From Candidatus Doudnabacteria bacterium (lineage in GTDB: Bacteria > Patescibacteriota > Doudnabacteria > UBA920), in contig JAHFJJ010000003.1 of assembly GCA_023245895.1 (NCBI GenBank), positions 11,343-75,342 of the forward strand: a stretch of 64,000 nt of DNA, read 5' to 3'. This document shows, in pieces, positions 1-64,000 of the stretch. The translations under genes and the position numbers were made by a program. The notes beneath the pieces are model-generated. The model saw nothing but the letters and a program-made list of their open reading frames with translations. It had not been told where the DNA came from and made no database searches. Numbering within the stretch: the first letter of the stretch is position 1; every line of letters begins with the position of its first letter.

Positions 1-1408
1 TTTTTACCGCGGGCACGTTTAAACTGCCGGCCATGGCTTTGCGCATGGAAATCGGCCCATAACTTTCACCGCTGTAGTTTTGGGGGATGTAGCTTTTGCC
101 GGCGTAGGTGCCAAAATTAGTTACTACATCTACCAGTAAAGAGGCGGGAGAATAGCCAAAATCTTTTTTAAATGCTGTGCCGTAAACATAAGGCTTAAAA
201 CTGGAGCCGGGCTGGCGTTGGGACAGCGCCACGTTTACGTTGGGTTCAAACAAACATGTCTTGCCGGGTTTACAGCCTTCTGGTTCGGATTTCCCAAAGT
301 AATCTTTACTGCCGACCATGGCAAGAATTTGCCCGGTCTTTGGGTCAATGGCAACTAAGGCAGCGTTGTTTATGTTGTATTTTTTGCTTTCTTTTTCTAT
401 GTCGTCCTTAACCACTTTTTCGGCTATGTCCTGGAGTTTTGGGTCCAATGTGGTATAAACTTTCAGTCCGCCTTCTTCCAAAGTTTTCTCGCCGTACTTG
501 TTGGCTAAGTAATCTTGCACCCATAAAACGAAATGCGGCGCTTTAATGCCGTTGCTTAATTCCGCGAATTCTACTTTGGTTTCTTTTGCCTGTTTTTCCT
601 GTTCTTCATTAATGTAGCCCTGTTGCCTCATGACAGAAAGGATGGTGTTTTTCCTGTTATCCAGCGCTTCCCTGTTTGGGCCAAAGGGGTTGTAGTAAGT
701 CGGGGCCTGGGGCATTCCGGCAAGGTAGGCGCTTTCGGCCAGGCTTAAATTTTTAGCCGATTTATTGAAGTAACTAAGCGAAGCGGCTTCTATCCCGTAG
801 GCGTTCCGGCCGTATGGGATTTCGTTTAAATAGAGTTTTAGAATTTCATCTTTGGAAAAACGCGAGTCAATGAGCACCGCTAAAATAAGTTCGCGGATTT
901 TTCTGTCCCAGGATTTGTCATCGGTTAAAATGGCTTTTTTTACAAATTGCTGGGTAATGGTACTGCCACCCTGGCTTTTACTGCCCGTCAAAATATCCAC
1001 CATAATGGCCCTGGCAATGCCGGTTAAGGAAATTCCGCCGTGTTTAAAAAAGTCTTTGTCTTCAACCGCCACCGTGGCGTTTTTTAAATCAGGCGAGATT
1101 TGGTCCAGGTTAACCTGCGTGCGCTTGTATTCGCCGTGGATTTCGTAAAGCAGGCTGTTGTCCCGCGCGAAGATTTTGGTAGATTCCGGAACATTTCTAT
1201 CCAGCAGTTTGTTGGGATCCGGCAGGTCTTTGGCGTAGTATAAAAACAACACGGCCGTAAATAAAACGCCGAGGGCAAAAATTCTGAACAGCCAGGTAAA
1301 AGTTTTTTTAAGGTTAAATTTGCCGAACTTAAAGCGGAATTTTTTTCCGGATTTGGGTTTACGGTTTTCCGAGTTAATTTTTGGGGTTTTGTAGCTGTAT
1401 ACGCGCAT
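1..1408 (-). CDS. Class A penicillin-binding protein (GT51 transglycosylase + start of transpeptidase), partial, C-terminus beyond window edge
   Basis: Reverse-strand translation gives MRVYSYKTPKINSENRKP... with an N-terminal TM anchor, the EDKDFFKHGGIS glycosyltransferase motif and ...GSLNVPAVK at the window edge. ATG at 1406-1408 (rc). No stop inside window, so absent from ORF track. Confidence 0.75.
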   Translation of the reverse strand, partial: MRVYSYKTPKINSENRKPKSGKKFRFKFGKFNLKKTFTWLFRIFALGVLFTAVLFLYYAKDLPDPNKLLDRNVPESTKIFARDNSLLYEIHGEYKRTQVNLDQISPDLKNATVAVEDKDFFKHGGISLTGIARAIMVDILTGSKSQGGSTITQQFVKKAILTDDKSWDRKIRELILAVLIDSRFSKDEILKLYLNEIPYGRNAYGIEAASLSYFNKSAKNLSLAESAYLAGMPQAPTYYNPFGPNREALDNRKNTILSVMRQQGYINEEQEKQAKETKVEFAELSNGIKAPHFVLWVQDYLANKYGEKTLEEGGLKVYTTLDPKLQDIAEKVVKDDIEKESKKYNINNAALVAIDPKTGQILAMVGSKDYFGKSEPEGCKPGKTCLFEPNVNVALSQRQPGSSFKPYVYGTAFKKDFGYSPASLLVDVVTNFGTYAGKSYIPQNYSGESYGPISMRKAMAGSLNVPAVK

Positions 1409-1680
1409 ACCCAGTAGAATTTCTTTGCGATTAATTAGTTGTAAAATCTATAAAATAAACAGGACTTTGATTATGCCCTAAAGTTTGCTAATCAACAGGC
1501 GCAAACAAGTTCTGCTGGGCATATGGTAGATTATACCTTTTTTGATTAATGATTGACAAATAGGAAAAATAATGATAGTATAGTGTTATATGAAGATTTC
1601 TTCTTCACAAATCAACAGCTATTACTACGCAACCTCCTTGCAGAGATTGCGGTAATTTGAAATTGTAATTTATTTTCAAA

Positions 1681-1712
1681 CCGCCTCCCTGCAGGGAGGC
1701 GGTTTTTGTTTA
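1681..1712. terminator. Palindromic hairpin ccgcctccctgcagggaggcgg followed by T-run; rho-independent terminator-like
   Basis: Perfect 9-bp stem with 4-nt loop, then ttttt, seen directly. Confidence 0.5.
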
Positions 1713-1966
1713 CCTAAATTTATTAAATATAGAAAACAATCCGCCGAATCCGCCTTAGGCGGAGAAGGCGGATAGGATGAATATCATATGACTTTAAATT
1801 TTACTCAACTAAACCCTTATTATTACAACCCTTTTCATAAGGTCAGTTTCAAGGCGCCGAAGAGTTATTGGTTATAAATTATCAATTATTAGTTATTTCT
1901 TCAGCTCCTCCAACTGGCCTTATTATAGGGCCGGTTTTTTTGTTTTTGAAAAACGAAAGGAGGAAA

Positions 1967-2638
1967 ATGAAAATAAAAACTATCGGGATTTTGGGAGGTC
2001 TTGGGCCGGAAACCACCGCAGAGTTTTATCTTAATTTGGTCAGGATGGCAACCGCACAGACCAGGCCGCCGGCTTGTATTTGGAGCCTGCCGCTGAACCT
2101 TAAAAAGGAGAGTGAATATATAAGCACAGGCAAGCACCTTGCTTATTACTTCTCTTTGCTAAAGCAAGGAGCAGAGGCGCTTGAAAAAGCGGGGTGCGAA
2201 AGACTCGTTATCCCCTGCAACACGGTCCACGAGTTCCATTCACGCCTAGCCAAAGCAGTTAATGTGCCTGTCACCAACTTGATTGAAGTCGTTGGCGGAG
2301 AAATCAATCGCCGCGGCTGGAAAAAAGTTTTTCTGATGGCAACTAGCCGCACGCTAAAGACAAGGCTTTACCAAAAAATTCTTTTGGGGTCGGGCATTGA
2401 GACAGTCATTCCCGCCTCGCAAGACCAAAGCAAGTTGGACAGGCTGGTTCAGGGTTTGTTGGGAGAAAAGGCCTCAACAACACATCAGGAGTTTTTGGAG
2501 AAGATGGTAAGTCGGAGCAAATCACAACACATCGTCCTTGGTTGCACTGACTTGCAATTACTTTTTCCCGCATCGGCAAGTGTTGTTGACAGTATGCACA
2601 CACTAGCGGCTTACACAGCTCAGCAGATTAAAATTTAA
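1967..2638 (+). CDS. Aspartate/glutamate racemase family protein (Asp racemase-like)
   Basis: MKIKTIGILGGLGPETTAEFY N-terminus typical of Asp/Glu/hydantoin racemase family. RBS aaggagg 6 nt upstream of ATG 1967. The longer ORF from 1868 has no RBS. Confidence 0.65.
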   Translation: MKIKTIGILGGLGPETTAEFYLNLVRMATAQTRPPACIWSLPLNLKKESEYISTGKHLAYYFSLLKQGAEALEKAGCERLVIPCNTVHEFHSRLAKAVNVPVTNLIEVVGGEINRRGWKKVFLMATSRTLKTRLYQKILLGSGIETVIPASQDQSKLDRLVQGLLGEKASTTHQEFLEKMVSRSKSQHIVLGCTDLQLLFPASASVVDSMHTLAAYTAQQIKI

Positions 2639-2648
2639 AGGAGGCAGT

Positions 2649-3371
2649 ATGAAAGTTCTAGTTTTGGGTTTAGGCAAGTTCGGCATGTTTTTAGTTCAGC
2701 ATTTGGTTGCGGCCGGGCTTGAGGTTTACGGCTCTGACACCAACGCGGCTAAAAGGCAGGAACTGGAGGCTTGCGGGGGAGTTTGGCAACCGGAACAATT
2801 TTGTCCCGATGTGGTTATATTGGCCTTGTTTCCCAGCCAGATGACACCAGAGTTGCTTTTGGGACTTTGGCCGTCATCGCTGCTTGTGAATATAAGCAGT
2901 GTGCAGGCGCCGGGTATTGCCGCGCTACGGGAGGCGATTGGAATCGGCATCGAACGGATTTTTAGCCTCCATCCCCTGTTCGGCCCGGTGGCAGTCGCTA
3001 AGTCGGGCTGGGTAGGCAAGCAAATTGTCGTCACGCTTGAACCGTCTAATGACTGGCGAGCTGTTCAACTACTGGAGACTTTTGTAAGCAAGGGTGTGGT
3101 GATTGACAGGATGTCATCGACCGAGCATGACCACAAAATGCTCACCCATGCGCTGGCTTTCTTTCTGGCAGAGTTCATCCAAGCCGGAGCCGAAAGAGCG
3201 GATCCACGCTACCTTACAAGTTCCGCGCGGCATATGCTGGGTTTGCTGGACTATACGGCCGATTCCGCGGAGTTGCGGCATCTGATTCTTTCCAACCCAT
3301 CTCTCAAACAGCTTTTCCCAAAGCTACAAGGAGTCTGGGATGGGCTAGCGCAAGAGTTCGGTTTGCTATAG
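2649..3371 (+). CDS. Prephenate/arogenate dehydrogenase-like NAD(P)-binding protein (TyrA family)
   Basis: N-terminal GxGxxG Rossmann motif (VLGLGKFG). SLHPLFGP and STEHDHKMLTHALAFFLA resemble the HPMAG and HD...SHLPH motifs of prephenate dehydrogenases. RBS aaggagg upstream. Confidence 0.5.
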   Translation: MKVLVLGLGKFGMFLVQHLVAAGLEVYGSDTNAAKRQELEACGGVWQPEQFCPDVVILALFPSQMTPELLLGLWPSSLLVNISSVQAPGIAALREAIGIGIERIFSLHPLFGPVAVAKSGWVGKQIVVTLEPSNDWRAVQLLETFVSKGVVIDRMSSTEHDHKMLTHALAFFLAEFIQAGAERADPRYLTSSARHMLGLLDYTADSAELRHLILSNPSLKQLFPKLQGVWDGLAQEFGLL

Positions 3372-3449
3372 TGCTGGTTTGGGGCGGAAAGATATTCTCT
3401 TTCCGCCCGTATTTTAAATAACCGATAAAAATGTTATTATAATATCATT

Positions 3450-4619
3450 ATGAATCCAATTGAAGAATTACTAACCAGAGGCGTAGAGGAAGTAATAGAC
3501 AAGGCTCATTTAGAGTCTTTATTAAAGTCTAAAAAAAAGCTTAGGATAAAACTCGGCATAGACCCAACTTCCCCCAATATCCATATTGGCAGGGCGGTTG
3601 CTTTGTGGAAACTTCGGGCGTTCCAAGAGCTTGGGCACCAGGTAATTTTTATTGTAGGCGACTTTACAGGGTTAATTGGCGATACCGCGGACAAAGATAG
3701 TGAGCGGCCAATGTTAAGCGAAGTCGAAATAAAGACAAATTTAAGAACTTACTTCAAGCAGGCCTTTAAAATTTTAGATCCTAAAAAAACAGAAACCCAT
3801 TATAATTCCAAGTGGCTGAAAAAATTAGGTTTTTTAGAAATCGGTAAAATGGCCAACTTATTTGGGCTCCACGAATTTGAATCCAGGGAGAACATTGCCA
3901 AGCGTATGAAAGCAGGTAAGAGAGTTTCTTTGCGCGAATTGCTCTACCCCATAATGCAGGGCTACGATTCAGTTGCCATAAAGGCAGATGTGGAACTTGG
4001 CGGAACGGACCAGCGCTTTAATTTTTTGGCAGGCAGGACTATTCAGCCGGCTTATGGACAACAGGGCCAGGACATTATAACCTTACAGCTTATGGAAGGC
4101 ACGGACGGCCGTAAAATGTCTTCTTCCTGGGGTAATGTAATTAACATTACGGACGAGCCTAACGACATGTTCGGCAAGGTAATGTCTATTACAGATGAGC
4201 TAATAAAAAAATATTTTGTGCTGGCAACTAGGGTGGATATTACGGAAATTGATGAAATTATGAAATTGCCGAACCCGCGTGACCAAAAAATTATCTTAGC
4301 CGAAAAATTAACAGGTCTTTACCATGGCGACAAAAAAGCTGCCGGCGCAAAGGAAGCTTTTATTTCTCAATTCAGTAAGGGTGAACTGCCGGAAGACATT
4401 GAAATTAAATTTTTGCCTTCAGGCTTCATACCAACAGTTTCAGTGACGACATCCTTTTTGGTTGGTATTAGTAAATCAGAGGCTAAGAGGCTGATGGATC
4501 AAGGTGGTTTAAAGATAGATTCTAAAGTGGTTAAGGAAGATAAAATAATCGAAGATATAGAGAAAGAGCATTTGCTTCAGGCAGGAAAAAGAAGATTTTT
4601 TAAATTCAAAAGAAAATAG
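3450..4619 (+). CDS. tyrS: Tyrosine--tRNA ligase (class I aaRS with C-terminal S4 domain)
   Basis: HIGH-type motif (PNIHIGRA), GGTDQ motif, KMSSS (KMSKS variant), C-terminal S4-like RNA-binding region. Confidence 0.8.
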   Translation: MNPIEELLTRGVEEVIDKAHLESLLKSKKKLRIKLGIDPTSPNIHIGRAVALWKLRAFQELGHQVIFIVGDFTGLIGDTADKDSERPMLSEVEIKTNLRTYFKQAFKILDPKKTETHYNSKWLKKLGFLEIGKMANLFGLHEFESRENIAKRMKAGKRVSLRELLYPIMQGYDSVAIKADVELGGTDQRFNFLAGRTIQPAYGQQGQDIITLQLMEGTDGRKMSSSWGNVINITDEPNDMFGKVMSITDELIKKYFVLATRVDITEIDEIMKLPNPRDQKIILAEKLTGLYHGDKKAAGAKEAFISQFSKGELPEDIEIKFLPSGFIPTVSVTTSFLVGISKSEAKRLMDQGGLKIDSKVVKEDKIIEDIEKEHLLQAGKRRFFKFKRK

Positions 4620-4627
4620 CAAACATA

Positions 4628-4660
4628 AAACCCCCTCGCTTATGAGGGGGTTTTAATTCA
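4628..4660 (+). terminator. Rho-independent terminator after tyrS
   Basis: aaaaccccctcgcttatgagggggtttt hairpin with flanking A/T runs. Confidence 0.6.
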
Positions 4661-4902
4661 GCGTCTGATCAGCGTTATTATCCGCGAGTAATCGGCGGCT
4701 GTTACATTGCGGCATTCATACCTTCGCCGCCGTCTTTGCCATCTTCGTCGTCTGTAGCAGGGGCATCAGTTGCAGGGGCGTCGGCCGTTCCGCCGTCTGC
4801 GCCCATGCCGTCTTCGTCGTCAAAAAACATATATTTTATTTTTTAATGGTAAGCCTAAAAACTTATAAAAATTATATCAAGGGATATTTATAATGTCTAG
4901 CG

Positions 4903-4954
4903 TAGCGTGCCCATTTATGGGCGTCCTCATATCGCCGATAAATCGGCACGCTAC
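4903..4954. repeat. Family C ~52-bp structured palindromic repeat, copy 1 (outer stem gtagcgtgcc/ggcacgctac, inner hairpins gcccatttatgggc and gccgataaatcggc)
   Basis: Near-identical copies at 6151-6203 and, inverted, at 47428-47480. Confidence 0.8.
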
Positions 4955-5433
4955 ATCTTATATTTAGTAAAATAATGTCCGGCACACAGCGCAATGGCTA
5001 TTGCATCTGCCGCGTCGTCGGGTTTGGGAGGTGTTTTGAGCTTAAAAGTTTGCTGTACTACATATTGCACCTGTTTTTTTTCGGCCTTGCCATAGCCGCA
5101 AATAAAATTTTTAACTTGCAGGGGCGTGAATTCAAAAATAGGCAATTTATTTTTTTGGCAAACAAGCAGGGCTACTCCCCTGGCTTGGGACACAGTCATT
5201 ACGGTTTTTTGGTTGGTGGTTAAAAAAAGTTTTTCTACTCCCACAGCTTCGGGCTTGTATTTTTTTATCAGCTGATTAACATCTGCCGCTAAAATTTCCA
5301 AGCGTTCCGCGTCTGATAATTTTTTGTCAGTTGATATAACCCCAAAGTCAACCAGCTCCGGTTGGGTTTTTGTCTGCTTGATAATGCCGAATCCGGTTGT
5401 GGCGGTTCCGGGATCTATGCCGAGTATTATCAT
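4951..5433 (-). CDS. ruvC: Crossover junction endodeoxyribonuclease RuvC
   Basis: MIILGIDPGTATTGFGII... RNase H-fold RuvC N-terminus, ~160 aa. Confidence 0.85.
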   Translation of the reverse strand: MIILGIDPGTATTGFGIIKQTKTQPELVDFGVISTDKKLSDAERLEILAADVNQLIKKYKPEAVGVEKLFLTTNQKTVMTVSQARGVALLVCQKNKLPIFEFTPLQVKNFICGYGKAEKKQVQYVVQQTFKLKTPPKPDDAADAIAIALCAGHYFTKYKM

Positions 5434-6146
5434 AAGTTTGCCGATGTATGTACCGCTATTACATCTTCATCATTTTCCAATTCCGCGAATAAAGCGTCTA
5501 CTTTGGGTTTTTGTTCTTCTGTTAAGTCCGTTCCCTGTGAAGACTCTTTAATTACGTCTGCCTGGGCTATTTTGGCCCCAGCAGAGAGCAGGGCCTGTTT
5601 AATTTTATTTAAATCTTGCGGCTTGGTGTAGACTTCAAGCCCTTCTGCTGATTCACGCACGTCGTCAGCTCCGACATCAATCGCAGCCATTTCTATCGCG
5701 GGTAAATTACTATCGCGCTCAACTAAAATTTGCCCTTTAGTGTTAAATTGCCAGGCGACGCTCCCCTGCGCGCCTATGTTGCCGCCGTGCTCAGAAAATA
5801 TTTTGCGAATGTTATTAAATGTGCGGTTGCTGTTGTCGGTTATGGCTTCTATTAAAAAAGCTGTTGCAAAAGGTCCGTAGCCTTCGTATACGACTTCTTT
5901 AATGCCCGCGCCTTTTTCGCCCAGGGCAGACTTAATTGCCCGCTCAATGTTGTCATTGGGCATGCCTTGGTCTTTGGCGTAAACTATGGCGCTATTTAAC
6001 CTAAAGTTGGAAGAGGGGTCTCCGCTACCGCCTTCTTTTACGGCAATGGAAATTTTTTTGCTTAACTTGGAAAACAGCGCTCCCCGTTTTTGGTCAAGGA
6101 CGCCTTTGGTGCGTTTAATTTGTGACCATTTGCTGTGACCGCTCAT
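5430..6146 (-). CDS. yebC: YebC/PmpR family DNA-binding transcriptional regulator
   Basis: MSGHSKWSQIKRTKGVLDQKRGALFSKL... canonical YebC N-terminus. 4-bp overlap with ruvC start. Confidence 0.85.
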   Translation of the reverse strand: MSGHSKWSQIKRTKGVLDQKRGALFSKLSKKISIAVKEGGSGDPSSNFRLNSAIVYAKDQGMPNDNIERAIKSALGEKGAGIKEVVYEGYGPFATAFLIEAITDNSNRTFNNIRKIFSEHGGNIGAQGSVAWQFNTKGQILVERDSNLPAIEMAAIDVGADDVRESAEGLEVYTKPQDLNKIKQALLSAGAKIAQADVIKESSQGTDLTEEQKPKVDALFAELENDEDVIAVHTSANL

Positions 6147-6150
6147 AAGT

Positions 6151-6203
6151 GTAGCGTGCCCATTTATGGGCGTCCTTGTACCGCCGATAAATCGGCACGC
6201 TAC
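6151..6203. repeat. Family C structured palindromic repeat, copy 2
   Basis: gtagcgtgcccatttatgggcgtccttgtaccgccgataaatcggcacgctac, between yebC start and rsmI stop. Confidence 0.8.
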
Positions 6204-6211
6204 AAGAAGAC

Positions 6212-6877
6212 TTACTTAAATGATACTAATACCGTCATTTCCCCCTTTATTGCTTGGCGGGTTTTTAGGTCCGCAATAACCTGGTCGGGCGCGCCGCGCA
6301 GAAATTCTTCGTGCATTTTGGTCAGCTCGCGTGCAATTACCACCTGGCTGTTTGGGAAGGCGTTGGAAATGTAGCTTAAGGTTTTCATAATCCGCTCCGG
6401 TGATTCATAAAAAATTGCAGTTGCTTCGGCATTGGCTGCGTCCTGCAAAGCTTGCACAGTTTTAACCGCGGTCTTTTGCAAGAAACCCAGGAATAAAAAT
6501 TTATCCGTAGGAAGTCCCGATGCAGAAAGCGCTGCAATGGCCGCGCTGGCTCCGGGGATTGGAATAACCGAAACATTTTCTTTTATGCATTCTCGCACAA
6601 GCCTAAAGCCAGGGTCTGAAACTCCCGGAGTACCGGCGTCGGTAATTAAACATCCGTCTTCTTTAGCCAAACGGCGGGTCAGGTCTTTAACTATCTGCTG
6701 TTCATTATGTTCGGCAAACTGCACCATTTCTTTTGGCCACGCGCCAACATGCTCCAACAGCCTTTTTGAGTAAAGCGGATTTTCGGCCATGACAAAAACG
6801 GCGGATTTTAAAGTTTCAATCGCGCGAAGGCTTATGTCGCCTAAATTACCAATGGGAGTTGCTACTACGTAAAGCAT
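6212..6877 (-). CDS. rsmI: 16S rRNA (cytidine1402-2'-O)-methyltransferase RsmI
   Basis: MLYVVATPIGNLGDISLRAIETLK... tetrapyrrole-methylase fold, RsmI N-terminus. Confidence 0.8.
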   Translation of the reverse strand: MLYVVATPIGNLGDISLRAIETLKSAVFVMAENPLYSKRLLEHVGAWPKEMVQFAEHNEQQIVKDLTRRLAKEDGCLITDAGTPGVSDPGFRLVRECIKENVSVIPIPGASAAIAALSASGLPTDKFLFLGFLQKTAVKTVQALQDAANAEATAIFYESPERIMKTLSYISNAFPNSQVVIARELTKMHEEFLRGAPDQVIADLKTRQAIKGEMTVLVSFK

Positions 6878-7644
6878 TAATCCAATCCTTTAAGCCAGCT
6901 AATAAAAGTATCTTTCATAAATTTTTGGTGTTCCGGCTCTTTGCTGCCGTGCTCGGCTCCTGCCATTATTGCCAATTGTTTTTCACCGCCCAGTTTGTCC
7001 AAGAGCATTTTTTGGTGCTCCAAAGGGCAGACAGTATCTCTATCCCCCACTATAATTAATACAGGCATGGTTAGGTCGTGGGCCTTAGTCAGTAAGTCGT
7101 ATCTCAGCCGGTCTTCCATATGGGACCATGGCAGTAATTTTTTCTCTCCGGTTTCCGAATTAAATTCTTTTTCCTGTGCGCCTTGTTCTTTCCAAGTTTT
7201 TAAGCTTTCCGGACTTTTTGTTGCGGCGCTTAATTTTCCCGATACTACAGGAGCCAGCAAAAATAAAGCCTTAACTTTTTGTGGGTAGTCTTCAGCGTAA
7301 ACCCCGGCCGTAATGCCGCCCAGGCTTGAGCCAGCCAGAATAAACGGTTCCTTAAACCAGTTTTGGCCGCGTGCCCAGTTTATGACTTCTTTTAAGTCTT
7401 GGTAAAATTCGGTTATGGTTGCGTCTTCTGGTTTGCCGTCGCTTTTTCCGCGATGGTTCCTTGCGTCAAACCTTACAGCGGTATAGCCTTGTTCAAGGCA
7501 AGCTTCGGCAATATTTTTTCCGGTCGGCCTGTCCATATGCGTCCACAGCCCGTGCAGAATGAATACAGGGCCTTTGATATTGCTTTCGCCTTCGACTTTT
7601 ACGGCAATTTTTTGGCCTAATTTATTTTGGATAAAAGTTTCCAT
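6877..7644 (-). CDS. Alpha/beta hydrolase fold protein
   Basis: GSSLGG nucleophile elbow (GxSxG), HG oxyanion motif, ~255 aa. Confidence 0.6.
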   Translation of the reverse strand: METFIQNKLGQKIAVKVEGESNIKGPVFILHGLWTHMDRPTGKNIAEACLEQGYTAVRFDARNHRGKSDGKPEDATITEFYQDLKEVINWARGQNWFKEPFILAGSSLGGITAGVYAEDYPQKVKALFLLAPVVSGKLSAATKSPESLKTWKEQGAQEKEFNSETGEKKLLPWSHMEDRLRYDLLTKAHDLTMPVLIIVGDRDTVCPLEHQKMLLDKLGGEKQLAIMAGAEHGSKEPEHQKFMKDTFISWLKGLD

Positions 7645-7647
7645 ATT

Positions 7648-7926
7648 CTACCAGCCCTTGTCCGGGGCTTCCAAATTAAAAGCGGCTTCTATAAAGTCGT
7701 ATTCGGCTTTGAGTTTGTCGCGTTCTTCTTCCAATTCCTCTTTTTCGCGGCCTTCGGCTTCGTACCACTGGTCGTGGCTGTTTTGCAGTTCATCGTCTAT
7801 CTCCTGAAGCCTGGCATAAGCTTCGGTCTCGTTTTGGGGCCCCTGCTCGCTCCACTCCTCGTACTTCATCCCTAAGGTTTTTTGGTACTTGTCTTCAAAC
7901 AGGCTTTTTATATCATCTGCATCCAT
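7648..7926 (-). CDS. Hypothetical small acidic protein
   Basis: ORF tightly packed behind the hydrolase gene. No recognisable domain. Confidence 0.35.
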   Translation of the reverse strand: MDADDIKSLFEDKYQKTLGMKYEEWSEQGPQNETEAYARLQEIDDELQNSHDQWYEAEGREKEELEEERDKLKAEYDFIEAAFNLEAPDKGW

Positions 7927-8239
7927 ATATTAAATTTAATATTTACCTTGATATTCTACATCAAAAAGGCAAAAAGAAAAACCCCTTAGATTACCTGACC
8001 GTCGGGTCGAATGGTAAAAGGGGTCTTCCGGAAAAGTCAAAAGAAGTTTTTGTAACTATAAGAATAACCTTATAGCCGATTGCCCAGTAAATTAGGGCAA
8101 AAATGACGTTGCCTCGCGGCAATGTTGTTTAAAACTATTGATTTGTTTTTTATTTTGGTTTCTTCTAATGAAGAACTAACTTTTCTATATTCATTATAGC
8201 ACACCTAAATTTTTTTTGCAACCCCCACACCAAACAGAC

Positions 8240-8929
8240 CTACTTTTCGTTTAAAATTGATTTTGCTAAATACATAAAAGGAATATCAATAATTCCAATG
8301 AGCCATTTGATTGTGGTTTGCCCGACGATGAGCCCAAAAATCGGAATTGCTCCGCCATAAAAAGCTATGGTAATAAATATCGCGCTGTCTAGAATCATTG
8401 AGGGAAGAGATGAGAAAACATTGCGCATCCACAAATGTTTGCCTTGGGTTTTATTTTTAAACCAGGCAAAAATATACGCATCCGCGTTTTCGCTAATTAA
8501 GAAAGCTATAAGGCTGGCAACTACAATCCTGGGCACCGAGCCAAGCACAGCTTCAAAAGCCGCCTGGTTTAAAAAGAACGGCGCGGGAGCGGTGTGAATG
8601 GCTAAATAAGAAAACACCACCAAAACAATTTGCGAGCAAAAGGCAATAAAAATCATCCTTTGGGTTTCAGCGCGGCCAAACCTTTCGTTTACAATATCTG
8701 TCAGCAAAAAAGTAACCGCAAAAATAAGCACCGCGGCCGGCGCGAAAATTTGGGTAAAGCCTAAATCAAACCGGATAATTTTGGAAGCTATAATATTGGC
8801 AAACAATATTAAAACAACATACAGCGCCACCAAAGCTTCGGAGCGCCCATAGCGTTTGGCATAAAAAGCGGCGGCTGAAGTTAAAAGCGAAACCATAACT
8901 GCCCAAAAAACAAACAATGAGAGTGTCAT
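8240..8929 (-). CDS. Queuosine precursor transporter (YhhQ/VUT family) - putative
   Basis: ~229-aa polytopic membrane protein. Pattern resembles the YhhQ/DUF165 family. Confidence 0.45.
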   Translation of the reverse strand: MTLSLFVFWAVMVSLLTSAAAFYAKRYGRSEALVALYVVLILFANIIASKIIRFDLGFTQIFAPAAVLIFAVTFLLTDIVNERFGRAETQRMIFIAFCSQIVLVVFSYLAIHTAPAPFFLNQAAFEAVLGSVPRIVVASLIAFLISENADAYIFAWFKNKTQGKHLWMRNVFSSLPSMILDSAIFITIAFYGGAIPIFGLIVGQTTIKWLIGIIDIPFMYLAKSILNEK

Positions 8930-8988
8930 TTAAGTAAATAGTTAAGATTAATAAAATTATTCTATCAAATTGACAAATTTAAATCAAT

Positions 8989-9027
8989 AAAGTAACATGT
9001 TAATACTTAGTATTAACATGTTACTTT
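8989..9027. promoter_or_regulatory. 39-bp near-perfect palindrome (aaagtaacatgttaatacttagtattaacatgttacttt) abutting the antitoxin start codon; putative autoregulatory operator
   Basis: Palindrome broken only at the central dinucleotide. TTGACA at 8970-8975 upstream. Confidence 0.6.
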
Positions 9028-9300
9028 ATGAGAAACACATCTTTAGTCACCATATCTTTGCCTCCGGCAATGGTTAAGGAGTCTGAACGCTTGGCTAAAA
9101 CCAGGCAAATGACCCGCTCGGAGTTTATGCGCGCGGCTATTCGCAGGTTTATAGAAGAGCTAGACAAAACCCAAGCCAAAAGAATCGCTTGGGAAGAAAG
9201 AGATACTCTTAAAGCTATCCAGTCTTTTGAAAAGGCTAAAAAGGCAGGGAAGCTTAAAATTTTACGCCCCGGGGATTTAGCTAAGTGGGCCAAAGAGTAG
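9028..9300 (+). CDS. Ribbon-helix-helix (CopG-like) antitoxin
   Basis: VTISLPPAMVKESERLAKTRQMTRSEFMRAAIRRFIEE is an RHH fold signature. Stop overlaps start of next gene. Confidence 0.65.
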   Translation: MRNTSLVTISLPPAMVKESERLAKTRQMTRSEFMRAAIRRFIEELDKTQAKRIAWEERDTLKAIQSFEKAKKAGKLKILRPGDLAKWAKE

Positions 9301-9301
9301 T

Positions 9302-9568
9302 ATGAAAGTCAATGCAATAATTTACGCCCCATATTTTAAGCGGGCTTATAAAAAGTTGCCTCCGGAGCTCAAGGCTATATTTATAGAAAGGGAAAAATTA
9401 TTCCGCCAGGACTGTTTTTATCCTTTGCTTAAAACTCACAAGCTTGGGGGAAAATGGAAAGGTTATTGGGCTTTTTGGCTTGATTACCACCACAGGGTAA
9501 TGTTCCAATTTGCGGATGACGGCCAAGTTTATTTTTTTAATGTTGGCGACCATTCAATATATCAGTAA
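9302..9568 (+). CDS. RelE/ParE-family type II toxin (mRNA interferase)
   Basis: 88 aa, ...LGGKWKGYWAFWLDYHHRVMFQFADDGQVYFFNVGDHSIY C-terminal RelE/ParE signature. Located 1 nt after the antitoxin stop. Confidence 0.6.
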   Translation: MKVNAIIYAPYFKRAYKKLPPELKAIFIEREKLFRQDCFYPLLKTHKLGGKWKGYWAFWLDYHHRVMFQFADDGQVYFFNVGDHSIYQ

Positions 9569-9574
9569 ACTTAA

Positions 9575-9650
9575 GGGCGTGTAGCTCAGTTGGTAGAGCG
9601 GTCGTCTTATACACGACTGGTCGGGGGTCCGAGTCCCTCCACGCCCACCA
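9575..9650 (+). tRNA. tRNA-Ile (anticodon UAU), encoded CCA; atypical T-loop (C at position 55)
   Basis: Manual cloverleaf: acceptor gggcgtg/cacgccc, D-arm gctcagttggtagagc, anticodon stem gtcgt/acgac, loop cTTATac, T-arm ggggg-tccgagt-ccctc, CCA. Confidence 0.7.
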
Positions 9651-9696
9651 CTTCTTCGTCCGCCTGAGGCGGACTACGAAGTGCAAGCATCCAAAA

Positions 9697-9730
9697 ATAA
9701 ATCCCCTAAAGGGGATTTATTTTTTTAACA
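9697..9730 (+). terminator. Rho-independent terminator after tRNA-Ile
   Basis: aaatcccctaaaggggattt hairpin + ttttttt. Confidence 0.6.
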
Positions 9731-9866
9731 GTAAATTTATTTCTTGAACGAGTATTTCCAGATAGCTCTCCATGTCATCAAGGTTTTTGACCGACACTAT
9801 TTTACTTACCGCCCCGCTGGTCATTAAGTCTAGCGGATGCTCCTCATCTGTCAGTGCAAGTATAGA

Positions 9867-12347
9867 TTATATTATAGTAGCGCTGGCGACCTTATCTCCT
9901 TCATCCAACCTCATCACCCTTACGCCCTGAGTGGCTCTGCCTAATGTAGACACATTATTTAGCGGTGTGCGGATGGTTTGGCCCATTTTGGAGATTATTA
10001 CAAGGTCGTGTTCTTCGGCGTTGTTTAGGATGTACATGGCTACAATTTTGCCGGTCTTGGGGGTAACTTTTAGGGTTTTGATGCCGGAGCCGCCGCGGTT
10101 TTGGATTTTGTAGTATTGGCCTTCCGTTTTTTTGCCCAGGCCGTTTTCGGTTACCACCAAAACTTCCAGGGATTTTACATCAACTTCTTTTCTTATAATG
10201 TCCATGGAAATAATGTGGTCGTCTTTTTTAATGCGCATGCCGGTAACGCCGCTGGCGTTGCGGCCCATTGGGCGCACGTCTTTTTCGTTAAAGCGAATAG
10301 CCTGGCCGTTTTCCGTGGAAAGCATTATTTGGTCTTCTCCGGAAGAAGTTTCTACCCATTTCAATTCATCATCCCCTTTGAGGTTAATGGCAATCATACC
10401 GCTCTTGCGCACTTTGGCAAATTCTTCCCGCGCGACTTTTTTAATAAGGCCATTTTTGGTGGACATGACCAGGAATTTTCCGCCGGAGGCGGATCCGCCT
10501 CTGGCGGAGGCCATGGTTAAAATTGCTTGCGCGGTTTCATTGTTCTGGAGCTGTAGGAAGTTTACCAAGGCCTGGCCTTTGGCTGTCCTTGAGCCTTCGG
10601 GCAGTTCGTAAACTTTAGTCTGGAAGACGCGGCCTTTGTTGGTAAAGAAAAGAATGTCGTCGTGAGTGTGTGAAGATATAAGTTTGTCCACTACGTCTTC
10701 TTCTTTTAACGATTGGCCAATTATTCCTTTGCCGCCGCGGGCCTGGGCTTTGTAGGTATCGGGCGCCAGGCGTTTTACATAGCCGCTCTTGGTTACTGTA
10801 ATTATTACATTGCTTTCAGGGATTAAGTCTTCGGCGCTAAAGGAACCTATGGCGTTCTTGATTACCACAGTCCTGCGCTCGTCGCCGAATCTTTCTTTAA
10901 GGTCCAGCACCTCTTTTTTAATAATAGATAAAATCTTTTTAGCGGACTGCAAAATGCCTTCTAATTCTTCTATCAATGCTTTTTTTTCTTTCAGTTCATC
11001 GTCAATTTTTTTGCGTTCAAGGCCGGCCAAAGTCTGCAGGCGCATTTCCAAAATGGCGTCTGTCTGGATGTCGGTCAGCTTGAACTTCTTCATTAAGTTG
11101 ACCTTGGCTTCTTCCTTGGTCGGTGATTTGCGGATAATACTGATGACTTCATCAATATGGTCCAAGGCTTTCTTTAAGCCTTCCAAAATATGCGCGCGTT
11201 CTTTGGCTTTTTTAAGCTCAAAGGCTGTCCTTCTTTTTACCACAACCTGGCGGTGCTCCAGGAATTTTTCCAAAACCGTTTTTAGGTTTAAAACATGGGG
11301 CTCAATGCCCCCTACCAAGGCCAGCATGTTCAAATGGAAAGTTTCCTGCATTTGGGTGTAGGAAAAAAGCTGGTTTAAAATTTTGTTGGCCAGGCCGTCT
11401 TTTTTTATATCTACGACAATCCGCACGCCGTCTTTATCGCTTTCATCGCGCACGTCCTTAATGCCTTCTATTTTTTTCTCGCTGACCAGCAGGGCGATTT
11501 TTTCCAGCAGGGTGGCTTTGTTAACGCGGTAAGGAATTTCGTGGACTAAAATTTGGAAGGCCCCGCTCTTGGTCTCCACAATTTCAGTTTTTGCGCGCAT
11601 AACAATCCCGCCCTTGCCGGTAGCATAGGCGTTCTTTATGGCCGCGACATCGTAAATAATTCCGCCGGTGGGAAAGTCCGGTCCTTTAACAAATTCCATT
11701 AGGTCTTCGGTGGTGGCTTCGGGGTCATCAACCAGTTTTACAATCGCGTCGCAAATTTCCGTAAGGTTGTGCGGCGGAATATCTGTTGCCATGCCCACGG
11801 CAATGCCAAGTGTGCCGTTTAAAAGCAAATTAGGCACTTTGCCCGGAAAGACAATAGGTTCTTTGCGCGTGGCATCGTAGTTGTCGCGCCAGTCTACGGT
11901 TTCTTTGTCTAAATCTGTCAAAAGTTCTTCGGCTAAGGCGGACATCCTTGCTTCGGTGTACCTCATGGCCGCGGCGCCGTCGCCGTCCATAGAACCAAAG
12001 TTTCCCTGGCCGTCTATTAACGGGTAGCGCATGGCGAATTCCTGGGCCATGTGCACCATGGCGTCGTAAACCGAAGCGTCGCCATGCGGGTGGTATTTAC
12101 CCAAGACATCACCGACTACAGCCGCGGATTTGCGGAATTTAACGCTATGGCGCAGCCCCAGTTCGTGCATAACGTAAAGGATGCGGCGGTGCACGGGCTT
12201 AAGGCCGTCGCGTACATCGGGAAGGGCGCGGGAAACAATTACGCTCATGGCGTAATCCAAATACGACTCCTGCATTTCTGTTTGGATGTCGCGCTGTTTT
12301 ATTTCTCCTATGTCGGTTGATAGTTCTGCTTTGGAATCTTTGGGCAT
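9867..12347 (-). CDS. gyrA: DNA gyrase subunit A
   Basis: 826 aa. [27 protein letters not shown]-terminal signature, C-terminal beta-pinwheel repeats. Confidence 0.9.
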
Positions 12348-12448
12348 AGTGTGATTGACAAGATTAAGTAAGATTTAAATGATTGACATGATTGTCTGCA
12401 GTAATTCTTGTCATTCTTGCTCAATCTTTTAATTCTTTTAAATCAAAT

Positions 12449-12697
12449 TTATTTCCTGAAGTTATCTTTTACATCCTTTATCCCCTGTCCAATTGTTTGG
12501 AAAAAGGTAGCGTCTTTGTCTACTCTTTTATAGTACCTGGAGCTAATTACCCAGACAATAGTAAGTAAGATTGCTGCTATAATTACTGCTGTCCAAATAA
12601 GCTTGAGCTTTTCGGCTTGGGGTTTGTGTCTTATTTGCTCAATCCATTTCATATTATGTAGGGTTCCCAAATATACAAATTTTAGACAAATATACAA
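12449..12697 (-). CDS. Hypothetical small membrane protein
   Basis: Single TM helix. Real start may be the internal MKWIEQ. Confidence 0.3.
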   Translation of the reverse strand: MYICLKFVYLGTLHNMKWIEQIRHKPQAEKLKLIWTAVIIAAILLTIVWVISSRYYKRVDKDATFFQTIGQGIKDVKDNFRK

Positions 12698-12751
12698 ATC
12701 ATAAGAATTTCAGGGTTTGTATATTTGTGTTGATTTGTGTATTTGCGATTA

Positions 12752-13378
12752 CTACCTTAAGGGTTCCAGTATCACCAACTTTGTGCCCTCTTCCTGAAGT
12801 TCTTTCTTTTTTATTGTCAGCTTGTCCATTTCTTCCTTTTTGCCGCCCATTTCTTTTACAAATTTTTCCAAAGAGTCTAAATCTAAAATCAAATCTTTAT
12901 TCTTGTAGTGCGATGGGATAACAATCTTTGGTTCAACTTCATTTACGACTTTTGCGGCGGCCGAAGCGGAAAGCACAGTGTTGCCGCCGACGGGCAAGAT
13001 TAAAATATCTATTTCTCCCAAAGATTCAAGTTCGTCTTCTGTTAAGTTAAATTCTTTTATATGCGTTAAGTTTAAAATGCGAATGTCTTCGCTTTCTATT
13101 AAGAAAATTGTTACGTATTTATTTTCCTGTTTTAATGGAATGCCTGTTACGGTTACGCCTTTAATGTCGTATTCGCCCGGGTCAGTAATGTCAAAATGCT
13201 CGCCACTAATGCCGCTAATGGCCGAGTAAAGTTTGCTGTTTTTGTCAGCCAAAACTAAAACATCCGCCGCCCCGCGGGGCGGGGTCAGGCCGGAGTCCTT
13301 GTGGAAAGGATCGGTAATAATTGTGGCTTCTTTAGTGGTTATTTTAAACGAAGAAAGTCCGAAATATTGGATTTGCAT
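12752..13378 (-). CDS. MBL-fold metallo-hydrolase (UPF0173-like)
   Basis: ~208 aa, metal-binding HxHxDH-like spacing consistent with the beta-lactamase fold. Confidence 0.5.
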   Translation of the reverse strand: MQIQYFGLSSFKITTKEATIITDPFHKDSGLTPPRGAADVLVLADKNSKLYSAISGISGEHFDITDPGEYDIKGVTVTGIPLKQENKYVTIFLIESEDIRILNLTHIKEFNLTEDELESLGEIDILILPVGGNTVLSASAAAKVVNEVEPKIVIPSHYKNKDLILDLDSLEKFVKEMGGKKEEMDKLTIKKKELQEEGTKLVILEPLR

Positions 13379-13571
13379 TTTAGGTTCTAGGCGCTAGGTT
13401 TTAGGTTCAAGAAAGCCCAGGAAACCAGCGGTATTATTAAAGGTTTAAGCTTAAATCTTCTATTGAATTATAGCTGATTTTGGGTAAAAAGAAAAGGGGT
13501 TTTAAGACTTGAAAATTTACTAATTATTTGATATAATTTTTTGTTGCTAAGGCAACAATTTAGGAGGACCA

Positions 13572-14033
13572 ATGCAACAGGCAGTTCTATGGAAAAACCC
13601 AATTTCTCCACCTGCGACGCGTGACGAAGTTGAGCAGATAGAGAAAGAATTGGGGTTTAAGTTTCCCCAAGATTTTCTTATCTGCGCCATGAAAAACCAT
13701 GGCGCTAACACGAGTCAATTCAGGGTGGTATGTCTCGATGTCCCGCGGTCTCTAGACTTTCTTCTTTCGCTGAGGATAGGTACCGAAATATTTACGCCGC
13801 TTCAGGCTATCGAGAAAAGCATCTCTCTGCTTCCTGGTCTCGTGCCTTTCGCAACCGCATCTGACGAAGGCTGGTGGTGTTTCGATTACCGAAAAGCACC
13901 AGACAACCCATCGATCGCATTTTGGGACCGGGCTTTGTCTCACAATCCTTTGAAGGCGGTGATTCCCGTCGCTCGTTCTTTTACGGAAATGTGCGAATTG
14001 ATGCATTGCTACGAAGGCGAAGCTTTGAACTGA
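13572..14033 (+). CDS. SMI1/KNR4 (SUKH-1) family protein, putative orphan immunity protein
   Basis: ATRDEVEQIEKELGFKFPQDFLICAMKNHGA matches the SUKH/SMI1-KNR4 N-terminal signature. Strong RBS taggagg. GC-rich compared with neighbours. Confidence 0.5.
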   Translation: MQQAVLWKNPISPPATRDEVEQIEKELGFKFPQDFLICAMKNHGANTSQFRVVCLDVPRSLDFLLSLRIGTEIFTPLQAIEKSISLLPGLVPFATASDEGWWCFDYRKAPDNPSIAFWDRALSHNPLKAVIPVARSFTEMCELMHCYEGEALN

Positions 14034-14042
14034 CTTGCAAGC

Positions 14043-14082
14043 TATGGGGTGTACTGGTTACCAGTACACCCCTTGCTTTTTT
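14043..14082 (+). terminator. Rho-independent terminator after SUKH gene
   Basis: ggggtgtactggttaccagtacacccc + ttgctttttt. Confidence 0.6.
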
Positions 14083-14398
14083 ATATAAAACTGCTATAAT
14101 ATTTGGGCTTATTTGAATAAGTGCTAAAGCCCGCCGGAGGCGGGTCCGCCTCTGGCGGAAAATAATAATTATTAATCCCAAATAAGCCTTTGAAACAGCA
14201 CTTTTTAACAATTAACCAATGCAATACGTATCTTAAATTTGTTCAACGATTTTAAGTCGTTGATTTTTTATTTTCACCCTCCCCTAACCCCTCCCATCAA
14301 GGGAGGGGAAGACTGCAGACTGCAGTAGTTCCTTCCCCTTGATGGGGAAGGCTAGGAAGGGGCGAATGATCGTAGTTGGTTAGAGAAAGAAAATTAAT

Positions 14399-15634
14399 AT
14401 GACAGAAGAAGTAAAACAAGCAGTTATTCCCGCCGGAGCGGCCAGCGCTACGACAATGACAGATTTGGTCAATAGCGGCGTGGAAATCCGCGTGCTTAAA
14501 CCAGGCGACATGGTAGAAGGCGCGCTTATTAGCGTAGGCAAGAACGAAGTTTACGTTGACTTGGAAGGCTATGGCGTGGGCGTTGTTCGCGGCCGCGAGT
14601 TGTATGACGACGAAGCAACTTTGTCCGCTTTAAAACCCGGCGACAAAATTTTTGTTTCCGTGGTTGAAGGCGAAAACAAAGAAGGTATTGTCGAATTGTC
14701 CTTAAGACAAGCCGGGCAGGAAAGAGTTTGGCAGACCTTAAAGGAAAAGTTGGACAGCAAGGAAATTGTCCGCACCAAAATTTTGGAAGCCAACAAAGGC
14801 GGCCTTATGGTAGAGATAAACAACGTAATGGGTTTCTTGCCCGTATCCCAGTTGTCTTTGGAGCACTATCCCCGCGTGGAAGACGGCGACAAGAACCGCA
14901 TTTTGGGCGTTTTGCAGTCTTATGTTGGCCAGTCGTTCGATGTGCAAATTATTACAGCCGACTCCACCGAGGAAAAACTGATTGTTTCCGAAAAAGCCGT
15001 TTTTGAAAAAGAAATGGAAAACAAGCTCGGCTCGCTTAAAATTGGCCAGGTTGTGGAAGGTACAATTACCGGTGTGGTAGACTTTGGCGCCTTTGTTAAA
15101 TTCGGTGAAATGGAAGGCTTGGTCCACATTAGCGAACTTGCCTGGCAGAGGATTGAAAACCCCAAGGACATTGTGAAAGTCGGCCAGAAAGTTACGGCCA
15201 AAGTTATTTCCATAGACAAAGGCCGCGTATCTTTATCCATTAAACAATTACAGGAAGACCCATGGCTGGAAGCGGTTAAGAAATACCAAATTGGCCAGGT
15301 GGTTAAGGGCAAGGTAGGGAAAATTATGCCTTTTGGCGTATTTGTGGAATTGGACAAAGACATCCAGGGCCTGGCCCACATAATGGAGCTTTCGCACGAA
15401 GCGGTTAAGAACGCGGAAGACTTTGTTAAACCGGGCGAGGAAAAAGAATTTAAGATTATTTCCATTGAACCGGCCGAGCACCGTTTAGGCCTTTCTTTGA
15501 AAGCTTTAACCGAAGCGCCTAAGAAGGCGAAAGAAGAAAAAGCTTCTGTCTCCGTTGAAGTTTCTGCGGATAAGGAAGAAGTCAAAGAATCCGCCGACGC
15601 TAAACCCATGGCGGACAAGGAAGCGGCAACATAA
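14399..15634 (+). CDS. rpsA: 30S ribosomal protein S1
   Basis: 411 aa with four S1 (OB-fold) repeats, acidic/lysine-rich C-terminal tail. Confidence 0.8.
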   Translation: MTEEVKQAVIPAGAASATTMTDLVNSGVEIRVLKPGDMVEGALISVGKNEVYVDLEGYGVGVVRGRELYDDEATLSALKPGDKIFVSVVEGENKEGIVELSLRQAGQERVWQTLKEKLDSKEIVRTKILEANKGGLMVEINNVMGFLPVSQLSLEHYPRVEDGDKNRILGVLQSYVGQSFDVQIITADSTEEKLIVSEKAVFEKEMENKLGSLKIGQVVEGTITGVVDFGAFVKFGEMEGLVHISELAWQRIENPKDIVKVGQKVTAKVISIDKGRVSLSIKQLQEDPWLEAVKKYQIGQVVKGKVGKIMPFGVFVELDKDIQGLAHIMELSHEAVKNAEDFVKPGEEKEFKIISIEPAEHRLGLSLKALTEAPKKAKEEKASVSVEVSADKEEVKESADAKPMADKEAAT

Positions 15635-15647
15635 AGTAAAATTTAAA

Positions 15648-15680
15648 AACCCTCCCCTTAGTCGGGAGGGTTTTTTTGTA
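15648..15680 (+). terminator. Rho-independent terminator after rpsA
   Basis: aaaaccctccccttagtcgggagggttttttt. Confidence 0.6.
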
Positions 15681-15721
15681 TGGTACGATGACTGCCATCG
15701 TATACATTGTACAAAGGGATT

Positions 15722-15958
15722 TTAAATTGAAGTAGGGGCGGCAACAGGATTGCAGTTGCGGCAGAGTTTTTTGTGGACTGCAATTTCGTAAATCGCGGAC
15801 AGGCCGACAAGCACGTAGATTACCATGGTAACAGGGTTGGAAACAGGGCCGAAGATTTTTTCAACAAGGTTGAAATTAAACGCGGTAAGTCCCCAGTTAA
15901 GCCCGCCAACAATCAATAGGATAAAAGCAATGGTGTGTAAAACTTTCATTCTTTTCAC
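15722..15958 (-). CDS. DUF378 family membrane protein
   Basis: 78 aa, two TM helices, GGLNWGL motif characteristic of DUF378. Confidence 0.55.
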   Translation of the reverse strand: MKRMKVLHTIAFILLIVGGLNWGLTAFNFNLVEKIFGPVSNPVTMVIYVLVGLSAIYEIAVHKKLCRNCNPVAAPTSI

Positions 15959-16079
15959 CCCCTTTCAAGGGTAGTTGATTGGTTAATTTAGACGTCCTAA
16001 TTATAACAACCGCCTTAGTTTTTAACTAATTGGTTATCAACAATTAAAAATCCTCCGTATGAGCGGAGGATTTTTATAT

Positions 16080-17342
16080 TTATGATATGACCCGGCTTGG
16101 GATTTTTGGCAGTGGGATATCAACTGTAAATTCTTTGTTTAGCTCGCCTTCTTTTGGAGATTGGCGGTGGGTGTTAATATGGACCACGCGGGCTTCCGGG
16201 AAGCCATTAAAGTCAGTAGCCGATGCTAAAGTGTATGCGCCAATATTTTCAGCGTATAGCAAATCGTCAATTTGTAAATCTTCCGGCAGTTCGTCGGCCA
16301 AAGAAATTGTGTCAAAAGCGTCGCAGGTCGGCCCAAAGGTGGCACAGACTTTTAGCTCGCCTTCCTTAAAGGCGTGGAGCGGATAATGCTGGTGGTCATA
16401 AACTTGTCCGGAAAAAGTATGGTAAACGCCGTCATCTAAGTAGTAGCAGGTCTTGCCGTCGCGCACAGATTTGCCAATAATTTTCGTAACCAAAGTGCAG
16501 GCCGTGGCAACAATAAACCTTCCGGGCTCGGCTATTGGGTCGACGTCGCCGTTAAACAATCTTTTAATTTCTGAATTGATTTTTTTTGCGGCTTGGGCAA
16601 AAGGTTTTACGTCGGAAGTGTACCTTACGGGGAAACCGCCGCCAATGTCTAAAATTCTCATTTTTTTACCGTCTTTGTCAACAAACCCTATGTCCAATCC
16701 CCGCTGTTTGGCTTCTTTAAAAATTGAAGAAGCCAAGGATAGCGCCCCAACATAATTTTCAAAATTGTAACATTGGCTGCCTACGTGGAAACTGATGCCT
16801 TCTACGCTCAAGCCTAAATTTACAGCTTCGGCAATTAAGTCCACGGCTTCGCCGGGGTGTGCCCCGAATTTGGATGATAACTCAACCATAGAACCGGTAT
16901 TGGGTATGCGCACGCGCAAGACTAAACGCACGTCCGGAGCATGTTCTTTAATTTTTTTGAGTTCCTCAATGTTGTCAAAAGTCACTAAAATTTTGTAAGG
17001 GTTTAGCTTTTTTAAAACCTTGGCCGGCTTAATTGTGTTGGCGTAAATTACTTTGTCCCAAATAAAGTCCTGGCGTTCTTTTTCCGGCCAGTCTTTGATA
17101 TTTTCATACACAAGCTTAAATTCCCAAATTGAAGCCACGTCGAAACTTGAGCCCATGTCGAACATGGTCTTAATTATTTCCGGGTTGGAGTTGGCTTTGA
17201 CCGCGAAATACGCCTGCACGTCCGGCAGTTTGTCGCGGAATTCTTTATAATTTTCGCGGATGATGTCGTGGTCCACTACAAACAGCGGCGTACCGTGTTT
17301 GGCCGCCAATTCCTGCACCAGTTTTTTTCTTTCTTCAGTCAT
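16080..17342 (-). CDS. PLP-dependent group IV decarboxylase, ornithine decarboxylase-like
   Basis: YFAVKAN (PLP-lysine motif), SFDVAS, GGG region. Fits the eukaryotic-type ODC/Lys-Orn decarboxylase family. Last gene of the hss operon. Confidence 0.7.
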   Translation of the reverse strand: MTEERKKLVQELAAKHGTPLFVVDHDIIRENYKEFRDKLPDVQAYFAVKANSNPEIIKTMFDMGSSFDVASIWEFKLVYENIKDWPEKERQDFIWDKVIYANTIKPAKVLKKLNPYKILVTFDNIEELKKIKEHAPDVRLVLRVRIPNTGSMVELSSKFGAHPGEAVDLIAEAVNLGLSVEGISFHVGSQCYNFENYVGALSLASSIFKEAKQRGLDIGFVDKDGKKMRILDIGGGFPVRYTSDVKPFAQAAKKINSEIKRLFNGDVDPIAEPGRFIVATACTLVTKIIGKSVRDGKTCYYLDDGVYHTFSGQVYDHQHYPLHAFKEGELKVCATFGPTCDAFDTISLADELPEDLQIDDLLYAENIGAYTLASATDFNGFPEARVVHINTHRQSPKEGELNKEFTVDIPLPKIPSRVIS

Positions 17343-17348
17343 GGTTTT

Positions 17349-18218
17349 TTAGCTTAACTTAATTCCGGCAAAAATTAATGTAGCTGCCGAGGCTATTCTT
17401 AAAATATAAACTTTCCAAGTATGGTGTTCAAACAGTTTGGGGAAAAAGAGCGACGAGGCCATGGCAATAATTACGGACAAAGGAATGGCAATTATGGCCT
17501 GGGAAATGCCAATGTTGAGGGTAAAGGCTTTGGCGGAAAGCAAGTTGGCAGTAGCGCCGGCTAAGGCGAATAAAAATATTATGCCAATGTGGCTCTTGTC
17601 CAGGGTTTTAATGTCTTTGCTAAACAGCGGCCAGGTAAATAGCATTATTCCTGCGGCAATAACGTTGTACCAAAGGTTTAAAGTCCAAAAGTTATTATCT
17701 ACAGCGGCTTTGTTTAGGAACAGGGCCATTAAGGATATGGCCAGCATTTCAACTAAGGCTAAAATTACGCCTTTGCTAAAAAAGGATTTAATGGAAAAGT
17801 TTTCATCGAATGTTACAAAAATTCCCGCCACTACCATTGCACCTATTAAGTACATTTGGTTTCCTGTAAGAACCTCCCCTAAGAACATTGCCCCTAAAAT
17901 TACGGAAAAAATAGTCTTAAAATTTTCCAGCGGGATAAATACCGAAACATCCAGTTGGTAAGCCACCAAGTTAAACAGGGTCATGCCCAGGGCAAAAAAT
18001 AGCGCTGCTAATAATATGTTGCCCCAAGCCGACGGCCAGCCCGCGCCCATGTAAAGAGAAACAGAAGAATTCAGGAGGATGGTAAAAAATAAGCACGTAA
18101 TGTTAAGGAGCCACGGGTTATTAACTTTATGTTTGCTTAGGTACTTGAGCAATAGGCTTTCAATGGCAAAGGTGATACTGGCGCCCCAGGCGAAAAACTG
18201 AAAGGGAATGTGTTCCAT
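17349..18218 (-). CDS. DMT/EamA-like polytopic membrane transporter (putative)
   Basis: 289 aa, ~10 predicted TM helices. Sits between hss and the ODC-like gene. Confidence 0.4.
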   Translation of the reverse strand: MEHIPFQFFAWGASITFAIESLLLKYLSKHKVNNPWLLNITCLFFTILLNSSVSLYMGAGWPSAWGNILLAALFFALGMTLFNLVAYQLDVSVFIPLENFKTIFSVILGAMFLGEVLTGNQMYLIGAMVVAGIFVTFDENFSIKSFFSKGVILALVEMLAISLMALFLNKAAVDNNFWTLNLWYNVIAAGIMLFTWPLFSKDIKTLDKSHIGIIFLFALAGATANLLSAKAFTLNIGISQAIIAIPLSVIIAMASSLFFPKLFEHHTWKVYILRIASAATLIFAGIKLS

Positions 18219-18232
18219 TATTTAATAATTTT

Positions 18233-18571
18233 TTAGGCTAGTGACAATAGAACTATCGCAATAATAGCAGTAAGGATGCCGGCTCCGCTAAACCAGTTTA
18301 GTTTTTCGCTGAAGATAAGGACTCCTATAGATACGGTGGCAAGCAAACTGAGTACTGACCAGATTGTGCCGACAATGGAGAGTTGGTTTTTTTGCAGTAT
18401 TGCGGGGAGCCAAGCCAAGGTGCCTAGTATATACGCCGTAAGGATCAAGGCGACAAAACTTGGCGTGGGGTGTAAGGCAAATTTTTTTGAGAAAAACTCA
18501 CCGCACGCAAAGAACAAAGCGGACAGGACTAACCAAATAAAGTAATTAATGGATAGTAAGTACTTCATCAA
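18233..18571 (-). CDS. Small 4-TM membrane protein (SMR/DMT-like)
   Basis: 112 aa, four hydrophobic helices. Confidence 0.35.
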   Translation of the reverse strand: MMKYLLSINYFIWLVLSALFFACGEFFSKKFALHPTPSFVALILTAYILGTLAWLPAILQKNQLSIVGTIWSVLSLLATVSIGVLIFSEKLNWFSGAGILTAIIAIVLLSLA

Positions 18572-18577
18572 TTATGC

Positions 18578-20026
18578 CTACGGTATGAACTTAAAATTGT
18601 CGTACTGCCAAATGTCAGAGGTGGGCTGGTTGGCGGGGTTTTCTTTAAAGTAGGCTTTGCGGTTTTTTACGGGAGTCCAGTCGGAGGGTTTGGAAACAAA
18701 GTCGCCAAGATAGGGTTTGGATAAATCAAGCACAAAATCGTGCGGCAAATCGTCGGGCAATTTTAACCCTTCATTCGGGTGGTCAAACATCCAAAGCACG
18801 GCCGACAAAACCCCAAGAGCCACTTGTAAGGTTGTAGCGTTTTGTCCCGGAGCCAGCCTTCTGGCTTCTTCTATGGTAAGGATGCTGCCGGTCCACCAGG
18901 AGTTGTAAGGGTGGCCCATTAACAGGGCGCCTAATTTGTCCGCGCCGGAAGTAATTTCGTCCTGCATAATCCTGATTTTCGGCTGGAGTTCGTAGTTGCG
19001 GCCGCGGAGTTCATACAAAGAAGCCAGGGTTTCGTGGCAGGTCATGTAAGCGTAGTGTACGGTGGGGCGATAAACGGCCTTGTCCCCTTCCCAAACAGTC
19101 AGGCGGTCGGAAAGCCCAAAAGCTTCGCCGTGGCGGATGACCATGCCGACAATTTCTTCATCCGGCACCCAAGACCTGACCAAAGTGTTAATGCCCATTT
19201 GCGCCAAAAAGATTTGGTTCTTAGGACCAATGGGCGGGACGTGAGCAAGCTCGGGCAGTTTTCCTTCATGGGTGCCCCAGCCCATTTCCGCAGGGGCCGT
19301 GCCTTCTTCACGCAAGCCTTCTATGCTCCAGGTGCCTACGAATTCATCCACTTCTTTGGGTTTGTTGGTGACTTGGGTGTCGCGTTCGCTGCAGTGAATA
19401 GTTTTAACGCCTAATTTTTGCGCAAGTTTGTTAAATTGAAGGTCTTTTAGGTATTGTTGGATAAGTTCTTTATCTGCTCCGGCGGCTTTTCCATCGCTAA
19501 TCATTTGATTGGCAATGTCTACCAAGCCTTGTTTAACAAAGTGGGAAATAAGCCCGGGGTTTGCCCCATGGTCAACGACTACGCTGGTAGCATTCTTCCA
19601 ATCTTTGGTCATTTCCCTAAGTTTCATTTGCCTAAAGTAGAGGGATTTTTCGTAGGGACTGTCTTTAAACAGGCCGCCTACGGAATCCCAAACTTCAACC
19701 GAGGTGTTAACATAAAAGACTTCATTGTCGTGGCACCAGCTAATTATTTCGCAAGCATCAATATTCCAGGCCAAGTCTATTAAAAGCCCGCCTTTGCCTA
19801 CATGTTTGCCCAAAATAGTGCGCAGGTTCTCCTGGGTGACCCTGTCCTGTACGAATTTTAAGCCTTTGTCCGTAAAGGGTTTTAAACTTTGGGCTTTGTC
19901 TTCAAAGTCCATTATGGTGACATTTTCGTAAGGCACGTCAATTTTATCAAAAAGGATGGGCAAAGTGCACTGGGACACTGAGCCGTAACCTAGAATCAAA
20001 ATCTTTCCGCTGAAAGGTTTTTTCAT
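18578..20026 (-). CDS. hss: Homospermidine synthase
   Basis: Matches to recalled bacterial HSS sequence across the full length: GYGSVSQCTLP (GFGSIGRGTLP), HCSERDTQV (HIAERDTQR), TWSIEGL...PAEMGWGTHE, YRPTVHYAY, APGQNATTLQVA. 482 aa. Confidence 0.8.
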   Translation of the reverse strand: MKKPFSGKILILGYGSVSQCTLPILFDKIDVPYENVTIMDFEDKAQSLKPFTDKGLKFVQDRVTQENLRTILGKHVGKGGLLIDLAWNIDACEIISWCHDNEVFYVNTSVEVWDSVGGLFKDSPYEKSLYFRQMKLREMTKDWKNATSVVVDHGANPGLISHFVKQGLVDIANQMISDGKAAGADKELIQQYLKDLQFNKLAQKLGVKTIHCSERDTQVTNKPKEVDEFVGTWSIEGLREEGTAPAEMGWGTHEGKLPELAHVPPIGPKNQIFLAQMGINTLVRSWVPDEEIVGMVIRHGEAFGLSDRLTVWEGDKAVYRPTVHYAYMTCHETLASLYELRGRNYELQPKIRIMQDEITSGADKLGALLMGHPYNSWWTGSILTIEEARRLAPGQNATTLQVALGVLSAVLWMFDHPNEGLKLPDDLPHDFVLDLSKPYLGDFVSKPSDWTPVKNRKAYFKENPANQPTSDIWQYDNFKFIP

Positions 20027-20470
20027 ATATGTGAGTTAGTTGATTATTGTCAGCTACCCGCCTTCTCCGCCTGAGGCGGATTCGGCGGGTTGTTCTCTAT
20101 TATAAATAAATTAAAGTGAACAAAAAAACAAATCCTTAAAGAATTTGTTAACGTTGAACTAAGCCATTGAGTTGACTTTGTAAGTTTTGGTTGTAGGGCT
20201 GTGAGTTTGCTATTCTTTCCAACTCCTTAAAAAATTAATAATACACATAATTTACAGTAAAGTTTTTAATTTGTCAACCCGGTAGAATCACATTGCAATT
20301 TATTGTAGAGAGTTTTTAAAATATTGGCAAGTTTTAACTTATATTTTGTAGTTTTGTTTGAAATGTAGCTCTACCGGGTCAAATATTTATTCTGCAGAAG
20401 TTGTAATTTTGTCTTTTGGCCGGGGTAGATGCCATGGCTTTGGGTATTTTGCCGTCTGGCGGAGCAGTAG

Positions 20471-20854
20471 TTATGACTTTAAAACTATTAACATGGCGAA
20501 TTTTTCTTTATGGAAGGTGTCAAAGCCCGCGCTTTGGAAAAGGGCTTTTGAGCCGGTAACAGTACAAACTTCGGCGATTTTTAGTTTTTTTGCCCTAGCT
20601 ACACAGGCGTCAATCAGTTTTTTGCCTATGCCTTGGCCCCTGTGGCCGGGATGTACCGCCAGACTGCGGACTTCGCACATCCTTTTTGAGTAAACTTGCA
20701 GGGCGCAGCAGCCAACAACCTCTCCATTTTTTTCCGCAACCACAAAAGACCTGTAGCTGGGCAGGTATTTTTGCATAAGCTTGTCCGGGAACATTTTAAT
20801 AAGCCCTAAGATTGCCGGCCGGTCTTGTTTTTTAGCGTTGCGAATTTTGTTCAT
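20471..20854 (-). CDS. GNAT family N-acetyltransferase
   Basis: VVGCCAL...HPGHRGQGIGKKLIDACV acetyl-CoA binding motif A. Confidence 0.7.
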   Translation of the reverse strand: MNKIRNAKKQDRPAILGLIKMFPDKLMQKYLPSYRSFVVAEKNGEVVGCCALQVYSKRMCEVRSLAVHPGHRGQGIGKKLIDACVARAKKLKIAEVCTVTGSKALFQSAGFDTFHKEKFAMLIVLKS

Positions 20855-20897
20855 TTTTTAGCTTTAATATTTAATCTGGCCAGGTTTTGGCGGAAAC

Positions 20898-22214
20898 TTA
20901 ATCCAGCCCGCGCATGGTCTTGCAGGTTTTGGTATATAGGTCGCGGAAAATATTGTTTGGGTCGGTTTGGGATTTTACTGTATTGTAATTCTGCTTGTTC
21001 CAAATTTTCCAGAATTCTTCCTCTGAATAAAAATTATTGGAAATCAGGGTCTTTATGCCCCCCAGGCGCATCAGCTCCTCTTCCATAAGCCTGTAGTAGT
21101 TAGTGCCTTTTTTTCTCGGCATGCCGTAAATGGCTATATCTATAAACAGTTCATCGCCGGGATTTTTATCAAATAATTCTTTAGATATCCATTCGTAGCG
21201 CCGGACAATTTTATAGGGCACCCACCACAGCGGGAAGAAACTCATTTCTTTTTGGTACCATTCGAAAAAGGCGGTGATTTTGGAAAAAGGGATAAACAAA
21301 TCAATGGTAACGGGTATCCTTTCCGGATTGATGAACCTGCGCAACTTAACCACCAAATTAAGCACATTGGTTGTCCCCATTATTTTGCCAAAAAATAACC
21401 TGCCCAAAAAAGATTTGGGAAAAACGTTGGTTACTCCCTGCTCGTAGCGGAAAAAATAGTCGGAGGTTTTTATATAATCTTCTTTGCGTTCTTTTGTACT
21501 AATGTAAAAAATCCTAAGCCAGTCGTATTTGTGGCTGTACGGAGCAGTATCTGCAAAATTCCCGATGCACAGCACCCATTCTTTGGGCGAATGGATAATG
21601 CCGTCCATAAAGTCCACATCGCGCGCTTTATAATGCCGCCACGTCGCCTCTTTGTAATCTTCCAAGCTGGTATATTTTTCGTAAGTCATTTTTACGAACG
21701 GCTTGGCCGGCACCAGCTTGAAGGTAAGTTTGGAAATAATGCCTAAGGTCCCAAAGGTGCCGTGCAGCATTTGGAAAATTAAGCTATTTTGGTTATCCGG
21801 CGCGCAAATAATGACATCGCCGACTGCGGTAATGACTTCGTATTCCAGGCAGGAATCGTGGAAGCCGCCGAATTTGTAGGACATTGACTCGAGCGTACCG
21901 CCGGCAACGCCGCCGCCAATAGTAATGGTCTTGAGCTCCGGCACGGTAAAAGGCGCTAAGCCGTGTTTGAGTGTGGCCTTTATTAGGTCTATAAAAGTAA
22001 CACCGGGTTCGGCAACGCAAATCCTTTTTTCAGGGTCAACTGAAATGATGTCGTTTAAGTCGCTTATATCTATCTTCTCGTCCAAATAGCGCCCGTCCTT
22101 GGGTTTTGGCACTTGGTGGGAAACGACTTTCTTTTTAAAAGATACCGGTTTTGTGCTTGTTCGATTTTTAAGTTCCGCGCAAATTCTATCTACTTTTTGT
22201 TCGTGGGATTGCAT
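20898..22214 (-). CDS. FAD-binding (PCMH-type) oxidoreductase
   Basis: FAD-binding domain motifs (PGVTFIDL, TIGGGVAGG), ~438 aa. Confidence 0.55.
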   Translation of the reverse strand: MQSHEQKVDRICAELKNRTSTKPVSFKKKVVSHQVPKPKDGRYLDEKIDISDLNDIISVDPEKRICVAEPGVTFIDLIKATLKHGLAPFTVPELKTITIGGGVAGGTLESMSYKFGGFHDSCLEYEVITAVGDVIICAPDNQNSLIFQMLHGTFGTLGIISKLTFKLVPAKPFVKMTYEKYTSLEDYKEATWRHYKARDVDFMDGIIHSPKEWVLCIGNFADTAPYSHKYDWLRIFYISTKERKEDYIKTSDYFFRYEQGVTNVFPKSFLGRLFFGKIMGTTNVLNLVVKLRRFINPERIPVTIDLFIPFSKITAFFEWYQKEMSFFPLWWVPYKIVRRYEWISKELFDKNPGDELFIDIAIYGMPRKKGTNYYRLMEEELMRLGGIKTLISNNFYSEEEFWKIWNKQNYNTVKSQTDPNNIFRDLYTKTCKTMRGLD

Positions 22215-22231
22215 TATTAAATTTTCTATTC

Positions 22232-22318
22232 TGGTGCCCGAGGAGGGAGTCGAACCCTCAATCCCTTACGGGCGACTGATCTTAAGTCAGTAGCGTATGC
22301 CAGTTCCGCCACTCGGGC
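22232..22318 (-). tRNA. tRNA-Leu (anticodon UAA), long variable arm, encoded CCA
   Basis: Manual fold of the reverse complement: acceptor gcccgag/ctcgggc, anticodon loop cTTAAga, 15-nt variable arm, T-arm gaggg-ttcgact-ccctc. Confidence 0.8.
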
Positions 22319-22389
22319 TAATTGAAATTATTCTTTTTAGTTTGCCCTTCGGCTTCGCTCAGGGCATAAAACTTGCTTCGCAAGTTCTA

Positions 22390-22464
22390 TGGAGGCGCAG
22401 ATGGGAATTGAACCCATGCATAGTCGTTTTGCAGACGACCGCGTTACCACTTCGCCACTGCGCC
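22390..22464 (-). tRNA. tRNA-Cys (anticodon GCA), encoded CCA
   Basis: Acceptor ggcgcag/ctgcgcc, anticodon stem gtcgt/acgac, loop ctGCAaa, T-arm atggg-ttcaatt-cccat. Confidence 0.8.
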
Positions 22465-22526
22465 TTATAGATCTTTAACTAATACATTTTAATCAAAAAC
22501 CTTGAATAATTCAATAGCCAAACTAA

Positions 22527-22560
22527 AACCCCCTCCCGGGAAACGGGAGAGGGTTTTTAA
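22527..22560 (-). terminator. Bidirectional hairpin terminator
   Basis: aaaaccccctcccgggaaacgggagagggttttt. Confidence 0.55.
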
Positions 22561-22563
22561 AAT

Positions 22564-23244
22564 TTAATTTATATTTTCAGGGAAGGTGGCCAGAGCGGTT
22601 ATGGTCTGGGCCAGTTCCTGCCTGTCAATTTCAGCCTGGCTGGTAATGGCTATTAGGTCGTTGTATTTCTTAGTGGCGCCGTTTATCCAGTTAGCGCTGC
22701 CCGGCTGTACGTACACGCCGTTCATTTTTTTGAAGGTGGTGTACTTTTCTTTGTAGATGGGTTTTTCAAGCAATTCAGTCAGGTCAATAAACCAGTCCAG
22801 CTTGGTTTGGTACTTTCTCCAGGTAGGTGTGCCCGGGGCTCCGCCCATCCCGCTGCAGTTGTTGTTGAAACAGTATTTGCCCATGTGGCTTTCAACGTAG
22901 CTAATGGCCAACGCTCTCTGCCACTGCGGCAGTTTGACCATTTCAGCCGCGTATTCTCCCAAAGGAGAATCGTTGTCTTTGAGGTATTGCTTTAAAGCAA
23001 TTACCAGAGGGTCATTTTGGGCGACAGTTTCAATTGTTAATAAATTTTGTTTTGGAGACTGGCTCAGAAGACCAGAGTCAGTTATTTTGATTTCAAAAAT
23101 TTGGTTCTGTTTTCCTACAGTCTGTAGTTCGGCGGCAAAGGCTAATCTGGGAAAAATTACCGGGATTAGCATGACCAGGGCGATTATACCGATTTTAGAT
23201 GAGCTCTGGTCAATGGCAGACTTAAGGCTAAAAAGAGCTTTCAT
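22564..23244 (-). CDS. Hypothetical secreted protein (signal peptide)
   Basis: N-terminal hydrophobic signal with AFA-AE cleavage-like site. No recognisable catalytic motif. Confidence 0.4.
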   Translation of the reverse strand: MKALFSLKSAIDQSSSKIGIIALVMLIPVIFPRLAFAAELQTVGKQNQIFEIKITDSGLLSQSPKQNLLTIETVAQNDPLVIALKQYLKDNDSPLGEYAAEMVKLPQWQRALAISYVESHMGKYCFNNNCSGMGGAPGTPTWRKYQTKLDWFIDLTELLEKPIYKEKYTTFKKMNGVYVQPGSANWINGATKKYNDLIAITSQAEIDRQELAQTITALATFPENIN

Positions 23245-23297
23245 TTATGTAAATCAAACTCCTTTCTACGGGCCAATCGTCCTCACTTCATTCGTCT

Positions 23298-23314
23298 GTC
23301 CGCCTAAGGCGGAC
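23298..23314. repeat. REP-like CCGCC-TNAG-GCGG hairpin (gtccgcctaaggcggac)
   Basis: Member of a recurring small palindrome family. Other copies at 1741-1775, 9658-9674, 14130-14159, 20057-20089, 33513-33550, 53536-53548. Confidence 0.7.
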
Positions 23315-23564
23315 GGGACTCATTACGTTTCGGACGTTGTCCCTTTCCCCAAATTTTCCAAAAGTAATGCTTGTAAGAAAATTTGGGGGCCCCATTTTTT
23401 AGGGGCTTTAAATGTTAAGGTAAATAAAAAAGTGCCGATAAGCACTTTCTTAACTATCATTATACTCCTTTTTGACCTCTTTTTCAAGGGCTTTTTGCCC
23501 TTTTATGGCTTATTTATAAGGTAAAACATTATTTTAGCCTAAGCCTAGGCCGTTTTGGGCAATT

Positions 23565-23595
23565 AAAAACCCCTTATTTATAAGGGGTTTTTAAT
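23565..23595 (-). terminator. Rho-independent terminator downstream of the 23634 gene
   Basis: aaaaaccccttatttataaggggttttt. Confidence 0.55.
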
Positions 23596-23633
23596 TCAAT
23601 TTCATTTACCAACCAGTTTAATCCTTTGACAGA

Positions 23634-25004
23634 CTAGTTGGTTAGGGGTGCAGGCTGTGGGGCTGTTGAGGCCGGGTCCATACCTGATTCCGTCATAATA
23701 TGCGGCCCGGAAGAGTAGCCTCCGGTGTTTCTGCCCAGACAAAAGGCCAGGTCGTATTGGTCTGTATTTAAAAGGCTGTAAGTGTAGGTATTTTCGGCCG
23801 TCGTGCAGGTGCCGTCAGCGGGCTCGGGCGCTGTGGGAAGCTGTTCTATATATTTGGGGGTAAGGCCGGATAAGTTTTCCGGATAAGCATTGTTGTCGTT
23901 GAAATAAAGTTCAAGCACGGAGCTAACTTGCCTGACATCTGCCAACCTTTGGGCATCGCGCGATGTTGACCGCGCGGAGTTAAGCGCCAGCAAGACCACG
24001 GACGCGATTAGTCCGCCAATAACAATTATGCCGCCAATTCCGCCCCAAATTGCCCAGCCCGTAATAGCCCCAATATACTTTCCGCCATCAGCGGCGGGTG
24101 CGGAATTTTTAACCTGCTTATAGAGCGTGTAAGAGTATGACAGCTGGAAGTAAGCGTAGAAGAATTGCCAGATGAATAAAACAATCCTTAAAAATATATT
24201 CACTCCCCAATTGCGGTTAAAAGCAAGCACGGCCTGCAGGACCATTGCCGGCACTATGTAAATTAAGTTTAGCAAAACTATCCTGCCGAAAACTTTCCAC
24301 CAGCGGCCGGCTACATAGGCTTTGCTTTGGGCAAGGGCGGCGCGGCCTTTTTTGCCTTCCGCAACCATTATCATTGGCGCAAAACAGTACCAGACCATAA
24401 AAATTATGCCCGGGATTATCAACAGCACAAACCCGCCTAGTGCTACAAGTTGAGTCAAAAGCCCAACCACAAGGAAACTGCCTATTAGCGGCCGCGCGCG
24501 TTTTAAGTTTTCTTTTATCCCGGTATTTTCATCGGCGTCCCTTAAGGCGGTAAAATAAGCAGTGGCTACCCAGAATATAGCGTAAAAAATAGCCACAACC
24601 CCAAGTACTGCAAAAATCAACAGCAGTATATTGGAAGCAATAGAACTGAATTTATGGACAATAAACCAGACAGTACCGGCAACAATAGAAAATGCCACCA
24701 GGCCTAAAATAGGCAAGAGGCCGGAGACAACCATAACTAAGATTCTTTTCTTCATCAATTCAAAGCTGTCTGAAAAAAGTCTGCCAATTTTGGGAAGCTC
24801 GGTACTCACCGGGCCGCTTACTGGCATAGGCACTCCTGATGCCGCGTGGGCAAAGCCTTCTTCCACGTCGGCCTGATGCCAGCCCTGGGCCAGCAAAGTG
24901 GAAGTTATCTGCTCTTTGCTGTGGCCCATCTGCTGTTGGTGCTTTATATAATCTATTAACTGTTGCGAGACCATAAATTTTTGTTTCCTTGGGCTTTTAC
25001 CCAA
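23634..25004 (-). CDS. Polytopic membrane protein with C-terminal type IV pilin/pseudopilin-like segment
   Basis: Several TM helices, then GGLIASVVLLALNSARSTSRDAQRLADVRQV. This resembles the mature N-terminal helix of type IV pilins but is internal and lacks the G|FTLIE processing site. Confidence 0.4.
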   Translation of the reverse strand: MGKSPRKQKFMVSQQLIDYIKHQQQMGHSKEQITSTLLAQGWHQADVEEGFAHAASGVPMPVSGPVSTELPKIGRLFSDSFELMKKRILVMVVSGLLPILGLVAFSIVAGTVWFIVHKFSSIASNILLLIFAVLGVVAIFYAIFWVATAYFTALRDADENTGIKENLKRARPLIGSFLVVGLLTQLVALGGFVLLIIPGIIFMVWYCFAPMIMVAEGKKGRAALAQSKAYVAGRWWKVFGRIVLLNLIYIVPAMVLQAVLAFNRNWGVNIFLRIVLFIWQFFYAYFQLSYSYTLYKQVKNSAPAADGGKYIGAITGWAIWGGIGGIIVIGGLIASVVLLALNSARSTSRDAQRLADVRQVSSVLELYFNDNNAYPENLSGLTPKYIEQLPTAPEPADGTCTTAENTYTYSLLNTDQYDLAFCLGRNTGGYSSGPHIMTESGMDPASTAPQPAPLTN

Positions 25005-25191
25005 TTTAGATAATCGTACTCTTATAGTTTAGCGGGATTTTTTAAAAAAGCAAACCCTAGCCTTATTTCAAACAAAAAACACCTGCGATTAAGAGATGTT
25101 TTTTGTGGAGCGGCTAACCCCAGTAGAAGCCCTCGGATGCACTCGTGCTTTACGGGGCGCAGGGGGAAAAGTTCCCTTACCTTAATCAAGC

Positions 25192-25222
25192 AAAAAGCCT
25201 CCACTTCATGTGGAGGCTTTTT
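25192..25222 (-). terminator. Rho-independent terminator after tRNA-Gly
   Basis: aaaaagcctccacttcatgtggaggcttttt perfect hairpin. Confidence 0.6.
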
Positions 25223-25225
25223 GCT

Positions 25226-25299
25226 TGGAGCGGCTAAGGGGAATTGAACCCCTGTCCATACCTTGGCAAGGTATTGTACTACCGTTGTACGATAGCCGC
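25226..25299 (-). tRNA. tRNA-Gly (anticodon GCC), encoded CCA
   Basis: Acceptor gcggcta/tagccgc, anticodon loop ttGCCaa, T-arm agggg-ttcaatt-cccct. Confidence 0.8.
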
Positions 25300-25429
25300 G
25301 CGTCGCAACTTGCTCCGGGCTTTCGGAATCAGCTAAGGCTAATTCCTCAGACCCTCCGCAGTTTCTCCTTTTCCCAAAAATCCCTTTGAGATTGCGTGGT
25401 TGGATTTTTGGGAACCCTGTAAGAAATTT

Positions 25430-25505
25430 TGGTGCCGGACCCCAGAGTCGAACTGGGCACGCCTGCCTCTTCAGGGCAGCGCTCTAACCGCTGAGCTAGC
25501 CCGGC
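25430..25505 (-). tRNA. tRNA-Phe (anticodon GAA), encoded CCA
   Basis: Acceptor gccgggc/gtccggc (one G-U), D-arm gctcagcggttagagc, anticodon stem ctgcc/ggcag, loop ctGAAga, T-arm cccag-ttcgact-ctggg. Confidence 0.8.
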
Positions 25506-26215
25506 ACAACTTTTGTTAATCTGAAGCTTCTTAGCTCAGGAAGACGAAGTTTTATTCTAGAACCAAAATCAATAGCGTTTTTGATTTTATCATGTTTTCT
25601 TTTTAAATACAATACTTCGTCTTTATAATACATAGCCTTAAAAAGGCTTACGCTATCCCCTTTTACATACTGCAATCCATATACTCCTGCGCCTCCGTGA
25701 TTTCTCAAAAGTCCTTTCACACCATAGAGTGTGGTTAGTCTTTTTTGCAACCATGCCAGAAAGTCTTTACTCGCAGAATAAAAGAAAATCTTGTAGCCAA
25801 AGCTGTTTGGCCAGCGTTTGTCCCAAAAAATATGGAAAGAGCCGTTTCCGTCAAATAAACCCCTTAAAAAGTCGGCAAAGTATTCATTTGGAACTAATAC
25901 TTGCTTAATAGTTTTGGACTTGGCGGATGTTAATCCTAAGGAGTTTAAAAATTTGTAGAAGTTTTTGTCCCCAAAGTCAATACGGAAATATTTTTTCTCT
26001 GTTTCCCCGCCCCTGGCGTACCTTCCGATTTTGTTGTTTAAAGAAAGAGCTTGTTTAAAGTTATTGACCATCTCTTCTTCTTTGGAACAAAAATTTATAT
26101 GTCTGCCGTCAGAATGTAAACTGCCATCGGAAGCAATTAAGCCAATTGCATAAGCAAGATTACATGACCATCCAGTTTTTACTTTATGTTTTAACTGGCC
26201 TCCGCGAGTTTGCAT
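25496..26215 (-). CDS. LAGLIDADG family homing endonuclease (two-motif, single-chain)
   Basis: Motif 1 LAYAIGLIASDGSL and motif 2 FLRGLFDGNGSF ~100 aa apart, 239 aa. Lies between tRNA-Val and tRNA-Phe. The last 10 nt overlap the 5' end of tRNA-Phe. Confidence 0.8.
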   Translation of the reverse strand: MQTRGGQLKHKVKTGWSCNLAYAIGLIASDGSLHSDGRHINFCSKEEEMVNNFKQALSLNNKIGRYARGGETEKKYFRIDFGDKNFYKFLNSLGLTSAKSKTIKQVLVPNEYFADFLRGLFDGNGSFHIFWDKRWPNSFGYKIFFYSASKDFLAWLQKRLTTLYGVKGLLRNHGGAGVYGLQYVKGDSVSLFKAMYYKDEVLYLKRKHDKIKNAIDFGSRIKLRLPELRSFRLTKVVPG

Positions 26216-26234
26216 AAATTTTTATTTTACACCG

Positions 26235-26309
26235 TGGTGGGCAATGTAGGGATTGAACCTACGGCCTACCCGGTGTAAACGGGTCGCTCTACCACTGAGC
26301 TAATTGCCC
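26235..26309 (-). tRNA. tRNA-Val (anticodon UAC), encoded CCA
   Basis: Acceptor gggcaat/attgccc, D-arm gctcagtggtagagc, anticodon loop ttTACac, T-arm gtagg-ttcaatc-cctac. Confidence 0.8.
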
Positions 26310-26453
26310 ATCATCAAATAACTTGCCAAGATAATATATCAAAATAATGCCTTTTTGGCAAGCCCGGTAATACAACTTTTAATATTTTTTAGCTGTATTA
26401 AAAATAAAAAATTTCGAACCTTTTCTGTAAGTAAAATTTAGTAATCAAAAAAA

Positions 26454-26768
26454 TTAAAAGTTGATATACCGGGCAAGAGTTTCGGAGAGCGTAAGAAACG
26501 CATTTATATCATCTTCCGGAGAAGACTTGCATCTTGCCTCGGCACCGCAATTTTGACATTGGTGGAGTATGTGGTAAATTCCTTTTTCCAAATCCAAACC
26601 CACGGGTTCCATTAAGCCGCCGCACGCCTCGGCGCGGTCGCCGGGATAGACATCCACATGTTTGCTCCACAGGCACTTGGGACAATGGTTGGTATAGCCG
26701 TTGCCTTTAACTTTTTTGCCGCAGTGGCCGCAGGTGAAATCTTCAATTGTCCTTATAAATTTTTTCAT
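26454..26768 (-). CDS. RNHCP domain-containing zinc-ribbon protein
   Basis: CGHCGKK...YTNHCPKC...CQNCG; RNHCP signature and cysteine pairs. Confidence 0.6.
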   Translation of the reverse strand: MKKFIRTIEDFTCGHCGKKVKGNGYTNHCPKCLWSKHVDVYPGDRAEACGGLMEPVGLDLEKGIYHILHQCQNCGAEARCKSSPEDDINAFLTLSETLARYINF

Positions 26769-26771
26769 AAC

Positions 26772-26832
26772 TTTACGAATACTAACGGGTACGAACGTAC
26801 GAATTCGTAAGTTCGTAAAGATTCGTACTTCG
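26772..26832. repeat. Cluster of TTCGTA/TACGAA short inverted and direct repeats
   Basis: acgggtacgaacgtacgaattcgtaagttcgtaaagattcgtacttcgtaaaat, read directly. Confidence 0.5.
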
Positions 26833-26930
26833 TAAAATCTATATTAGCACAATCTCTAGAATTTTGTTATTATAGAGGCAGAATTGGTTGGGCGGATTGG
26901 ATTCTCAAATCTTGTCAATTTTGCTCAATC

Positions 26931-27839
26931 ATGGTCAATCTTGTCAATAATTCTATGCCCCAAGCCATCCATTTGGTTTCCCCTAACTTTGCCGATATTT
27001 TTGAACCGAATGTTGAAATTGGCAAGTTCCCCGACGGCGACAGTCATGTTAGGATTCCGCTAATTAACGAATGCAAAGGCCAGGAAGTTATTGTTTTCCA
27101 TAGGCTTTACCCCAAGCAGAACACCTCCCTGGTGAGTCTGCTTTTAATTTTGGATTCTTTAAGGGACATTGGCGCGCAAAAAATTACCGTGGTCGCGCCT
27201 TACCTCCCCTACTCCAGGCAGGACAAGAAAAAGTTAAACGGCGAAGTCGCCAGTGCTTTCGTGGTTTGTAATTTGCTGGCGAGGGCCGGCTGCGACAAGC
27301 TGGTAGTTTTTGACTGTCATTTTTTAAAAAAAGAAGGACCGGCCAAGTTTGGCGAACTGCAAATAGAAAATATTTCCATGGGCAGGGAACTGGCCGCCTA
27401 TGCCATGAAGGAAAGTTTTGGCGGAGAGGCTTGTGAAGTAATTTCCCCGGACATGGGCGCCAACTATTTGGTTACGGACCACGGCGGCAAGTCTTACAGC
27501 AAAGTCCGCAAAGAATACGAAGGCGGCAAAATCCATTACCGCGACGTGGGGGAAATGAGCGGCGACTTTGACGTTTCGGGCAAGAACGTTTTAATTTTAG
27601 ACGACATGATAAGCACGGGCGGTACCATGATCCGCGCGCTGGAAAAGCTAACTGAAGCCGGCGCCAAAAAAATTTGCTGCGCGGCCACCCACGGCTTGTT
27701 TTTATACAATTGCATAGACAAAATTAGGAAGCTTACCGACTGCGTCTATTCCACGGACACAATACAAAACCCCCACAGCGCTGTTTCCATTGCGGAAAAG
27801 CTGGTTGCAATTACCGAGCAGAACCTTAAGTTATTTTAA
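26931..27839 (+). CDS. prs: Ribose-phosphate pyrophosphokinase (PRPP synthetase family)
   Basis: PRPP synthetase N-domain (FPDGDSHVRIP) and PRPP-binding loop (LILDDMISTGGT). Start may instead be the ATG at 26955. Confidence 0.7.
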   Translation: MVNLVNNSMPQAIHLVSPNFADIFEPNVEIGKFPDGDSHVRIPLINECKGQEVIVFHRLYPKQNTSLVSLLLILDSLRDIGAQKITVVAPYLPYSRQDKKKLNGEVASAFVVCNLLARAGCDKLVVFDCHFLKKEGPAKFGELQIENISMGRELAAYAMKESFGGEACEVISPDMGANYLVTDHGGKSYSKVRKEYEGGKIHYRDVGEMSGDFDVSGKNVLILDDMISTGGTMIRALEKLTEAGAKKICCAATHGLFLYNCIDKIRKLTDCVYSTDTIQNPHSAVSIAEKLVAITEQNLKLF

Positions 27840-27840
27840 T

Positions 27841-28488
27841 ATGGCGGATTATCAAAGGGAAGTCGCGAAAAGTTTGCTGAAAATCGGCGCGGTTGGGTTT
27901 AAGCCCAAAGAGCCGGTTACTTTTAAATCCGGTATTGTTTCCCCAGTCTATGTAGATAACAGAAGATTTCCTTTTCATCCGGAAGAATGGCGGATAGTAA
28001 TTGAGGGGTTTAAGGCATTAATTGAGCGCGATAATATCTCGGCTGATATTATAGCGGGCGTGGAAGCGGCAGGTATACCCCACAGCGCGGCTTTGGGGTT
28101 TTTTATGCAAAAACCCTCGGTCTTTGTACGCAAAGAAGTTAAAGGTTACGGACTAAACAAAAGGGTTGAAGGCGGAGATATTTCAGGCAAAAAAGTTTTA
28201 TTAATAGAAGACTTGGTTTCCACAGGCTCCAGCAGCTTATCTGTGGTTGAAGCAATGAGAAATGAAGGCGGAGTCGTTGAAGATTTGATAATAATAGTAA
28301 CCTACGGCTTTAAGGAATCGGCGGAAGCTTTTGAAAAAGCTAAAATAAACTTGCATACCCTTACATCTTTCCCGATAATTTTAGACGAAGCATTGGCCAT
28401 GAATAAATTAACAGGTGATGAAAAAGCATCGGTGGAAGATTGGCTACAGGAGCCTCACGGTTGGGCGGCCAGGAATAATTTTAAATAA
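27841..28488 (+). CDS. pyrE: Orotate phosphoribosyltransferase
   Basis: PRTase type I motif VLLIEDLVSTGSS. N-terminal MADYQREVAKSLLKIGAV typical of OPRTase. The ORF-track start at 27790 overlaps prs, so the ATG at 27841 is preferred. Confidence 0.7.
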   Translation: MADYQREVAKSLLKIGAVGFKPKEPVTFKSGIVSPVYVDNRRFPFHPEEWRIVIEGFKALIERDNISADIIAGVEAAGIPHSAALGFFMQKPSVFVRKEVKGYGLNKRVEGGDISGKKVLLIEDLVSTGSSSLSVVEAMRNEGGVVEDLIIIVTYGFKESAEAFEKAKINLHTLTSFPIILDEALAMNKLTGDEKASVEDWLQEPHGWAARNNFK

Positions 28489-28520
28489 AATGTACCTCAC
28501 TATTTCACGGCCGTGAAATA

Positions 28521-29396
28521 GTGAGGTTGTTGAATGGTATGATAATCGATAAATACAATCAGCGAGTTCAAAATTCTCATTCCCTGCTATGCGTGGGGCT
28601 GGATGCGGATTTTGAAAAAATCCCGTCATCTTTTAAAGAAAAGGAATTCCCGCAGTTTGAGTTTAACAAATGGATTATTGACCAGACGGCGGAATTTGCC
28701 GCGGCCTTTAAGCCCAACTCGGCTTTTTATGAAGGGCAGGGCGACCAAGGCATTAAAGAGCTGAAGATGACAATGGAGCACCTTCAGCAAAAACACCCTG
28801 ACATTTTTACCATTTTAGACGCCAAGCGCGCGGACATTGGCAACACCAACAACGGCTATGTGGCTTCAATCTTTGACTGGCTGGGTTTTGACGCAGTTAC
28901 CCTGCATCCTTATTTGGGCAAAGAGGCTTTAAAGCCGTTTTTGGACAGGAAAGATAAAATATCCATCATCTTATGTAGGACTTCTAATCCTGGAGCGGGA
29001 GAATTTCAAGACTTAAGCATTTTACCCCCTCTCCCCCTGGCCTTCGGCTCTGAAGCTCAGGCTCGAAGAGGAGAGGGCCGGGGTGAGGGTCAAAAGCTTT
29101 CGCTAGTAGTTGCTGAAAAAGTTTCCAAGGAATGGAACACAAATAATAATTGCATGTTAGTAGTCGGCGCGACTTATCCGGAAGAAATGCAGGCCATAAG
29201 GGTCATTGCCGGCGATATGACTTTTTTGGTGCCCGGTATTGGCGCGCAGGGCGGCGATGTTGAAGCCGCGGTAAGGGCCGGCATTAACTCGCAAAAAATG
29301 GGGATGATAATTAACTCGTCACGTGGGATTATTTTTGCGGAAAATCCCGCGGAAGAAGCCAAGAAGTTAAGGGATGAAATTAATAAATACAGGTAG
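28521..29396 (+). CDS. pyrF: Orotidine-5'-phosphate decarboxylase (type 2), carrying an in-frame 66-bp repeat insertion
   Basis: LLCVGLDAD...DAKRADIGNT motifs of type-2 OMP decarboxylase. Residues PLPLAFGSEAQARRGEGRGEGQ are encoded by the family A repeat at 29025-29090. Confidence 0.7.
   Translation: MRLLNGMIIDKYNQRVQNSHSLLCVGLDADFEKIPSSFKEKEFPQFEFNKWIIDQTAEFAAAFKPNSAFYEGQGDQGIKELKMTMEHLQQKHPDIFTILDAKRADIGNTNNGYVASIFDWLGFDAVTLHPYLGKEALKPFLDRKDKISIILCRTSNPGAGEFQDLSILPPLPLAFGSEAQARRGEGRGEGQKLSLVVAEKVSKEWNTNNNCMLVVGATYPEEMQAIRVIAGDMTFLVPGIGAQGGDVEAAVRAGINSQKMGMIINSSRGIIFAENPAEEAKKLRDEINKYR
29025..29090. repeat. Family A GC-rich palindromic repeat (ccccctctccc ... ggagagggccggggtgagggt) inside pyrF, in frame
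   Basis: Same termini as the copy at 33284-33318 (inside rbfA) and a related copy at 33494-33590. 66 bp = 22 codons. Confidence 0.75.
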
Positions 29397-29520
29397 TAAT
29401 CGCGAATATACAAATTTACAGTAATATACGAAGCTAAAAGTCGTAATCTATGCTAAATTTTTTAACGCGTTACTGGTCACGGTTTTGTATATTAATTTAA
29501 GATTCGTATATTCGCGATTA
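29395..29520. repeat. Inverted repeat pair (gtaatcgcgaatatacaaat ... attcgtatattcgcgattac) bracketing the pyrF-pyrD intergenic spacer
   Basis: ~19-bp arms with one mismatch, ~85 bp apart. Confidence 0.5.
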
Positions 29521-29522
29521 CT

Positions 29523-30587
29523 ATGTATAAACTAATCCGCCCACTATTATTCGGCATTTCAAAAGACCCTGAAACAGTGCATAATTTGGCACTGTCTTTT
29601 TTAAGGCTGGGAGGAGTTTTTCCTATACCATCAGCCATTAAGTTTTTTACAAAAGTTGATGATGAAATTTTGAAACAAAAAGTATTTGGTTTGGAGTTTA
29701 AAAATCCTGTTGGCCTGGCCGCCGGGTTTGAAAAAGACGGTAAGGGTTTGCCGGGTTTGGAAGCTTTGGGTTTTGGGTTTGTAGAATTAGGAGGCTATAC
29801 TAAATTGCCTCAGCCGGGCAACCCCCGCCAAAGGATTTTTCGTTTGGCCAAAGATTTTGGTTTAATAAACAGGATGGGTTTCCCGAATTTTGGGGCTGAT
29901 GAGGCGGCTAAGAATCTATCTAAAGTAAAAAACCTAAGTATGCCTTTAGGCATAAATTTGGCTAAATCTAAAATTACCCCGAATGAACACGCCGTAGAGG
30001 ATTATTTATACTCTTTTTCCAAACTGTATGATTATGCGGACTATTTTGTTATTAACGTCAGTTCCCCAAACACTCCGGGCTTGCGGAAGCTGCAGAGTAA
30101 AGAATTTTTAACCGGAATTATTTCCGCGGTAGTTGGTTATAGGGACAGGCAAACTGTAAAGAAGCCCATTCTCATTAAAACCGTGATTGATTTTTCTTTT
30201 GCCGAGGTTGATGAGCTTTTGGGAGTTTGCGAAAACTATAACATTGCCGGAATTGTTTGTACCAATACCAGTACGAGCCGTGAAGGCTTAAAGACACAAA
30301 TTAACGAAATGGGAGGGCTGTCCGGAATGCCGGTCAAGCAAAAGGCAACAGAACTAATTAGATACATCCATAAGGCCAACCCGAAACTTGTTATTATTGG
30401 TTTGGGCGGGATTTTTACGGTAGAAGATGCTTACGAGAAAATAAAAGCCGGAGCGTCGCTAGTCCAAATTTTTACGGGTTTTATTTACGAAGGGCCGTTT
30501 GTGGTGAAAAAAATTAACCAGGGCTTGGCCAGGCTTTTAAAAAGGGACGGGTTTAAAAATATTAGCGAGGCTGTTGGCAAAGAATAG
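29523..30587 (+). CDS. pyrD: Dihydroorotate dehydrogenase (quinone), class 2
   Basis: N-terminal membrane-association helix, NPVGLAAGFDK motif, GGI..GFI region; 354 aa. Confidence 0.75.
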   Translation: MYKLIRPLLFGISKDPETVHNLALSFLRLGGVFPIPSAIKFFTKVDDEILKQKVFGLEFKNPVGLAAGFEKDGKGLPGLEALGFGFVELGGYTKLPQPGNPRQRIFRLAKDFGLINRMGFPNFGADEAAKNLSKVKNLSMPLGINLAKSKITPNEHAVEDYLYSFSKLYDYADYFVINVSSPNTPGLRKLQSKEFLTGIISAVVGYRDRQTVKKPILIKTVIDFSFAEVDELLGVCENYNIAGIVCTNTSTSREGLKTQINEMGGLSGMPVKQKATELIRYIHKANPKLVIIGLGGIFTVEDAYEKIKAGASLVQIFTGFIYEGPFVVKKINQGLARLLKRDGFKNISEAVGKE

Positions 30588-30593
30588 TCCTAA

Positions 30594-30630
30594 CAAGGGG
30601 AATCCTTGCGTAGCGCAAGGATTCCCCTTG
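30594..30630. repeat. Family D 37-bp perfect hairpin (caaggggaatccttgcg-tagc-gcaaggattccccttg), copy 1; also acts as the pyrD terminator
   Basis: Identical stem at 52725-52761. Confidence 0.75.
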
Positions 30631-30680
30631 TTTTTGGTACTAAGCTGTTATATAATTGATAGGCAAATTTAATATGTTAA

Positions 30681-30766
30681 GCCCGGGTGGCGAAATGGCA
30701 GACGCACTACCTTGAGGTGGTAGCGACCGCAAGGTCATGGGAGTTCGACTCTCCCCTCGGGCACCA
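30681..30766 (+). tRNA. tRNA-Leu (anticodon GAG), long variable arm, encoded CCA
   Basis: Acceptor gcccggg/ctcgggc, anticodon stem ctacc/ggtag, loop ttGAGgt, 15-nt variable arm, T-arm gggag-ttcgact-ctccc. Confidence 0.8.
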
Positions 30767-30980
30767 TGAACCAGTCGCTCACTGCGTTCACTCCGGTTCA
30801 TGGCACAGCCACGAACCGGGCAACCACGCTGTGAGTGATAATGGGCGACTGGTTCATGCAGTGTACCTGAGGCCCGCAAAGCGGGACGAATGGTTCACTG
30901 CTGTACGTGGCGCAGCCATGTGCGCGATAGAGTGATGAGTGCCCTGTACCTGAAGCCCGAAGGGGTGAATGGTTCAGGGC
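30767..30980 (+). repeat. tRNA-3'-adjacent structured element, copy 1 (long nested inverted repeats beginning tgaacca immediately after CCA)
   Basis: Shares ttcactccg(g)ttca..tcatggcac, gtgaatggttca and ccctgtacc motifs with the element 3' of tRNA-Ala(CGC) at 56811-56918 and with the partial copy at 63974-64000. Confidence 0.6.
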
Positions 30981-31004
30981 AGACAGACAATAAATTTTAT
31001 TTTT

Positions 31005-31298
31005 ATGCCAGACAACGAAAAATTTGAATCAACTGAATTTGAGCGGTTTTTGGAAAAGTATGAAGTCCACAGGATCCGAGAAACTTTTAAGGAAAGGGTT
31101 TTAACCATCGTAATCGCTTCTTTGGGCTTGATAGCGGCTTTGGCGTGGGATGACGCTTTAAAACACCTGTTTGAAAAATTATTCGGCGGGGAAGCGTCTT
31201 TGGCAGAAGAAGTTTTGTACGCTTTAATAATAACCATTGTCGCGGCCGCGGTGTCTGTATATTTAGCCAAGCTTTATAATAAAAGAGAAGAAAAATAG
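31005..31298 (+). CDS. Hypothetical small membrane protein (two TM helices)
   Basis: ORF track starts at 30969 inside the repeat element. The ATG at 31005 (MPDNEKF...) is more plausible. Confidence 0.4.
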   Translation: MPDNEKFESTEFERFLEKYEVHRIRETFKERVLTIVIASLGLIAALAWDDALKHLFEKLFGGEASLAEEVLYALIITIVAAAVSVYLAKLYNKREEK

Positions 31299-31300
31299 CC

Positions 31301-31867
31301 ATGTTAAACATTCCCGTAATTTTAGGAAGTGTGCGTGAGGGCAGGAACAGCGAAAAACCCGCTAAGTTTTTGATTGAAAAAATTACCGCATTAGGACACC
31401 AAACTCAACTGGTGGATTTTAAGGAAATGCCTTTGCCGTTTTTTGACTCCGCGTTAACCCCGGTTGCAATGAAGGGTGTGTATCCTTATCCCAATGTCCA
31501 AAAGTGGAGCGGGATTGCCCAGGCGGCGGACGCTTTTGTTTTGGTTTTTCCGGAATACAACCACGGCTATAACGCGGTAATAAAAAACGCGCTGGACTGG
31601 TTGTTTAATGAGTTTTCCAAAAAACCTTTTTTACTGTGCGGCGTTTCCGACGGCTCCTTTGGCGGGGCAAGGGCAATTGAGCAAATGCGGCCCATCGTCG
31701 AAAATTTTAGGGCCGTCGCAATTCGTGAAGCCATAACTTTTTCCAAGGCGGACAAGTTGTTTGACGCTGAAGGAAAGTTACTTGATGAAAGCTATAATAA
31801 AAGAATTGACAGTTCTCTGGAAAATTTGGTTTGGTGGGCCGAAGCTCTTAAAAAAGCCAGGGAGTAG
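31301..31867 (+). CDS. NAD(P)H-dependent FMN reductase (flavodoxin-like fold)
   Basis: MLNIPVILGSVREGRNSEK...YNHGY motif typical of NADPH-dependent FMN reductases. Confidence 0.65.
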   Translation: MLNIPVILGSVREGRNSEKPAKFLIEKITALGHQTQLVDFKEMPLPFFDSALTPVAMKGVYPYPNVQKWSGIAQAADAFVLVFPEYNHGYNAVIKNALDWLFNEFSKKPFLLCGVSDGSFGGARAIEQMRPIVENFRAVAIREAITFSKADKLFDAEGKLLDESYNKRIDSSLENLVWWAEALKKARE

Positions 31868-31904
31868 CTTCTTCTACTAAATACTAAAATTTACTAAAAA
31901 TACT

Positions 31905-31932
31905 AAAAAACCCACAGAGGTGGGTTTTTTAG
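31905..31932 (+). terminator. Rho-independent terminator
   Basis: aaaaacccacagaggtgggttttttag. Confidence 0.6.
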
Positions 31933-31957
31933 TATTAATTTCGTATTTAGCAGAAGA

Positions 31958-31982
31958 GATCCCTCGGCTGCACTCGGGATGG
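31958..31982. repeat. Family B repeat fragment (gatccctcggctgcactcgggatgg)
   Basis: Same sequence as the right terminus of the 32965-33060 element. Confidence 0.5.
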
Positions 31983-32006
31983 TTTGTCTATATTAATTTA
32001 ATAAGG

Positions 32007-32957
32007 TCAAACCACTTTCCACTTCCCCGCCTCATCCTTCACCAGCTTGCCCGCAACAGAAAAGCCCGATGCCAGCTTATGTCCGCCGCCGCCAAAGGCG
32101 TGGGCGATTTTGGAAACATCTATATTTTTAAACGGGTCGCTCCTAAGGCTGCCTTTTATAATTGGCCCGTCCTGCCTTAAGAACATGGCAAACTTGGCTT
32201 CGGGCATGGTGTTTAGGGTTTCGGTAAAGCCTTCAAAGGCGGCCCCGGGCAGGTTTTTAAATTCCGCCAAGTCTTTTTCCGTCATGACGGAATAAATTAT
32301 TTTATTTTTTTTGTCGTAATAGGAGTTTTCCATGGCCTTGCCCCAGGCTTTAAGCACTTGGGGTGATTTGCTGTTATAAGTATTTTTGATAATTTTACTT
32401 ATATGCGCGCCTTTGCGCATTAGCTCGGCCGCCGCGTCCATGGTGGAACTTTGGGTGTTGGAATGCATAAAACTGCCGGTGTCGGTAATAATGCCGGTCA
32501 GCAAACAGGTCGCGACTTCTTTGGTAATCACCCAATTATTAAAAAGGAAAAATTCGTAAATTAATTCCGCGACCGAAGATTTTTTATGGTCAACTACATT
32601 GACATGGCCAAATTGGCTGTTGTCCGGATGGTGGTCTATGTTTACTATTGGCACGTCCAGCGACATAACTTTTTCACTGCCGCAGCGCACTTTTGAAGAA
32701 CAGCCAAAAGTTATTAATAAGTCAAAATTATGATGGTCTATGTCATCCTGGATTTTTTCGCTCCCCGGCAAAAAGCTTAAGGCCGGAGGCACGCCTTTTT
32801 TTATGGCGTAAGTTACAACCTTGCCCATTTTTTCCAACTGGTGCCCCATAGCCAAAAGCGCGCCGCCGTCGTCCCCGTCCATGCGTTCGTGCATGGTTAG
32901 CAGGATGCGGTGGGAGTCGTTTATGAGTTCTGTGGCTTTTTGGAATTCTTTTTGCAT
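32007..32957 (-). CDS. nrnA: DHH-DHHA1 phosphoesterase, NrnA-like bifunctional oligoribonuclease/pAp phosphatase
   Basis: DHH motif (DHH at IVNIDHHPDN), GGGH motif near the C-terminus (AFGGGGHKLASG), 316 aa. Confidence 0.7.
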   Translation of the reverse strand: MQKEFQKATELINDSHRILLTMHERMDGDDGGALLAMGHQLEKMGKVVTYAIKKGVPPALSFLPGSEKIQDDIDHHNFDLLITFGCSSKVRCGSEKVMSLDVPIVNIDHHPDNSQFGHVNVVDHKKSSVAELIYEFFLFNNWVITKEVATCLLTGIITDTGSFMHSNTQSSTMDAAAELMRKGAHISKIIKNTYNSKSPQVLKAWGKAMENSYYDKKNKIIYSVMTEKDLAEFKNLPGAAFEGFTETLNTMPEAKFAMFLRQDGPIIKGSLRSDPFKNIDVSKIAHAFGGGGHKLASGFSVAGKLVKDEAGKWKVV

Positions 32958-32964
32958 AAAAAGT

Positions 32965-33060
32965 GTGTCATTCCGAGCGAGTGCATCCGAGAGAGGAATC
33001 TCTTACATCCGATAATCCACCAGTGTTAAGGGATCCCTCGGCTGCACTCGGGATGACACA
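32965..33060. repeat. Family B MITE-like element with terminal inverted repeats gtgtcattccgagcgagtgcatccgag ... ctcggctgcactcgggatgacac, filling the rbfA-nrnA intergenic region
   Basis: Related copies at 60007-60112, 60632-60706 (inside a CDS) and 61575-61645. Confidence 0.75.
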
Positions 33061-33067
33061 TAGAAGG

Positions 33068-33502
33068 TTACTCTTCTTCATGTATTTCCCTAATCAGCTC
33101 ATCTATATGCTGTACATACCTTGGCGAGACGTCTAAATGGAAAGAAATGCGCGGAATTATTTTGGTGTGGAAGTGTTTGTTAACTTCGCCTTGGATGTCG
33201 TAAATATTTTTGGCCAAAAAGTCCATAATTTTTTTGTCCAAAGATGGGTTAGCCAGAGGTTTTTTATCAACCGAGGATTTAACCCCCTCTCCCTCTGGGA
33301 GAGGGCCGGGGTGAGGGTTTACAGCATGGAAAATAGAAATCCAAATTTTCGCCCACTTCATGTCTTTGGACGTTTCCACTTTAGTAATAGTTACCAGCGC
33401 GTCAAAGTCCTCTAAAAATTCCAGTAAAACCGGCCCCAGTTCATGCTGGATAAGCGAGTTAACTTTGGCTATGCGGTTGGTGTCTTTTTTAACTTGTTTC
33501 AT
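33068..33502 (-). CDS. rbfA: Ribosome-binding factor A, carrying an in-frame repeat-derived insertion
   Basis: KQVKKDTNRIAKVNSLIQHELGPVLL matches the RbfA N-terminal KH-like region. Residues PHPGPLPEGEGV are encoded by the family A repeat at 33284-33318. The preferred start is the ATG at 33500-33502. The longer ORF to 33541 reads into the repeat. Confidence 0.6.
   Translation of the reverse strand: MKQVKKDTNRIAKVNSLIQHELGPVLLEFLEDFDALVTITKVETSKDMKWAKIWISIFHAVNPHPGPLPEGEGVKSSVDKKPLANPSLDKKIMDFLAKNIYDIQGEVNKHFHTKIIPRISFHLDVSPRYVQHIDELIREIHEEE
33284..33318. repeat. Family A GC-rich palindromic repeat inside rbfA
   Basis: ccccctctccctctgggagagggccggggtgagggt. Confidence 0.7.
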
Positions 33503-33590
33503 TTGGTTTCCCTCTCCCTCCTTGTCCGCCATAGTCCGCATGAGGCGGACGACGGCGGATGGGAGAGGGATTAAGGGTGAGGGTTAAGAG
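33494..33590. repeat. Composite palindromic element (family A-like arms ccctctccctcc / gggagaggg around nested gtccgcc...ggcggac hairpins), immediately upstream of rbfA and at the left edge of the GC-rich island
   Basis: Read directly. Arms complementary. Confidence 0.6.
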
Positions 33591-33725
33591 GTTAGATAAT
33601 CTAATTATAACAATTAAGTATAATAAATTTTTTAAATTTTAACAAGACTGTACATATAAAAAATAAAGAAGGAGCCTGAAAATTCCAGGCTCCCTTCTGT
33701 GGTTCTTGAGAATTATTTGTCCGGA

Positions 33726-35132
33726 CTACAGCTTGGCCAGACGGTCGAGCAGGGGCTTGGCGTCCTTTCCAAAAACCTCTCTTATCCGAGCCTCGAATTG
33801 AGGCCTGAATGTGCTGCCGCTGGTGCGGGCGAGGTTTGACCGGAGGCTTGCGGCAAGATGCTTATTGTAGGCGCCGAAATCATCTTTGAGCATCTTGTCC
33901 CACACATTTTTAGGGAATTTGCCCCCGTTCTCTTTCTTAGTTTCTAAAGCCTTGATTTTCCATTCGATCTGTTCACGTTTGGAAAGGGCGTCCCAACTTT
34001 GTTTGGGTTTAGAGTTCCGTCCGCCTCGTCGGGGGGCTCGCGTTGGCTCGTGTGGTGTTGTAGGGGCCTGCGGGGAGGCAGGTGCCTCCACCACCATAAT
34101 TTTACCCCGCCGCATCAATATATCGGCGATTTCTTGGAGCGTTGTCCCGTCGCCGGTTGAGTTTTGTGCAGCCGCGAGCAGGGCTTCGAATTCCTCCAGC
34201 GCTTCTCCTCCAACCGCTGTAGCAATAGTCTGGAGCTTGTCGAACTTTAACGTGGTCATGGTCTGGCGTACCTCAGGAATTGGATGTGTGAAGACCGAGA
34301 TTACTTCGTCTTCCTTCACCCACCACAGGTTGCTGTTTACCCACTGCTCCAGCAGTGAGCGGATGTTTGCTTGCGTGAATTCTCGACCGTCGCATGCGAA
34401 GTGGAAAAGGTAAGTTCGCATCCGGGCAGGCCGTCTGGCGTTCATGAAGCGCGATACATAAACGTATCGCTCAATTCTGTCGGGAAACAAAATGTTACCG
34501 CCTTGCTGGATCATTGCTTGCAGCAATAGGACAAACAAACCAAATTCCCTTTTGGCTCCCTTGATGGGATCGAAGTGCTGCTTAAAAAATGTTGGCAAGT
34601 GGTCGGTTTTCGCTTTGGGCAGGGATTTTTGCTGGGCAATGAGCTTCTGGAAAAAAACTTCAGCCTCATCTGCGTTCAGCATTTCTTCCAAGGCCAGCTT
34701 AATTTTTCCGTGTTGCTTAATGGACTTGTTTTCCCGCGCGTCGTGTACGGTTATAGCAAGACAGCGTGCGCTGTTTTTGGCCGAAATCAGTTGCAAGGTG
34801 TTTTGGATTTCCGTAATCCTTGTTTCCGCCGTGCCGCAAAAATCCAAGTGGAAAGCATCTACGTAGGCATCTTTGCCGTGGACCTGTCTTAACCTGGACG
34901 GGAATTGCTCAAGGTTGGGGCAAAACCGGTATTGAAACCTACGGATTAAGTCATTGCCAAGGTCGTTGTCCCATTCAATAAGAAAACCCTGCTTTTCCGG
35001 AACGTTGTGCCTAAGCCAAATTTCGGCTTCAAAGCCTTTGCCGCCCAAGGTGGCCAGCTTAGCCTCAACGAGAGGCTTGAAACCGGCAATCATCTGCAAG
35101 AACATTTCAATAATTCTCTCTTTTGGTTGCAT
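33726..35132 (-). CDS. Island protein 1: large hypothetical protein (468 aa) with Pro/Arg/Lys-rich low-complexity C-terminal segment
   Basis: Long ORF with GC-rich codon usage unlike the flanking genes. No domain recognised by eye. Confidence 0.5.
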   Translation of the reverse strand: MQPKERIIEMFLQMIAGFKPLVEAKLATLGGKGFEAEIWLRHNVPEKQGFLIEWDNDLGNDLIRRFQYRFCPNLEQFPSRLRQVHGKDAYVDAFHLDFCGTAETRITEIQNTLQLISAKNSARCLAITVHDARENKSIKQHGKIKLALEEMLNADEAEVFFQKLIAQQKSLPKAKTDHLPTFFKQHFDPIKGAKREFGLFVLLLQAMIQQGGNILFPDRIERYVYVSRFMNARRPARMRTYLFHFACDGREFTQANIRSLLEQWVNSNLWWVKEDEVISVFTHPIPEVRQTMTTLKFDKLQTIATAVGGEALEEFEALLAAAQNSTGDGTTLQEIADILMRRGKIMVVEAPASPQAPTTPHEPTRAPRRGGRNSKPKQSWDALSKREQIEWKIKALETKKENGGKFPKNVWDKMLKDDFGAYNKHLAASLRSNLARTSGSTFRPQFEARIREVFGKDAKPLLDRLAKL

Positions 35133-35469
35133 GAACCCCCCTGAAAATTGTTAAAAATGCTAAACCATACTGACCAATAAGATTAATAAAAACAGCCCGA
35201 AATGTCAAGGCAAAAGTCTTTGACATAATTGCCTGTTTATGATACATTTTAAAGTCCCTTTTCTAGGGTAACGTACATAAAGGGTCTGTTGCCAAATGTC
35301 ATTTTTGCCCAAAACGAGCTTCTTTGGTAAAATTTCCTAAAAAATTTATCTGCTTACCTTCCAGGTAAACATCAAAATTTGTTTAGAAAATTTTCCTCAA
35401 ACAATCTCATTTTGTTTCAAAAAGCCCATTCGGCAACAGACCCTTAAAAATCTTTTGGAGGATAGATAA

Positions 35470-37029
35470 ATGACTGATAAAAAGTCCGAACTTAAACCGG
35501 TTGCGGTTGTCAGCGCCATGCGCACGGACAGGGATGTGGCTTTGACGCTTGAAAAAGTCATTGCCACCTTGAGCTCCCTGCAGAGTGAATTTGCCTCGGG
35601 AGGTATTGCCCAGGAGTTTTTGGCCTTAACCTTGTTGGTCCTCCAGTGCGTACGCTCCGGAAGAACAGACAAGCAGGCGGAAGACGCGGCAGACAGTCTT
35701 GGTCTATTTTTAATTGACCTAGCGGCTTGCCTTACCACCACCCCCTTTGAGAATCCACATGTCGAAGGAGTTACAGCCTTAGGCAAAGAACTTCTCCAAC
35801 TCCGGACAGACCTTAAAGAGTTGGCCGTTTCAAAAGCCCAAGTCGCAAACGAATTGCAAAGCAGGAACGCGGCGTTTGATTCTCTTTCACAACTTGCCGG
35901 CCAGCAGACTGGGAAGATTCACGAGTTAGAAGCAAGGCTGGCCAGCGCCACGGAAACTAACTTTGACCGGTTAAACCGGTTGGAGCCCACGCTTGCGGGA
36001 ATAGCCAGGGGCCTTGGAGAGAAGCTGGAGTCTGCCAAACACCGCGAAAGCTTGTTGCGGCAGCTCTCTCAAGTTCACGAGGAGCAGGCCGTCCAAGTTA
36101 GCAGGGATGTTGAACGGGTTGCCGAATTGGTTGTTTCCATTCAACAGGTGGTTGCCAATGTTAAGGCTCAAGTTAATCCAGTTGAGGTCGTCCAATATGC
36201 ACCTCAAGAGCCACCCGCGGCGGAGTCAGATCTTGATGTTGCCAAAGAAATTGGTCGTAGACAGGAATGGCTGCTTCAAGTTGGCGAGAGGATTGAGGAA
36301 ACTTCGTCGGCTTGTTCCGATATTGGCCATGAGTTGAGCCGTGTAAGCAGCGAGCTGGGGTTGGCCAAAGGCCCTGCCCGCGCTCCACTAGTCATTCAGC
36401 AAACCAAGCTCACTCAACAAAAAGGCCAACTCGAGGCTTTGCAACAGAAGCTGTTGGACTCAGAAAAAGGGGTCCAAGAGCAAATCAGAAAACTGCGTGC
36501 TTATAAGGCCGCGCAGGAACTGGTTGCTTCAGGCTTGGACCAGCAGGCAATGCTTGCCGGTTTACCGGAAATTCCTGATACGACGGAAGCAGAACCCGAA
36601 CAGCAGCAAGAGGCTGGTCATGATGCCGATTTGAATAAAATCCAGGCGCTTGCCGGCCTGGCGGCTGCTCACGGAGTGTCCACCAAGGCACTCTTTATGA
36701 TTACCTTGTACGAATGCCTGCCGCAAAGGCCAACCGGCGGCGTTCTAAGAAAGAGCAGTTTACGGATTGCCAGGGTAGCAAGGGATTGCGGACTGCTTTC
36801 GGAGTTTGGGTTTGGAAGAGAGATCCGCCAGATTGTCTACTTAAAGCAAGATGAGGCCTTTCCCAAGGCCTTTATGCACTATGGCGGGACCCCCGGCGGT
36901 ATAGCAATTTACAGCCGGACGGCCAATCCGCTTAGCTGGAAAGTCACGGATGTGTTTTCTGGTGAGGAGGTAAGTAGATTTCTGGCGCAGTATGTCCAGA
37001 ATGAACAAAAGGCGGAGGAGCGTTCTTAA
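35470..37029 (+). CDS. Island protein 2: hypothetical coiled-coil-rich protein (519 aa)
   Basis: Long heptad-like Q/E/L-rich central region and globular C-terminus. Divergent from island protein 1. Confidence 0.5.
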   Translation: MTDKKSELKPVAVVSAMRTDRDVALTLEKVIATLSSLQSEFASGGIAQEFLALTLLVLQCVRSGRTDKQAEDAADSLGLFLIDLAACLTTTPFENPHVEGVTALGKELLQLRTDLKELAVSKAQVANELQSRNAAFDSLSQLAGQQTGKIHELEARLASATETNFDRLNRLEPTLAGIARGLGEKLESAKHRESLLRQLSQVHEEQAVQVSRDVERVAELVVSIQQVVANVKAQVNPVEVVQYAPQEPPAAESDLDVAKEIGRRQEWLLQVGERIEETSSACSDIGHELSRVSSELGLAKGPARAPLVIQQTKLTQQKGQLEALQQKLLDSEKGVQEQIRKLRAYKAAQELVASGLDQQAMLAGLPEIPDTTEAEPEQQQEAGHDADLNKIQALAGLAAAHGVSTKALFMITLYECLPQRPTGGVLRKSSLRIARVARDCGLLSEFGFGREIRQIVYLKQDEAFPKAFMHYGGTPGGIAIYSRTANPLSWKVTDVFSGEEVSRFLAQYVQNEQKAEERS

Positions 37030-37043
37030 AAGCATAAAAAAAA

Positions 37044-37076
37044 TGGCGTGGAATTCAGATGAATTCCACGCCTCTT
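37044..37076. terminator. Bidirectional hairpin terminator between convergent island genes
   Basis: ggcgtggaattcagatgaattccacgcc flanked by A-run and T-run. Confidence 0.6.
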
Positions 37077-37083
37077 TTGTTGC

Positions 37084-38589
37084 CTATTTTTTCTTTTGCT
37101 TGAGAAGCAACTCCCGTTGTAGGGTCGCCCGAAACTCCCTGGCTCCTTCGGCATCTGAGGGGGATTGGCCAATTGCTACTGCCTCCAGGATGCACGTAGT
37201 CAGGTGTTCCCGCTGGACAGGCTTGCTTTTTGGCCAGAGCTCGTATCCATCTATATTAAGGTGGATGATTTCCCGGTTGCCAATGGCCAGACTGGCCAGT
37301 ACCGTGGGTCCTAACGGCCGTTTAATAAGGAGGTAGGTTGCCTCCCCGATTTTTACCGGAATGGACCGGGGTTTGGGATCTTTTTTTTCTGTCTTTACCC
37401 CGCCGCCGCCTCCACTTCCGCCGCCTCCACCCGGCTTTTTTTTGCCCGGTAAATCAATGGTTGGTCCGTCGCCGTGAAGGGTGGGGATTCCCCAAGTGTT
37501 GCCGAACATTTCCACCAGTTCCATAACTTGCGAGCCGAGTGAGTTCCTTTCAAAGACATCCTGACCTTCAAAGAGGGCTTGAGCCGGCGGCGAGATGTGC
37601 GTCCCGAGGTAAGCGTAGTCCTTTCGCCACGCTGCGCTCTTGAGAAATTTGTCACTCAAAGAGTCGCGGGCTGAGTTTTGGTGGGTTAGAACCGAACGGA
37701 CGAATATATCTCCGGTCAGTCCATGGCTGAAGAGGGGGTAAGGCAGCGCAGACCCAAGGTGAGGGCAATACGCAACCCGCAGACCAGTCTCGGCGTCGGC
37801 AATCCAGAGACCGCCGTCACCGTCTTCGGTTCTTTCTATGCAGGCTTGGATAGCCAGGTCGCTTCCCGGAAGGATCCTGTCGGCCAAAGGCGGAGGATCA
37901 AGCTGTTCTCCCCCAATTAAGAGTCTGAACATTTTGTCTTTGATCCTGGGGATCCGCCACTTCAAAGCTTCGCGGATTTCAACGTAGCTTGTGAATACCG
38001 GATCCGGGACGACAATGGCTGTAAATGAGCCTTTGATGCCTTTTTGAGGCCCCAGTTCCACTCCGGCCTCGTCCACCTCCCGAACTTCCGGTGGTGTACC
38101 CAGTTCAATGTCCGGAATGGATATCATTCTGACCTGGCCTTTTACGGTCGTCCGGGTTAGTATGTAAAATCCGGACCTGCCATCGTCGTTGGTTTCTCTC
38201 AAGGCAAAAGTAGCCAGCCTGCCAATCCGTTTTTGGGCCGCGCCGTGGTGCAGGGCAGACCGTCCTGACCTTCTTTCTTCCCTGGGCGTGCCCAAGAATA
38301 GGTAGCGGTCCACTCTTGGGTCAGTAAGGCCCACGCCATGGTCTAAAATCACAAGGGCCCGTCCACTGGCAGACAGGGGGTGATTTTTGACCAGGAAAAT
38401 TTCCACGAAAGCTTTTTCCGGTTCCCAATTTTCCTCGTTCATGCAGGCGCAAGCTCCGTTCCTTACAACTTCCCACAAACAGGCGCCTTTGTCCTTATAG
38501 AGCTCTCCTGCCAGGGTTTCGGTAAACAAGGTAGGGTCTATTTTCCACCCTTGGGCCCATGCGGTAGATTTTGCAGCAGCTGATTTCAT
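37084..38589 (-). CDS. Island protein 3: putative GHKL/Bergerat-fold (HATPase_c-like) ATPase with Gly-rich linker and uncharacterised C-terminal domain
   Basis: N-box-like EVVRNGACA, G1-box-like VILDHGVGLTD, a weaker G2 region, and a linker KKKPGGGGGSGGGGG. ATG overlaps the stop of the upstream gene (ATGA). Confidence 0.45.
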   Translation of the reverse strand: MKSAAAKSTAWAQGWKIDPTLFTETLAGELYKDKGACLWEVVRNGACACMNEENWEPEKAFVEIFLVKNHPLSASGRALVILDHGVGLTDPRVDRYLFLGTPREERRSGRSALHHGAAQKRIGRLATFALRETNDDGRSGFYILTRTTVKGQVRMISIPDIELGTPPEVREVDEAGVELGPQKGIKGSFTAIVVPDPVFTSYVEIREALKWRIPRIKDKMFRLLIGGEQLDPPPLADRILPGSDLAIQACIERTEDGDGGLWIADAETGLRVAYCPHLGSALPYPLFSHGLTGDIFVRSVLTHQNSARDSLSDKFLKSAAWRKDYAYLGTHISPPAQALFEGQDVFERNSLGSQVMELVEMFGNTWGIPTLHGDGPTIDLPGKKKPGGGGGSGGGGGVKTEKKDPKPRSIPVKIGEATYLLIKRPLGPTVLASLAIGNREIIHLNIDGYELWPKSKPVQREHLTTCILEAVAIGQSPSDAEGAREFRATLQRELLLKQKKK

Positions 38590-39443
38590 TTTTTCCTCTT
38601 TGAAGAACCGCTTGTCGCGGATATGCCGGCCAGTAGCCGCATATCCCTAGCAGACAGCGGTTGTCCGGTTTGCAGTTGTTGTAAAGTTTCAGCGTCTATC
38701 CCGCAACATCGAAACAGGCGCTGTACATTGGTGATAATGCGTGTCTTGTGGGCGTCGTTTAAACTGCCCGGCTTGAGCGCGAGTTCGATAAAATTTATGG
38801 CCGCGGTAAGCATAGTAAGCAGGTTATTGACCAGTTGGTCAGGCCTGCAGTCCACACTTACGACTTGGTCGCCAGGCGCTGGCTTGCCTCTGGCTTTGAG
38901 TTTTGCGCCTTTCTTCTTTCTTTTGTGCCAGTCCTCTTCCTGCTCAAGCAGGAAGGGAAGCTCATCCCATTTGCCGGCCTGTTCCGCAACGACCACATTA
39001 AATATTCCGGCTGCGGCTTCCACGTTCACGGTACCGCCTTTTTGAATGCAGTGTCTTAATACTTTTCGGCTTTGGATGCCGGCTTTCCTGCAGGTCTTAG
39101 CCAAGCCGTGTTTTTTAACTACTTGCGCGGCGGCTTTTGCAAGGTCGGCCATGGAACCAATTTCCGGGTGTTGGCTTTGGAAAGTTCTTGTAACGGCGGC
39201 AAACACCAATCCGGGTATGCTCATCTTGGTTACGGTTTCCAACCGGTTGATGTTTATACCTAACGGTACTTCCGGCGGATTGGAAGCCAGTATTCCCTCA
39301 ATAAGGGAATCGGGAATTTTGCCCGCCCTGAGTTTTTTCCAGTCAGGGTCATTCTCTTCTATCCATGCAGAAAGCGCCGAGGCCAGTAATGCCCTAAAGA
39401 CGATTACTACTGTCGGTAATTCTGTTGTTGCTTCTCGTTTCAT
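38586..39443 (-). CDS. Island protein 4: hypothetical protein (285 aa), translationally coupled to the GHKL-like ATPase gene
   Basis: 4-bp ATGA overlap with the downstream gene. Lys-rich central linker. Confidence 0.5.
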   Translation of the reverse strand: MKREATTELPTVVIVFRALLASALSAWIEENDPDWKKLRAGKIPDSLIEGILASNPPEVPLGININRLETVTKMSIPGLVFAAVTRTFQSQHPEIGSMADLAKAAAQVVKKHGLAKTCRKAGIQSRKVLRHCIQKGGTVNVEAAAGIFNVVVAEQAGKWDELPFLLEQEEDWHKRKKKGAKLKARGKPAPGDQVVSVDCRPDQLVNNLLTMLTAAINFIELALKPGSLNDAHKTRIITNVQRLFRCCGIDAETLQQLQTGQPLSARDMRLLAGISATSGSSKRKK

Positions 39444-39561
39444 TAAACCTCCTTAATTCACGAAAAATCGTATTCAAAAGTGCGCCGTAAATTTTTTACG
39501 GGACTAATTACAGTAACCTAATTTGCCAACTTAGTCAAGATAAAGAGCTTTTTGGTTTGGC

Positions 39562-39590
39562 TTGACAAAAAGCTAAAAAATAGCTATAAT
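39562..39590 (+). promoter_or_regulatory. Consensus sigma-70-type promoter (TTGACA-17 nt-TATAAT) oriented toward island protein 5
   Basis: Perfect -35 and -10 hexamers with a 17-nt spacer, seen directly. Confidence 0.6.
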
Positions 39591-39728
39591 TTTTGGTTAA
39601 AATAGAGTTTCTTCTTTTGGGTTAACCTTTATGAAGCCAAAAGGAGAAGCGCTGTTTTTTGAAGGTTTGAAAGATAGCGTGAGCACACCAATCCGGAAAC
39701 GGACTACATTTGACAGGAGGACACTAAC

Positions 39729-41294
39729 TTGACTACCACAGCTACAGCACCAGCTCGAAAGCCGATTGTTTTTAAGAAGTCGCTTGTGTTCAGGGAAATT
39801 GCCTTGCACCCTTGGGTGCACTTTGACGAGGCCGCCGGGGTATATTTAATCCGCAACTACGGTTCGGCTTTGTTTAGGGGTATAGCCCAGGCCGGCTTTG
39901 TTTTTTGGAAAACCGGCGACACGCCGGACGGCCGTCCGGGCGACGCCTGGCTATACGATGGCGTGGTTCCCGTAGGAACCGGCCACGGGATATTTGACGA
40001 ACATACCGAGGACGGGCGGAAGAAAGATGCTTGCGCGGCCACGCTTGTGGCTGAGTACCTCGAAATTTCTTCCATGCCTGAACTGGCAGAGCTCCTGGCT
40101 TACACGCTGGGCGCGGATAGCAAGGCTAGAGCCAACCCGTTTTCCCTGCCCACCGTCCTCAAAGACATGAATTTGTTTTTGGAGGAAGATCCCGTTTCAA
40201 TCTTATCGTGGGTCATGGAAGCGGTTACGGCTCACGTTAACCGCCGCCGGTTTGAACTCGGGCGCCAAACTTCCGCCAGGCCGTCGCTGGAAAACCCGCT
40301 TACGTTTGACTTGGTGCTGGCAGATTTTTTGTGCCAGTATCACGTCCAGTACGGGGCTCAGGCGAATTCCGTGCTGGCTCCGGCCATTCGCGAGTTTTTC
40401 GCGCTGGCTCCGGCCGGAACAAATCCGGTGGAGTGGCTTAAGACCAACTATCCCGCGTTGCAAGAGTACAAAGCCAAACAAGCTTGTGTACTCATGGCCC
40501 AGGCTTTTGGCCTTTTGGACCATCCTCACTTCCGCTACATAATACAGTACGTGGTCAATCCTTCCCTCTGCCAAAAGGGCAAACTTCCTTTTGCCGCCTC
40601 ATTTGAGTTGCCTACCTTAATTGTTGACATATTCAGCGACAACGGCGGGCAGTTGGAGCAGGCCTTGGACTGGGCTTCAGTAGCAATTGCCGCTAAGCTC
40701 TACTCTTCCAAGAGGTTTGTAGAAGCCAAGGCCGAGTACGCAGCCGGGGCAAAGTTAGAAGTACTAAAAACGTCACAAGGGGAAGTCAGCCTGGTCAGCC
40801 TGGTCAGCGACAACCCAAAGGCAATGGCGGTGTCCCATTCCGCCGCCGCCGCCAGGGCCCAACGCAACGCTGATATTTTTGTCCTGCGAAAGCCTTCCGG
40901 GCATGTTGGGGTGTTTGCGGATCCCCTGCTCGACATCCGTGATGTAGTAAAGCTGCTGCGGATGCTGGAAATACAGAAGCGTGGTCTTGAAATGCCACCT
41001 TGGGACAAGCTGGTGAAAGGGGGCGACGGGCCTGATGGAGCGTTCTTTTACTTTCCGGACGCGAACCATTTGTACAACAGTTCGCTGTCCACTCCTGACG
41101 TTCCCAGGACGCTCCTGTCTTTGGACCGGGTCCTCCACACCATTCGGTTCGCCTTGGACCAAAAAGCCTTCCCGCCCGATTTTTCCGCGGGTTGCTTGAA
41201 AGGAGTGTGTGGCTCAACAGACAACGATCCCTGCCCGATTTTCGCGGCAGGCCTGGAGCGTTGCCACCAAATCCGCGCGCGGTCCAAAAAGTAG
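39729..41294 (+). CDS. Island protein 5: hypothetical protein (521 aa), TTG start with strong RBS
   Basis: aggagga 8 nt upstream of TTG at 39729. No in-frame ATG nearby. GC-rich. Confidence 0.5.
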   Translation: MTTTATAPARKPIVFKKSLVFREIALHPWVHFDEAAGVYLIRNYGSALFRGIAQAGFVFWKTGDTPDGRPGDAWLYDGVVPVGTGHGIFDEHTEDGRKKDACAATLVAEYLEISSMPELAELLAYTLGADSKARANPFSLPTVLKDMNLFLEEDPVSILSWVMEAVTAHVNRRRFELGRQTSARPSLENPLTFDLVLADFLCQYHVQYGAQANSVLAPAIREFFALAPAGTNPVEWLKTNYPALQEYKAKQACVLMAQAFGLLDHPHFRYIIQYVVNPSLCQKGKLPFAASFELPTLIVDIFSDNGGQLEQALDWASVAIAAKLYSSKRFVEAKAEYAAGAKLEVLKTSQGEVSLVSLVSDNPKAMAVSHSAAAARAQRNADIFVLRKPSGHVGVFADPLLDIRDVVKLLRMLEIQKRGLEMPPWDKLVKGGDGPDGAFFYFPDANHLYNSSLSTPDVPRTLLSLDRVLHTIRFALDQKAFPPDFSAGCLKGVCGSTDNDPCPIFAAGLERCHQIRARSKK

Positions 41295-41316
41295 GACAAG
41301 TTTCGTTTACCACTTA

Positions 41317-41366
41317 GGCAGTAGGTTTTGCGTCGGCAACGCAAAACCTACTGCCTCTTTTTTTTG
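41317..41366 (+). terminator. Rho-independent terminator closing the island (17-bp stem + T9)
   Basis: ggcagtaggttttgcgtcggcaacgcaaaacctactgcc + tcttttttttt. Confidence 0.7.
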
Positions 41367-41397
41367 TAAAATAAAAAACCTCCCAGTTAGGGAGGTT

Positions 41398-43326
41398 TTA
41401 AGTGTTCAAAGTTTTTTGTTTTATTTTCTCCTCAAAGCTTTCCAGCACGTCTCCCGCTAAAACTTTTACGTTGGTTTTAAGTTTTATACCGAATTCTTCG
41501 CCTTTGCCCGCGGTTCTTGCGGCGACTTTGCTTTGCTGGAGTTCGGTTATTTCCGCGCGGCCCATTTCCACGCCTTCCCTTAGCACCATAATGTGGCTGA
41601 CTTTTTTAAGTTCGCCTTCTTCCACTTTGCCGCCGACTATCATTAAACCTTTTTCCGTGCGGAAAATTGCCAGGACTTTGGCTTTGCCAAAGGTGTGCTT
41701 TTCCAATTCCGGCGTGAACATTTTAATTACGGCAGAAGTTAAATCTTCAATCAGTTCATAAATAACTTCGTAAGAATCTATTACCACTTTTTTTTGTTTG
41801 GCCAGGTTAATGGCTTTGGAATTTATTTTGGTATGGAAGCCAATTATAGTAGCGCGGGAACTTGCGGCCAAAAGAACATCGCTCTCGTTAATTTCGCCTA
41901 CGCCTTCGTTAAGGATGGAAATTTTAACTTCATCGTTCTTTAATTTGGCAACGGATTGCTTAATGGCTTCCAAAGAGCCGGCCACGTCGGTTTTTATTAT
42001 CAGGTTCAGTGTTTTATTCTTTAAGTCGCCCACAATGGCCTGCTTGCCGGCAATTTTGTGGCTCTGGTTTTTGCGCTGGACGGTAATGGCAATTTGTTTG
42101 GCGGAGTCTAAATCTGCCGTGGTCTGCAGAATGTCGCCGGCTTGCGGGACTTCGCTAAAACCGGAAATTTGCGCCGGGGTGGAAGGCACGGCCTCTTTTA
42201 ATTTTTTACCCGTTTCATCCTCTAAGCTCCTAATTCTGCCAAAAGCCGCGCCGGCCGCAATAATATCGCCGACTTTAAGCGTGCCGTTTTGTACAATTAC
42301 GGTTGCGGTTGCCCCTTTACCCTGGGAAATTTTACTTTCAATAATGGTGCCAATGGTTTTGCCAGCCGGATTGGCGCGGAAGTTTTCTACTTCAGCCGTG
42401 AGTAGAATCATTTCCAGCAAATTGTCTATGCCCATGTTTTGTTTGGCGGAAATTTCTACGGCAATGGTTTTGCCGCCCCACTCCTCGGTTAACACGCCCT
42501 GTCCGGCCAGTTCCTGTTTGACTTTTATTACGTTGGCCTCGGGTTTGTCTATCTTATTTATAGCCACAATCATGGGCGTGTTGGTAAACTTGGCGCGATT
42601 TATAACTTCCAAAGTCTGCGGTCTTATCCCGTCATCGGCCGCAACAACAAGGATAATAAGGTCGGTTACGTTGGCGCCGCGGGCCCGCATTTCACTAAAG
42701 GCTTCGTGGCCCGGAGTGTCCAAAAAGGTAATTAACTTTCCATTTTTTTTAATCTGATAAGCACCAATGTGCTGGGTAATGCCGCCGCTTTCACCTTCGG
42801 CGACTTTGGCTTTCCTAATGGTATCGAGCAAAGTGGTTTTTCCGTGGTCAACGTGCCCCATAATGGCAACAATGGGCGGACGATATTTTAAATTTTCTTC
42901 TTTTTCGGCTTTTAAAACTTCCTGCAAAAAACCAATGCCGTATTCCGCCACTGCTGTATCAACTTCAGTCTCAACTTCAAAACCTAACTCTTGCGCCACA
43001 ATAGAAGCAGTATCAAAGTCCACCTCTTCGTTAATGCTGGCCATTACGCCGTTGTTAATTAAAACGGTTATGACTTTGGTTACGGGCAGTTTTAACAAAA
43101 CGGCAAAGTCCCTAACCTTAATGAAAGAAGGCAGTTTAACTTTTTTTATCTCCTTCGGCCCCGTTGCCTGCTTGACCGGCTGGCCGTAGGCTTCCAAAAG
43201 TTTCCGTGCCACGTAGTTGTCTACCTTGTTGGCCTTAGGCGAAATAAAATAACCCTTCTCCTTGGCTTTCAGGCGAAGGTCTTGGATGGACATATTTAAT
43301 TGTGACGACAAACTAGATAGATTCAT
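41398..43326 (-). CDS. infB: Translation initiation factor IF-2
   Basis: G-domain motifs (GHVDHGKTTLLD, DTPGH, NKID). 642 aa. Confidence 0.9.
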   Translation of the reverse strand: MNLSSLSSQLNMSIQDLRLKAKEKGYFISPKANKVDNYVARKLLEAYGQPVKQATGPKEIKKVKLPSFIKVRDFAVLLKLPVTKVITVLINNGVMASINEEVDFDTASIVAQELGFEVETEVDTAVAEYGIGFLQEVLKAEKEENLKYRPPIVAIMGHVDHGKTTLLDTIRKAKVAEGESGGITQHIGAYQIKKNGKLITFLDTPGHEAFSEMRARGANVTDLIILVVAADDGIRPQTLEVINRAKFTNTPMIVAINKIDKPEANVIKVKQELAGQGVLTEEWGGKTIAVEISAKQNMGIDNLLEMILLTAEVENFRANPAGKTIGTIIESKISQGKGATATVIVQNGTLKVGDIIAAGAAFGRIRSLEDETGKKLKEAVPSTPAQISGFSEVPQAGDILQTTADLDSAKQIAITVQRKNQSHKIAGKQAIVGDLKNKTLNLIIKTDVAGSLEAIKQSVAKLKNDEVKISILNEGVGEINESDVLLAASSRATIIGFHTKINSKAINLAKQKKVVIDSYEVIYELIEDLTSAVIKMFTPELEKHTFGKAKVLAIFRTEKGLMIVGGKVEEGELKKVSHIMVLREGVEMGRAEITELQQSKVAARTAGKGEEFGIKLKTNVKVLAGDVLESFEEKIKQKTLNT

Positions 43327-43464
43327 ATTAACCGCTGATTAGTCGCCGATAGGAATGCTGACTACACGCTGAGTGCAGCGTGCCGATCCCGTACCGTGTA
43401 CGGGACAAGTTTACCGGCGTCTAAGTATTTAACTTACTTACATTATCAGAAAATAGTAATAAAA

Positions 43465-44238
43465 TCAAGGCGTTTTTGTTTGGGAAACATGCTTTTCGTC
43501 AGGACAAAAGTCCCAGATAAATTTAAACCAAGTCCTGTAACAATCGGCCAATTCCTTATTAACTATCACTGCCAGGGTTACGTCTTCAGTTAAGCTCTTT
43601 AAGTGCAGGCCTGAAAAAGTTACTATATGGTCGCCAAAGATATCAATAGCGCCCGTAGTTGAGTATTGGGGCGGCAAAAATTTATAAGGCTTGCCTAAAG
43701 CAGGAAGAAGTTCCGCGGCTTGAGCTATTACTTCGTGGTCAAAAATATGATGGTACCTTATGCCTTTTTCCTTTGCCTGCTTTAAAAATTTTGCAATAAA
43801 AGTTGCAAGGTCTTTATCAAACCAGCCGCCCTTGGCGCCAATGAAGTAAACGTCTTTGCCGGTTTTTAAAATATCCCGCAGGTAATTTTTAAAGCCTTCT
43901 TTGCCTTTGTAAACATACACCGCCTCATGTGACGCCGTTTTTTTAAACTGTGTTTTTAGTGAGGGCAAGATTTTTTCCAGCTTGGATTGTTTCTCCCCAA
44001 TTAAGTCTTCCAGCTTATCCGGCGGCACCGCGGCGTATTTAGCTTCTTTGCTTTCCGCAATTTGGTAAATTAAACCTTTGTGCAGGATTCGGGGTATTGC
44101 ATCGTAAATATTGCGTTTATGGGCTTTGGTCTTTTCAGAAATTTGCGGGACTGAGAGTTCGCCATTGCCAAGCAAGGCCTCGTATATTTTGGCTTCGTTT
44201 AACGATAATCCTAGCTCCTGGAGAATTTCTATATGCAT
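43465..44238 (-). CDS. TrmB family transcriptional regulator
   Basis: N-terminal winged-HTH (LGLSLNEAKIYEALLGNGELSVPQISEKT) typical of TrmB, plus C-terminal sensor-like domain. Confidence 0.6.
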   Translation of the reverse strand: MHIEILQELGLSLNEAKIYEALLGNGELSVPQISEKTKAHKRNIYDAIPRILHKGLIYQIAESKEAKYAAVPPDKLEDLIGEKQSKLEKILPSLKTQFKKTASHEAVYVYKGKEGFKNYLRDILKTGKDVYFIGAKGGWFDKDLATFIAKFLKQAKEKGIRYHHIFDHEVIAQAAELLPALGKPYKFLPPQYSTTGAIDIFGDHIVTFSGLHLKSLTEDVTLAVIVNKELADCYRTWFKFIWDFCPDEKHVSQTKTP

Positions 44239-44337
44239 ATAAAGTGGTGGTGTTTACCCCTCATTCAGAATTATATATCATAAGCTGTTTTAGGTAAAGA
44301 CTGCCAATTTAGACCTAAATAACCAAAGGAGGCATAA

Positions 44338-44637
44338 ATGTTCAGTTTTGGTTCTTCAATCCCTAAGCCCGGAGGCGCGGTAGCCTTTGTGGTACTCACG
44401 CTGTCCAAAGTTAATATTTACACTACTGGTGTAAAGGATGAATGTTCATGGGAGTATAAAGAGCAAGGATGGCGGTTAGTTGAGTGTTTGGTGGTTTCCA
44501 GGCTAACCCTGGAAGATGGCCGTGTGCGATTAACACTTCAGGACGAAATTTACCAGCATTTGACACTGAAGGAAAACGAAGCAATCGCCGAAGTATCTTC
44601 GTCCCACGGTTGGCATGGGGTTGTCCGTATCCAATAG
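44338..44637 (+). CDS. Hypothetical protein
   Basis: RBS aaggagg upstream. No domain recognised. Confidence 0.35.
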   Translation: MFSFGSSIPKPGGAVAFVVLTLSKVNIYTTGVKDECSWEYKEQGWRLVECLVVSRLTLEDGRVRLTLQDEIYQHLTLKENEAIAEVSSSHGWHGVVRIQ

Positions 44638-44767
44638 GGAGCCAAAGAAAAAGTTCTTAGTAAGTTAAAAACCGGTAAGTCGTTCAAGTTAAGGAGGCGC
44701 TTGAACAGTTACCGGTTTTATTTTTTAGCTGGTAACTATTCGCGCGAATAGTTCCTAGAGAGATTTA

Positions 44768-45610
44768 CTAAAATGTCCTATTCTTCCCCACTATCATCCT
44801 TAATCTTTGGGGGATAATTTCTACTGTGGCCGGGAATTTGGCTACGACGCGGCCGAGCATGGTTAGGGGCAGGCCCAGCGGCTCTAGGAATTCAATTTTT
44901 TTGCATTTTATAACCGTGGTGTTGGGGACTTTTTCCAGCACGCCGTCGGCAATGGCTTTTTTGTGGGCCAGCACCTGCATTTTTCCCATGCGTTCTAAAA
45001 TTAGCAAATCCAAGCTGCCGTCCGTGGGGTTGGCGATTTTTTCGCTTTGGTTGGACTTGGCGCGGATGTTGGCCACCAGCCCGCCCAGCCCGTTTATGTT
45101 TACGCTGTAGGAGTCGTCTATCCTAATAGAGAAAGCTTTGGCTTCGGAAGAGAGCAGTTTTAAGCTTTGCCACAGGCCCGCCTCTTTAAGCCTGTGGGAC
45201 ATAACGCCGAATTCCAGGAAGCTGATAAAGTAGTTGTCGGCAATTTTTGCCAGGTCTATTTTTTCCACTCGCCTGCCTGCCACGGTTTTTACGCCGGCAA
45301 AAACATTTTCAATGCCTAAAATTTTTGCCAGGACGGAATTTTCGTCAAAAGGAATGAAGCCCAAAGTAAAATCCCGGCCCTTTAAAGCCGCGAGCATTTG
45401 GTTAAAGGTGTCGTCGTTGCCGCAGGCCACTAAAGTTTTGGCGCCGCGCTGGCTGGCCATGTCAACCAGTTCCTGCACGCCCCTTAAGGGGGTGACGCGC
45501 GAAATTTCGCCGGCCACTTTAAATTCGGCCAGCAGGCCCGAAAGTTCGGTCTGCAGCTTTTCAAACTTATCCACGGCCAGGGAGTTTTGGTCTACGATAT
45601 AATAGTGCAA
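44768..45610 (-). CDS. Diacylglycerol/lipid kinase catalytic domain protein (YegS/BmrU-like)
   Basis: N-terminal DAGK_cat-like region with a divergent GGDGT motif (ACGNDDT). Confidence 0.45.
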   Translation of the reverse strand: MHYYIVDQNSLAVDKFEKLQTELSGLLAEFKVAGEISRVTPLRGVQELVDMASQRGAKTLVACGNDDTFNQMLAALKGRDFTLGFIPFDENSVLAKILGIENVFAGVKTVAGRRVEKIDLAKIADNYFISFLEFGVMSHRLKEAGLWQSLKLLSSEAKAFSIRIDDSYSVNINGLGGLVANIRAKSNQSEKIANPTDGSLDLLILERMGKMQVLAHKKAIADGVLEKVPNTTVIKCKKIEFLEPLGLPLTMLGRVVAKFPATVEIIPQRLRMIVGKNRTF

Positions 45611-45716
45611 TTGGGGTAATTGACAACTAATAATTAATAACCCATAACCGATGCAAATATAACTGATGTGGTTGTTTTGTTATCAGTTATAAATTATCAA
45701 TTATGAGTTAGTCTTT

Positions 45717-46136
45717 CTATTCCGGTTCTACTTCCGTCGCGGCTTTCTTGCCATTGCCGTTGCTTGCGCCCATTACGCATTTGCCGGAAAATTGGGCGCC
45801 GTCTTCCACCCTTAAGACGCTGCAGGTAATGTCGCCCAAAATTTTTGCCGTGCCCTGGAGTACCAAATGGCCGGAAATTTTTAAATTGCCCTGGACTTCA
45901 CCGCCGACCATGGCGTTGCCGGCCATTACGTCGGCCATTATTTTGGCGCCGGGAATGACAAACACGCTCTGGCTGGTTTTAACCTTACCGGTTACCTGGC
46001 CTTCAATTTTTATGTTACCTTCGCTGTTTAAATCCCCCTGGATTTTAACGCTGGGCCCGACTACAGTTTCGGCCTGGGCGTTTAAGTCGTTGTCTAAAAG
46101 TTTGTCCATACCTAGTATATCAACTTTCAATTCCAA
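45717..46136 (-). CDS. Bactofilin (polymer-forming cytoskeletal protein)
   Basis: Repetitive beta-helical G-rich repeats (GxxxIxGxVxG) characteristic of the bactofilin/DUF583 family. Confidence 0.65.
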   Translation of the reverse strand: MELKVDILGMDKLLDNDLNAQAETVVGPSVKIQGDLNSEGNIKIEGQVTGKVKTSQSVFVIPGAKIMADVMAGNAMVGGEVQGNLKISGHLVLQGTAKILGDITCSVLRVEDGAQFSGKCVMGASNGNGKKAATEVEPE

Positions 46137-46466
46137 ACGCCTTTTGGCGAATGGGATTTGTTAATGGTAGTTATCAAATAAGTTTTATATTTTATTCCGG
46201 CTGTTGAGGCGTTTGGCAACCCAGCCCTTTTTATAGCGGCGTAATTTTTAAATAAATAATTTATGGAATTTTACCGAATATAGTTTTGATAAAAACTGGG
46301 GCTGGGTATTGAAAGTTGTATTACTAGGCATAAATGTTAGGTTGTCTGATAGTATTAGCTATCTTAGTTGGTAAAATTGTAAAATTTTTAATAAATGCCT
46401 GTTCTATAAGAACCAAGATCACAAGCACCAAGAACCAAAGAAATTCCAAGTTTAAAATTTAAATAT

Positions 46467-47012
46467 TCAAATCTTGGATCTTTTTTGGTTCTTGATTCTT
46501 GGTTCTTGACTCTTTTCATTAGTCATGTCCTGCAGCGTGTCCAAGAATCTGTCGTGCGCGATTTCCACGGCCTTTACTTCTTCTTCCGTAAGCTGGTTTT
46601 CAGATTTTCCGCCGTCAATCTTTTTTGTGTAAATCCGGTTTTGCTGGCGCCCATGCATACTGGTTAATATCAGCCCGTTGTTATGTTGGTCAAGCAGGGC
46701 CAGGGTAAAACTAAAATTTCCGCCGCCGTCATCAAATGGGTTAAAGCGCACCAGTCCGACTTTTTGCACGGCAAAACCAAATTGGTGCCTTAAATCGGAC
46801 AGTTCTTTTTCCAAAATTTCCTGCTGGCCGCGTCCGCTTTTCAGTTCTTGCTCCAGGCGCATTATTACGCTTTCCAAATCCAGCGCTCGGGAGCCGGCAA
46901 AAAATACGCTTCTTAATTTGTTCAATGAGCTTATTTGCCAGAGGCAATACCCCCCTGCCAAAAGGGCTAAAAGACTTAAAATTAGGCTGGCTGTGTTAAA
47001 TTGGGAGTTCAT
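46467..47012 (-). CDS. Hypothetical membrane-anchored protein (DUF4446-like)
   Basis: N-terminal TM helix then coiled-coil. Assignment by general resemblance only. Confidence 0.35.
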   Translation of the reverse strand: MNSQFNTASLILSLLALLAGGYCLWQISSLNKLRSVFFAGSRALDLESVIMRLEQELKSGRGQQEILEKELSDLRHQFGFAVQKVGLVRFNPFDDGGGNFSFTLALLDQHNNGLILTSMHGRQQNRIYTKKIDGGKSENQLTEEEVKAVEIAHDRFLDTLQDMTNEKSQEPRIKNQKRSKI

Positions 47013-47195
47013 GGCTAGACCATTGTAGCATTAGTTAGAGGTTGCTTTCAAATCATAAAAAATGCTATAGTTTTAGTATAAAGTTGTTGGTTGTGGCGGC
47101 CAGTATGGTTGTAAGGCAAAAGTAATAAGTAACTTACAACTACTTACCAATAACTACCCCGGCCGCCAAAACTAATAACCATAACTATTAATTTT

Positions 47196-47405
47196 ATGTC
47201 CAAAAAGCACAAAAAACCAATTTATATAACCGGCCATCCGGGTGCCACTCTTTCCCACGAAACGGAATATAGAGTAATAAAAATGGATTTGGTTAAGGTG
47301 GTGATTTTAAATGCCTTTTATTTGGCGACCATTTTAACCCTCTATTATTACAACAAACAGTCGCACTTCTTGGATAACTGGTTTGCTAAGGTACTGCATT
47401 TTTAG
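47196..47405 (+). CDS. Hypothetical small membrane protein
   Basis: 69 aa, one TM helix. Confidence 0.3.
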   Translation: MSKKHKKPIYITGHPGATLSHETEYRVIKMDLVKVVILNAFYLATILTLYYYNKQSHFLDNWFAKVLHF

Positions 47406-47427
47406 GCCGATGATCTAACTTGAACCT

Positions 47428-47480
47428 GTAGCGTGCCGATTTATCGGTGACTTAAGGACGCCCATAAATGGGCACGCTAC
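47428..47480. repeat. Family C structured palindromic repeat, copy 3 (inverted orientation)
   Basis: gtagcgtgccgatttatcggtgacttaaggacgcccataaatgggcacgctac. Confidence 0.8.
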
Positions 47481-47559
47481 GCAGATGCCCTTCCCATAAG
47501 GAAGGGTTTTGTCATATATGGTATAAAATTCTCTAAATTGTTGACCAAAAGCTGTTTAT

Positions 47560-49113
47560 TTGTTAAAATTAATAAACAATATACCATGTATGATTAAATC
47601 AACTGTTAAAGACCAGGAAAGAATAGGCCAGTTTATTAGCGAACTTAGGGAATTAAAAGGCTTTACCCAAAGTGATTTTGCCAAAGCACTAAAAACCAGC
47701 CAGTCGGCCGTAGCCAGGATGGAACAGGGGCGGCAAAATTTAACCACGGAAATGCTGGCTAAAATAAGCGGCGTGTTAAATCATGAGATAATTACTCTGG
47801 CTGACAAATCGGTCAACTTTAAAATACAAGGCGGACATAAGCTGTCCGGGAAAGTAATTATCAACTCCTCCAAAAACGCGGCGGTTGCCCTGCTCTGTGC
47901 CTCTCTTTTGAATAAAGGCAAAACAGTATTTAAGAATGTGCCTAAAATAGAGGAAGTCCATCGCGTAATAGAAGTGTTAGCCAGCATAGGCGTAAGCATT
48001 AAATGGCACGGTAGTGATGTAGAAATTGTCCCGGGTAAAATCAGCCTTAATAAAATAGACAAAGACGCGGCCGTAAAGACCCGTAGTGTGCTTATGCTTT
48101 TGGGCCCGCTTTCCCATCTTCTTAAAAATTTTAACCTTCCTTTGGCTGGCGGCTGTAAATTGGGCGAAAGGACAGTAAGGCCGCATTTGTTCGCTTTGGA
48201 AAAATTGGGGGTAAGGATAAAAACCAGCCACGACCACTATCAAGTAACCTCTACGAAGCTTCAGCCGGCGGAAGTTGTCCTTTACGAAATGGGCGATACA
48301 GTTACCGAAAATGCTTTAATGGCTGCGGCTAAGATATCCGGGGTTACAACTATCAAACTGGCATCAGCTAACTATATGGTTCAGGACATGTGCCATTTTT
48401 TGGTTTCCTTGGGAGTTAAGATAGAAGGCATTGGCACATCTACCTTAAAAGTCCACGGCAAGCCTAATATTAACCAGCGCGCGGTTTTTTATTTAAGTGA
48501 AGACCCCATTGAGGCCATGCTGTTTTTGTCTTTGGCCGCTACGACTAATTCTTCCATTACCATAGAAAGATGCCCTATAGATTTCCTTGAGCTGGAATTG
48601 TTAAAGCTTGAAAAGATGGGTTTTAAATACCAAATTACCAAACGCTATAAAAGCCATAATGGCGTTACAAATTTGGTAGACATTAAGACTCTGCCTTCCA
48701 AACTTACGGCTTTAGAAGAAAAAATCCATCCGCTCACATCATCTGCCGGCATAAATATAGACAACCTCCCCTTCTTTGTCCCCATTGCCACCCAGGCTAA
48801 GGGCACAACTTTAATCCACGATTGGGTTTACGAAAACCGCGCCATCTACTATCTTGAACTAAATAAACTTCGCGCCAATGTTATTCTGGCCGACGCCCAC
48901 AGGGTCTATGTAGAAGGCGTAAGCGAACTTCGCGGCGCCGAAGTCATTTGCCCTCCCGCCCTTAGGCCCGCCGCTATTATTTTAATAGCAATGCTGGCGG
49001 CTAAAGGCACATCTGTCTTGCGCAATGTTTACTCTATTAATAGAGGTTACGAAAATTTGGTCCAACGTTTAAAAAGTTTGGGCGCTAAAATAGAAATGAT
49101 ACACAGCATATAA
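47560..49113 (+). CDS. murA: UDP-N-acetylglucosamine 1-carboxyvinyltransferase with N-terminal XRE-type HTH domain
   Basis: Residues ~10-65 form an HTH (GFTQSDFAKALKTSQSAVARMEQG). The remainder has the MurA/EPSP-synthase fold. Confidence 0.75.
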   Translation: MLKLINNIPCMIKSTVKDQERIGQFISELRELKGFTQSDFAKALKTSQSAVARMEQGRQNLTTEMLAKISGVLNHEIITLADKSVNFKIQGGHKLSGKVIINSSKNAAVALLCASLLNKGKTVFKNVPKIEEVHRVIEVLASIGVSIKWHGSDVEIVPGKISLNKIDKDAAVKTRSVLMLLGPLSHLLKNFNLPLAGGCKLGERTVRPHLFALEKLGVRIKTSHDHYQVTSTKLQPAEVVLYEMGDTVTENALMAAAKISGVTTIKLASANYMVQDMCHFLVSLGVKIEGIGTSTLKVHGKPNINQRAVFYLSEDPIEAMLFLSLAATTNSSITIERCPIDFLELELLKLEKMGFKYQITKRYKSHNGVTNLVDIKTLPSKLTALEEKIHPLTSSAGINIDNLPFFVPIATQAKGTTLIHDWVYENRAIYYLELNKLRANVILADAHRVYVEGVSELRGAEVICPPALRPAAIILIAMLAAKGTSVLRNVYSINRGYENLVQRLKSLGAKIEMIHSI

Positions 49114-49144
49114 TTTTTTGACTTTAACATTTTTTTGAGCTAAT

Positions 49145-49405
49145 ATGAAAGTAGATATGGACTATGGACTCACCAACCATGCCCGACAAAGGATAAAAGA
49201 ACGTAATATTTCAATTAAGCTGGTAGAGGAAGCTGTCTCCAACCCAACCAAAATTTCAGTAGACTCAAAAGGGGTTTTAATACTTAAGAAAGCAGTTTTA
49301 ATTAAAGGTAAACGCAGGCTATTGCTTATAGCCGGACAAGTTCGGGAAAACAAATTTAAAATTTTTACGATTATTGATACGTCTAAAGTAAAAAAGTACT
49401 TATGA
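49145..49405 (+). CDS. DUF4258 domain protein (toxin-like component of DUF4258/DUF2283 pair)
   Basis: LTNHARQRIKERNIS N-terminal motif typical of DUF4258. Confidence 0.5.
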   Translation: MKVDMDYGLTNHARQRIKERNISIKLVEEAVSNPTKISVDSKGVLILKKAVLIKGKRRLLLIAGQVRENKFKIFTIIDTSKVKKYL

Positions 49406-49632
49406 AGAAACAACAGGCAAAAATTATATATGACAAGGAGAGTCAGGTGTTGTCTTGGCAGCTTCAGGCCGGCAAGAGCGTAGACAGCGACATTGACGAC
49501 AATGTGGTTATTGACTATGGCAAAAACGGCAAAATTATGAGAATCAATTTTTACAATTTTAGCTTGGAAAATTTTAAAAAACATAAAGCTAATTTTAAAC
49601 AGTTGCACAATTTAGCTTTGCAGGTGAGATAA
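49402..49632 (+). CDS. DUF2283 domain protein (antitoxin-like partner)
   Basis: 76 aa. 4-bp overlap with the upstream DUF4258 gene. Pattern VVIDYGKNGKIMRIN typical of DUF2283. Confidence 0.5.
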   Translation: MKKQQAKIIYDKESQVLSWQLQAGKSVDSDIDDNVVIDYGKNGKIMRINFYNFSLENFKKHKANFKQLHNLALQVR

Positions 49633-49640
49633 ATAAACCG

Positions 49641-49710
49641 CGGCTACGAAAAATGTGGTGCAAAGGCTGAAAAGTTTAGGCGCGAAGATAGAGATGATAC
49701 ATAGCATATA
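49641..49710 (+). pseudogene. Duplicated remnant of the murA 3' end (encodes ...VVQRLKSLGAKIEMIHSI*)
   Basis: ~80% nucleotide identity to 49046-49113, the real murA terminus. Lies immediately after the DUF4258/DUF2283 pair. Confidence 0.7.
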
Positions 49711-49784
49711 AATAAAAAAAGAAAGGCACTCCGTGTGGGGTGCCTTTTTGAATTTGGCCTGTATTTAGCGTTGTTGTTGGCGAA

Positions 49785-50156
49785 TTACGTAGATTTATGA
49801 GGAGGGGCAAGCCTTAGCCCTCTCCTGAAAACCCACTGGCGCGCTGCTTCTTCGCTCGGAAGGCCGAGAATGGTCGCGAGATCCTTGCCTGAAATGCCGT
49901 TGCCGATAATTTTGACTACAGTTTTCAGCGCGAGACCGTCCAGTATTTCATTTAAGCCTGTGGCCTGGATTTTCTCACCGTCACGGAACAGGCTGGCAAT
50001 AAGCGTGGCTATGGCCTCGAGCCTTTCTTCCGCAGAAGAAGCTTCCATTGCCTTTTGAAGCTTTGTAACAGTCAGCAGTTCCTGGTACCGACTGTCTGCT
50101 AGCCGTAAAGCGGCTCGGAGCTCGTTCAGTATGTCGTCTACAGTCCTGGTTGCCAT
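49785..50156 (-). CDS. Hypothetical protein (possible HTH near C-terminus)
   Basis: GC-rich 123-aa ORF. No clear domain. Confidence 0.35.
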   Translation of the reverse strand: MATRTVDDILNELRAALRLADSRYQELLTVTKLQKAMEASSAEERLEAIATLIASLFRDGEKIQATGLNEILDGLALKTVVKIIGNGISGKDLATILGLPSEEAARQWVFRRGLRLAPPHKST

Positions 50157-50358
50157 TGTGTCCTCCTAGTACTAATGGTGTTTTGGTTTTTTTAAGGCGC
50201 TCTTTTAGGTAAATATTTTAACAACCGGCCTAAATGAAGCCTTTAAATGTATCATGAAAATCGTTCCGTGTCAAAGGACAGCAGAAAGGTTTTTCTAATA
50301 AGCAATCCTGGATTTTTAGTCCGGGGTGTTTCCTGTTTGCATGGCCGGACGCCTTAGG

Positions 50359-50760
50359 TCAGATTTTTTTGATTATGATTCGAAATTCTTTTTCCTCCGT
50401 TTGAAAATTTTCTTCCGTCACGAAAAAGATGTTAGTTTTTTCGTCGTTTTCTTTAAATGAGAGAATGCCAAACGGGGAATAAAATCTTTCATGGGCCAAG
50501 ATGACCAGAATTTTAAAATGTCCGTGGTCGCCGCCCGCCTGGTAGTGGAAAGATCCAGTCGTCAGGTTGATGCTAAAGCTGACCCAAAAGCAATTTTCAT
50601 TTCCGGCATTTTTACTCTCGATTTCCATCAAATCTAGGAAAGGCAGTATAGTGTATTCGCAAGTATTGAAAGGAACGTCGGGCAGCACCTTAACCGCCTC
50701 CATTGCCACCATAATGGCGTACAAGACCTCTGCGCTGAAACTGGCTCCCTGAGTTTGCAT
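50359..50760 (-). CDS. Hypothetical protein
   Basis: 133 aa. No recognisable domain. Confidence 0.35.
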   Translation of the reverse strand: MQTQGASFSAEVLYAIMVAMEAVKVLPDVPFNTCEYTILPFLDLMEIESKNAGNENCFWVSFSINLTTGSFHYQAGGDHGHFKILVILAHERFYSPFGILSFKENDEKTNIFFVTEENFQTEEKEFRIIIKKI

Positions 50761-50949
50761 TTGTCCTCCTGTGGTATAGTGGTTTGGGTTTTTGTTTTAA
50801 CTTGATATATTAACATAAATATTTACTATTGTCAATAATTAACGTCAATTTTATAGTATTAATTTGCTTTAAATAAAGCCAAATTTATATATTTTAATAT
50901 TTTGTCGAAAGTTATTGACACAATCTGAATAATCATATATAATAGGAAT

Positions 50950-51738
50950 ATGATTAAAATAGATTCGCCAATTTATAGGAGCCTGGTAGGTTTAGGCCTT
51001 TCCGAAAAAGAGGCTGGGGTTTATTTGGCTTTGTTGGAACTTGGAAAGCGTACCGTGTCGCCTATTGCAAGGTCTTCAAATATAAACCGCACAACGGTTT
51101 ATGATATTCTTTCTTCCTTGACTGCCAAAGGTTTGGTGAGCGTTTCGGGCAAGGAGCCTTTGCAGGAGTACGTGGCTGAATCGCCGGACAAGATTTTAGA
51201 TTTGGTAAAGTTAGAAATAGAAAAAAAACAGAAAGATTTAAAACAAGCCGAAGGGGTTATTCCTGAGCTTAAGTCCATGCATAATGTTGCCGACAGGCCC
51301 AAAGTAAGATTTTATGAAGGCACGGCAGGAGTGGAGGAAGTTTACGAGGACACGCTTACTTCGCATGAAACCATAAGGGCTTACGCGAATGTAAATGAAA
51401 TGCACGCGGCCCTGCCCGATTACTTCCCAAAGTATTATAAACGCAGGACTAACAAAGGCATACACATTCGCGCAATTATCCCTTCCAATGAAGCGGGTAA
51501 GGAGCGGGCTGATAAAGATAAAGAAGAAGCGCGCGAATCCGCTTTGGTGCCGGAAAATAAAGTCTACTTTTCTCCGGAAATAAATATTTACGACAACAAA
51601 GTTATGATAGCTTCCTGGAAAGAAAAATTGGGTATTATTATAGAAAGCAAGGAAATTGCCGAAGCCATGAAAACCATTTACGAACTTGCCTGGAAAGAAT
51701 CTAAACGTTTGGAAAAAGAAAATAATTTGGTGCTATAA
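50950..51738 (+). CDS. TrmB family transcriptional regulator (paralog of 43465-44238)
   Basis: N-terminal wHTH (LGLSEKEAGVYLALLELGKRTVSPIARSS) similar to the other TrmB-like gene. Confidence 0.6.
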   Translation: MIKIDSPIYRSLVGLGLSEKEAGVYLALLELGKRTVSPIARSSNINRTTVYDILSSLTAKGLVSVSGKEPLQEYVAESPDKILDLVKLEIEKKQKDLKQAEGVIPELKSMHNVADRPKVRFYEGTAGVEEVYEDTLTSHETIRAYANVNEMHAALPDYFPKYYKRRTNKGIHIRAIIPSNEAGKERADKDKEEARESALVPENKVYFSPEINIYDNKVMIASWKEKLGIIIESKEIAEAMKTIYELAWKESKRLEKENNLVL

Positions 51739-51939
51739 TTAAAGCATGCCCGGTAATACAGCATTCAATAAGCTCTGCCTGCGGTAGCTACTCGTATTGA
51801 GCGAAAAGGTATTGTCGTTTTAAAGCAAGTTTTTCTATAAAGTTAAGCAGAGCTTGTCAAACGGGTTTAAAGAGTTCCTCATCTTTTAGTAACTAAAATT
51901 TTATTATAATTAAATTCTTTTCAAACATTTAAAAAACGT

Positions 51940-52719
51940 TTGGAATTGAATGTTGATATACCGGGCATGAAACCCACACATCCATCTCATCACGTCCGCC
52001 ATATGGGCATTGGCACCGGAGTCTACAAGAGCCTGGGTCATTTGGTTTTGACTTTGGTAATTGTGGTTTTGCCATTTTTGTTTTTCCTGTTGTTTTCCAA
52101 AGCGGCTAAGCTGGCCACGGGAGAGTTGTTTGCCGATGTTTTTATTTCCGTGGGACGTTTGTTTTTTGCTTACGCCATTGCGGCGGGTTTAGGCTGGCTG
52201 TTGGCCGTAAGTTTTTACCATGGCAGGCGCGCCTCGGTTGCTTTGCCGGTGTTTGATGTCTTGCAGAGTTTTCCCACTTTTGCCCTTTTGCCTCTGGTTA
52301 CTTTGCTTTGGGGCAAGAGCGAGCTGACCATTGTTTTCTTTTTGGTTATTACCATTATTTGGCCAATATTTTTTACAGTCGTGTCACAGCTCAAGCTTTT
52401 AAAGTCCGAATGGCAGGAAGTAGTTACGGTATACGGGCTTTCAGGAAAGGATTATTTAAAATATTATTTGTGGCCTGCATCGCTCCCCGGGCTTATTACC
52501 GGTTCCATTATTGGTTTGGGTGAAGGCTGGGAAGCGTTGGTGGCTACGGAAATTATTGTTAACCACCCTGTTGGCTTGGGCAGTTTTTTTCAAAATAATT
52601 CTTTACACCCCGTTCTGACCGCGGTGGGCATTTTTGGCCTTCTGCTTTTAATTTTTTGCGTTAACAAGCTAATTTGGTTGCCGCTTTTGGAATGGAGCCA
52701 TAAGAGGAGCGAGGAGTAG
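51940..52719 (+). CDS. ABC transporter permease (NitT/TauT-type binding-protein-dependent family)
   Basis: Six TM helices and an EAA-like loop. Followed by the ATPase gene. Confidence 0.6.
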   Translation: MELNVDIPGMKPTHPSHHVRHMGIGTGVYKSLGHLVLTLVIVVLPFLFFLLFSKAAKLATGELFADVFISVGRLFFAYAIAAGLGWLLAVSFYHGRRASVALPVFDVLQSFPTFALLPLVTLLWGKSELTIVFFLVITIIWPIFFTVVSQLKLLKSEWQEVVTVYGLSGKDYLKYYLWPASLPGLITGSIIGLGEGWEALVATEIIVNHPVGLGSFFQNNSLHPVLTAVGIFGLLLLIFCVNKLIWLPLLEWSHKRSEE

Positions 52720-52724
52720 CCATA

Positions 52725-52761
52725 CAAGGGGAATCCTTGCGCAGCGCAAGGATTCCCCTTG
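52725..52761. repeat. Family D 37-bp perfect hairpin, copy 2, between permease and ATPase genes
   Basis: caaggggaatccttgcgcagcgcaaggattccccttg. Confidence 0.75.
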
Positions 52762-52773
52762 TAGATAAAGTAT

Positions 52774-53514
52774 ATGGACACCGCAATCAGTGTAAAAAAC
52801 CTATATAAATCTTTCCAAAATTTTGCCGGTAAAAAGCAGGAAGTTTTGGCGGATATTAATTTGGAAATCCCGCAGGGCGAATTTTTTGTCTTGCTGGGTC
52901 CTTCCGGTTGCGGCAAGTCCACCTTGCTTAGGATTATGACCGGCCTGGATAAAGATTTCCGTGGCGAACTTTCTTACTCTAAGGGCTTTAAAGCAGAAGA
53001 CATAAGTTTTGTTTTCCAACAATTCGCGCTGTTGCCCTGGCTGACGGTGGAACAAAATGTAGGCTTAGGGTTGGTGGCCAGGAAGTTTCCTGAAAATGAA
53101 ATCCGTAAAATTGTAACTGACCAGCTAAAGGCTTTCAGTCTGGAAAAATACAGCAACCACTATCCTAAAGAACTATCGGGCGGGCAAAAACAGCGCGTGG
53201 GTTTGGCTCGCGCTTTTGCCACATCGCCTAAGCTTTTATTTATGGATGAGCCTTTTTCCGCCCTGGACAGTTTTATTGCCAAAGAACTCCGCGAAGAGCT
53301 TTTGCGCGTCTGGCAGGAAAGCAGACCTACGGTAATTATGGTAACCCACAACATTAACGAAGCCATTGAGCTCGGCGACCGCATTGCGGTTATGTCTTCC
53401 CGCCCCGGCAAAATAGAAAAAATTGTCCACAACTCCCTCGCCCGCCCCCGTCCAATGCGCGGCACACAGGTTTTTGAAATGGAAGATGAGTTATATAAAT
53501 TGGTTAAGCCATAG
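52774..53514 (+). CDS. ABC transporter ATP-binding protein (NitT/TauT family)
   Basis: Walker A GPSGCGKST, signature LSGGQKQRV, Walker B LLFMDEP. Confidence 0.8.
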   Translation: MDTAISVKNLYKSFQNFAGKKQEVLADINLEIPQGEFFVLLGPSGCGKSTLLRIMTGLDKDFRGELSYSKGFKAEDISFVFQQFALLPWLTVEQNVGLGLVARKFPENEIRKIVTDQLKAFSLEKYSNHYPKELSGGQKQRVGLARAFATSPKLLFMDEPFSALDSFIAKELREELLRVWQESRPTVIMVTHNINEAIELGDRIAVMSSRPGKIEKIVHNSLARPRPMRGTQVFEMEDELYKLVKP

Positions 53515-53631
53515 TAAATAACCCGGTAACTATTCCCGCCAGAGGCGGACAGGCGCGCGAATGGTTACTGGGTTAAAATAAAACCCTCCCCCCGCCAACT
53601 GGCAGAGGAGGGTTTTAGTTCTCTAGGTGAT

Positions 53632-54978
53632 TTAAGGCAGTACAAGTACGGAGCGTCGTCGGAAGAAGAATGTAGTAATTGCTCCGAGAATCAGGACAAG
53701 CGCAATCCAGTATAAGGGAACATAAAAATTAATTAGCTCCCAAATATTAATCCAATTAAGCGTTATAGTCCCGTGGACAGTGGCGACTGTATCAAGCAGG
53801 TCGCCGTTTTGCTGGTTAGCGGCTTGTAAATTATTTTGCGCGTTTTGGATGTAGGAATCCGCGGAAGCCATTTGTTTGGCGAAATTATCATTTTCCTGGG
53901 CCAAATTGTTTTGCAAGCTTTGAATTGCGTTTTGTAGGACTTGTTTTTGGGCTTGAATGTCCAGGTATTGTTGGAGGTTGTCAGCTCTTTGGTTTTGGAG
54001 CGCCGTAAGCTGGGCAGAGTATGAGTTTATTTGCGAACGGATTGAGCCGGCAACCAGGTTGTGGTTTTTTGTCAGCCTTGCCTTTTCGGCGTTGAGTTGG
54101 CTAAGCTCGTCACCGGCTGTTTTTTGGTCGGCTTCAATGTTCTTTTTTTGCGGCAGAAGATTTTCTGTTTGTATGCTTTCTTTATAAAAGCGTTCTCCCG
54201 CCAAATTTTTAATTTGCTGGCTAAAGGCGCTGAACTTATCCGCCGGCACAACAAAGCTTATGTAGCCAAGTTTGTTTGAACTGCTGCTTAAGTCAACCCT
54301 GCCGCCAAAGCCGCGAATGGCTGTTTGTATGCTGTTGGATAAATCTTGCACTTTGCGGGTAAGTACACTCGCAGAGTAGCTGGTTTTTAAAAACTCGCGG
54401 TTATCCGTGCTGGGCACTTCGGACTGGGGCGGGTAAGGTATTTGGGGGCTCCTAAATCGGTCCGCGACTTCGGGGTTGTAGGGAGGCACTGGAATTGGTT
54501 TGGCCTGTATGGAAGGCTTGTTCGGTATTTTTAATTCTGACTGAGAGGGAGTAGGCGGCATGACGCCTGAAATCAAGGGCGTTCCCGGGGTGTTAGGTAT
54601 TTGCGAGGTATTGGGCTCGTATGGCTGAGGCTGGATCATGTTGGCGAGCGGGTTTGGTGAAGCATCAACAGCCGTTCCCTGCTTGGCAACAGGAACAGTA
54701 TTTTCTTGTGAGCCGTCGCTTTGGGAAGTAGACGGAGCTGCCTTATAAGTCCCAAAGTTTGGCTTGCCCGGCGCCATGAAAAAAATAAAAGCAGCCGTGC
54801 CGGCCAGCAATAATGAAAGCCAAGGAGTTCGCAAACTTTTTTTCTTATGCGTTCCCAAGCTTTGATTTATGGAGAAGTTGGCCAAAATTTTATTTTTTAG
54901 TTCAAGATTGCTTTGCGGAATTTGATGCTGGGATTTCCCCCACTCGACAAGCAAGTCTTGGATTGTGTAAGTTTTCAT
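53632..54978 (-). CDS. Putative anti-sigma factor / DUF4349-type membrane protein
   Basis: Immediately downstream of an ECF sigma gene. N-terminal cytoplasmic segment, TM helix, Pro/Gln-rich linker, C-terminal coiled region, terminal TM helix. Confidence 0.45.
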   Translation of the reverse strand: MKTYTIQDLLVEWGKSQHQIPQSNLELKNKILANFSINQSLGTHKKKSLRTPWLSLLLAGTAAFIFFMAPGKPNFGTYKAAPSTSQSDGSQENTVPVAKQGTAVDASPNPLANMIQPQPYEPNTSQIPNTPGTPLISGVMPPTPSQSELKIPNKPSIQAKPIPVPPYNPEVADRFRSPQIPYPPQSEVPSTDNREFLKTSYSASVLTRKVQDLSNSIQTAIRGFGGRVDLSSSSNKLGYISFVVPADKFSAFSQQIKNLAGERFYKESIQTENLLPQKKNIEADQKTAGDELSQLNAEKARLTKNHNLVAGSIRSQINSYSAQLTALQNQRADNLQQYLDIQAQKQVLQNAIQSLQNNLAQENDNFAKQMASADSYIQNAQNNLQAANQQNGDLLDTVATVHGTITLNWINIWELINFYVPLYWIALVLILGAITTFFFRRRSVLVLP

Positions 54979-54982
54979 AGAT

Positions 54983-55504
54983 TTAAGGTTTTAAGGCAGC
55001 TTGGGCGCGCGCTAAAGCCCTGTGCAGGCGGACGCGGACGGCTACAAAATTAATATTTAAAATTTTGGCAATCTGGTTGTGCGGCAAATCGGCAATGTAG
55101 CGCAGTCTTAACAGTTCGCGGTCTTCGTTGGAAAGTTTTTCAAGCGCCTGCTCAACCAATATGGTATTTTCGGTTTCGTTAGTATTTTTTGCCGGCGCGT
55201 CGTGCAGGCTCGGGTCAAAAGGCACTTCGCGCTCGCCTTTGCGCCAGTGTTGCCGGCATTCATTTCTGGCTATGGCAAAAAGCCAGGCGCTTACCGGTAT
55301 GCCGCGCGGTTTATAGCCGGGTAAAGCTTCAATAGCTTTAACCCAGGTTGCCTGAAGCAAGTCTTCGGCCAGCGCTTTATCGCGCGTAGTATTAATAAGA
55401 TAGCCAAAAAGCTTTGGCGTAATATTATCCCATAACAGGCCCAAAGCTTCCCGGTCGCCGCTTTGCGCCTTTTTTACAAGTATTCGTTCTTGTTCTGGAT
55501 TCAT
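54983..55504 (-). CDS. RNA polymerase ECF-type sigma-70 family factor
   Basis: Region 2 and region 4 motifs (DLLQATWVKA, LRYIADLPHNQIAKILNI). Confidence 0.75.
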   Translation of the reverse strand: MNPEQERILVKKAQSGDREALGLLWDNITPKLFGYLINTTRDKALAEDLLQATWVKAIEALPGYKPRGIPVSAWLFAIARNECRQHWRKGEREVPFDPSLHDAPAKNTNETENTILVEQALEKLSNEDRELLRLRYIADLPHNQIAKILNINFVAVRVRLHRALARAQAALKP

Positions 55505-55595
55505 ATATGAATTTTGTAATATCGATTATTACATAAGGATAATACACCAACAGCCCGAAATGTTACAGAGTTTAAAAAAAGCCCGGTTGGGCTTT

Positions 55596-56288
55596 TTAGG
55601 TTTTTTGATAGGCTAAAATTAAGTATTTGGGGACTTTCTTTTTTAGCCTACTTCCATATTGCTTTAAAAATTTGGGATTATAGTCTAAGTGGCTTTCAAG
55701 CCTTTTTTTAAAGCCTAAATTCTTAAATATTTTGTCGTAAGCTTTGGCGTCTCTAATGTAAATCGGCACTTGTTGTCCGCTCCCGCCGGCGCGGAAGTTC
55801 TTTTTTATATTTCTTACCTTTAGAATTTTAGGGTCATGGACGGCAAAAATTATCTGGCCGTTTTTTTCCATGCTTTGTGAGAGAGTTTTAAAGCAATTTT
55901 TTACATTTGGCACAAACTGGAAAACCATAATTCCGCAAATCAAGTCGAACTTTCCTTTTAAGCGGATGTCTGATAAAACTTTTTTTTCGTCGCCAACAAA
56001 AAATTGGACCTTTTTGCCTAAATGATGTTTGGCAACTTTTATCATTTTGGCCGAAACATCTACTCCCGCCGCCTCAAAGCCCATTTTAATAAGTTGCCCG
56101 CAAAACATTCCGGTGCCGCAACCGTATTCCAGGGCACGGGCGCCTTTTGTATTTTTAATGTGCTTTTTTATGTATTGTAAAAACACCGGCCAAACCGTGA
56201 GCACGTTGTCCATGGCTCCGGCATAGGCTTTCTTTTTGTAAGTATTAAATTTAGCGCTTACTTCGTCCCAGGCTTTTGCTGAGTCCAT
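55596..56288 (-). CDS. Class I SAM-dependent methyltransferase
   Basis: Motif I LEYGCGTGMF, motif post-I VDVS. Confidence 0.7.
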   Translation of the reverse strand: MDSAKAWDEVSAKFNTYKKKAYAGAMDNVLTVWPVFLQYIKKHIKNTKGARALEYGCGTGMFCGQLIKMGFEAAGVDVSAKMIKVAKHHLGKKVQFFVGDEKKVLSDIRLKGKFDLICGIMVFQFVPNVKNCFKTLSQSMEKNGQIIFAVHDPKILKVRNIKKNFRAGGSGQQVPIYIRDAKAYDKIFKNLGFKKRLESHLDYNPKFLKQYGSRLKKKVPKYLILAYQKT

Positions 56289-56526
56289 TGCTTTTAATCA
56301 GGCTAAGTTTTTGTAATCTTGATAATTTTTTTACCGCCGCTTCCCGGCTCAATGTTTTGCCCCAAGACCTAAACGGTTCAGAGTAAACTATTTTTCCGCC
56401 GCCCCTGCTCCTAACGTAGGCGGATCCTTTTCCCGAATTATGGACCAATTCCCGCGCTTTTAAATCTTTCGCGCTGCCGCAATAAAGTGTGCCGTCTTTG
56501 CATTTGAGGATATAGAAATAAAACAT
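56251..56526 (-). CDS. GIY-YIG nuclease family protein (YhbQ-like, stand-alone)
   Basis: FYFYILKCKDGTLYCGSAKDLKARELVHNSG is a GIY-YIG signature. Confidence 0.6.
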   Translation of the reverse strand: MFYFYILKCKDGTLYCGSAKDLKARELVHNSGKGSAYVRSRGGGKIVYSEPFRSWGKTLSREAAVKKLSRLQKLSLIKSNGLSKSLGRSKR

Positions 56527-56528
56527 GA

Positions 56529-56795
56529 TTAATATTTCAGAAATTCTTTAAGCATTTGTTTTAAAGTCACCTTACCTTTTGTTGTTTTGAAATACGCTTC
56601 TCTGCGTAAGGCGTCTTCCTTTGATCCAAAAGCCTCGTAGAATATCAGCTCGAGAGGCCTGCGATTTTTGGTTGATATATTTTTACCCTTATTATGGTCT
56701 ATAAATCGTTGTTTCAAATTATCAGAGTAGCCAATATAGAATAGCTTATCTTTAAGACTTCTGAGTATGTAAACGTAATGAAATTTTATAGTCAT
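56529..56795 (-). CDS. GIY-YIG nuclease family protein (second tandem copy)
   Basis: HYVYILRSLKDKLFYIGYSDNLKQRFIDHNKG. The ORF track extends to 56855 into the tRNA-adjacent element, so the MTIKF start at ~56795 is preferred. Confidence 0.55.
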   Translation of the reverse strand: MTIKFHYVYILRSLKDKLFYIGYSDNLKQRFIDHNKGKNISTKNRRPLELIFYEAFGSKEDALRREAYFKTTKGKVTLKQMLKEFLKY

Positions 56796-56810
56796 TTGAT
56801 TCTTTGTGTC

Positions 56811-56918
56811 CAGCCCTGTACCAGTCGTCTGACTCCGGTACGGGGCATGAACCATTCACCCCACTTTCCATTAGCACGCTGGTGGCGTGCCATGAACCTG
56901 AACGGAGTGAATGGTTCA
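56811..56918 (-). repeat. tRNA-3'-adjacent structured element, copy 2 (3' of tRNA-Ala CGC)
   Basis: On the tRNA strand it begins tgaaccattcac immediately after CCA. Outer stem tgaaccattcac/gtgaatggttca. Shares motifs with 30767-30980. Confidence 0.6.
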
Positions 56919-56992
56919 TGGTGGACCTGGGGGGAATCGAACCCCCGCCTCGGCAATGCGAATGCCGCGTAATACCACTTTACTACAGGCCC
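56919..56992 (-). tRNA. tRNA-Ala (anticodon CGC), G3:U70 identity pair, encoded CCA
   Basis: Acceptor gggcctg/caggtcc with G3-U70, anticodon loop ttCGCat, T-arm ggggg-ttcgatt-ccccc. Confidence 0.8.
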
Positions 56993-57045
56993 AAACTTTA
57001 TAAATTTTACATTAAATAAGAATAAAGATAAAGGATAAAAACTTT

Positions 57046-57075
57046 ACTAGCATAGTGCGCGGCCGCGCACTATGC
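57046..57075. promoter_or_regulatory. 30-bp perfect palindrome tagcatagtgcgcggccgcgcactatgcta at the 3' end of the PaaX-like gene
   Basis: Perfect dyad containing gcggccgc. A related imperfect palindrome at 57616-57650 lies upstream of the same gene. Confidence 0.55.
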
Positions 57076-57606
57076 TAGTTGAAATTTTCGTTTTAAATCG
57101 GTATCGTCATCTAACTCATCTATTCTTGCTAAGTGTATAAACTCAATTAAACCGGTTTCTTTTAAGTACTCAACAGCCGCCCGGTTTAACGGATAGGGGC
57201 TGATAAAAACACTGGCCTGCCACTTAATAAAGTTATTTTCTTTTAGGAGCCTTCTGAGCTTGTCTCGTTTATCTTTGGCTTCTTCGGGGATATCAAATGC
57301 CGCCAACCTCCATTTATTGTCCCACTTACCTTTTTCCTTTCTCGACAAGTGCGCTTTTAAAAACAAGGTTTCCATCTCGCCTTTTTTAGTGAGTTCAATA
57401 AAATGCCTCCCGTGCTTACTAATTTTTTTTATTAACCCCCGGGCCTTCAGGTTGTGTAAGGTATCATAAATTTTTTTGCTCTTGTAATTTTTTAACTGCT
57501 CGCGCCTCCAAGAGTCAGAATACTCCAAAGGCCAGGTGAAAAACCCCGTAGCGTCGCCTATGGCACTTAGCAATACAGATGAAAATGTCCCGTACTTTTT
57601 TGACAT
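57070..57606 (-). CDS. PaaX-like transcriptional regulator (wHTH + Cas2-like fold domain) - putative
   Basis: WRLAAFDIPEEAKDKRDKLRRLLKENNFIKWQASVFI resembles the Cas2-like middle domain of PaaX-family proteins. Confidence 0.4.
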   Translation of the reverse strand: MSKKYGTFSSVLLSAIGDATGFFTWPLEYSDSWRREQLKNYKSKKIYDTLHNLKARGLIKKISKHGRHFIELTKKGEMETLFLKAHLSRKEKGKWDNKWRLAAFDIPEEAKDKRDKLRRLLKENNFIKWQASVFISPYPLNRAAVEYLKETGLIEFIHLARIDELDDDTDLKRKFQLA

Positions 57607-57797
57607 AAAATTTAATACTAGTATAACACGCGGCCGCGTATAATACTAGTAAGGTGGAGACTTTGTAAAAGGTTGTTTAACCGATATTTTATATTTTGGA
57701 TAACGGTGTTTGTTTTTATATATAAATTAAAGCACGCAAATTCCGGATGGAACTTGCGTGCTAGTATGTTCAGGCTGTTGCCTGAACGGGATTAAAA

Positions 57798-58355
57798 CTA
57801 CAAGCCAGGATCTTTTTCTTTGGGCGAGTCTGCCCCTCGGATTATAATTTTTATCCTGGGGAGGTCTGTCTGTTCAGTCTCCAGCGCTGACCCTGAGAGT
57901 AATACCATTAAGCCGGAGTCGATTCCGATTAGGCCCGTGGAGTTTTTTGGGACCACCAGAGCCCCGACAGGACAGGAGTTAGGAGCTGGGACGGACAGTA
58001 CGCTCACCAAAGATTTTGAGTTGTCGTAAGCCTGCCCTACCCACCTTACCTGAGTGCTTGCCCGAAGCGAACAGGTGTCCCGAGGACCCATGCCCGGCCC
58101 CAGCGGTTCAAGGTTTTGGATTTCGGCTTGCGCGGTGGTCAAAACTAAAAATTTTACTCCGCGGCCTACTACCCTTCCGCCCTCTCCTTTAACCCCGAAG
58201 TACGCGCTCCAGTCATCAGGGCCGACTGTCGAGCAGAAGATTTTTTCTCCCGGCAACTGAAACCAGAGGCATTTTCCGGGAAAATAAGGGCTTAGCGCCC
58301 ACATCCCGACTAAAAAGAACGACACACTTAGTACCAAAGTTTTTTTTCCTGACAT
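57798..58355 (-). CDS. Hypothetical secreted/membrane-anchored protein (GC-rich)
   Basis: Hydrophobic N-terminus (MSGKKTLVLSVSFFLVGMWA). Composition unlike neighbouring low-GC genes. Confidence 0.35.
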   Translation of the reverse strand: MSGKKTLVLSVSFFLVGMWALSPYFPGKCLWFQLPGEKIFCSTVGPDDWSAYFGVKGEGGRVVGRGVKFLVLTTAQAEIQNLEPLGPGMGPRDTCSLRASTQVRWVGQAYDNSKSLVSVLSVPAPNSCPVGALVVPKNSTGLIGIDSGLMVLLSGSALETEQTDLPRIKIIIRGADSPKEKDPGL

Positions 58356-58571
58356 TGAGTTTTCCTCCACTATAAGTTTTTGGGCCGAGCAACCCACTAT
58401 CTCTGTCTAAACTCTCTCGATACTAAATACAAAAATATAAAATTATATTTAGGCATGAAGTGTTTAGCTAAATATTATGGCATTTTATTAATTAATTGTC
58501 AATAGTAGCTGTATAAAAAAGCGCGCGAGCCCCGGGTGGAACTCGCGCTTTGGTTTATTCAACCAATAATC

Positions 58572-59333
58572 CTATTGCGCGAACGAAAAGTTCACCGTGA
58601 TTGTGGTGATAACTTCAATTGGCTGGCCGTTCAGCATTTGGGGCTTGTAACGCCATTGTTTGACGGCTGAGATGGCCGCATCGTTCAGCAAGGGATGTCC
58701 GTGCAGAACTTTGAGGTTCTCAATCATCCCCTCTTTGTTGATTGTCGCTTGCAACATCACGTAATCCTGTACGCGTGCTGCTTTTGCCAAAGCCGGGTAG
58801 ACAGGTTTGACCTGGTCAATCAAGTTAGCCTGCGCGACATCTCCGCCAATTCTTTGGACTTGTGCCGGAGGGGGTGGAGGGGGTGGGGCAACCGGCGGAG
58901 GGGGCGGAGGCGGAGGTGCTGCTTGTTTGGTTGGTCCAAACAAGTCGCCTAAGAGTATTCCGGGGCCTCCCGGAGTTCCGTTCGGTACTCCCCCAACTAT
59001 ACCGGGTCCCGTAGGTGAGTCACCGATTGTGGGGAGGTCGTTTGCTACGATTATCTTTGGAATTTCTGTGGGCGTTGTGAGCCCGCCCGGATTGGTTGGT
59101 GTTGGTTTAGGTCTGGCGCTTCCGGGGACCGGTACGGTTTTAATTACCGCCGGGCCCGGAGGAGGAAGGGGCAGTTTCAGTTCGCTCGCCTGGAGAACTT
59201 GAGTTGTCATGTCGTCGTAAAATACGAGCGGCAGAACAATCAGCCCCAGGGCAAGGGCGAGATGGACCAATGCCGACAGGCCTGTTGATTTCCAGTCCCG
59301 CGGTTTATTGCCTAACAAACTATCTTCGAACAT
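58572..59333 (-). CDS. TonB-family protein (N-terminal TM anchor, Pro-rich spacer, TonB C-terminal domain)
   Basis: PPPPPPPVAPPPPPPP spacer. C-terminal ...YPALAKAARVQDYVMLQATINKEGMIENLKVLHGHPLLNDAAISAVKQWRYKP matches the TonB_C fold. Confidence 0.65.
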   Translation of the reverse strand: MFEDSLLGNKPRDWKSTGLSALVHLALALGLIVLPLVFYDDMTTQVLQASELKLPLPPPGPAVIKTVPVPGSARPKPTPTNPGGLTTPTEIPKIIVANDLPTIGDSPTGPGIVGGVPNGTPGGPGILLGDLFGPTKQAAPPPPPPPPVAPPPPPPPAQVQRIGGDVAQANLIDQVKPVYPALAKAARVQDYVMLQATINKEGMIENLKVLHGHPLLNDAAISAVKQWRYKPQMLNGQPIEVITTITVNFSFAQ

Positions 59334-59529
59334 ACATGTAGCCTCCTATTGACTAGATGCAGGTTAGATTTGCATGGTACTTTGCCCTAAGTAGTAGGGT
59401 GACCATTGCTCTACTCCCACGACCTACCTTGTTAAGGGGCTACTTTAATTGTATACCCGGCCTATAATCAGTCAAACAAGTTATACACCATTACTGGACG
59501 GCAAGACCTATAAAGTTTATGATAATTTT

Positions 59530-60000
59530 ATGTTTAAGATTCGTATTATCGCTTTAGGAAAGTTTAAGGAGAAAGCGTATTTGGAATTGGAGCAGGAATA
59601 TTTAAAAAGGATGAAGCCCTATGCCAAAATTAAGATAGTAGAACTGTTGGAAGTCCCCTATTTTAAAGGCACTGATGTAGATAAAACTAAAGAAAAAGAA
59701 GCGGAAAAAATAATTAAACAATTGCCGGAAGACGGAATTGTAATTTTATTGGAAGAAAAAGGCACAGTAAGAAGTTCTCATCAGTTTGCGGAATTTTTGC
59801 AAAGGACAGGCGGCTTAGGCAAGGAATTAGTTTTTGTAATTGGCAGCGGCATTGGCCTGCATGCTTCTTTAAAAAGATATTCCAACTATTCTATTTCCCT
59901 CTCCCCTCTTACATTTCCGCACAACATGGCGCGCGTCATTCTTGAGGAGCAGTTGTATCGTGCGTGTACGATTTTAGCAGCTAAGGAGTATCACAAGTAA
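59530..60000 (+). CDS. rlmH: 23S rRNA (pseudouridine1915-N3)-methyltransferase RlmH
   Basis: SPOUT-class RlmH pattern (FKIRIIALGK...LVFVIGSGIGL). ATG at 59530 preferred over the ORF-track start at 59449. Confidence 0.7.
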   Translation: MFKIRIIALGKFKEKAYLELEQEYLKRMKPYAKIKIVELLEVPYFKGTDVDKTKEKEAEKIIKQLPEDGIVILLEEKGTVRSSHQFAEFLQRTGGLGKELVFVIGSGIGLHASLKRYSNYSISLSPLTFPHNMARVILEEQLYRACTILAAKEYHK

Positions 60001-60006
60001 AAAATA

Positions 60007-60112
60007 TGTCATTGCGAGGAGTCCCGCCCTTTTTGCATCAAAAGGACGGGACGACGAAGCAATCTCAAATTTATAGATTGCTTCGCTCGGATGCACTCGC
60101 TCGGAATGACAC
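60007..60112. repeat. Family B MITE-like element (TIRs tgtcattgcgag / ctcggaatgacaca with internal cgaagcaatct hairpin) in the rlmH / ligase-gene convergent spacer
   Basis: Read directly. Related to 32965-33060. Confidence 0.75.
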
Positions 60113-60117
60113 AAATA

Positions 60118-61476
60118 CTAATCCCCGCCTTGGGGATTTTTTGTTTCAGCGGCGATGATTCCTAAAATAACCCAAAGCAGCATTTGGGTTTGTTGGAGGG
60201 TGTAGAAGTAGTGGTCAAATTGCATTAGCACGAGGAAGGCGCAGAGGATGGTAGTAAATAGTAGGTAGTAGGTAGTAAGCTCAAAGCTAATCGGGGACTT
60301 TAATTTTTTTACCAGACCCCAAAGGTGAGAAAGGAAAATGGAGATTAAGATTAACGCGCCGGGGATGCCTAGTTCGGCGGCGGCAAGCAGGAAATAGTTG
60401 TGAATAGGCTGGATTTGCCATGGCCAAAGCCTTAAATAGCTAAATTGTTGCATGTGAAGCACGCTCTCCCCTATCCCAATGCCAAAGACTGGGTTTTCTT
60501 TTATCATTTGTAGCCCTAATTTCGCGTAAAAGATTCTTTCTAGAGAGGCACTATCACTTATTGTCGCGCGCGTTGAAAGGTAGGGGTGGAAAAGGATGAA
60601 TGAAGCCAAGATGGCCATCGCTGTCATTGCGAGTGCAACCGAAGCAATCTTTTTTTGGTGTGAGATTGCTTCGTCGGATGCACTCCTCGCAATGACAAGG
60701 GTATAGTAGAAAAACATGACTAGTCCTATCGCTAATGCTAAATAAGCCGCCCTTGAAAAGGTAACAGTTAGGCCAAGGGTGTTAATTAATATAGCCAGGT
60801 TGTATAAAAGTTTATTTTTAGAGTTTATTAAAAGGTAAATTGAAAAGAATACGCCAACTACCAAAAATGCAGATAGCAAGTTAGGGTGAGGAAAAGTTCC
60901 GTACCCTCTAATGTAAGCTGTTCCATCCGAAACAATCTTTGCTATACCCTGTAGATGTGGGGAAAGCACTTGCTCCCCTATCTTGCCCAAACCTAAGGAT
61001 TTTTGATTAAAAAACTGCCAAAGTGCCAAAATTGACTCAAAAGTCGCAAAAAAGACAAAACTCTTCAAAAATAAGCCTTTTATAGTTGTTTTACTAAATA
61101 AGTAATAAGCTGTTCCATATGAAACAGCTAGTTCTAGGTATTTTAAGAGGAACCAGTAGTTAAGTGAGCTGTTTGTTCTTAGTTTAAAAATTATCCCTAA
61201 AATAAGCCAAATTAAAAATATCGGTAATCCGAGATTTGCTATTTTTAGGTCTTCTTGGCTCAGTTTACTACTTTTTAGAGGTAAAATGAATAAAGTAGTC
61301 AAAATTAAGAAAATATCGCTTAAATATAAGGAAATAGAGGTAAAATCCGAATAAGCCCCAGTTTGGAAGGCTTCCTTGGTAGGGAAGACATAGCGGATAG
61401 GGAAAAAAAGGCTTGCCAAAAAGAGCAGGAAGAAGATTTGGGCAATGTTCAGCTTGTTTATCTTTTTTTCAAACAT
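60118..61476 (-). CDS. O-antigen ligase (Wzy_C) family membrane protein, with a 75-bp in-frame repeat insertion
   Basis: TFSRAAYLALAIGL and HNYFLLAAAELGIPG motifs of the O-antigen ligase family. ~12 TM helices. Residues AIAVIASATEAIFFWCEIASSDALLAMT are encoded by the family B element at 60632-60706. Confidence 0.6.
   Translation of the reverse strand: MFEKKINKLNIAQIFFLLFLASLFFPIRYVFPTKEAFQTGAYSDFTSISLYLSDIFLILTTLFILPLKSSKLSQEDLKIANLGLPIFLIWLILGIIFKLRTNSSLNYWFLLKYLELAVSYGTAYYLFSKTTIKGLFLKSFVFFATFESILALWQFFNQKSLGLGKIGEQVLSPHLQGIAKIVSDGTAYIRGYGTFPHPNLLSAFLVVGVFFSIYLLINSKNKLLYNLAILINTLGLTVTFSRAAYLALAIGLVMFFYYTLVIARSASDEAISHQKKIASVALAMTAMAILASFILFHPYLSTRATISDSASLERIFYAKLGLQMIKENPVFGIGIGESVLHMQQFSYLRLWPWQIQPIHNYFLLAAAELGIPGALILISIFLSHLWGLVKKLKSPISFELTTYYLLFTTILCAFLVLMQFDHYFYTLQQTQMLLWVILGIIAAETKNPQGGD
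60632..60706. repeat. Family B MITE-like element inserted in frame inside the O-antigen-ligase-like CDS
   Basis: tgtcattgcgagtgcaaccgaagcaatct-ttttttggtgtg-agattgcttcgtcggatgcactcctcgcaatgaca, 75 bp = 25 codons, no stop codons. Confidence 0.75.
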
Positions 61477-61574
61477 CGAGGTGCTTATTTGACAAAATGA
61501 TTAAATTATCATTTAAATAATGAAAAACTACTTAACAGCGTCTTTATTTAGACGCAAGTTCAAAAACCCTTAGT

Positions 61575-61645
61575 GTGTCATCCCGGCCGAGTGCATCCGA
61601 GAGTCGGGATCCAGTATATAAGCCAAGTTCTGGATCCCGGATATT
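61575..61645. repeat. Family B-related repeat (gtgtcatcccggccgagtgcatccgagagtcgggatccag + ggatccag...ctggatcc hairpin)
   Basis: Shares the gtgtcat...gagtgcatccgagag core with 32965-33060. Confidence 0.6.
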
Positions 61646-61757
61646 TTTACAGCCCTAAAAATTCCGGGATGGCATAGGTTTTTGGACTCACGTTATTAAG
61701 TCTAACATAAGCTTGGCTTTTGTGTTATAATTTTCAGAGTTTCTTAAGCAAATTTTT

Positions 61758-61832
61758 GCCTTCGTAGCTCAATGGATAGAGCAAATCCGTCCTAAGGATG
61801 AGATGGGGGTTCGATTCCCTCCGAGGGCACCA
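61758..61832 (+). tRNA. tRNA-Arg (anticodon CCU), encoded CCA
   Basis: Acceptor gccttcg/cgagggc (one G-U), D-arm gctcaatggatagagc, anticodon loop gtCCTaa (one A-G mismatch at the stem base), T-arm ggggg-ttcgatt-ccctc. Confidence 0.7.
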
Positions 61833-61887
61833 GAGAATTTAAAGATTTTGCTATAATTAAATCAAACCAAGCTCTTAAGTTATATCT

Positions 61888-62376
61888 ATGAAAATAAAAA
61901 TCTTTGTTACCGGTGGTACTTTTGACAAGGAATACAATGAAATTTCGGCTGAATTAGTCTTTAAAGAAACTCACGTGCCGGAAATTTTGAATTTAGGCAG
62001 ATGTAAACTTTCGGTTGATATTAGGACGCTAATGATGATAGACAGTTTGAATATGACAGATGCTGACAGGGGAATTATTTTGGATAATTGCAAAAAAGTT
62101 GTTGAAGACAGAATTTTAATTACACACGGGACAGACACTATGGTGGATACGGCTAAGGTTCTCGGGGGGGGCGTTAAGGGTAAAACCATAGTTTTGACAA
62201 GAGCTATGGTTCCTTATAAATTTGGAAGCTCTGACGGTTTGTTTAATATGGGCGCGGCTTTGGCCTTTGTCCAAACTTTGCCTACCGGCGTTTACATAGC
62301 AATGAACGGCAAATTTTTTACGGCAGATAATGTAAAGAAAAATAAAAAAATAGGGGAGTTTGAAGCCTTAAAATAA
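61888..62376 (+). CDS. Asparaginase N-terminal-domain-like protein (short, 162 aa)
   Basis: VTGGTF and ITHGTDTM motifs of the L-asparaginase / GatD N-domain. Lacks the C-terminal domain. Confidence 0.5.
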   Translation: MKIKIFVTGGTFDKEYNEISAELVFKETHVPEILNLGRCKLSVDIRTLMMIDSLNMTDADRGIILDNCKKVVEDRILITHGTDTMVDTAKVLGGGVKGKTIVLTRAMVPYKFGSSDGLFNMGAALAFVQTLPTGVYIAMNGKFFTADNVKKNKKIGEFEALK

Positions 62377-62380
62377 AAAT

Positions 62381-62728
62381 ATGATAGAACCTGAATTACA
62401 ACATTACCTTTCCGGCATAAACCAAAGCCTAACGGAAATAAAAAATAAAAAACAGCCGGGGATATGGCGGTCGTTTTTTAACGGCATGTTTGGGGCGTTT
62501 GGTTATTTGGTTGGCATAGCGCTGGTTATTATTATAGCCGGTTGGATTTTAAACAAAACCGGTTTGTTGCCGCAGTTCCAGCAGCAGGTCAAAGACTTCC
62601 AAAGCATTATCCAGGGAGCCAAACAGCTTATGGCTCCGCCGCAGAACAAGTCCCAGCAGGGGAGTGGGGTTAAGGGAAGTTATCAGGTGACTTTGCCGGA
62701 TGGGCAAGTAGTTAATATAAACCAGTAA
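62381..62728 (+). CDS. Hypothetical membrane protein
   Basis: One TM helix, Gln-rich C-terminus. Confidence 0.3.
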   Translation: MIEPELQHYLSGINQSLTEIKNKKQPGIWRSFFNGMFGAFGYLVGIALVIIIAGWILNKTGLLPQFQQQVKDFQSIIQGAKQLMAPPQNKSQQGSGVKGSYQVTLPDGQVVNINQ

Positions 62729-62779
62729 GCCCTTGATAACTTAGGTAAAAAAGAGTAAAATATCTAAGCAATTCAACAA

Positions 62780-62855
62780 GGGCCCTTAGCTCATTTGGTA
62801 GAGCGCTTCCATGGCATGGAAGAGGCGACCGGTTCAAATCCGGTAGGGTCCACCA
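62780..62855 (+). tRNA. tRNA-Ala (anticodon GGC), G3:U70, encoded CCA
   Basis: Acceptor gggccct/agggtcc with G3-U70, anticodon stem cttcc/ggaag, loop atGGCat, T-arm accgg-ttcaaat-ccggt. Confidence 0.8.
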
Positions 62856-62940
62856 TTCGACTTCGCTCGTGGCCTTCGGCCAATAATAGAATGTCGGGTG
62901 CCTTGAGAGAACGGAGTGAGTCGAAAGGCAAAAGAATAAT

Positions 62941-63333
62941 ATGGAAACCAACCCACCACCTTTACCGCCTAAAAAACATAATCTGTTTGCCCTGGTTGGT
63001 TTTATTGTGTGTCTTCCGCCCGTTATTGGGGTTTGCCTTATTCTGCTAATCCAAAATAAGGCAGAGCCTATGGCTCATGAGGTTTTTTTGGAAAGCTTTG
63101 TTTTTCGCCCGGCTGTTGTGTACGCGATAGTTGGTACAACTTTGTCGTCAATTGCCCTTTTCCAAATTCGTAAAACAAAGTCTAAAGGAAAAGCGTTTGC
63201 TATAGCGGCGATTGTAATAGGAATCATAACTAGTTTATTCTACTATGCCTTTACCAAATTTCAGCAAGACCGAATGAACGCATATGAACTGCGAGTACAG
63301 CAAGAAATTCAGATGAAAAAACCCAGTAATTAA
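62941..63333 (+). CDS. DUF4190-like small membrane protein (Pro-rich N-terminus, two TM helices)
   Basis: METNPPPLPP..., two hydrophobic helices. Confidence 0.35.
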   Translation: METNPPPLPPKKHNLFALVGFIVCLPPVIGVCLILLIQNKAEPMAHEVFLESFVFRPAVVYAIVGTTLSSIALFQIRKTKSKGKAFAIAAIVIGIITSLFYYAFTKFQQDRMNAYELRVQQEIQMKKPSN

Positions 63334-63395
63334 TAAATATTACAGAAAAAGCCTTCCTATCTTAGGAAGGCTTTTTCTGTGGTAAAATAGATTAT

Positions 63396-63926
63396 ATGAA
63401 ATGGCGAAATTTATTTAGCAACAGGGAAGTTGGCTTTCCGCAAGCAGAGGGGCCTACTTTAATATCCCGGGAGGAGCAGGAATCTTTTGGGAAGTTTGAG
63501 ACACAACGTTTAATGCTTTTAAAGGGTATAAATACCTTGGAAGCTTTAATCAAAAGCCAAAGCGGCAACGGCTCTGTGCCGGAGCAGGCTATAGATGAGC
63601 TTAGGGATTTTCGTGGGGCATTAGGAGATTTGTGGCATGAGTTTGATTCCAGCCCTTCGGTTAATGCCAAAAAAGCAGAAGAGTTTTTGACAGAATTAAT
63701 ATTAAGACGGGAAAAACCAACTTTTAATAATGACACTGAGCGAGGGTTAATAATCCTTGGCGTCACCTCGGATTTGGAAAAAATAGTGTCTAAATTGTTA
63801 TATGAGAAAACAGTTGACAGTCGTTTTGCTGAAGCGGAAGCAAGGGGGTTGGACTATTATAAATTATTTTTACGTGCTGACAAATCTAATGGAGCCGATA
63901 AGAAGAATAAGGCTAAGACAGCCTAA
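63396..63926 (+). CDS. Hypothetical protein
   Basis: 176-aa ORF followed by hairpin aaaagaccgtgcgtatggcacggtctttttt. Confidence 0.35.
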   Translation: MKWRNLFSNREVGFPQAEGPTLISREEQESFGKFETQRLMLLKGINTLEALIKSQSGNGSVPEQAIDELRDFRGALGDLWHEFDSSPSVNAKKAEEFLTELILRREKPTFNNDTERGLIILGVTSDLEKIVSKLLYEKTVDSRFAEAEARGLDYYKLFLRADKSNGADKKNKAKTA

Positions 63927-63973
63927 TTTTATTACAAAAAAGACCGTGCGTATGGCACGGTCTTTTTTGGTTG

Positions 63974-64000
63974 GAAGCTTTGGCCCTGTACCAGTCGTCT
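63974..64000. repeat. Partial third copy of the tRNA-adjacent element (ccctgtaccagtcgtct) truncated by the window edge
   Basis: Identical to 56815-56831. Same orientation as the tRNA-Ala(CGC) copy, which suggests a minus-strand tRNA just beyond the window. Confidence 0.5.

Follow-up and report, generated by a model that had tools for sequence, protein, structure and literature searches.

The repeat that starts at the first base after tRNA-Leu(GAG) is well supported as the conserved hairpin module of a larger genetic element, and that element is probably a selfish cassette, site-specific for the base that directly follows the mature 3′ end of a stable-RNA gene, and co-transcribed with the tRNA. 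The element has a base-exact junction after many tRNAs, tmRNA and RNase P RNA in several phyla, its two helices are kept by compensatory changes, its hairpins have a tight two-way link with one subfamily of GIY-YIG nucleases, and its units vary in presence and multiply locally. What we infer beyond this is the mode of action of the cassette and its targeting of the exact 3′ end.

Copies in the window and the fold of the element

There are three copies of the element in the window, by which we mean the whole stretch of DNA analysed, 64,000 nucleotides in length. Copy A (positions 30767–30981, plus strand) has as its left boundary the last base of tRNA-Leu(GAG) (30681–30766, plus strand), a gene predicted by ARAGORN and matched by the Rfam tRNA model at 48 bits, whose 3′ end, ...GGGCACCA, includes an encoded CCA. 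Although the original prediction treated this copy as one element unit, four units can be counted. Hairpin unit 1 (30767–30856), recognised from its sequence, its fold, the covariation of its outer stem and a covariance-model match, has the outer stem TGAACCAGTCGCTCAC / ...GGGCGACTGGTTCA, inside which lie the internal motif GGTTCATGGCAC (30795–30806) and a small inner hairpin. Hairpin unit 2 (30857–30902), TGCAGTGTACC...GGTTCACTGCT, corresponds to the second hairpin of the family, and the covariance-model match to copy A ends with it (30764–30902, 98.9 bits, copy A being in the training set). Beyond it is a degenerate piece, CGTGGCGCAGCCATG, with a spacer (30903–30939); it forms a local stem in the predicted fold and, from comparison with loci L055 and L034, is probably an internal-motif-like remnant. 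The last hairpin unit (30940–30981), TGCCCTGTACC...GGTTCAGGGCA, is of the hairpin-2 type and has a partial covariance-model match at 30916–30981.

Copy B lies on the minus strand, from 56918 to 56812, with tRNA-Ala(CGC) (56919–56992, minus strand, encoded CCA) at its left boundary, and consists of hairpin 1, TG and hairpin 2. Hairpin 1 (56848–56918) has a 15-bp outer stem, TGAACCATTCACTCC / GGGGTGAATGGTTCA, around the same internal motif as in copy A; hairpin 2 (56812–56847) reads TGCCCCGTACCGGAGTCAGACGACTGGTACAGGGCT (CCCCGTACC...GGTACAGGG) and is recognised from sequence, fold and covariation. Its start codon 16 nt past hairpin 2, on the strand of the tRNA, comes a gene for an 88-aa single-domain GIY-YIG nuclease (56529–56795, minus strand; Pfam PF01541, E 1.2e-18). 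Copy B is hence a full cassette, and copies A and C consist of hairpins only. Of copy C the window holds the distal end, which belongs to the second hairpin (63982–64000, minus strand) and has an exact 17-mer in common with copy B. The third copy that had been placed at the window edge is real, but its start, which is the distal end on the minus strand, is at 63984 rather than 63974. The remainder of copy C and its tRNA-Pro(CGG) lie beyond the edge and are found in an overlapping public contig (L001), where the element (1083–1204) directly abuts tRNA-Pro(CGG) (1205–1278).

All three copies start CCA·TGAACCA (the dot marks the junction), at the base directly after the encoded CCA, as had been noticed at tRNA-Leu(GAG) and tRNA-Ala(CGC), and the common blocks GTGAATGGTTCA, GGTTCATGGCAC and CCCTGTACCAGTCGTCT are found as first described. 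The 17-mer CCCTGTACCAGTCGTCT occurs 3 times in the window, against 0.03 expected. Against shuffled sequence the folding z-scores are −7.2 for copy A and −5.8 for copy B, and the GC content of these two copies is 55–59%, compared with about 40% in the background. Neither a palindrome scan nor a covariance-model search revealed further true copies in the 64 kb; a palindrome at 8458–8571, TAAACCAGGC...GCCTGGTTTA, sits within a 229-aa reading frame and was set aside as chance. ARAGORN predicts ten tRNA genes in the window, and since all ten encode CCA, the element is not the source of the CCA.

In a full cassette, the tRNA or tmRNA with its terminal CCA is followed by hairpin 1, TG, hairpin 2, 15–50 nt and the GIY-YIG gene (86–90 aa). 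The arms of hairpin 1 are TGAACCAnTC...GAnTGGTTCA, with the internal motif GGTTCAYGGCAC between them, and hairpin 2 has the form CCCTGTACC...GGTACAGGG. Every arm can be read as a variant of a single word, (C)C(A/C)TG(A/T)ACC, or of its complement, and the boundaries between units read CA·TG. The outer stem of hairpin 1 comprises 12–21 bp and also takes in C75 and A76 of the upstream gene; because these two bases pair with the TG after the 3′ arm, the stem reaches into the tRNA.

Both helices carry compensatory changes, which support the fold. In the outer stem of hairpin 1, 92.4% of the cells in an alignment of 19 distinct copies are paired, and 8 pairs have changed on both sides; none of 500 shuffles was as good, and sliding the partner by 1–3 columns reduced pairing to 26–37%. 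Position 8 of this stem, for instance, is U:A in 7 copies, G:C in 6, C:G in 5 and G:U in 1. Hairpin 2 is paired at 89.4%, with 6 pairs changed on both sides among 18 copies. When full-length copies were given to RNAalifold unguided, it predicted the same two helices, with A76 included in the stem in 16 of 16 sequences, and no consistent structure in the interior of hairpin 1, where GGTTCAYGGCAC(N)GCCA is conserved as sequence. The arm sequences TGAACCA and TGGTTCA are nearly invariant across phyla, and where rare arm variants occur, every arm of the same element is altered: TAAACC/GGTTTA in L038, TGTACC/GGTACA in L052, CGAACC/GGTTCG in L055 and TGAACT/AGTTCA in L030.

Despite its palindromic arms the element is oriented, as the covariance model scores about 100 bits on the sense strand and about 35 bits on the antisense strand (for copy B, 56812–56921, 103.3 versus 35.5 bits). 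Juxtapositions of G with T outnumber those of A with C by 13 to 3 in hairpin 1, and stand at 6:6 in hairpin 2. This excess of G:T is modest evidence that it is the tRNA-sense strand that folds, either as RNA or as single-stranded DNA.

The junction at stable-RNA 3′ ends

Species-representative genomes were scanned with a pattern that contained element motifs only and no tRNA sequence. This yielded 9 loci, in Doudnabacteria, Saccharibacteria, Firestonebacteria and Omnitrophota, 6 of which begin right after the CCA of a tRNA (Ala, Arg, Met, Lys, Asn and Thr). In Velamenicoccus archaeovorus (L022), the RNase P RNA gene takes the place of a tRNA: the element begins with the very next base, which lies three bases beyond the P1 stem. 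This is the single locus with RNase P RNA. For metagenomes the pattern was again free of tRNA sequence, and the 5′ end of the element was left out as well. All 10 loci recovered lie in arrays beginning ...CCA·TGAACCA; a predicted tRNA or tmRNA (the latter in L026) ends at that point in 8 of them, and the other two are cut by the end of the contig. Over both scans the start is almost always CCA·TGAACCA after a tRNA, with tmRNA in that place twice and RNase P RNA once.

A covariance model built from 16 copies gives a similar picture. The copies it found outside its training set (L025, the first of L030, the second of L031, L054, L055, L052 and L024) all sit at stable-RNA ends; it found no copy in any other place over 235 kb, nor did three empty loci contain one. 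Taken together, the junction is base-exact at about 25 loci in several phyla, as would be expected of the tRNA-targeting mobile element that was among the first suggestions; the flank is always CCA (or CCG) and the element is on the tRNA-sense strand. That copies elsewhere are tRNA-linked and carry compensatory changes favors the original finding. Neither the adjacent GIY-YIG gene nor the tmRNA and RNase P RNA cases had been part of it.

Two loci fit this pattern poorly: L016 has hairpins and a nuclease gene but is without an RNA gene, and L019 is rearranged around tRNA-Glu. A scan of viral contigs returned 11 matches, all of them chance and inside conserved phage genes. At the gathering threshold, Rfam 15 matched only tRNA, tmRNA and RNase P RNA and supplied no family for the element; permissive Rfam scans of copies A and B gave sub-threshold noise only. 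One sub-threshold match, to permuted tmRNA, reflects just the tRNA acceptor and T arm.

The units come and go and multiply, again in keeping with a mobile element. The pyrD/tRNA-Leu(GAG)/FMN-reductase neighborhood of copy A is kept in relatives whose PyrD is 63–73% identical, and there the orthologous tRNA-Leu(GAG) loci (L045, L048 and L050) are without the element; in L050 a plain terminator starts right after the CCA. In one Doudnabacteria genome, two copies behind different tRNAs, tRNA-Ala(CGC) in L015 and tRNA-Arg(GCG) in L017, are identical over their first 75 nt. In L025, an extra 37-nt hairpin unit is nested within hairpin 2 and is missing from the orthologues, L031 and copy C, while L028 and copy A are arrays of units. 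Only a few of the tRNAs of a genome carry the element. Together with the linked nuclease gene, these empty orthologous sites, the nested insertion and the identical copies support the idea of mobility. No target duplication or flank repeat was seen at the distal end of the element.

It is worth considering whether more ordinary features, that is, intrinsic terminators, generic REP-like palindromes or attachment-site scars near tRNAs, could account for these observations. GC-rich hairpins are common after tRNA genes, tRNA 3′ ends are common as integration sites, and in L034 and L040 a 3′ fragment of a tRNA or tmRNA precedes the element. Nonetheless, terminator scans and the sequence itself reveal no T-run after the hairpins of A or B, which are therefore not terminators, and native terminators lie further downstream at other loci. 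Likewise, an integration scar, which the original prediction had also entertained, is set aside for the window copies because the tRNA end is not duplicated there and an integrase is absent. The junction is moreover exact to the base at about 25 loci of several phyla, and the window has no copy away from stable-RNA ends. We regard an explanation of this kind as very improbable.

The linked GIY-YIG gene

The protein encoded in copy B is a GIY-YIG catalytic domain alone: PF01541 is its only Pfam match, and the alignment to the catalytic domain takes in the entire protein. The hairpins are followed by a GIY-YIG gene in copy B, L015 (where it is truncated), L020, L026 and L030, and they adjoin one in L016 and L019. 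The link also holds in the reverse direction. Homologues of the nuclease form at least 600 clusters at 90% identity, the best 120 being 63–85% identical, and when six homologues were looked up in their own contigs, all six showed a stable-RNA CCA end, the hairpins and the gene. In four of these the upstream gene is complete (tRNA-Gln in L037, tRNA-Lys in L038, tRNA-Met in L052 and tmRNA in L055), and in the other two there is a 3′ fragment only: L034 has just a tmRNA-like 3′ fragment in front of the element, and in L054 what precedes the cassette is a 19-nt duplicate of the tRNA-Met 3′ end, situated 131 nt past the complete tRNA.

The homologues are 86–90 aa long, and their catalytic-type residues (the tyrosines of GIY and YIG and the conserved Arg, His and Glu) are invariant. 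Hairpins are found upstream of the gene and none downstream, where nothing is conserved; in three loci the reading frame enters the next tRNA. GIY-YIG is the only recurrent gene at the loci, and Y1 transposase and TnpB are absent from the precomputed Pfam matches of the called genes in the look-up loci. A PDB search returned only UPF0213 structures, the nearest being 1zg2 and 1ywl (E 4e-8). Similarly, tblastn of the nuclease against plasmids and phages gave distant UPF0213/YazA-type genes only and no cassette, and a look-up of strain variants at copy B gave the same arrangement only.

A nuclease gene lodged beside tRNAs invites comparison with homing, as in a free-standing cassette of the phage T4 Seg type to which the hairpins are incidental, serving expression or self-protection. 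Such a nuclease would cut cassette-free tRNA genes, repair would copy the cassette in, and hairpin-only copies would have decayed. There is precedent in T4 segB, a GIY-YIG endonuclease gene in a phage tRNA gene cluster (PMC2330249), and conserved genes such as those for tRNA and tmRNA are classic targets of homing. The spread of the subfamily over many unrelated contigs, as judged from the best 120 homologues, and the truncated gene of L015, as for a decaying homing gene, could be read in the same way. However, a protein of 86–90 aa with a catalytic domain only has no DNA-binding domain, and for this reason it is not a Seg/I-Tev-type homing endonuclease. Moreover, homing needs homology on two sides and so cannot explain moves among different tRNAs, tmRNA and RNase P RNA. 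The conservation and covariation of the hairpin arms also go far beyond what incidental sequence would show, and hairpin units duplicate by themselves. On balance, homing of this type is improbable.

Transcription, mechanism and related systems

The position of the element relative to transcription signals is informative. Separate native terminators lie further downstream of copy C, L021, L025 and L031, and in L017, L018, L023 and L052 the element is between the tRNAs of an operon; lying ahead of such a terminator or of a further tRNA, it is likely transcribed together with the tRNA. Between tRNA-Ala and the nuclease gene of copy B, the scan found no terminator and one promoter-like match, which is unusable for the nuclease gene because its second hexamer is inside the reading frame. 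Judging from this layout, the cassette is likely transcribed from the tRNA promoter. The early suggestion of co-transcribed small RNAs released by RNase P or Z is thus plausible only as regards transcription, given the positions upstream of native terminators and within tRNA operons.

An RNA-level role for the hairpins, as processing signal, insulator or leader, is a real rival to the selfish cassette and is compatible with it. Here, the hairpins would be a 3′ trailer for the tRNA and a 5′ leader for a hitch-hiking nuclease gene that uses the tRNA promoter. The stem, by pairing C75–A76, would guide an endonuclease to a cut precisely behind CCA and would insulate the tRNA from the RNA downstream, and the hairpins would shield the following message at its 5′ end; copies with hairpins only would be what remains where the gene has been lost, and the precision of the +1 position would come from selection for correct tRNA 3′ ends rather than from insertion specificity. 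Several observations are in line with such a role: the element is always within the transcribed region, before terminators or between operon tRNAs; the hairpins are exclusively upstream of the gene, whose start codon closely follows hairpin 2 without a usable promoter; pairs compatible with G:U prevail over A:C in hairpin 1; A76 is part of the stem in every sequence; and behind other tRNAs of the window a hairpin likewise begins at +1, with CA closed by a TG further downstream. On the other hand, arms that are near-invariant across phyla exceed what a stem needs, and units multiply without the gene, in the arrays of A and L028 and the nested unit of L025. In addition, few tRNAs per genome carry the element and orthologous tRNAs manage without it, a strong stem at +1 would impede the usual exonucleolytic 3′ trimming, and the element matches no Rfam family or known ribozyme. 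We therefore consider an explanation mainly at the RNA level possible but rather unlikely. The G:T excess and the transcribed position are equally compatible with an RNA-level role.

Other possibilities were considered and rejected. The idea that hairpin 1 mimics an RNase P substrate lacks support, as its stem includes C75–A76 and has a 3′ tail of UGCC where NCCA would be expected. A self-cleaving ribozyme at the junction was discarded as unsupported because there is no Rfam match and there are only two plain hairpins, and because the cyclic-phosphate end it would leave is unsuited to a tRNA. Template switching of cDNA onto tRNA 3′ ends would explain the ends of tRNA, tmRNA and RNase P RNA alike; it was rejected because the carrier tRNAs are native, with conserved synteny, and homology would be on one side only.

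Returning to the selfish cassette, its possible mode of action is best discussed in light of the Ssn proteins. These consist of a single GIY-YIG domain, with a length of about 94 aa; they bind a hairpin repeat (NTS/SRM) whose copies adjoin their own gene, and they cut single-stranded DNA just 5′ of this repeat, but not double-stranded DNA or RNA (Chenal et al. 2025, PMC11893778). By analogy, hairpins folded on the tRNA-sense strand may be the substrate that the small nuclease recognises, and the nuclease may cut at the CA·TG unit boundaries, much as Ssn cuts single-stranded DNA beside NTS hairpins. A nick, with repair or strand transfer after it, could then carry units to further CCA ends and place them within units already there. 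Copies with hairpins only would be non-autonomous or would have lost the gene, and copy A would be a four-unit derivative without a gene. To our knowledge, GIY-YIG enzymes form no covalent intermediate, and the joining step would for that reason require host functions.

Two features may bear on how the exact 3′ end is chosen. First, the internal motif, GGTTCA-YGG, is complementary to the CCR of the flank together with the six bases that open the element: the motif has TGG where the flank is CCA and CGG where the flank is CCG (L016 and L022), with one exception, copy C. This pairing resembles the guide pairing of IS608. The G:C case of the pairing between motif and flank comes from one subfamily. 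Second, the ends of tRNA, tmRNA and RNase P RNA have in common a terminal stem and a 3–4-nt tail ending in CCA or CCG, which points to recognition of a folded strand rather than of a linear sequence. As for sequence, the flanks have only CCA (or CCG) in common, which is too little to account for site specificity.

It is tempting to go further and to see here a new class of mobile element, in which a minimal GIY-YIG nuclease and a nested-hairpin DNA module achieve exact insertion at stable-RNA 3′ ends by guide-like choice of target; we put this forward tentatively, as a possibility that is less probable than its negation. In such an element, what is recognised at the site would be the folded sense strand, in the form of a stem with an NCCR tail, and pairing of GGTTCAYGG with CCR and the first six bases of the element would complete recognition in a way that is possibly reprogrammable. 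GIY-YIG would then stand in place of an HUH, DDE or tyrosine/serine recombinase.

If the interpretation as a selfish cassette is true, it would provide a genomic context and a likely substrate for tiny GIY-YIG proteins, a large group (at least 600 clusters) that is for the most part uncharacterised. The recently described link between minimal GIY-YIG nucleases and hairpin repeats would then reach into the candidate phyla radiation, Omnitrophota and Firestonebacteria. The target specificity, for the base after a mature stable-RNA 3′ end, would be new and may depend on DNA or RNA structure; we found no description in the literature of such a specificity for elements of this kind, and full-text searches found none of a tRNA-linked hairpin/GIY-YIG cassette. 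One can imagine that a nuclease able to cut single-stranded DNA at CA·TG beside a defined hairpin would be a candidate reagent, as proposed for Ssn. For annotation, the GC-rich trailers of 100–215 nt and the small genes behind tRNAs can now be labeled, and the elements would mark horizontal exchange among co-occurring groundwater lineages.

Comparing the cassette with known systems reveals both likenesses and obvious differences. It resembles Ssn in having a catalytic-domain-only GIY-YIG protein of about 90 aa beside conserved hairpin repeats that need both sequence and stem and are strand-asymmetric; for the Ssn repeats, an IS-like or REP-like origin has been proposed (PMC11893778). However, the SRM pattern, HGTCWY N0-2 YYVSBRH N0-5 WNVSBRG N0-2 RNCYNB, has 0 matches on both strands of the window, elements included, and the arms here are TGAACCA/TGGTTCA and CCCTGTACC. 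The arrangement NTS-ssnA-NTS flanks the gene on both sides, whereas here hairpins are upstream only, and this one-sidedness also sets the cassette apart from two-ended transposons. Furthermore, there are few copies per genome rather than hundreds, with three loci in the 64-kb window, all at tRNA ends, and the fixation at stable-RNA 3′ ends has no counterpart in the account of Ssn, where tRNA is not mentioned (PMC11893778).

The imperfect palindromic units in clusters and the nested arrays are reminiscent of REP/BIME and IS200/IS605 elements. With the IS200/IS605 group, the cassette shares hairpin ends, insertion 3′ of a short sequence, lack of target duplication and a fixed orientation, and with IS608 in particular, an internal sequence that can pair, guide-like, with the flank and with the element's own end. 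In contrast to REP/RAYT systems, no Y1 (HUH) RAYT gene is recorded at the look-up loci, and the units start TGAACC, without a GTAG head. In contrast to IS200/IS605, no TnpA (Y1) or TnpB is recorded there, the partner gene being a GIY-YIG nuclease, and it is the ends of stable-RNA genes that are targeted, not a tetranucleotide wherever it may occur.

The cassette recalls T4 segB in that a GIY-YIG gene is lodged beside tRNAs and would act as a selfish insert, but the Seg and I-Tev enzymes have an extra DNA-binding domain and exceed 200 aa, compared with 86–90 aa here, and are without a counterpart to the conserved hairpin module and the base-exact junction. Finally, as for group IIC introns, which insert after terminator hairpins, and for the integrases of tRNA and tmRNA genes, the end of a structured or stable-RNA gene would be a safe and conserved landing site. 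The cassette differs from both in being without reverse transcriptase, intron RNA or integrase, and from the integrases also in that insertion is after the CCA and not within the tRNA, whose end is not duplicated. Thus, although the element fails the sequence definitions of those families, it would seem, by analogy, to work like Ssn/NTS or REP/IS200-type systems.

Trailers of the other tRNA genes

The two-hairpin cassette that directly follows the CCA of stable-RNA genes may have a degenerate relative in the window, behind the tRNA-Cys gene. There, the trailer (22340-22389, minus strand) carries TAGAACTTGCGAAGCAAGTTTTA straight after the CCA, followed by TG and then CCCTGAGCGAAGCCGAAGGGCA. Its layout is that of the cassette family, with a CA-TG-closed stem and then a CCCTG...GGGCA hairpin, and it is far shorter. 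Likewise, the trailers of tRNA-Ile (9651-9685, plus strand) and tRNA-Gly (25180-25225, minus strand) each form a hairpin from +1, closed by C75-A76 and a TG further downstream; the one behind tRNA-Gly is itself the terminator. A +1 hairpin closed in this way may be a general trait of the tRNA trailers of this genome. As a separate observation, the tRNA-Ile gene itself (9575-9650, plus strand) has the anticodon TAT. In bacteria, AUA is usually read by a tRNA-Ile whose anticodon is CAT, with a modification to lysidine.

Rearranged loci and a shared flank

At four loci outside the window there are rearrangements around the cassette. Specifically, the element is fused to a duplicated tRNA-Glu 3′ half in one (L019, 1-800) and preceded by 19 nt duplicated from the 3′ end of tRNA-Met in another (L054, 1160-1500), and in the remaining two the tRNA or tmRNA is kept as a 3′ fragment only (L040, 260-330; L034, 9760-9800). 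The L034 cassette sits inside a defence island. It is also worth considering that the nine bases ATTTTGCCG are identical just before the element in a Saccharibacteria locus lacking an RNA gene (L016, 2328-2340) and in Velamenicoccus archaeovorus (L022, 1821-1830), where they lie at the 3′ end of the RNase P RNA; this flank may have been carried along during a move.

Small GIY-YIG genes

Behind the window copy that follows tRNA-Ala(CGC), a second small GIY-YIG gene (56251-56526, minus strand; 91 aa) begins 3 nt past the first, with whose protein its product shares only 31% identity. Another Doudnabacteria locus (L015) has a close relative at 2028-2294, some 1.2 kb downstream of its cassette. 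The second gene may be independent of the cassette, either a housekeeping or an Ssn-like gene. In Bacillus and Enterococcus records (two plasmid matches), the related small GIY-YIG gene yazA adjoins the tRNA methyltransferase gene trmNF, and an older survey recorded TrmH fusions of Slx1-like GIY-YIG domains (PMC1564403); together, these associations suggest that proteins of this group are recurrently tied to tRNA biology.

Other repeats of the window

The window also contains a separate palindromic family, AGCGTAGCGTGCCCATTTATGGGCG...GCCGATAAATCGGCACGCTACA (57-68 nt), in three copies (4899-4967, 6144-6204 and 47415-47487), and two related 35-nt GC-cored palindromes, TACTAGCATAGTGCGCGGCCGCGCACTATGCTAGT (57045-57079 and 57616-57650), that bracket a PaaX/Cas2-like gene (57070-57606). 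Two near-identical 39-nt terminator hairpins, ACAAGGGGAATCCTTGCG.AGCGCAAGGATTCCCCTTGT (30593-30631 and 52724-52762), lie at two unrelated genes, and the 86% complementary arms of a 73-nt inverted repeat (1703-1775 and 20054-20126) lie 18 kb apart. Finally, the repeat GTGTCATTCC...GGAATC occurs at 32962-32995, 60083-60113 and 61572-61605, with a relative of the form GTCATTGCGAG...CTCGCAATGAC on a contig from a related genome whose tRNA-Leu lacks the element (L050, 3600-3690). This repeat does not fit the SRM pattern, the degenerate consensus published for the NTS hairpin repeats beside which Ssn GIY-YIG nucleases cut single-stranded DNA; the ends of the repeat are similar to those of the Neisseria dRS3/NTS repeats (GTCATTCCC...GGGAAT).

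Follow-up and report, generated by a model that had tools for sequence, protein, structure and literature searches.

A four-gene cassette with a GHKL ATPase and a methyltransferase-fold protein, accompanied by an independent gene, between infB and rbfA of a Candidatus Doudnabacteria genome

In a genome of the Candidatus Doudnabacteria type (CPR/Patescibacteria), a genuine insertion of about 7.7 kb lies between infB and rbfA, two genes that are contiguous in relatives; the insert is composite and consists of a four-gene cassette (P1 to P4) and an independent fifth gene, P5. The insertion, this four-plus-one composition, the GHKL ATPase fold of P3 and the class I methyltransferase fold of P1 are, taken jointly, held with high confidence. 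Judged by its sequence, the cassette, which brings together a MORC-like ATPase (P3), a methyltransferase (P1), a coiled-coil protein (P2) and a probable DNA-binding partner (P4), looks previously undescribed.

The insertion and its layout

Within the window, the 64,000-nucleotide stretch of DNA that was analysed, the inserted segment extends over positions ~33650-41372, with edges good to a few tens of base pairs, as delimited by blastn against six empty-site Doudnabacteria relatives. Homology to these relatives runs through infB and the infB terminator up to 41372 and restarts at the native rbfA promoter region (33604-33646, minus strand) and the rbfA ATG at 33502; this promoter region is host sequence forming the edge of the insert, and it matches the promoter region of the empty-site relative L011. 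The initial annotation had named the flanking genes infB (TIGR00487, 6.5e-189) and rbfA (Pfam RBFA, 7.7e-16) correctly, and the five open reading frames that it had placed between them (468, 519, 501, 285 and 521 aa) are all present at the positions it gave. It had also proposed beforehand a comparison of synteny as the check on insertion, and this comparison bears the insertion out: the gap between infB and rbfA is at most ~380 bp in 35 of the 45 related Doudnabacteria genomes having both genes, none of the 45 carries P1-P5 at the junction, and none of P1-P5 is found near infB in about 50 Doudnabacteria relatives. The junction is a lineage-specific accessory-gene hotspot in this subclade, with other inserts in 12 of the 18 closest relatives (IF-2 at least 80% identical); orphan ORFs, TrmB-like regulators, a PIN toxin and CopG antitoxins are among this cargo in sister genomes. 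Searches with Pfam and NCBIfam detected no integrase, transposase or recombinase in the insert, its flanks show neither direct repeats nor att-like sites, and no tRNA lies at the junction. The supposition that a conserved operon had been split must be abandoned: because a terminator and a promoter separate infB from rbfA even at empty sites, the two genes are not co-transcribed there, and the insertion therefore splits no actual operon.

The five ORFs are spread over the two strands in at least four transcription units. P1 (33726-35132, minus strand) is followed by a terminator (33669-33695, minus) situated directly upstream of the rbfA promoter, while P2 (35470-37029, plus) and P3 (37084-38589, minus) converge on a bidirectional terminator (37045-37072) with a 12-bp stem and T-runs on both strands. 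P4 (38586-39443, minus) is the first gene of the P4-P3 operon. P5 (39729-41294, plus) is divergent from P4; it has a TTG start behind AGGAGG, a consensus sigma-70-type promoter at 39562-39590 on the plus strand (TTGACA-17-TATAAT, 12/12 match) and an intrinsic terminator at 41316-41356 (plus), made of an 18-bp perfect stem and then a T-run. This hairpin had been taken for a strong terminator closing the island; it is real and serves P5, and infB has its own terminator (41375-41399, minus), back to back with that of P5. Similarly, the palindromic element at 33507-33590 is real (fold of -45.6 kcal/mol, z -6.75 versus shuffled controls) but does not mark the start of the island, as had been thought: it belongs to the 5' leader of rbfA, with the conserved promoter of this gene upstream of it. 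A long hairpin of ~166 nt (35280-35445, plus; RNA fold of -62 kcal/mol, z -6.96) occupies the divergent spacer between P1 and P2, where it constitutes the P2 5' leader. Copies homologous to it occur in L012 and L022, with a compensatory change in the stem; it is a lineage-specific MITE-like or structured-RNA element that does not belong to the cassette in other hosts.

The proteins of the cassette

P3 (501 aa), in which the initial annotation had already noticed Bergerat-fold ATPase-like motifs, is a divergent GHKL ATPase with an S5-like transducer domain; a disordered, Gly-rich linker (373-402) connects to a C-terminal domain (~403-501) that is conserved. It adopts the Bergerat alpha/beta sandwich by which membership of the GHKL superfamily is judged and harbors motifs I (E-x-x-x-N), II (D-x-G-x-G), III (Gly-rich ATP lid) and IV (Thr), with E40, N44, D83, G85, G87, G116, K120, G123, R124 and T145 invariant in 25 sequences. 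Motifs I-III are in register with Hsp90/TRAP1 in alignment; structurally, P3 is nearer to MORC than to Hsp90, and its alignments with the ATPase+S5 modules of MORC3, MORC2 and SMCHD1 extend over 274-294 residues. Against Pfam HATPase_c_3, P3 scores 12.2 bits, below the cut-off of 25, and 8 of the 25 family members give sub-threshold matches (best E 0.019). A regex search for the MORC S5 signature GhXhhpXXRhl found it missing in 23 of the 25 members, the two matches sitting at a non-conserved position.

The stop codon of P4 (285 aa) overlaps the start of P3 as ATGA, together with an AGAGGA ribosome-binding site, in agreement with the translational coupling claimed initially, and jackhmmer places P4 directly upstream of P3 in every other locus. 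P4 itself is poorly conserved, although its helical C-terminal region ('DGDR...') is conserved, and its tail is basic; it has no match among PDB sequences, and only scattered sub-threshold helix-turn-helix (HTH) matches occur among members of its family. P4 is probably a helix-turn-helix DNA-binding adaptor.

The first part of P1 (468 aa; residues ~1-285) has the class I SAM-dependent methyltransferase fold; a disordered basic linker spans 324-373, and the C-terminal domain is helical. The methyltransferase core is complete, with residues invariant at SAM-binding and catalytic-loop positions, and beta5 and beta6 are separated by a large helical insertion; the top Foldseek ranks are small-molecule methyltransferases. 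DNA-methyltransferase sequence models give no match to the P1 family, nor does Pfam TRM (PF02005) or any RNA-methyltransferase model match any of 15 family members. Membership in the Trm1/TRM family was considered and rejected, as the similarity is of fold only, with no Pfam match and an unrelated C-terminal domain; the genomic context of P1, a GHKL ATPase, likewise differs from that of Trm1. P2 (519 aa), translated from a GGAGG ribosome-binding site, has a helical N-terminus and, after a long coiled coil, a globular C-terminal domain (~400-519) that is conserved; searches of Pfam, PADLOC and the PDB returned only coiled-coil noise, and a P2 homolog is found in every cassette with sufficient flank.

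Recurrence of the cassette, independence of P5 and composition

The P4-P3, P2 and P1 units recur in about 15 other CPR loci with order and orientation kept (P4>P3> <P2 P1>), every unit being equipped with a ribosome-binding site, promoter-like sites and a terminator of its own. The hosts are sporadic (Doudnabacteria, Uhrbacteria and other CPR genomes), and each locus occupies a different, unrelated chromosomal site, even within Doudnabacteria (L108). Elsewhere the cassette is mostly surrounded by housekeeping genes rather than by recognisable defence islands, and no flanking family is recurrent; neither the cassette nor its immediate surroundings contain a nuclease, helicase, integrase or transposase in any of the ~15 loci. 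Stand-alone P1 homologs bear the names Zambryskibacteria and Parcubacteria. The cassette is rare: 15 loci were found among 241 million metagenome records, and the P3 and P1 families number 25 and 15 clusters among 5.8 billion proteins. These sizes are lower bounds; the k-mer search behind them picked up none of the 1,017 P5 relatives. Both families are absent from IMG/VR viral contigs, which is neutral evidence. As the initial annotation had held, no named system or recognisable family emerges, P1-P5 having no match at threshold in Pfam, NCBIfam, PADLOC or PHROGs. In PADLOC-DB v2, P1, P3 and P5 remain without a match even at E up to 1, and P2 and P4 give noise-level coiled-coil matches only, to LmuB and PDC-M72A (E 0.004-0.008); profile searches with Pfam, NCBIfam, PADLOC and the PDB detect no nuclease domain in the proteins of the insert.

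P5 (521 aa) is an unrelated passenger gene with its own large uncharacterised family. An exhaustive phmmer search found at least 1,017 relatives (cluster representatives), most of which match residues 20-175 and 300-520; P5 carries an insert of ~125 aa relative to typical 350-aa members. The family hallmark is a conserved His/Asp/Glu cluster with four C-terminal Cys (H27, H31, D33, E34, D90, H92, D130, N450, C489, C494, C502 and C512 are conserved). P5 has no match in Pfam or the PDB; in an hhalign comparison of its family with a Pfam-verified MYG1 sequence (UPF0160, a DHH-like hydrolase), both His/Asp motifs align, at a probability of 1.7% and E 0.03. The idea that all five ORFs constitute one horizontally acquired defence system, put forward in the initial annotation, draws on their contiguity, their common raised GC and the host terminator and promoter signals that bound them. 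It is nonetheless highly improbable, given that P5 is missing from every other cassette locus (~15), that its homologs stand alone among housekeeping genes, in another Doudnabacteria genome as well, and that its consensus promoter, its terminator and its orientation away from P4 are its own.

The elevated GC content and codon bias had been read as a foreign mark. The bias is real yet moderate: GC is 0.513 in the island against 0.436 in the remainder of the window, and GC1/GC2/GC3 are 0.59/0.42/0.57 against 0.50/0.36/0.48, each ~1.4-1.7 SD over the window genes (~1.4 SD for GC3), amino-acid composition accounting for part of the difference. It is no clean foreign signature, however, because the cassette is GC-richer than its own flanks in 11 of 12 hosts, which range from 38 to 65% GC; this excess argues for a composition intrinsic to the cassette rather than for recent transfer.

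Known systems, rival readings and a proposed role

GHKL+S5 ATPases of the MORC/paraMORC radiation occur in restriction-modification-like operons with DNA methylases (Iyer et al. 2008, PMC2292703). P3 shares with the prokaryotic MORC/paraMORC1-5 proteins all GHKL nucleotide-binding motifs, an S5-type transducer, a family-specific C-terminal extension, a gene position beside a methyltransferase-fold protein, a sporadic, island-like distribution and the same predicted role of an ATP-driven DNA clamp or looping engine. Unlike them, the P3 family mostly lacks the S5 signature, falls at 12 bits against HATPase_c_3 and is CPR-restricted as far as seen; unlike paraMORC operons, the cassette has neither an SF-II helicase nor a restriction-fold, HNH or HKD nuclease partner, its methyltransferase is of no recognisable Dam/Dcm type, and its other partners are coiled-coil and HTH-like proteins. 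By comparison with eukaryotic MORC2/MORC3 and SMCHD1, to which its sequence identity is 10-12%, P3 has no CW, hinge or chromo-like domains; these eukaryotic proteins carry the coiled coil and chromatin-reader domains on the same chain as the ATPase, whereas in the cassette P2 supplies the coiled coil as a protein of its own. A GHKL-containing Shedu variant, VcSduA/paraMORC3, has been shown experimentally to defend against phage, an activity that needs the GHKL ATPase with intact motifs I-IV (PMC12137116). P3 shares this ATPase type, but VcSduA consists of one protein ending in a DUF4263 PD-(D/E)xK nuclease, a domain that P3 lacks, along with any PADLOC match. BREX/Pgl-type exclusion resembles the cassette in being multi-gene and in uniting a methyltransferase and an ATPase with no classical restriction endonuclease; it differs in that the cassette has no PglZ, BrxC, BrxL or PglX homologs and its ATPase is GHKL, not P-loop. 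The pairing of an endonuclease with a cognate DNA methyltransferase that defines restriction-modification was not found, no nuclease domain being detected.

Rather than immunity, the cassette could serve DNA maintenance, as an accessory MutL/MORC-like repair, recombination or nucleoid-organising machine in which the GHKL clamp, the coiled-coil and the HTH proteins act on DNA and P1 labels a strand or a locus by methylation, in the way that Dam serves MutHLS. We regard this as unlikely: the distribution is sporadic, the chromosomal positions are unrelated even inside Doudnabacteria, some 50 close relatives do without the cassette near infB, sister genomes carry toxin-antitoxin modules at the hotspot occupied here, and no MutS-like partner accompanies the cassette, a UvrD neighbour being non-recurrent. 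If P1 were instead a Trm1-like tRNA/rRNA methyltransferase and P3 worked on ribosomes or RNPs as an Hsp90-like chaperone ATPase, the site beside infB and rbfA would carry functional meaning. Such a role in RNA or translation is improbable, because no translation gene recurs beside cassettes and the apparent infB in L094 is a TypA GTPase domain only; translation-gene neighbours are expected by chance, given the small size of CPR genomes and their wealth of such genes. Moreover, P1 has no TRM or RNA-methyltransferase match and is closer by Foldseek to small-molecule enzymes, P4 resembles an HTH DNA binder, and P3 is closer to MORC than to Hsp90.

There is also a slim chance that the cassette is a selfish addiction module of little benefit against phage, in which loss of the P1 mark exposes the cell to its own P2-P3-P4, as in the post-segregational killing of restriction-modification systems. 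These systems act as addiction modules and share the logic of its architecture, and both the patchy distribution and the hotspot common to toxin-antitoxin genes of relatives fit; yet no toxic effector is identifiable, and neither mobility genes nor plasmid or viral carriers were detected. By sequence alone, this alternative and a defence function cannot be distinguished. In weighing defence, the insertion hotspot, cassette conservation at varied sites, P4-P3 coupling, the paraMORC/Shedu precedent and rarity were counted for it; the missing PADLOC match, nuclease, helicase and mobility genes, att-like sites and defence-island neighbours, and the intrinsic GC excess, were counted against it.

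Our preferred reading, held tentatively and with somewhat less than even confidence, is that the cassette may be a novel paraMORC-like, methylation-linked nucleic-acid conflict or defence system. In such a system, P1 would mark the cell's own nucleic acid, probably DNA; P4, made at a fixed ratio to P3 through translational coupling, would bring P3 to DNA; and P3, dimerising upon ATP binding like other GHKL+S5 engines, would clamp or loop the DNA, with P2 as a scaffold or bridge. As no nuclease is recognisable, the effector would either be non-nucleolytic, acting by clamping or compaction comparable to BREX-like exclusion or to eukaryotic MORC/SMCHD1 silencing, or reside in a conserved C-terminal domain of P3, P2 or P1. 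Incoming DNA that does not bear the mark would thereby be excluded or inactivated.

Insertion at the infB-rbfA junction

The five open reading frames of the insert of about 7.7 kb were recovered at exactly the coordinates of the initial annotation: P1 (33726-35132, minus strand, 468 aa), P2 (35470-37029, plus strand, 519 aa), P3 (37084-38589, minus strand, 501 aa), P4 (38586-39443, minus strand, 285 aa) and P5 (39729-41294, plus strand, 521 aa, with a TTG start and AGGAGG ahead of it). The flanking genes encode RbfA (Pfam RBFA, 7.7e-16), IF-2 (TIGR00487, 6.5e-189) and an NrnA-like DHH protein. The stop codon of P4 and the start codon of P3 share the sequence ATGA, as had been read earlier, and a ribosome-binding site, AGAGGA, lies ahead; a promoter with the perfect sequence TTGACA-17-TATAAT precedes the P5 start by about 140 nt. 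Terminator-like hairpins close P5 (41316-41356, an 18-bp perfect stem), infB (41375-41399, minus strand) and P1 (33669-33695, minus strand), and a bidirectional one serves the convergent P2 and P3 (37045-37072). Rfam and tRNA scans gave no match inside the island. A 33-codon upstream ORF in the P5 leader (39632-39732, plus strand) has a TGA stop overlapping the P5 TTG start (TTGA); it lacks a clear ribosome-binding site and may be there by chance. Elsewhere in the window, a tRNA-Ile gene (9575-9650, plus strand) carries the anticodon TAT, which is uncommon, AUA usually being read by a lysidine-modified CAT anticodon.

The window IF-2 was scanned against one genome per GTDB species, which yielded about 50 same-lineage loci, labelled Candidatus Doudnabacteria or Patescibacteria (IF-2 identity 57-88%), onto which rbfA, nrnA and P1-P5 were mapped. 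The end of infB and the start of rbfA are at most about 380 bp apart, usually 100-270 bp, in 35 of the 45 loci having both genes, and nrnA follows rbfA; neither the mapping nor a subsequent profile search of all loci found P1-P5 at this junction in relatives. The insertion between infB and rbfA proposed earlier is thus supported. In nucleotide comparison with six empty-site relatives, homology on the infB side extends past the infB terminator to 41372 and restarts at a conserved rbfA promoter (33604-33646, minus strand) and the rbfA ATG at 33502; these breaks place the inserted DNA at about 33650-41372. At empty sites infB has its own terminator and rbfA its own promoter, so that the insertion parts two neighbours and breaks no transcript. 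The palindrome at 33494-33590, formerly taken as the start of the island, was rejected as a boundary or att site since it lies in the rbfA leader, on the downstream side of the conserved promoter. No flanking direct repeats or target-site duplications were found around the insert, which has no integrase, transposase or tRNA gene.

Other inserts, from 0.7 kb to more than 8 kb, occupy the same junction in 12 of the 18 closest relatives (IF-2 at least 80% identical). Their cargo (loci L008-L056) includes CopG-type antitoxins (L008, L012), a PIN toxin (L014), TrmB-like regulators, a PLP enzyme and several ORFs without a Pfam match. The infB-rbfA junction is a lineage-specific cargo hotspot, useful for finding more accessory systems in Doudnabacteria. 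Upstream of it, the dagK-infB spacer also varies in length.

The island is richer in GC than the remaining window (0.513 vs 0.436), as the initial annotation had observed. By codon position, GC1/GC2/GC3 are 0.59/0.42/0.57 vs 0.50/0.36/0.48 in the window's 45 other long ORFs; with an excess of about 1.4-1.7 SD at every position, the bias is real yet moderate, and amino-acid composition carries part of it. GC of the cassette, that is P4, P3, P2 and P1 without P5, exceeds that of its flanks at 11 of 12 loci in hosts ranging from 38% to 65% GC; the excess is therefore for the most part inherent to the cassette, following host GC, and does not prove recent transfer.

Two strong hairpins accompany these genes. 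In the one in the rbfA 5' leader (33507-33590, minus strand; -45.6 kcal/mol, z -6.75), CCCUCUCCC is base-paired to the Shine-Dalgarno sequence GGAGGGAGAGGG, which lies immediately before the ATG at 33502; this hairpin may regulate translation of RbfA, a cold-shock factor. L049, a relative, has other hairpins in this place, and leaders are short in other relatives. The other, an imperfect hairpin of about 166 nt (35280-35445, plus strand; -62 kcal/mol, z -6.96 by RNA fold), lies in the P1-P2 spacer, which measures 337 bp in the window vs about 75-150 bp elsewhere. Homologous copies exist in two other Doudnabacteria genomes (L012, 13557-13718; L022, about 15906-16070), with a column identity of 79%; the terminal stem differs in a compensatory way, the window having GGGTC/GACCC and L012 GGGCC/GGCCC. 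Unmatched in Rfam, the hairpin might represent an undescribed structured RNA or else a MITE-like element; its presence suggests either that the cassette has stayed in place for long enough to gain a lineage-specific hairpin or that the hairpin is regulatory.

A four-gene cassette and its passenger

Cassette contexts were gathered from P3 homologues in genome assemblies and from a metagenome scan (15 loci), and were examined by iterative HMM searches. The order and orientation P4>P3> <P2 P1> are kept in essentially every adequately flanked locus, one lineage having the rearranged variant <P1 P4>P3>P2>. The flanks all differ (pheST/UvrD/ATP synthase; smpB/argS; RNase J/trpS; ribosomal protein L25/purA; a series of small orphan ORFs in another Doudnabacteria genome), and no flanking family recurs among the loci. 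These observations show the cassette to be a sporadic, positionally unfixed and self-contained unit. Its family is, as far as seen, confined to CPR bacteria: named P3 homologues come from Doudnabacteria and Uhrbacteria, and named P1 homologues from Zambryskibacteria and the Parcubacteria group. Neither the P3 nor the P1 family was found to be carried by viruses in IMG/VR, a scan for which the P5 family alignment is too divergent. Two candidates were discarded. In L094 the match to infB beside the cassette, which had hinted at another cassette located after this gene, comes solely from a TypA/BipA-like protein and its GTPase domain; a P4-P3 fusion in L092, an 814-aa frame in 65%-GC DNA without a P4 match, is not counted as evidence.

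P5 is absent from all other cassette loci. An apparent ORFan in the k-mer-indexed search, which returned only the query, it proved on exhaustive HMMER search to have at least 1,017 relatives (611 at E 1e-10 or better), identical at up to 39%; orphan calls and family sizes from the k-mer search, including 25 for P3 and 15 for P1, are thus lower bounds. The closest full-length relative stands alone in another Doudnabacteria genome, between dTDP-rhamnose genes and clpB, and shorter members are likewise stand-alone genes in housekeeping neighbourhoods. P5 is a passenger outside the cassette system, and the five-gene unit of the initial annotation gives way to one of four. Most relatives are about 350 aa long and match in two blocks, which implies an insert of about 125 aa in P5.

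The P5 family (at least 1,017 cluster representatives) has no Pfam model; its conserved signature, T-H-x-x-P-H-L-D-E ... G-V-G-G-G-x-F-D-E-H, is metal-site-like and is accompanied by four C-terminal cysteines. Likeness to a MYG1/DHH-like hydrolase was noted by eye, and the motifs align with a Pfam-verified MYG1/UPF0160 sequence in hhalign, at a probability (1.7%) that is not significant and keeps this a lead. ChrB_C is matched weakly by 8 of 36 members (best E 4.7e-4), which is uninformative. Two unrelated P5-family loci (L103, 9236-12171; L105, 3795-6335) have DUF8128 and TrwB_AAD_bind (type IV coupling-protein-like) one to two genes away, which could reflect a functional link or the commonness of these families in CPR.

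Predicted proteins of the cassette

P3 homologues form at least 25 clusters in the k-mer-indexed search, 35-50% identical and all of 499-524 aa. Structural comparison of P3 gave scores of 18.4 with MORC3, 18.3 with MORC2, 16.5 with SMCHD1, 16.4 with TRAP1/Hsp90, 14.8 with Topo VI-B and 13.9 with MutL, the alignments spanning about 275-295 residues that correspond to a Bergerat ATPase domain and an S5-type transducer. Family-invariant residues fall in motif I (E40, N44), motif II (D83-x-G85-x-G87), the lid (G116...K120..G123-R124) and motif IV (T145). In the PDB the family profile matches Hsp90/TRAP1 N-domains only, with three motifs in register (E about 0.05); P3 searched alone gave Gly-linker noise against scFv antibodies. 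Sub-threshold HATPase_c_3 matches occur in 8 of 25 members. The invariant motifs and the fold match together predict that P3 is an active GHKL ATPase, and the GHKL assignment made earlier was right. Judged from the predicted fold, the solved structures nearest to it are those of MORC2, MORC3 and SMCHD1, which silence chromatin in eukaryotes; it falls outside MORC sensu stricto because the S5-domain signature GhXhhpXXRhl (Iyer et al. 2008, PMC2292703) is missing in 23 of 25 members. This GHKL+S5 family is a new, strongly divergent one, whose partners are also new and include no recognisable helicase or nuclease. The C-terminal part of P3 (37084-37380, residues about 403-501) conserves only E461-H462, Y449 and N445; HExxH is absent from this region of the family, which may be a metalloprotease-like domain that has degenerated or been repurposed.

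P1 is, on the predicted structure, a cryptic SAM-methyltransferase, with invariant residues in the Gly-rich loop after beta1 (T28-L-G-G-x-G-x-E35), at the acidic position after beta2 (E53) and in the catalytic loop after beta4 (D97-x-C-G100-T101); the 15 family members gave no match to Pfam methyltransferase models. Its structural neighbours act on mixed substrates (tRNA, rRNA, DNA and small molecules) and so point to no one target. The two cassette enzymes, P3 and P1, are visible only through structure prediction. P4 is weakly conserved (about 20% identity), its family having HTH-like segments with scattered sub-threshold HTH matches, a retained C-terminal helical region and a basic tail. P2, the coiled-coil protein, is unmatched in family and PDB searches.

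Proposed function and significance

None of the five proteins matched Pfam, NCBIfam, PADLOC or PHROGs at threshold, and no system with the cassette's composition is described in the literature searched. The earlier reading holds for the insertion, the GHKL ATPase and the lack of a named system, and fails for the five-gene unit and the palindrome boundary. The cassette is shown to encode an apparently active GHKL+S5 ATPase, its coupled partner, a coiled-coil protein and a methyltransferase-fold protein. Prokaryotic MORC/paraMORC ATPases, encoded alongside DNA methylases in restriction-modification-like operons, have been proposed to clamp or loop DNA as ATP-driven engines (Iyer et al. 2008, PMC2292703), and a GHKL-dependent Shedu variant provides experimental anti-phage defence (PMC12137116). 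Since the cassette, with P3 translationally coupled to its small partner P4 and the active-site positions of P1 conserved, matches the paraMORC logic and has the Shedu precedent, a methylation-linked nucleic-acid conflict system is the reading favoured, tentatively and with slightly less than even confidence; a defence function is plausible, as a prediction. In such a system P1 would mark self, P4 would bring P3 to DNA, P3 would dimerise on ATP and then clamp the DNA, and P2 would be a scaffold. This reading is weakest at the effector: no nuclease or helicase is recognisable in the cassette, nor does it match a PADLOC model; the effector step would be exclusion of DNA without cutting, or an activity within the unassigned conserved domains.

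Other readings draw on the same four proteins. A repair or nucleoid-organising module is unlikely. Somewhat more doubtful is a new CPR-restricted immunity without a nuclease, formed by P1-P4, in which methylated self would be spared and a MORC-type clamp would silence unmarked DNA; the GHKL clamp would be loaded by its HTH partner and, with a coiled-coil bridge, entrap or compact invading DNA; functionally, this would be a prokaryotic equivalent of MORC/SMCHD1 silencing in eukaryotes. A module directed at RNA or translation is improbable, and a purely selfish addiction module is equally so.

CPR/Patescibacteria account for a big share of bacterial diversity and have tiny genomes, in which, to our knowledge, very few defence systems are recognised; as no sequence library recognises the cassette, standard defence-system annotation would miss it. 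If the cassette functions in nucleic-acid conflict, as the favoured reading has it, it would extend the paraMORC and restriction-modification theme to a helicase-free and nuclease-free architecture, offer a compact bacterial model of MORC-type clamps with separate coiled-coil and DNA-binding partners, and add one more entry to the sparse catalogue of CPR immunity.

Follow-up and report, generated by a model that had tools for sequence, protein, structure and literature searches.

The window analysed here is a stretch of 64,000 nt from Candidatus Doudnabacteria bacterium (GCA_023245895.1, contig JAHFJJ010000003.1, positions 11,343-75,342 of the forward strand). On the plus strand it carries murA (47590-49113), which encodes a UDP-N-acetylglucosamine 1-carboxyvinyltransferase (PF00275, E 2.8e-49) of 507 aa from the ATG at 47590 set by the gene callers. 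An XRE-type HTH domain (PF01381 HTH_3, E 3e-11) is located at the N-terminus of the product. Downstream follow, in this order, a promoter-like site, a DUF4258 gene, a DUF2283 gene, a second murA terminus and a strong terminator. The end of murA and the second terminus form a pair of direct repeats, and the 519 nt enclosed by them hold the two genes and nothing else: the pair sits inside the terminal 26 codons of murA, an essential gene. L148, a contig of 99.9% identity from another sample, shows the same adjacency, as does one Logan contig. Apart from that of murA, no gene-terminus duplication was detected in the 64-kb window, and ORFs of 110 aa or more between 38.6 and 63.3 kb of the window gave no Pfam match to an integrase or transposase.

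An initial reading from the sequence only had described the two small genes as an overlapping DUF4258/DUF2283 pair, and the profile searches bear this out. The ORF at 49145-49405 matches PF14076 (E 4.3e-8, 33.8 bits with a cutoff of 25, profile positions 1-70 of 71). The gene callers and all homologues place the start of the toxin gene at the second ATG (49157-49405, plus strand, 82 aa). The DUF2283 antitoxin gene (49402-49632, plus strand, 76 aa) matches PF10049 (E 1.8e-8, 34.9 bits with a cutoff of 23); it shares 4 nt (ATGA) with the toxin ORF, and its stop abuts the second murA terminus. DUF4258 toxins have been placed in the BECR / RelE-ParE superfamily (Gerdes 2025, PMC11980606; bioRxiv 10.64898/2026.08.28.747851). 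The window's protein is like these toxins in its above-threshold Pfam match, its small size and its bicistronic partner. Unlike the antitoxin-then-toxin order given for DUF4258 in this survey, which lists no known target, the toxin gene comes first here and the partner is a DUF2283 protein. In the literature searched we found no paper naming both domains. An AF2 model of the toxin (pLDDT 89) shows a beta-alpha-alpha-beta4 topology. The top Foldseek matches in the PDB were HigB2, HP0894, YafQ, MqsR, RelE and ParE2, with a probability of 0.99 but an E of only 6e-3 and a TM of about 0.5, and with de novo beta-sheet and NTF2-like proteins interleaved. On these matches the product may adopt a BECR/RelE-like small ribonuclease fold. 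Across just four aligned homologues 32 columns are invariant, and these include H8, R12, E15 and R16.

We collected 16 DUF2283 homologues, and in all whose context was read the partner is a DUF4258 gene. The order DUF4258 then DUF2283 was found in 9 of the 9 contexts read that keep a toxin gene. L161 retains only the antitoxin after deletion of the toxin gene, and in L164 an internal deletion has fused the toxin and antitoxin genes; the orphan antitoxin and the internally deleted toxin fit a decay that starts with the toxin. The cassette is best regarded as a putative type II toxin-antitoxin (TA) module, in which the DUF4258 product would be toxic and the DUF2283 product would neutralise it. 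Neither cassette protein had a PADLOC match to a known defence system, and no restriction-modification (R-M) gene was found in the insert with PADLOC or Pfam.

A sigma-70-like promoter (TTGACT-17-TAATAT, 49118-49146, plus strand) is predicted from its consensus match, 4 nt past the stop codon of murA and some 10 nt ahead of the toxin start. No terminator separates murA and the cassette. A TTGAC(T/A) -35 box and a -10 box occur at the same place in L149 and L159/L160, and also in L005 and L161 with the other type of cassette described below. Beyond the second terminus, folding identified an intrinsic terminator (49720-49757, plus strand; 13-bp stem, GUGU loop, T-run) whose hairpin at 49720-49749 has a free energy of -22 kcal/mol (z = -4.98; not matched by any of 200 shuffles). 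This hairpin had been taken for the cassette's own terminator. Since its position matches that of the native murA terminators at empty sites and in L005 and L159, it more likely belongs to murA, and it is now predicted to close both the murA and the cassette transcripts.

The repeat alignment delimits the two murA termini. The left repeat, c1 (49036-49113, plus strand), is the functional end of murA and consists of 25 codons and the stop, encoding INRGYENLVQRLKSLGAKIEMIHSI. The right repeat, c2 (49633-49711, plus strand), is an untranslated second terminus reading INRGYENVVQRLKSLGAKIEMIHSI up to its stop codon. A repeat search returned 49052-49113 against 49650-49711 (62 nt, 82% identity). After dropping one extra A of c2, located within the A-run at 49649-49653, 62 of 78 nt are identical (79.5%) over 26 codons including the stop. 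This likeness is beyond chance: blastn-short returned it with an E of 7e-6 in a 1.2-Mb database, and tblastn with an E of 2e-9 in the 4 kb downstream. The duplicate that had been proposed at 49641-49710 is thus real, but these coordinates are short of the repeat. The longest perfect runs between c1 and c2 measure 8-9 nt. c2 has no start codon and is immediately preceded by the antitoxin stop. Read-through of this stop into c2 was considered, as the frame fits in the window and in L161; it was rejected because of the extra A in the window, indels in L159 and a 105-nt spacer in L149. Compared with Rfam, c2 and the terminator gave sub-threshold noise and no family match.

The 16 differences between c1 and c2 are spread over 13 codons and lead to one amino-acid change (L to V). 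Thirteen of them count as synonymous at about 14.5 synonymous sites, which amounts to saturation. Pooling five repeat pairs gave 48 nucleotide differences with 3 amino-acid changes. If initially identical pairs had diverged in place, 27 amino-acid changes would be expected; the minimum in 4000 simulations was 14 and none (0/4000) reached the observed 3. We used amino-acid-change counts and simulation and dropped path-averaged Nei-Gojobori counts, which overstate non-synonymous change at the six-fold codons of Arg and Ser. As the differences are almost purely synonymous, the two ends stem from two functional murA alleles, in our reading those of a donor and a recipient, rather than from in-place decay of a duplicated target. 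To this extent the sequence-only reading, in which the cassette brought a replacement gene end and left the displaced original behind, is supported; as to which copy is the original, the clues from c1 and c2 conflict.

The first 36 nt of c1 stand apart from the murA end of every relative (61-78% identity), and the GC3 of c1 is 31% (GC of the cassette: 35%). The first 36 nt of c2 agree with the clade consensus. In this part c2 has 69% identity to c1; over the final 39 nt compared, excluding the stop codon, the value is 87%. The outlying start and cassette-like GC3 of c1 together with the consensus-like start of c2 somewhat favour c1 as the imported copy. On the other hand, the last 42 nt of c2 are identical at 40 of 42 positions (95%) to the non-functional, cassette-associated copies L005_c2 and L161_c3. 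This match takes in the first bases past the c2 stop and exceeds the identity of any 42-nt murA window, which suggests that c2 may likewise travel with cassettes. GC3 and block-wise identity along murA, examined for a breakpoint or a native copy, showed an unexceptional terminal block; relatives are about 75-79% identical and third positions are saturated.

We recovered 147 related murA loci. Empty sites, in which the terminator directly follows the murA stop, are found in at least 8 related lineages (L001, L003, L004, L008, L081, L084-L090, L140 and L146). DUF4258/DUF2283-type cassettes with a duplicated murA end are present in L161, L149 and L159, and the cassette is also carried by L160 and a 9-kb contig. 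The junction of L161, GTGAGATAA followed by ATAAACCGCGG, is identical to that of the window, and the left boundary of c2, ATAAACCGCGG, is common to the window, L161 and L149. In L149 both copies encode ...EMMNGI and differ at 13 nt, all synonymous, with the last 21 nt identical. The c2 of L159 contains indels and that of L005 is truncated at its 5' end. The murA-end repeats of L005 enclose another cassette, consisting of a BrnT-like toxin and a CopG-like antitoxin. The contig of L159 begins with the 3' end of an antitoxin gene, followed by a hybrid repeat (5' part of c2, 3' part of c1) and the cassette promoter; this hybrid junction lies on one short metagenome contig and may be a small-k assembly chimera.

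Between genomes the cassette genes are as diverged as murA (pS 0.54-0.76, saturated) and rank the relatives alike. The 3' kilobase of murA, analyzed for hitch-hiking, showed neither a gradient nor raised similarity among cassette-bearing genomes. With cassette and murA equally diverged and no raised similarity in this kilobase, there is no direct trace of recent transfer. Since cassettes with the same junction occur in genomes that are saturated at synonymous sites relative to the window, the insertion in the window lineage is not recent.

Cassettes were also found at other sites. In L162 a DUF4258/DUF2283 cassette lies between 35-nt repeats (91%) of a tRNA-Leu 3' end. In L150-L157 the flanking repeat measures about 45-55 nt, as read from the alignment without formal delimitation, and takes in the region ahead of the downstream gene together with its first 9 codons; the copies differ at 4 positions, in each case synonymously. 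In L161 a unit of murA end (KSLG/AKIEMIHSI and stop), promoter and BrnT-like toxin splits an ABC-permease gene, and the break coincides exactly with a Y-K-S-L-G microhomology; the right junction is absent because the contig ends. The same permease gene is intact in the window (51940-52719). No flanking repeat was detected for L165, in a pheT context. Junction position and repeat length differ by instance (35, about 45-55, 66 and 78 nt). A search of IMG/VR for a phage attP, using a degenerate murA-end pattern and toxin alignment, returned nothing, and blastn against PLSDB gave no match that would point to a plasmid origin.

The locus can be read as a variation on two known themes, insertion with long target duplication and C-terminal displacement. 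In their passages on R-M insertion, Furuta, Abe & Kobayashi (2010, PMC2853133), citing Nobusato et al. (2000), describe direct repeats of >30 bp that are single copy in empty-site genomes and often cross a stop or start codon, and a 'virus-like' cycle of insertion, amplification through repeats and release is proposed there. The murA cassette is like the insertions of this account in being a presumably addictive two-gene module, repeat-flanked and devoid of a mobility gene. Its 78-nt repeats exceed 30 bp, the murA end is single copy in empty sites, and the 519-nt insert (below the 20 kb of Furuta et al. 2010) holds no other mobile-element genes. The cargo, however, is DUF4258/DUF2283 and not an R and an M gene, so that an enzyme able to cut the DNA and open the site is missing, and the module resides in a CPR bacterium. 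Repeat identity is 79-91% here versus about 93-100% in the R-M cases given in that account; the repeats of murA (79.5%) are saturated at synonymous sites, and differences of this kind mean two alleles rather than one duplicated target as in R-M insertions.

The second theme is the displacement of Rhs/CDI/T6SS C-termini by homology-facilitated illegitimate recombination, in which an incoming tip arrives with a linked gene and the old tip is orphaned (Kirchberger et al. 2017, PMC5361080, which in the relevant passage cites Jackson 2009, de Vries & Wackernagel 2002 and Prudhomme 2002). As in these systems, the conserved 5' body of the gene would serve as homology anchor, the structure is c1-cassette-c2, and in L161 the murA tip travels to the left of the cassette. 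In contrast to the Rhs/CDI/T6SS case, where different toxin tips change the function, both tips here specify one housekeeping MurA C-terminus, save for 1 conservative difference, and the cargo forms a TA operon of its own behind the murA stop codon.

On this basis we lean, with some reserve, towards a self-promoted, toxin-first TA module that was placed by integrase-independent recombination in murA homology, leaving ends from two alleles, and was then held by addiction. A DUF4258/DUF2283 unit of about 0.5 kb would recombine into the last 26 codons of murA, either by homology-facilitated illegitimate recombination or by single or double crossover of a unit of murA terminus and cassette. c1 would close the gene, and murA stays intact because this copy completes it; c2 and murA's terminator would be left downstream, c2 as a pseudo-terminus. 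Cells losing the cassette would be poisoned by the longer-lived toxin, and this addiction may hold the module in place. Recombination between c1 and c2 would delete the cassette or release a circle or tandem copy. The hybrid junction of L159 fits the reciprocal product of such an event, circle or tandem, as well as the virus-like cycle proposed for R-M systems. Together with the landing of the L161 unit at microhomology in the permease gene it favours a recombination-driven mobility, and the relatives suggest that such cassettes spread through recombination. With perfect runs of just 8-9 nt, the window's own copy would hardly be able to recombine today.

Integrative islands and cis-mobilizable elements insert at the 3' ends of protein or tRNA genes, for which they bring a replacement end. 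The murA locus is like them in its attL/attR-like duplication of a gene end with a coding-competent second copy, and site-specific integration is a possible, though rather unlikely, explanation. The repeats would then be the attL and attR of a miniature CIME-like or integron-cassette-like element, or of an addictive island remnant; its own att copy would bring the replacement murA end, and a tyrosine or serine recombinase would be encoded elsewhere, in the genome or by a phage, and act in trans. Repeats at tRNA and gene ends are the classic footprint of tyrosine integrases, the targets and lengths (35 nt at tRNA-Leu in L162, the murA 3' end, the gene 5' end in L150) would suit such an enzyme, the left boundary of c2 is constant in three records, and a gene end borne on attP would also differ only synonymously. 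Unlike in such islands, however, no recombinase gene lies in the insert of about 0.5 kb or within 25 kb, no core common to all three targets is apparent, perfect identity of c1 and c2 is confined to short runs, and junction positions vary. If the crossover were at KSLG, as in L161_c3, L005 would be wrong-sided (2 mismatches for L005_c2, 8 for L005_c1), and a decayed island would not leave inserts as tight as two genes at three unrelated targets.

We consider unlikely a single ancient insertion with vertical descent, in which c2 was kept by a 3' UTR function of its own or by recurrent recombination with, or gene conversion by, functional murA ends, either c1 or empty-site alleles acquired from relatives. 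The equal saturation and identical ranking of cassette and murA agree with it, as do the identical junctions of window and L161, the residues shared by c1 and c2 within a genome (MMNGI and the identical last 21 nt in L149) and the decay of c2 from its 5' junction (69% to 87% in the window, indels in L159, truncation in L005). Yet so old a remnant, if neutral, should be past recognition, conversion by c1 would have wiped out the synonymous differences that are present, and the same site holds two unrelated cassette types. A function of c2 is also at odds with the missing Rfam match and with a frame that is not conserved (frameshift in the window, indels in L159). Highly improbable, finally, is a target-site or tandem duplication by staggered cut or replication slippage with decay of the non-functional copy, or an assembly artefact. 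Direct repeats do border the insert, and in L099 the local duplication of a 540-aa paralogue has doubled a murA end as well, but the simulations reject the decay model, and independent assemblies and homologous arrangements in five other records rule out an artefact.

The way in which chromosomal TA modules move in the absence of mobility genes is an old puzzle, and the label 'mobile cassettes' derives mostly from their patchy distribution. The locus and its relatives offer a concrete, testable anatomy. A gene terminus linked to the cassette would act as homology arm, the duplicated ends go back to two alleles, and one site has received either of two cassette types. The DUF4258/DUF2283 family further occurs at the end of a tRNA gene and at the start of a protein gene, one junction may come from a circle or a tandem copy, and a secondary landing lies at microhomology. 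For annotators, short pseudo-termini behind small operons may serve as footprints of such insertion events. A bolder view, which we put forward tentatively and rather doubt, is that TA cassettes of Patescibacteria are autonomous, recombinase-free parasites that use the terminus of a host gene as homology arm, form circles or amplify via the repeats, persist by addiction and are swapped at the murA landing pad. Homologous or microhomology insertion with a coding-competent end would never break the essential gene. If this were true, the virus-like cycle proposed but never demonstrated for R-M systems would hold for TA modules. The locus also shows an essential gene in the streamlined genome of an uncultured CPR bacterium tolerating insertions.

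The window belongs to a Patescibacteria (CPR) genome, and its nearest murA loci are found in MAGs labelled Candidatus Doudnabacteria with MurA amino-acid identities of 83-89%. The murA gene (47590-49113, plus strand) encodes an XRE-type HTH domain at the N-terminus of its product, a feature shared by most of the 147 related murA loci. This domain (window 47590-47830) is PF01381; its fusion to MurA is conserved in the Patescibacteria relatives and also occurs on two multi-megabase contigs labelled Actinomycetota (L034 and L035, 55% identity). Just after murA the sequence-only reading had placed a DUF4258/DUF2283 pair, and both genes, located on the plus strand with an ATGA overlap, indeed match Pfam above the gathering scores. 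The DUF4258 ORF is open from 49145, but gene callers and all homologues place the start at 49157 (82 aa), and DUF2283 spans 49402-49632. A sigma-70-like site (TTGACT-17-TAATAT, 49118-49146, plus strand) begins four bases past the murA stop, and a strong terminator follows the cassette (49720-49757, plus strand; -22 kcal/mol, z = -5). As murA and the cassette are not separated by a terminator, read-through from murA probably adds to transcription from the cassette's own promoter, and both would stop at the former murA terminator. The same arrangement is present on a 99.9% identical contig from another sample and on a Logan contig.

Between the terminator and the TrmB gene the window carries two minus-strand ORFs of 123 and 133 aa without above-threshold Pfam match (49785-50760). 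Their place is taken by an unrelated 189-aa ORF in the related locus L161 and is empty in the loci L005 and L159, making this a second small variable islet adjoining the cassette. Elsewhere in the window we noticed at least two paralogous copies of small GIY-YIG domain proteins (56529-56855 and 7475-7750, minus strand), a 178-aa protein with a PaaX central / Cas2-like domain (57070-57606; PF20803, E 8e-19) and a tRNA-Ile with anticodon TAT predicted by ARAGORN (9575-9650). A TAT tRNA for AUA is uncommon in bacteria, the usual reader being a lysidine-modified CAT tRNA.

The last 26 codons of murA (c1, 49036-49113, encoding INRGYENLVQRLKSLGAKIEMIHSI and a stop) recur behind the cassette as a second copy (c2, 49633-49711, encoding INRGYENVVQRLKSLGAKIEMIHSI and a stop), which directly abuts the antitoxin stop codon. 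With one extra A in the run 49649-49653 removed, 62/78 positions are identical. The similarity is far above chance (blastn-short E 7e-6, tblastn E 2e-9), so that the duplication proposed from the sequence, at about 80% identity and 49641-49710, holds with corrected limits. It is the sole gene-terminus duplication within the window, and the 519 nt between the repeats hold the two cassette genes only. Several signs indicate that c2 is non-functional now: a frameshift in the window, indels in L159, loss of the 5' part in L005 and the lack of a start codon.

The cassette is most likely a toxin-first type II module, its toxicity being predicted. In an alignment of only four toxin homologues 32/82 columns are invariant, including an N-terminal H-x3-R-x2-E-R pattern. 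The AF2 model (pLDDT 89) has HigB2, HP0894, YafQ, MqsR and RelE as its best, though weak, structural matches. DUF4258 has been placed in the BECR ribonuclease superfamily with no known target (PMC11980606); our literature search found no paper naming both DUF4258 and DUF2283.

When comparing the murA 3' flanks of relatives, we found empty sites in L001, L003, L004, L008, L081, L084-L090, L140 and L146, where the terminator directly follows the murA stop. Synteny breaks at the murA 3' flank, as the sequence past the terminator varies from lineage to lineage. In L161, whose murA shares 79% nucleotide identity with that of the window, the junction GTGAGATAA|ATAAACCGCGG recurs unchanged, c2 (INRGYKNLVQRLKSLGAKIEMIHSI and a stop) being intact; the toxin gene is deleted and the antitoxin orphaned. 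A Paceibacterales MAG (L149) carries the cassette, its toxin 65% and its antitoxin 71% identical in amino acids; the two repeat copies there both encode ...QSLGAKIEMMNGI, and their 13 nucleotide differences are all synonymous, including AGT vs TCG for Ser. The cassette with an 83% identical antitoxin (P0007) is also found in L159, where about 24 nt of c2 are deleted and small insertions are present, in L160 and on a 9-kb contig with murA upstream of it. The same site can hold other cargo: in L005, a Doudnabacteria MAG, an unrelated two-gene cassette (5557-6361) with its own TTGACA promoter lies between murA-end repeats, followed by the murA-end copy and a terminator positionally equivalent to that of the window. 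It encodes a BrnT-like toxin (E 4e-4) and a CopG-like antitoxin (E 8e-6), both below the Pfam cutoffs. L005 and L159 share a radical-SAM gene as downstream flank but carry different cassettes, and the murA-end site thus behaves like a landing pad with alternative cassettes. The duplicated murA terminus is real and more general than could be seen from the window alone.

Two further murA-end copies are of another kind. In the distant Patescibacteria relative L099 the murA end (5440-5503) is duplicated 1.8 kb downstream (7317-7379), the copies enclosing a minus-strand gene for a surface-protein-like product of 540 aa, paralogous to the next gene; we rejected this as a toxin-antitoxin cassette and regard it as a local duplication. 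In L019 (4912-5050) the last 11 murA codons reappear inverted at the very contig end, most likely an assembly artefact.

DUF4258/DUF2283 cassettes are also located at other genes. In L162 (1635-2273) the cassette directly follows tRNA-Leu(GAG), and on its far side 35 nt of the tRNA 3' end are repeated at 91% identity. L164 (2170-2690) is a decayed version of this arrangement, with a decayed repeat and an internally deleted toxin fused to the antitoxin (122 aa). In L150-L157 the cassette has a cation-efflux gene on one side and, downstream, an MJ0043_C-type gene on the other. Here the duplicated part is a gene start, not a gene end: the repeat of roughly 45-55 nt comprises the first nine codons of the MJ0043_C-type gene together with the region upstream of it (L150:4440-4500 vs 5000-5060, same in L151-L157; ATGCGCTTTATCGCTGATTTTCATATT vs ATGAGATTTATCGCTGATTTCCACATT), with four differences, all synonymous. 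No repeats were recoverable in the contexts after HSP20 and after pheT.

Flanking repeats could arise by duplication of the target, with the remnant then decaying in place. We simulated such divergence from an identical start, the functional copy taking synonymous changes only and the remnant taking any. For the five repeat pairs (window, L149, L161, L005, L150), which together hold 48 nucleotide differences, this model expects 27 amino-acid changes, and 0/4000 simulations fell below 14. Only 3 were observed, which rules out decay in place; the copies therefore diverged as functional coding ends. In the window pair synonymous sites are saturated, as between any two lineages of the clade. Judging from this substitution pattern, the repeat copies derive from two different functional murA alleles. 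The earlier proposal of a replacement end and a displaced original is borne out as to the two alleles; for its direction there is evidence on both sides. Import of c1 is suggested by its first 36 nt (ATTAATAGAGGTTAC...), which are 61-78% identical to every relative, whereas c2 opens with ATAAACCGCGGCTA, as is usual in the clade, and over its first 36 nt shares 89% identity with the functional end of L005. Pointing the same way are the GC3 of c1 (31%, against a GC content of 35% in the cassette and a GC3 of 45% in murA) and the placement of c2 on the terminator, just like single-copy ends. On the other hand, the last 42 nt of c2 differ at only 2 positions from each of two cassette-associated non-functional copies, c2 of L005 and the third copy of L161 (L161_c3), which differ from c1 and the functional ends at 5-8. 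No 42-nt window of murA is as similar between these genomes as this 95% (the best reaches 92.9%), and the similarity between c2 and L005 runs on 7 nt beyond the stop. Thus c2, too, may move with cassettes.

Two loci bear on the route of recombination. About 1.8 kb downstream of murA in L161, the window's intact ABC-permease gene (51940-52719) has a homologue that is broken after ...GVYKSLG and continues (L161:3507-3907) with AKIEMIHSI and a stop (3579-3620, a third murA-end piece), a promoter and the gene of a BrnT-like toxin, which shares 50% identity with that of L005; the contig ends within this toxin gene, before the right junction. The break coincides with a Y-K-S-L-G microhomology common to permease and murA; a k=31 assembly chimera was rejected, the 14-nt overlap being too short. 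A murA-end piece, placed to the left of a cassette, has thus reached a second gene. In L159 (1-170 and 578-702) the last 61 nt of the antitoxin gene are followed by a hybrid repeat (c2-type 5', c1-type 3') and the cassette promoter, then by the whole cassette, c2 and chromosomal flank. This is the junction expected of a reciprocal c1 x c2 recombination product and would represent an excised circle or a tandem copy (period 577 nt), seen in one megahit contig. Together, the L161 landing and the L159 hybrid point to homology or microhomology recombination. The main rival, a recombinase acting in trans on att-like repeats, seems unlikely to us; it keeps some weight mainly on account of the tRNA 3' end that the cassette also targets. 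From 38.6 to 63.3 kb, no ORF of 110 aa or more was found to have an integrase or transposase domain. L148, L158 and L160 are short contigs whose ends coincide exactly with the repeats, which would fit alternative contexts in the populations. Against recent transfer into this lineage, the cassette genes have diverged as much as murA, and cassette-bearing genomes show no excess similarity in the murA 3' kilobase.

The closest precedents are the insertion with long target duplication of restriction-modification systems, where start or stop codons often fall within the flanking repeats and for which a virus-like cycle (insertion, amplification, release) has been proposed (PMC2853133), and the C-terminal displacement of Rhs/CDI/T6SS effector-immunity modules, which has been explained by homology-facilitated illegitimate recombination (PMC5361080). 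The present case differs in that it carries a toxin-antitoxin pair and has a CPR bacterium as host; its repeats are ends of a housekeeping gene with the same function, and they represent diverged alleles instead of one duplicated target. In our preferred reading, a unit of murA terminus and cassette came in through recombination at homologous murA sequence, which leaves the essential gene intact, and addiction would then guard the insert against deletion via the repeats.
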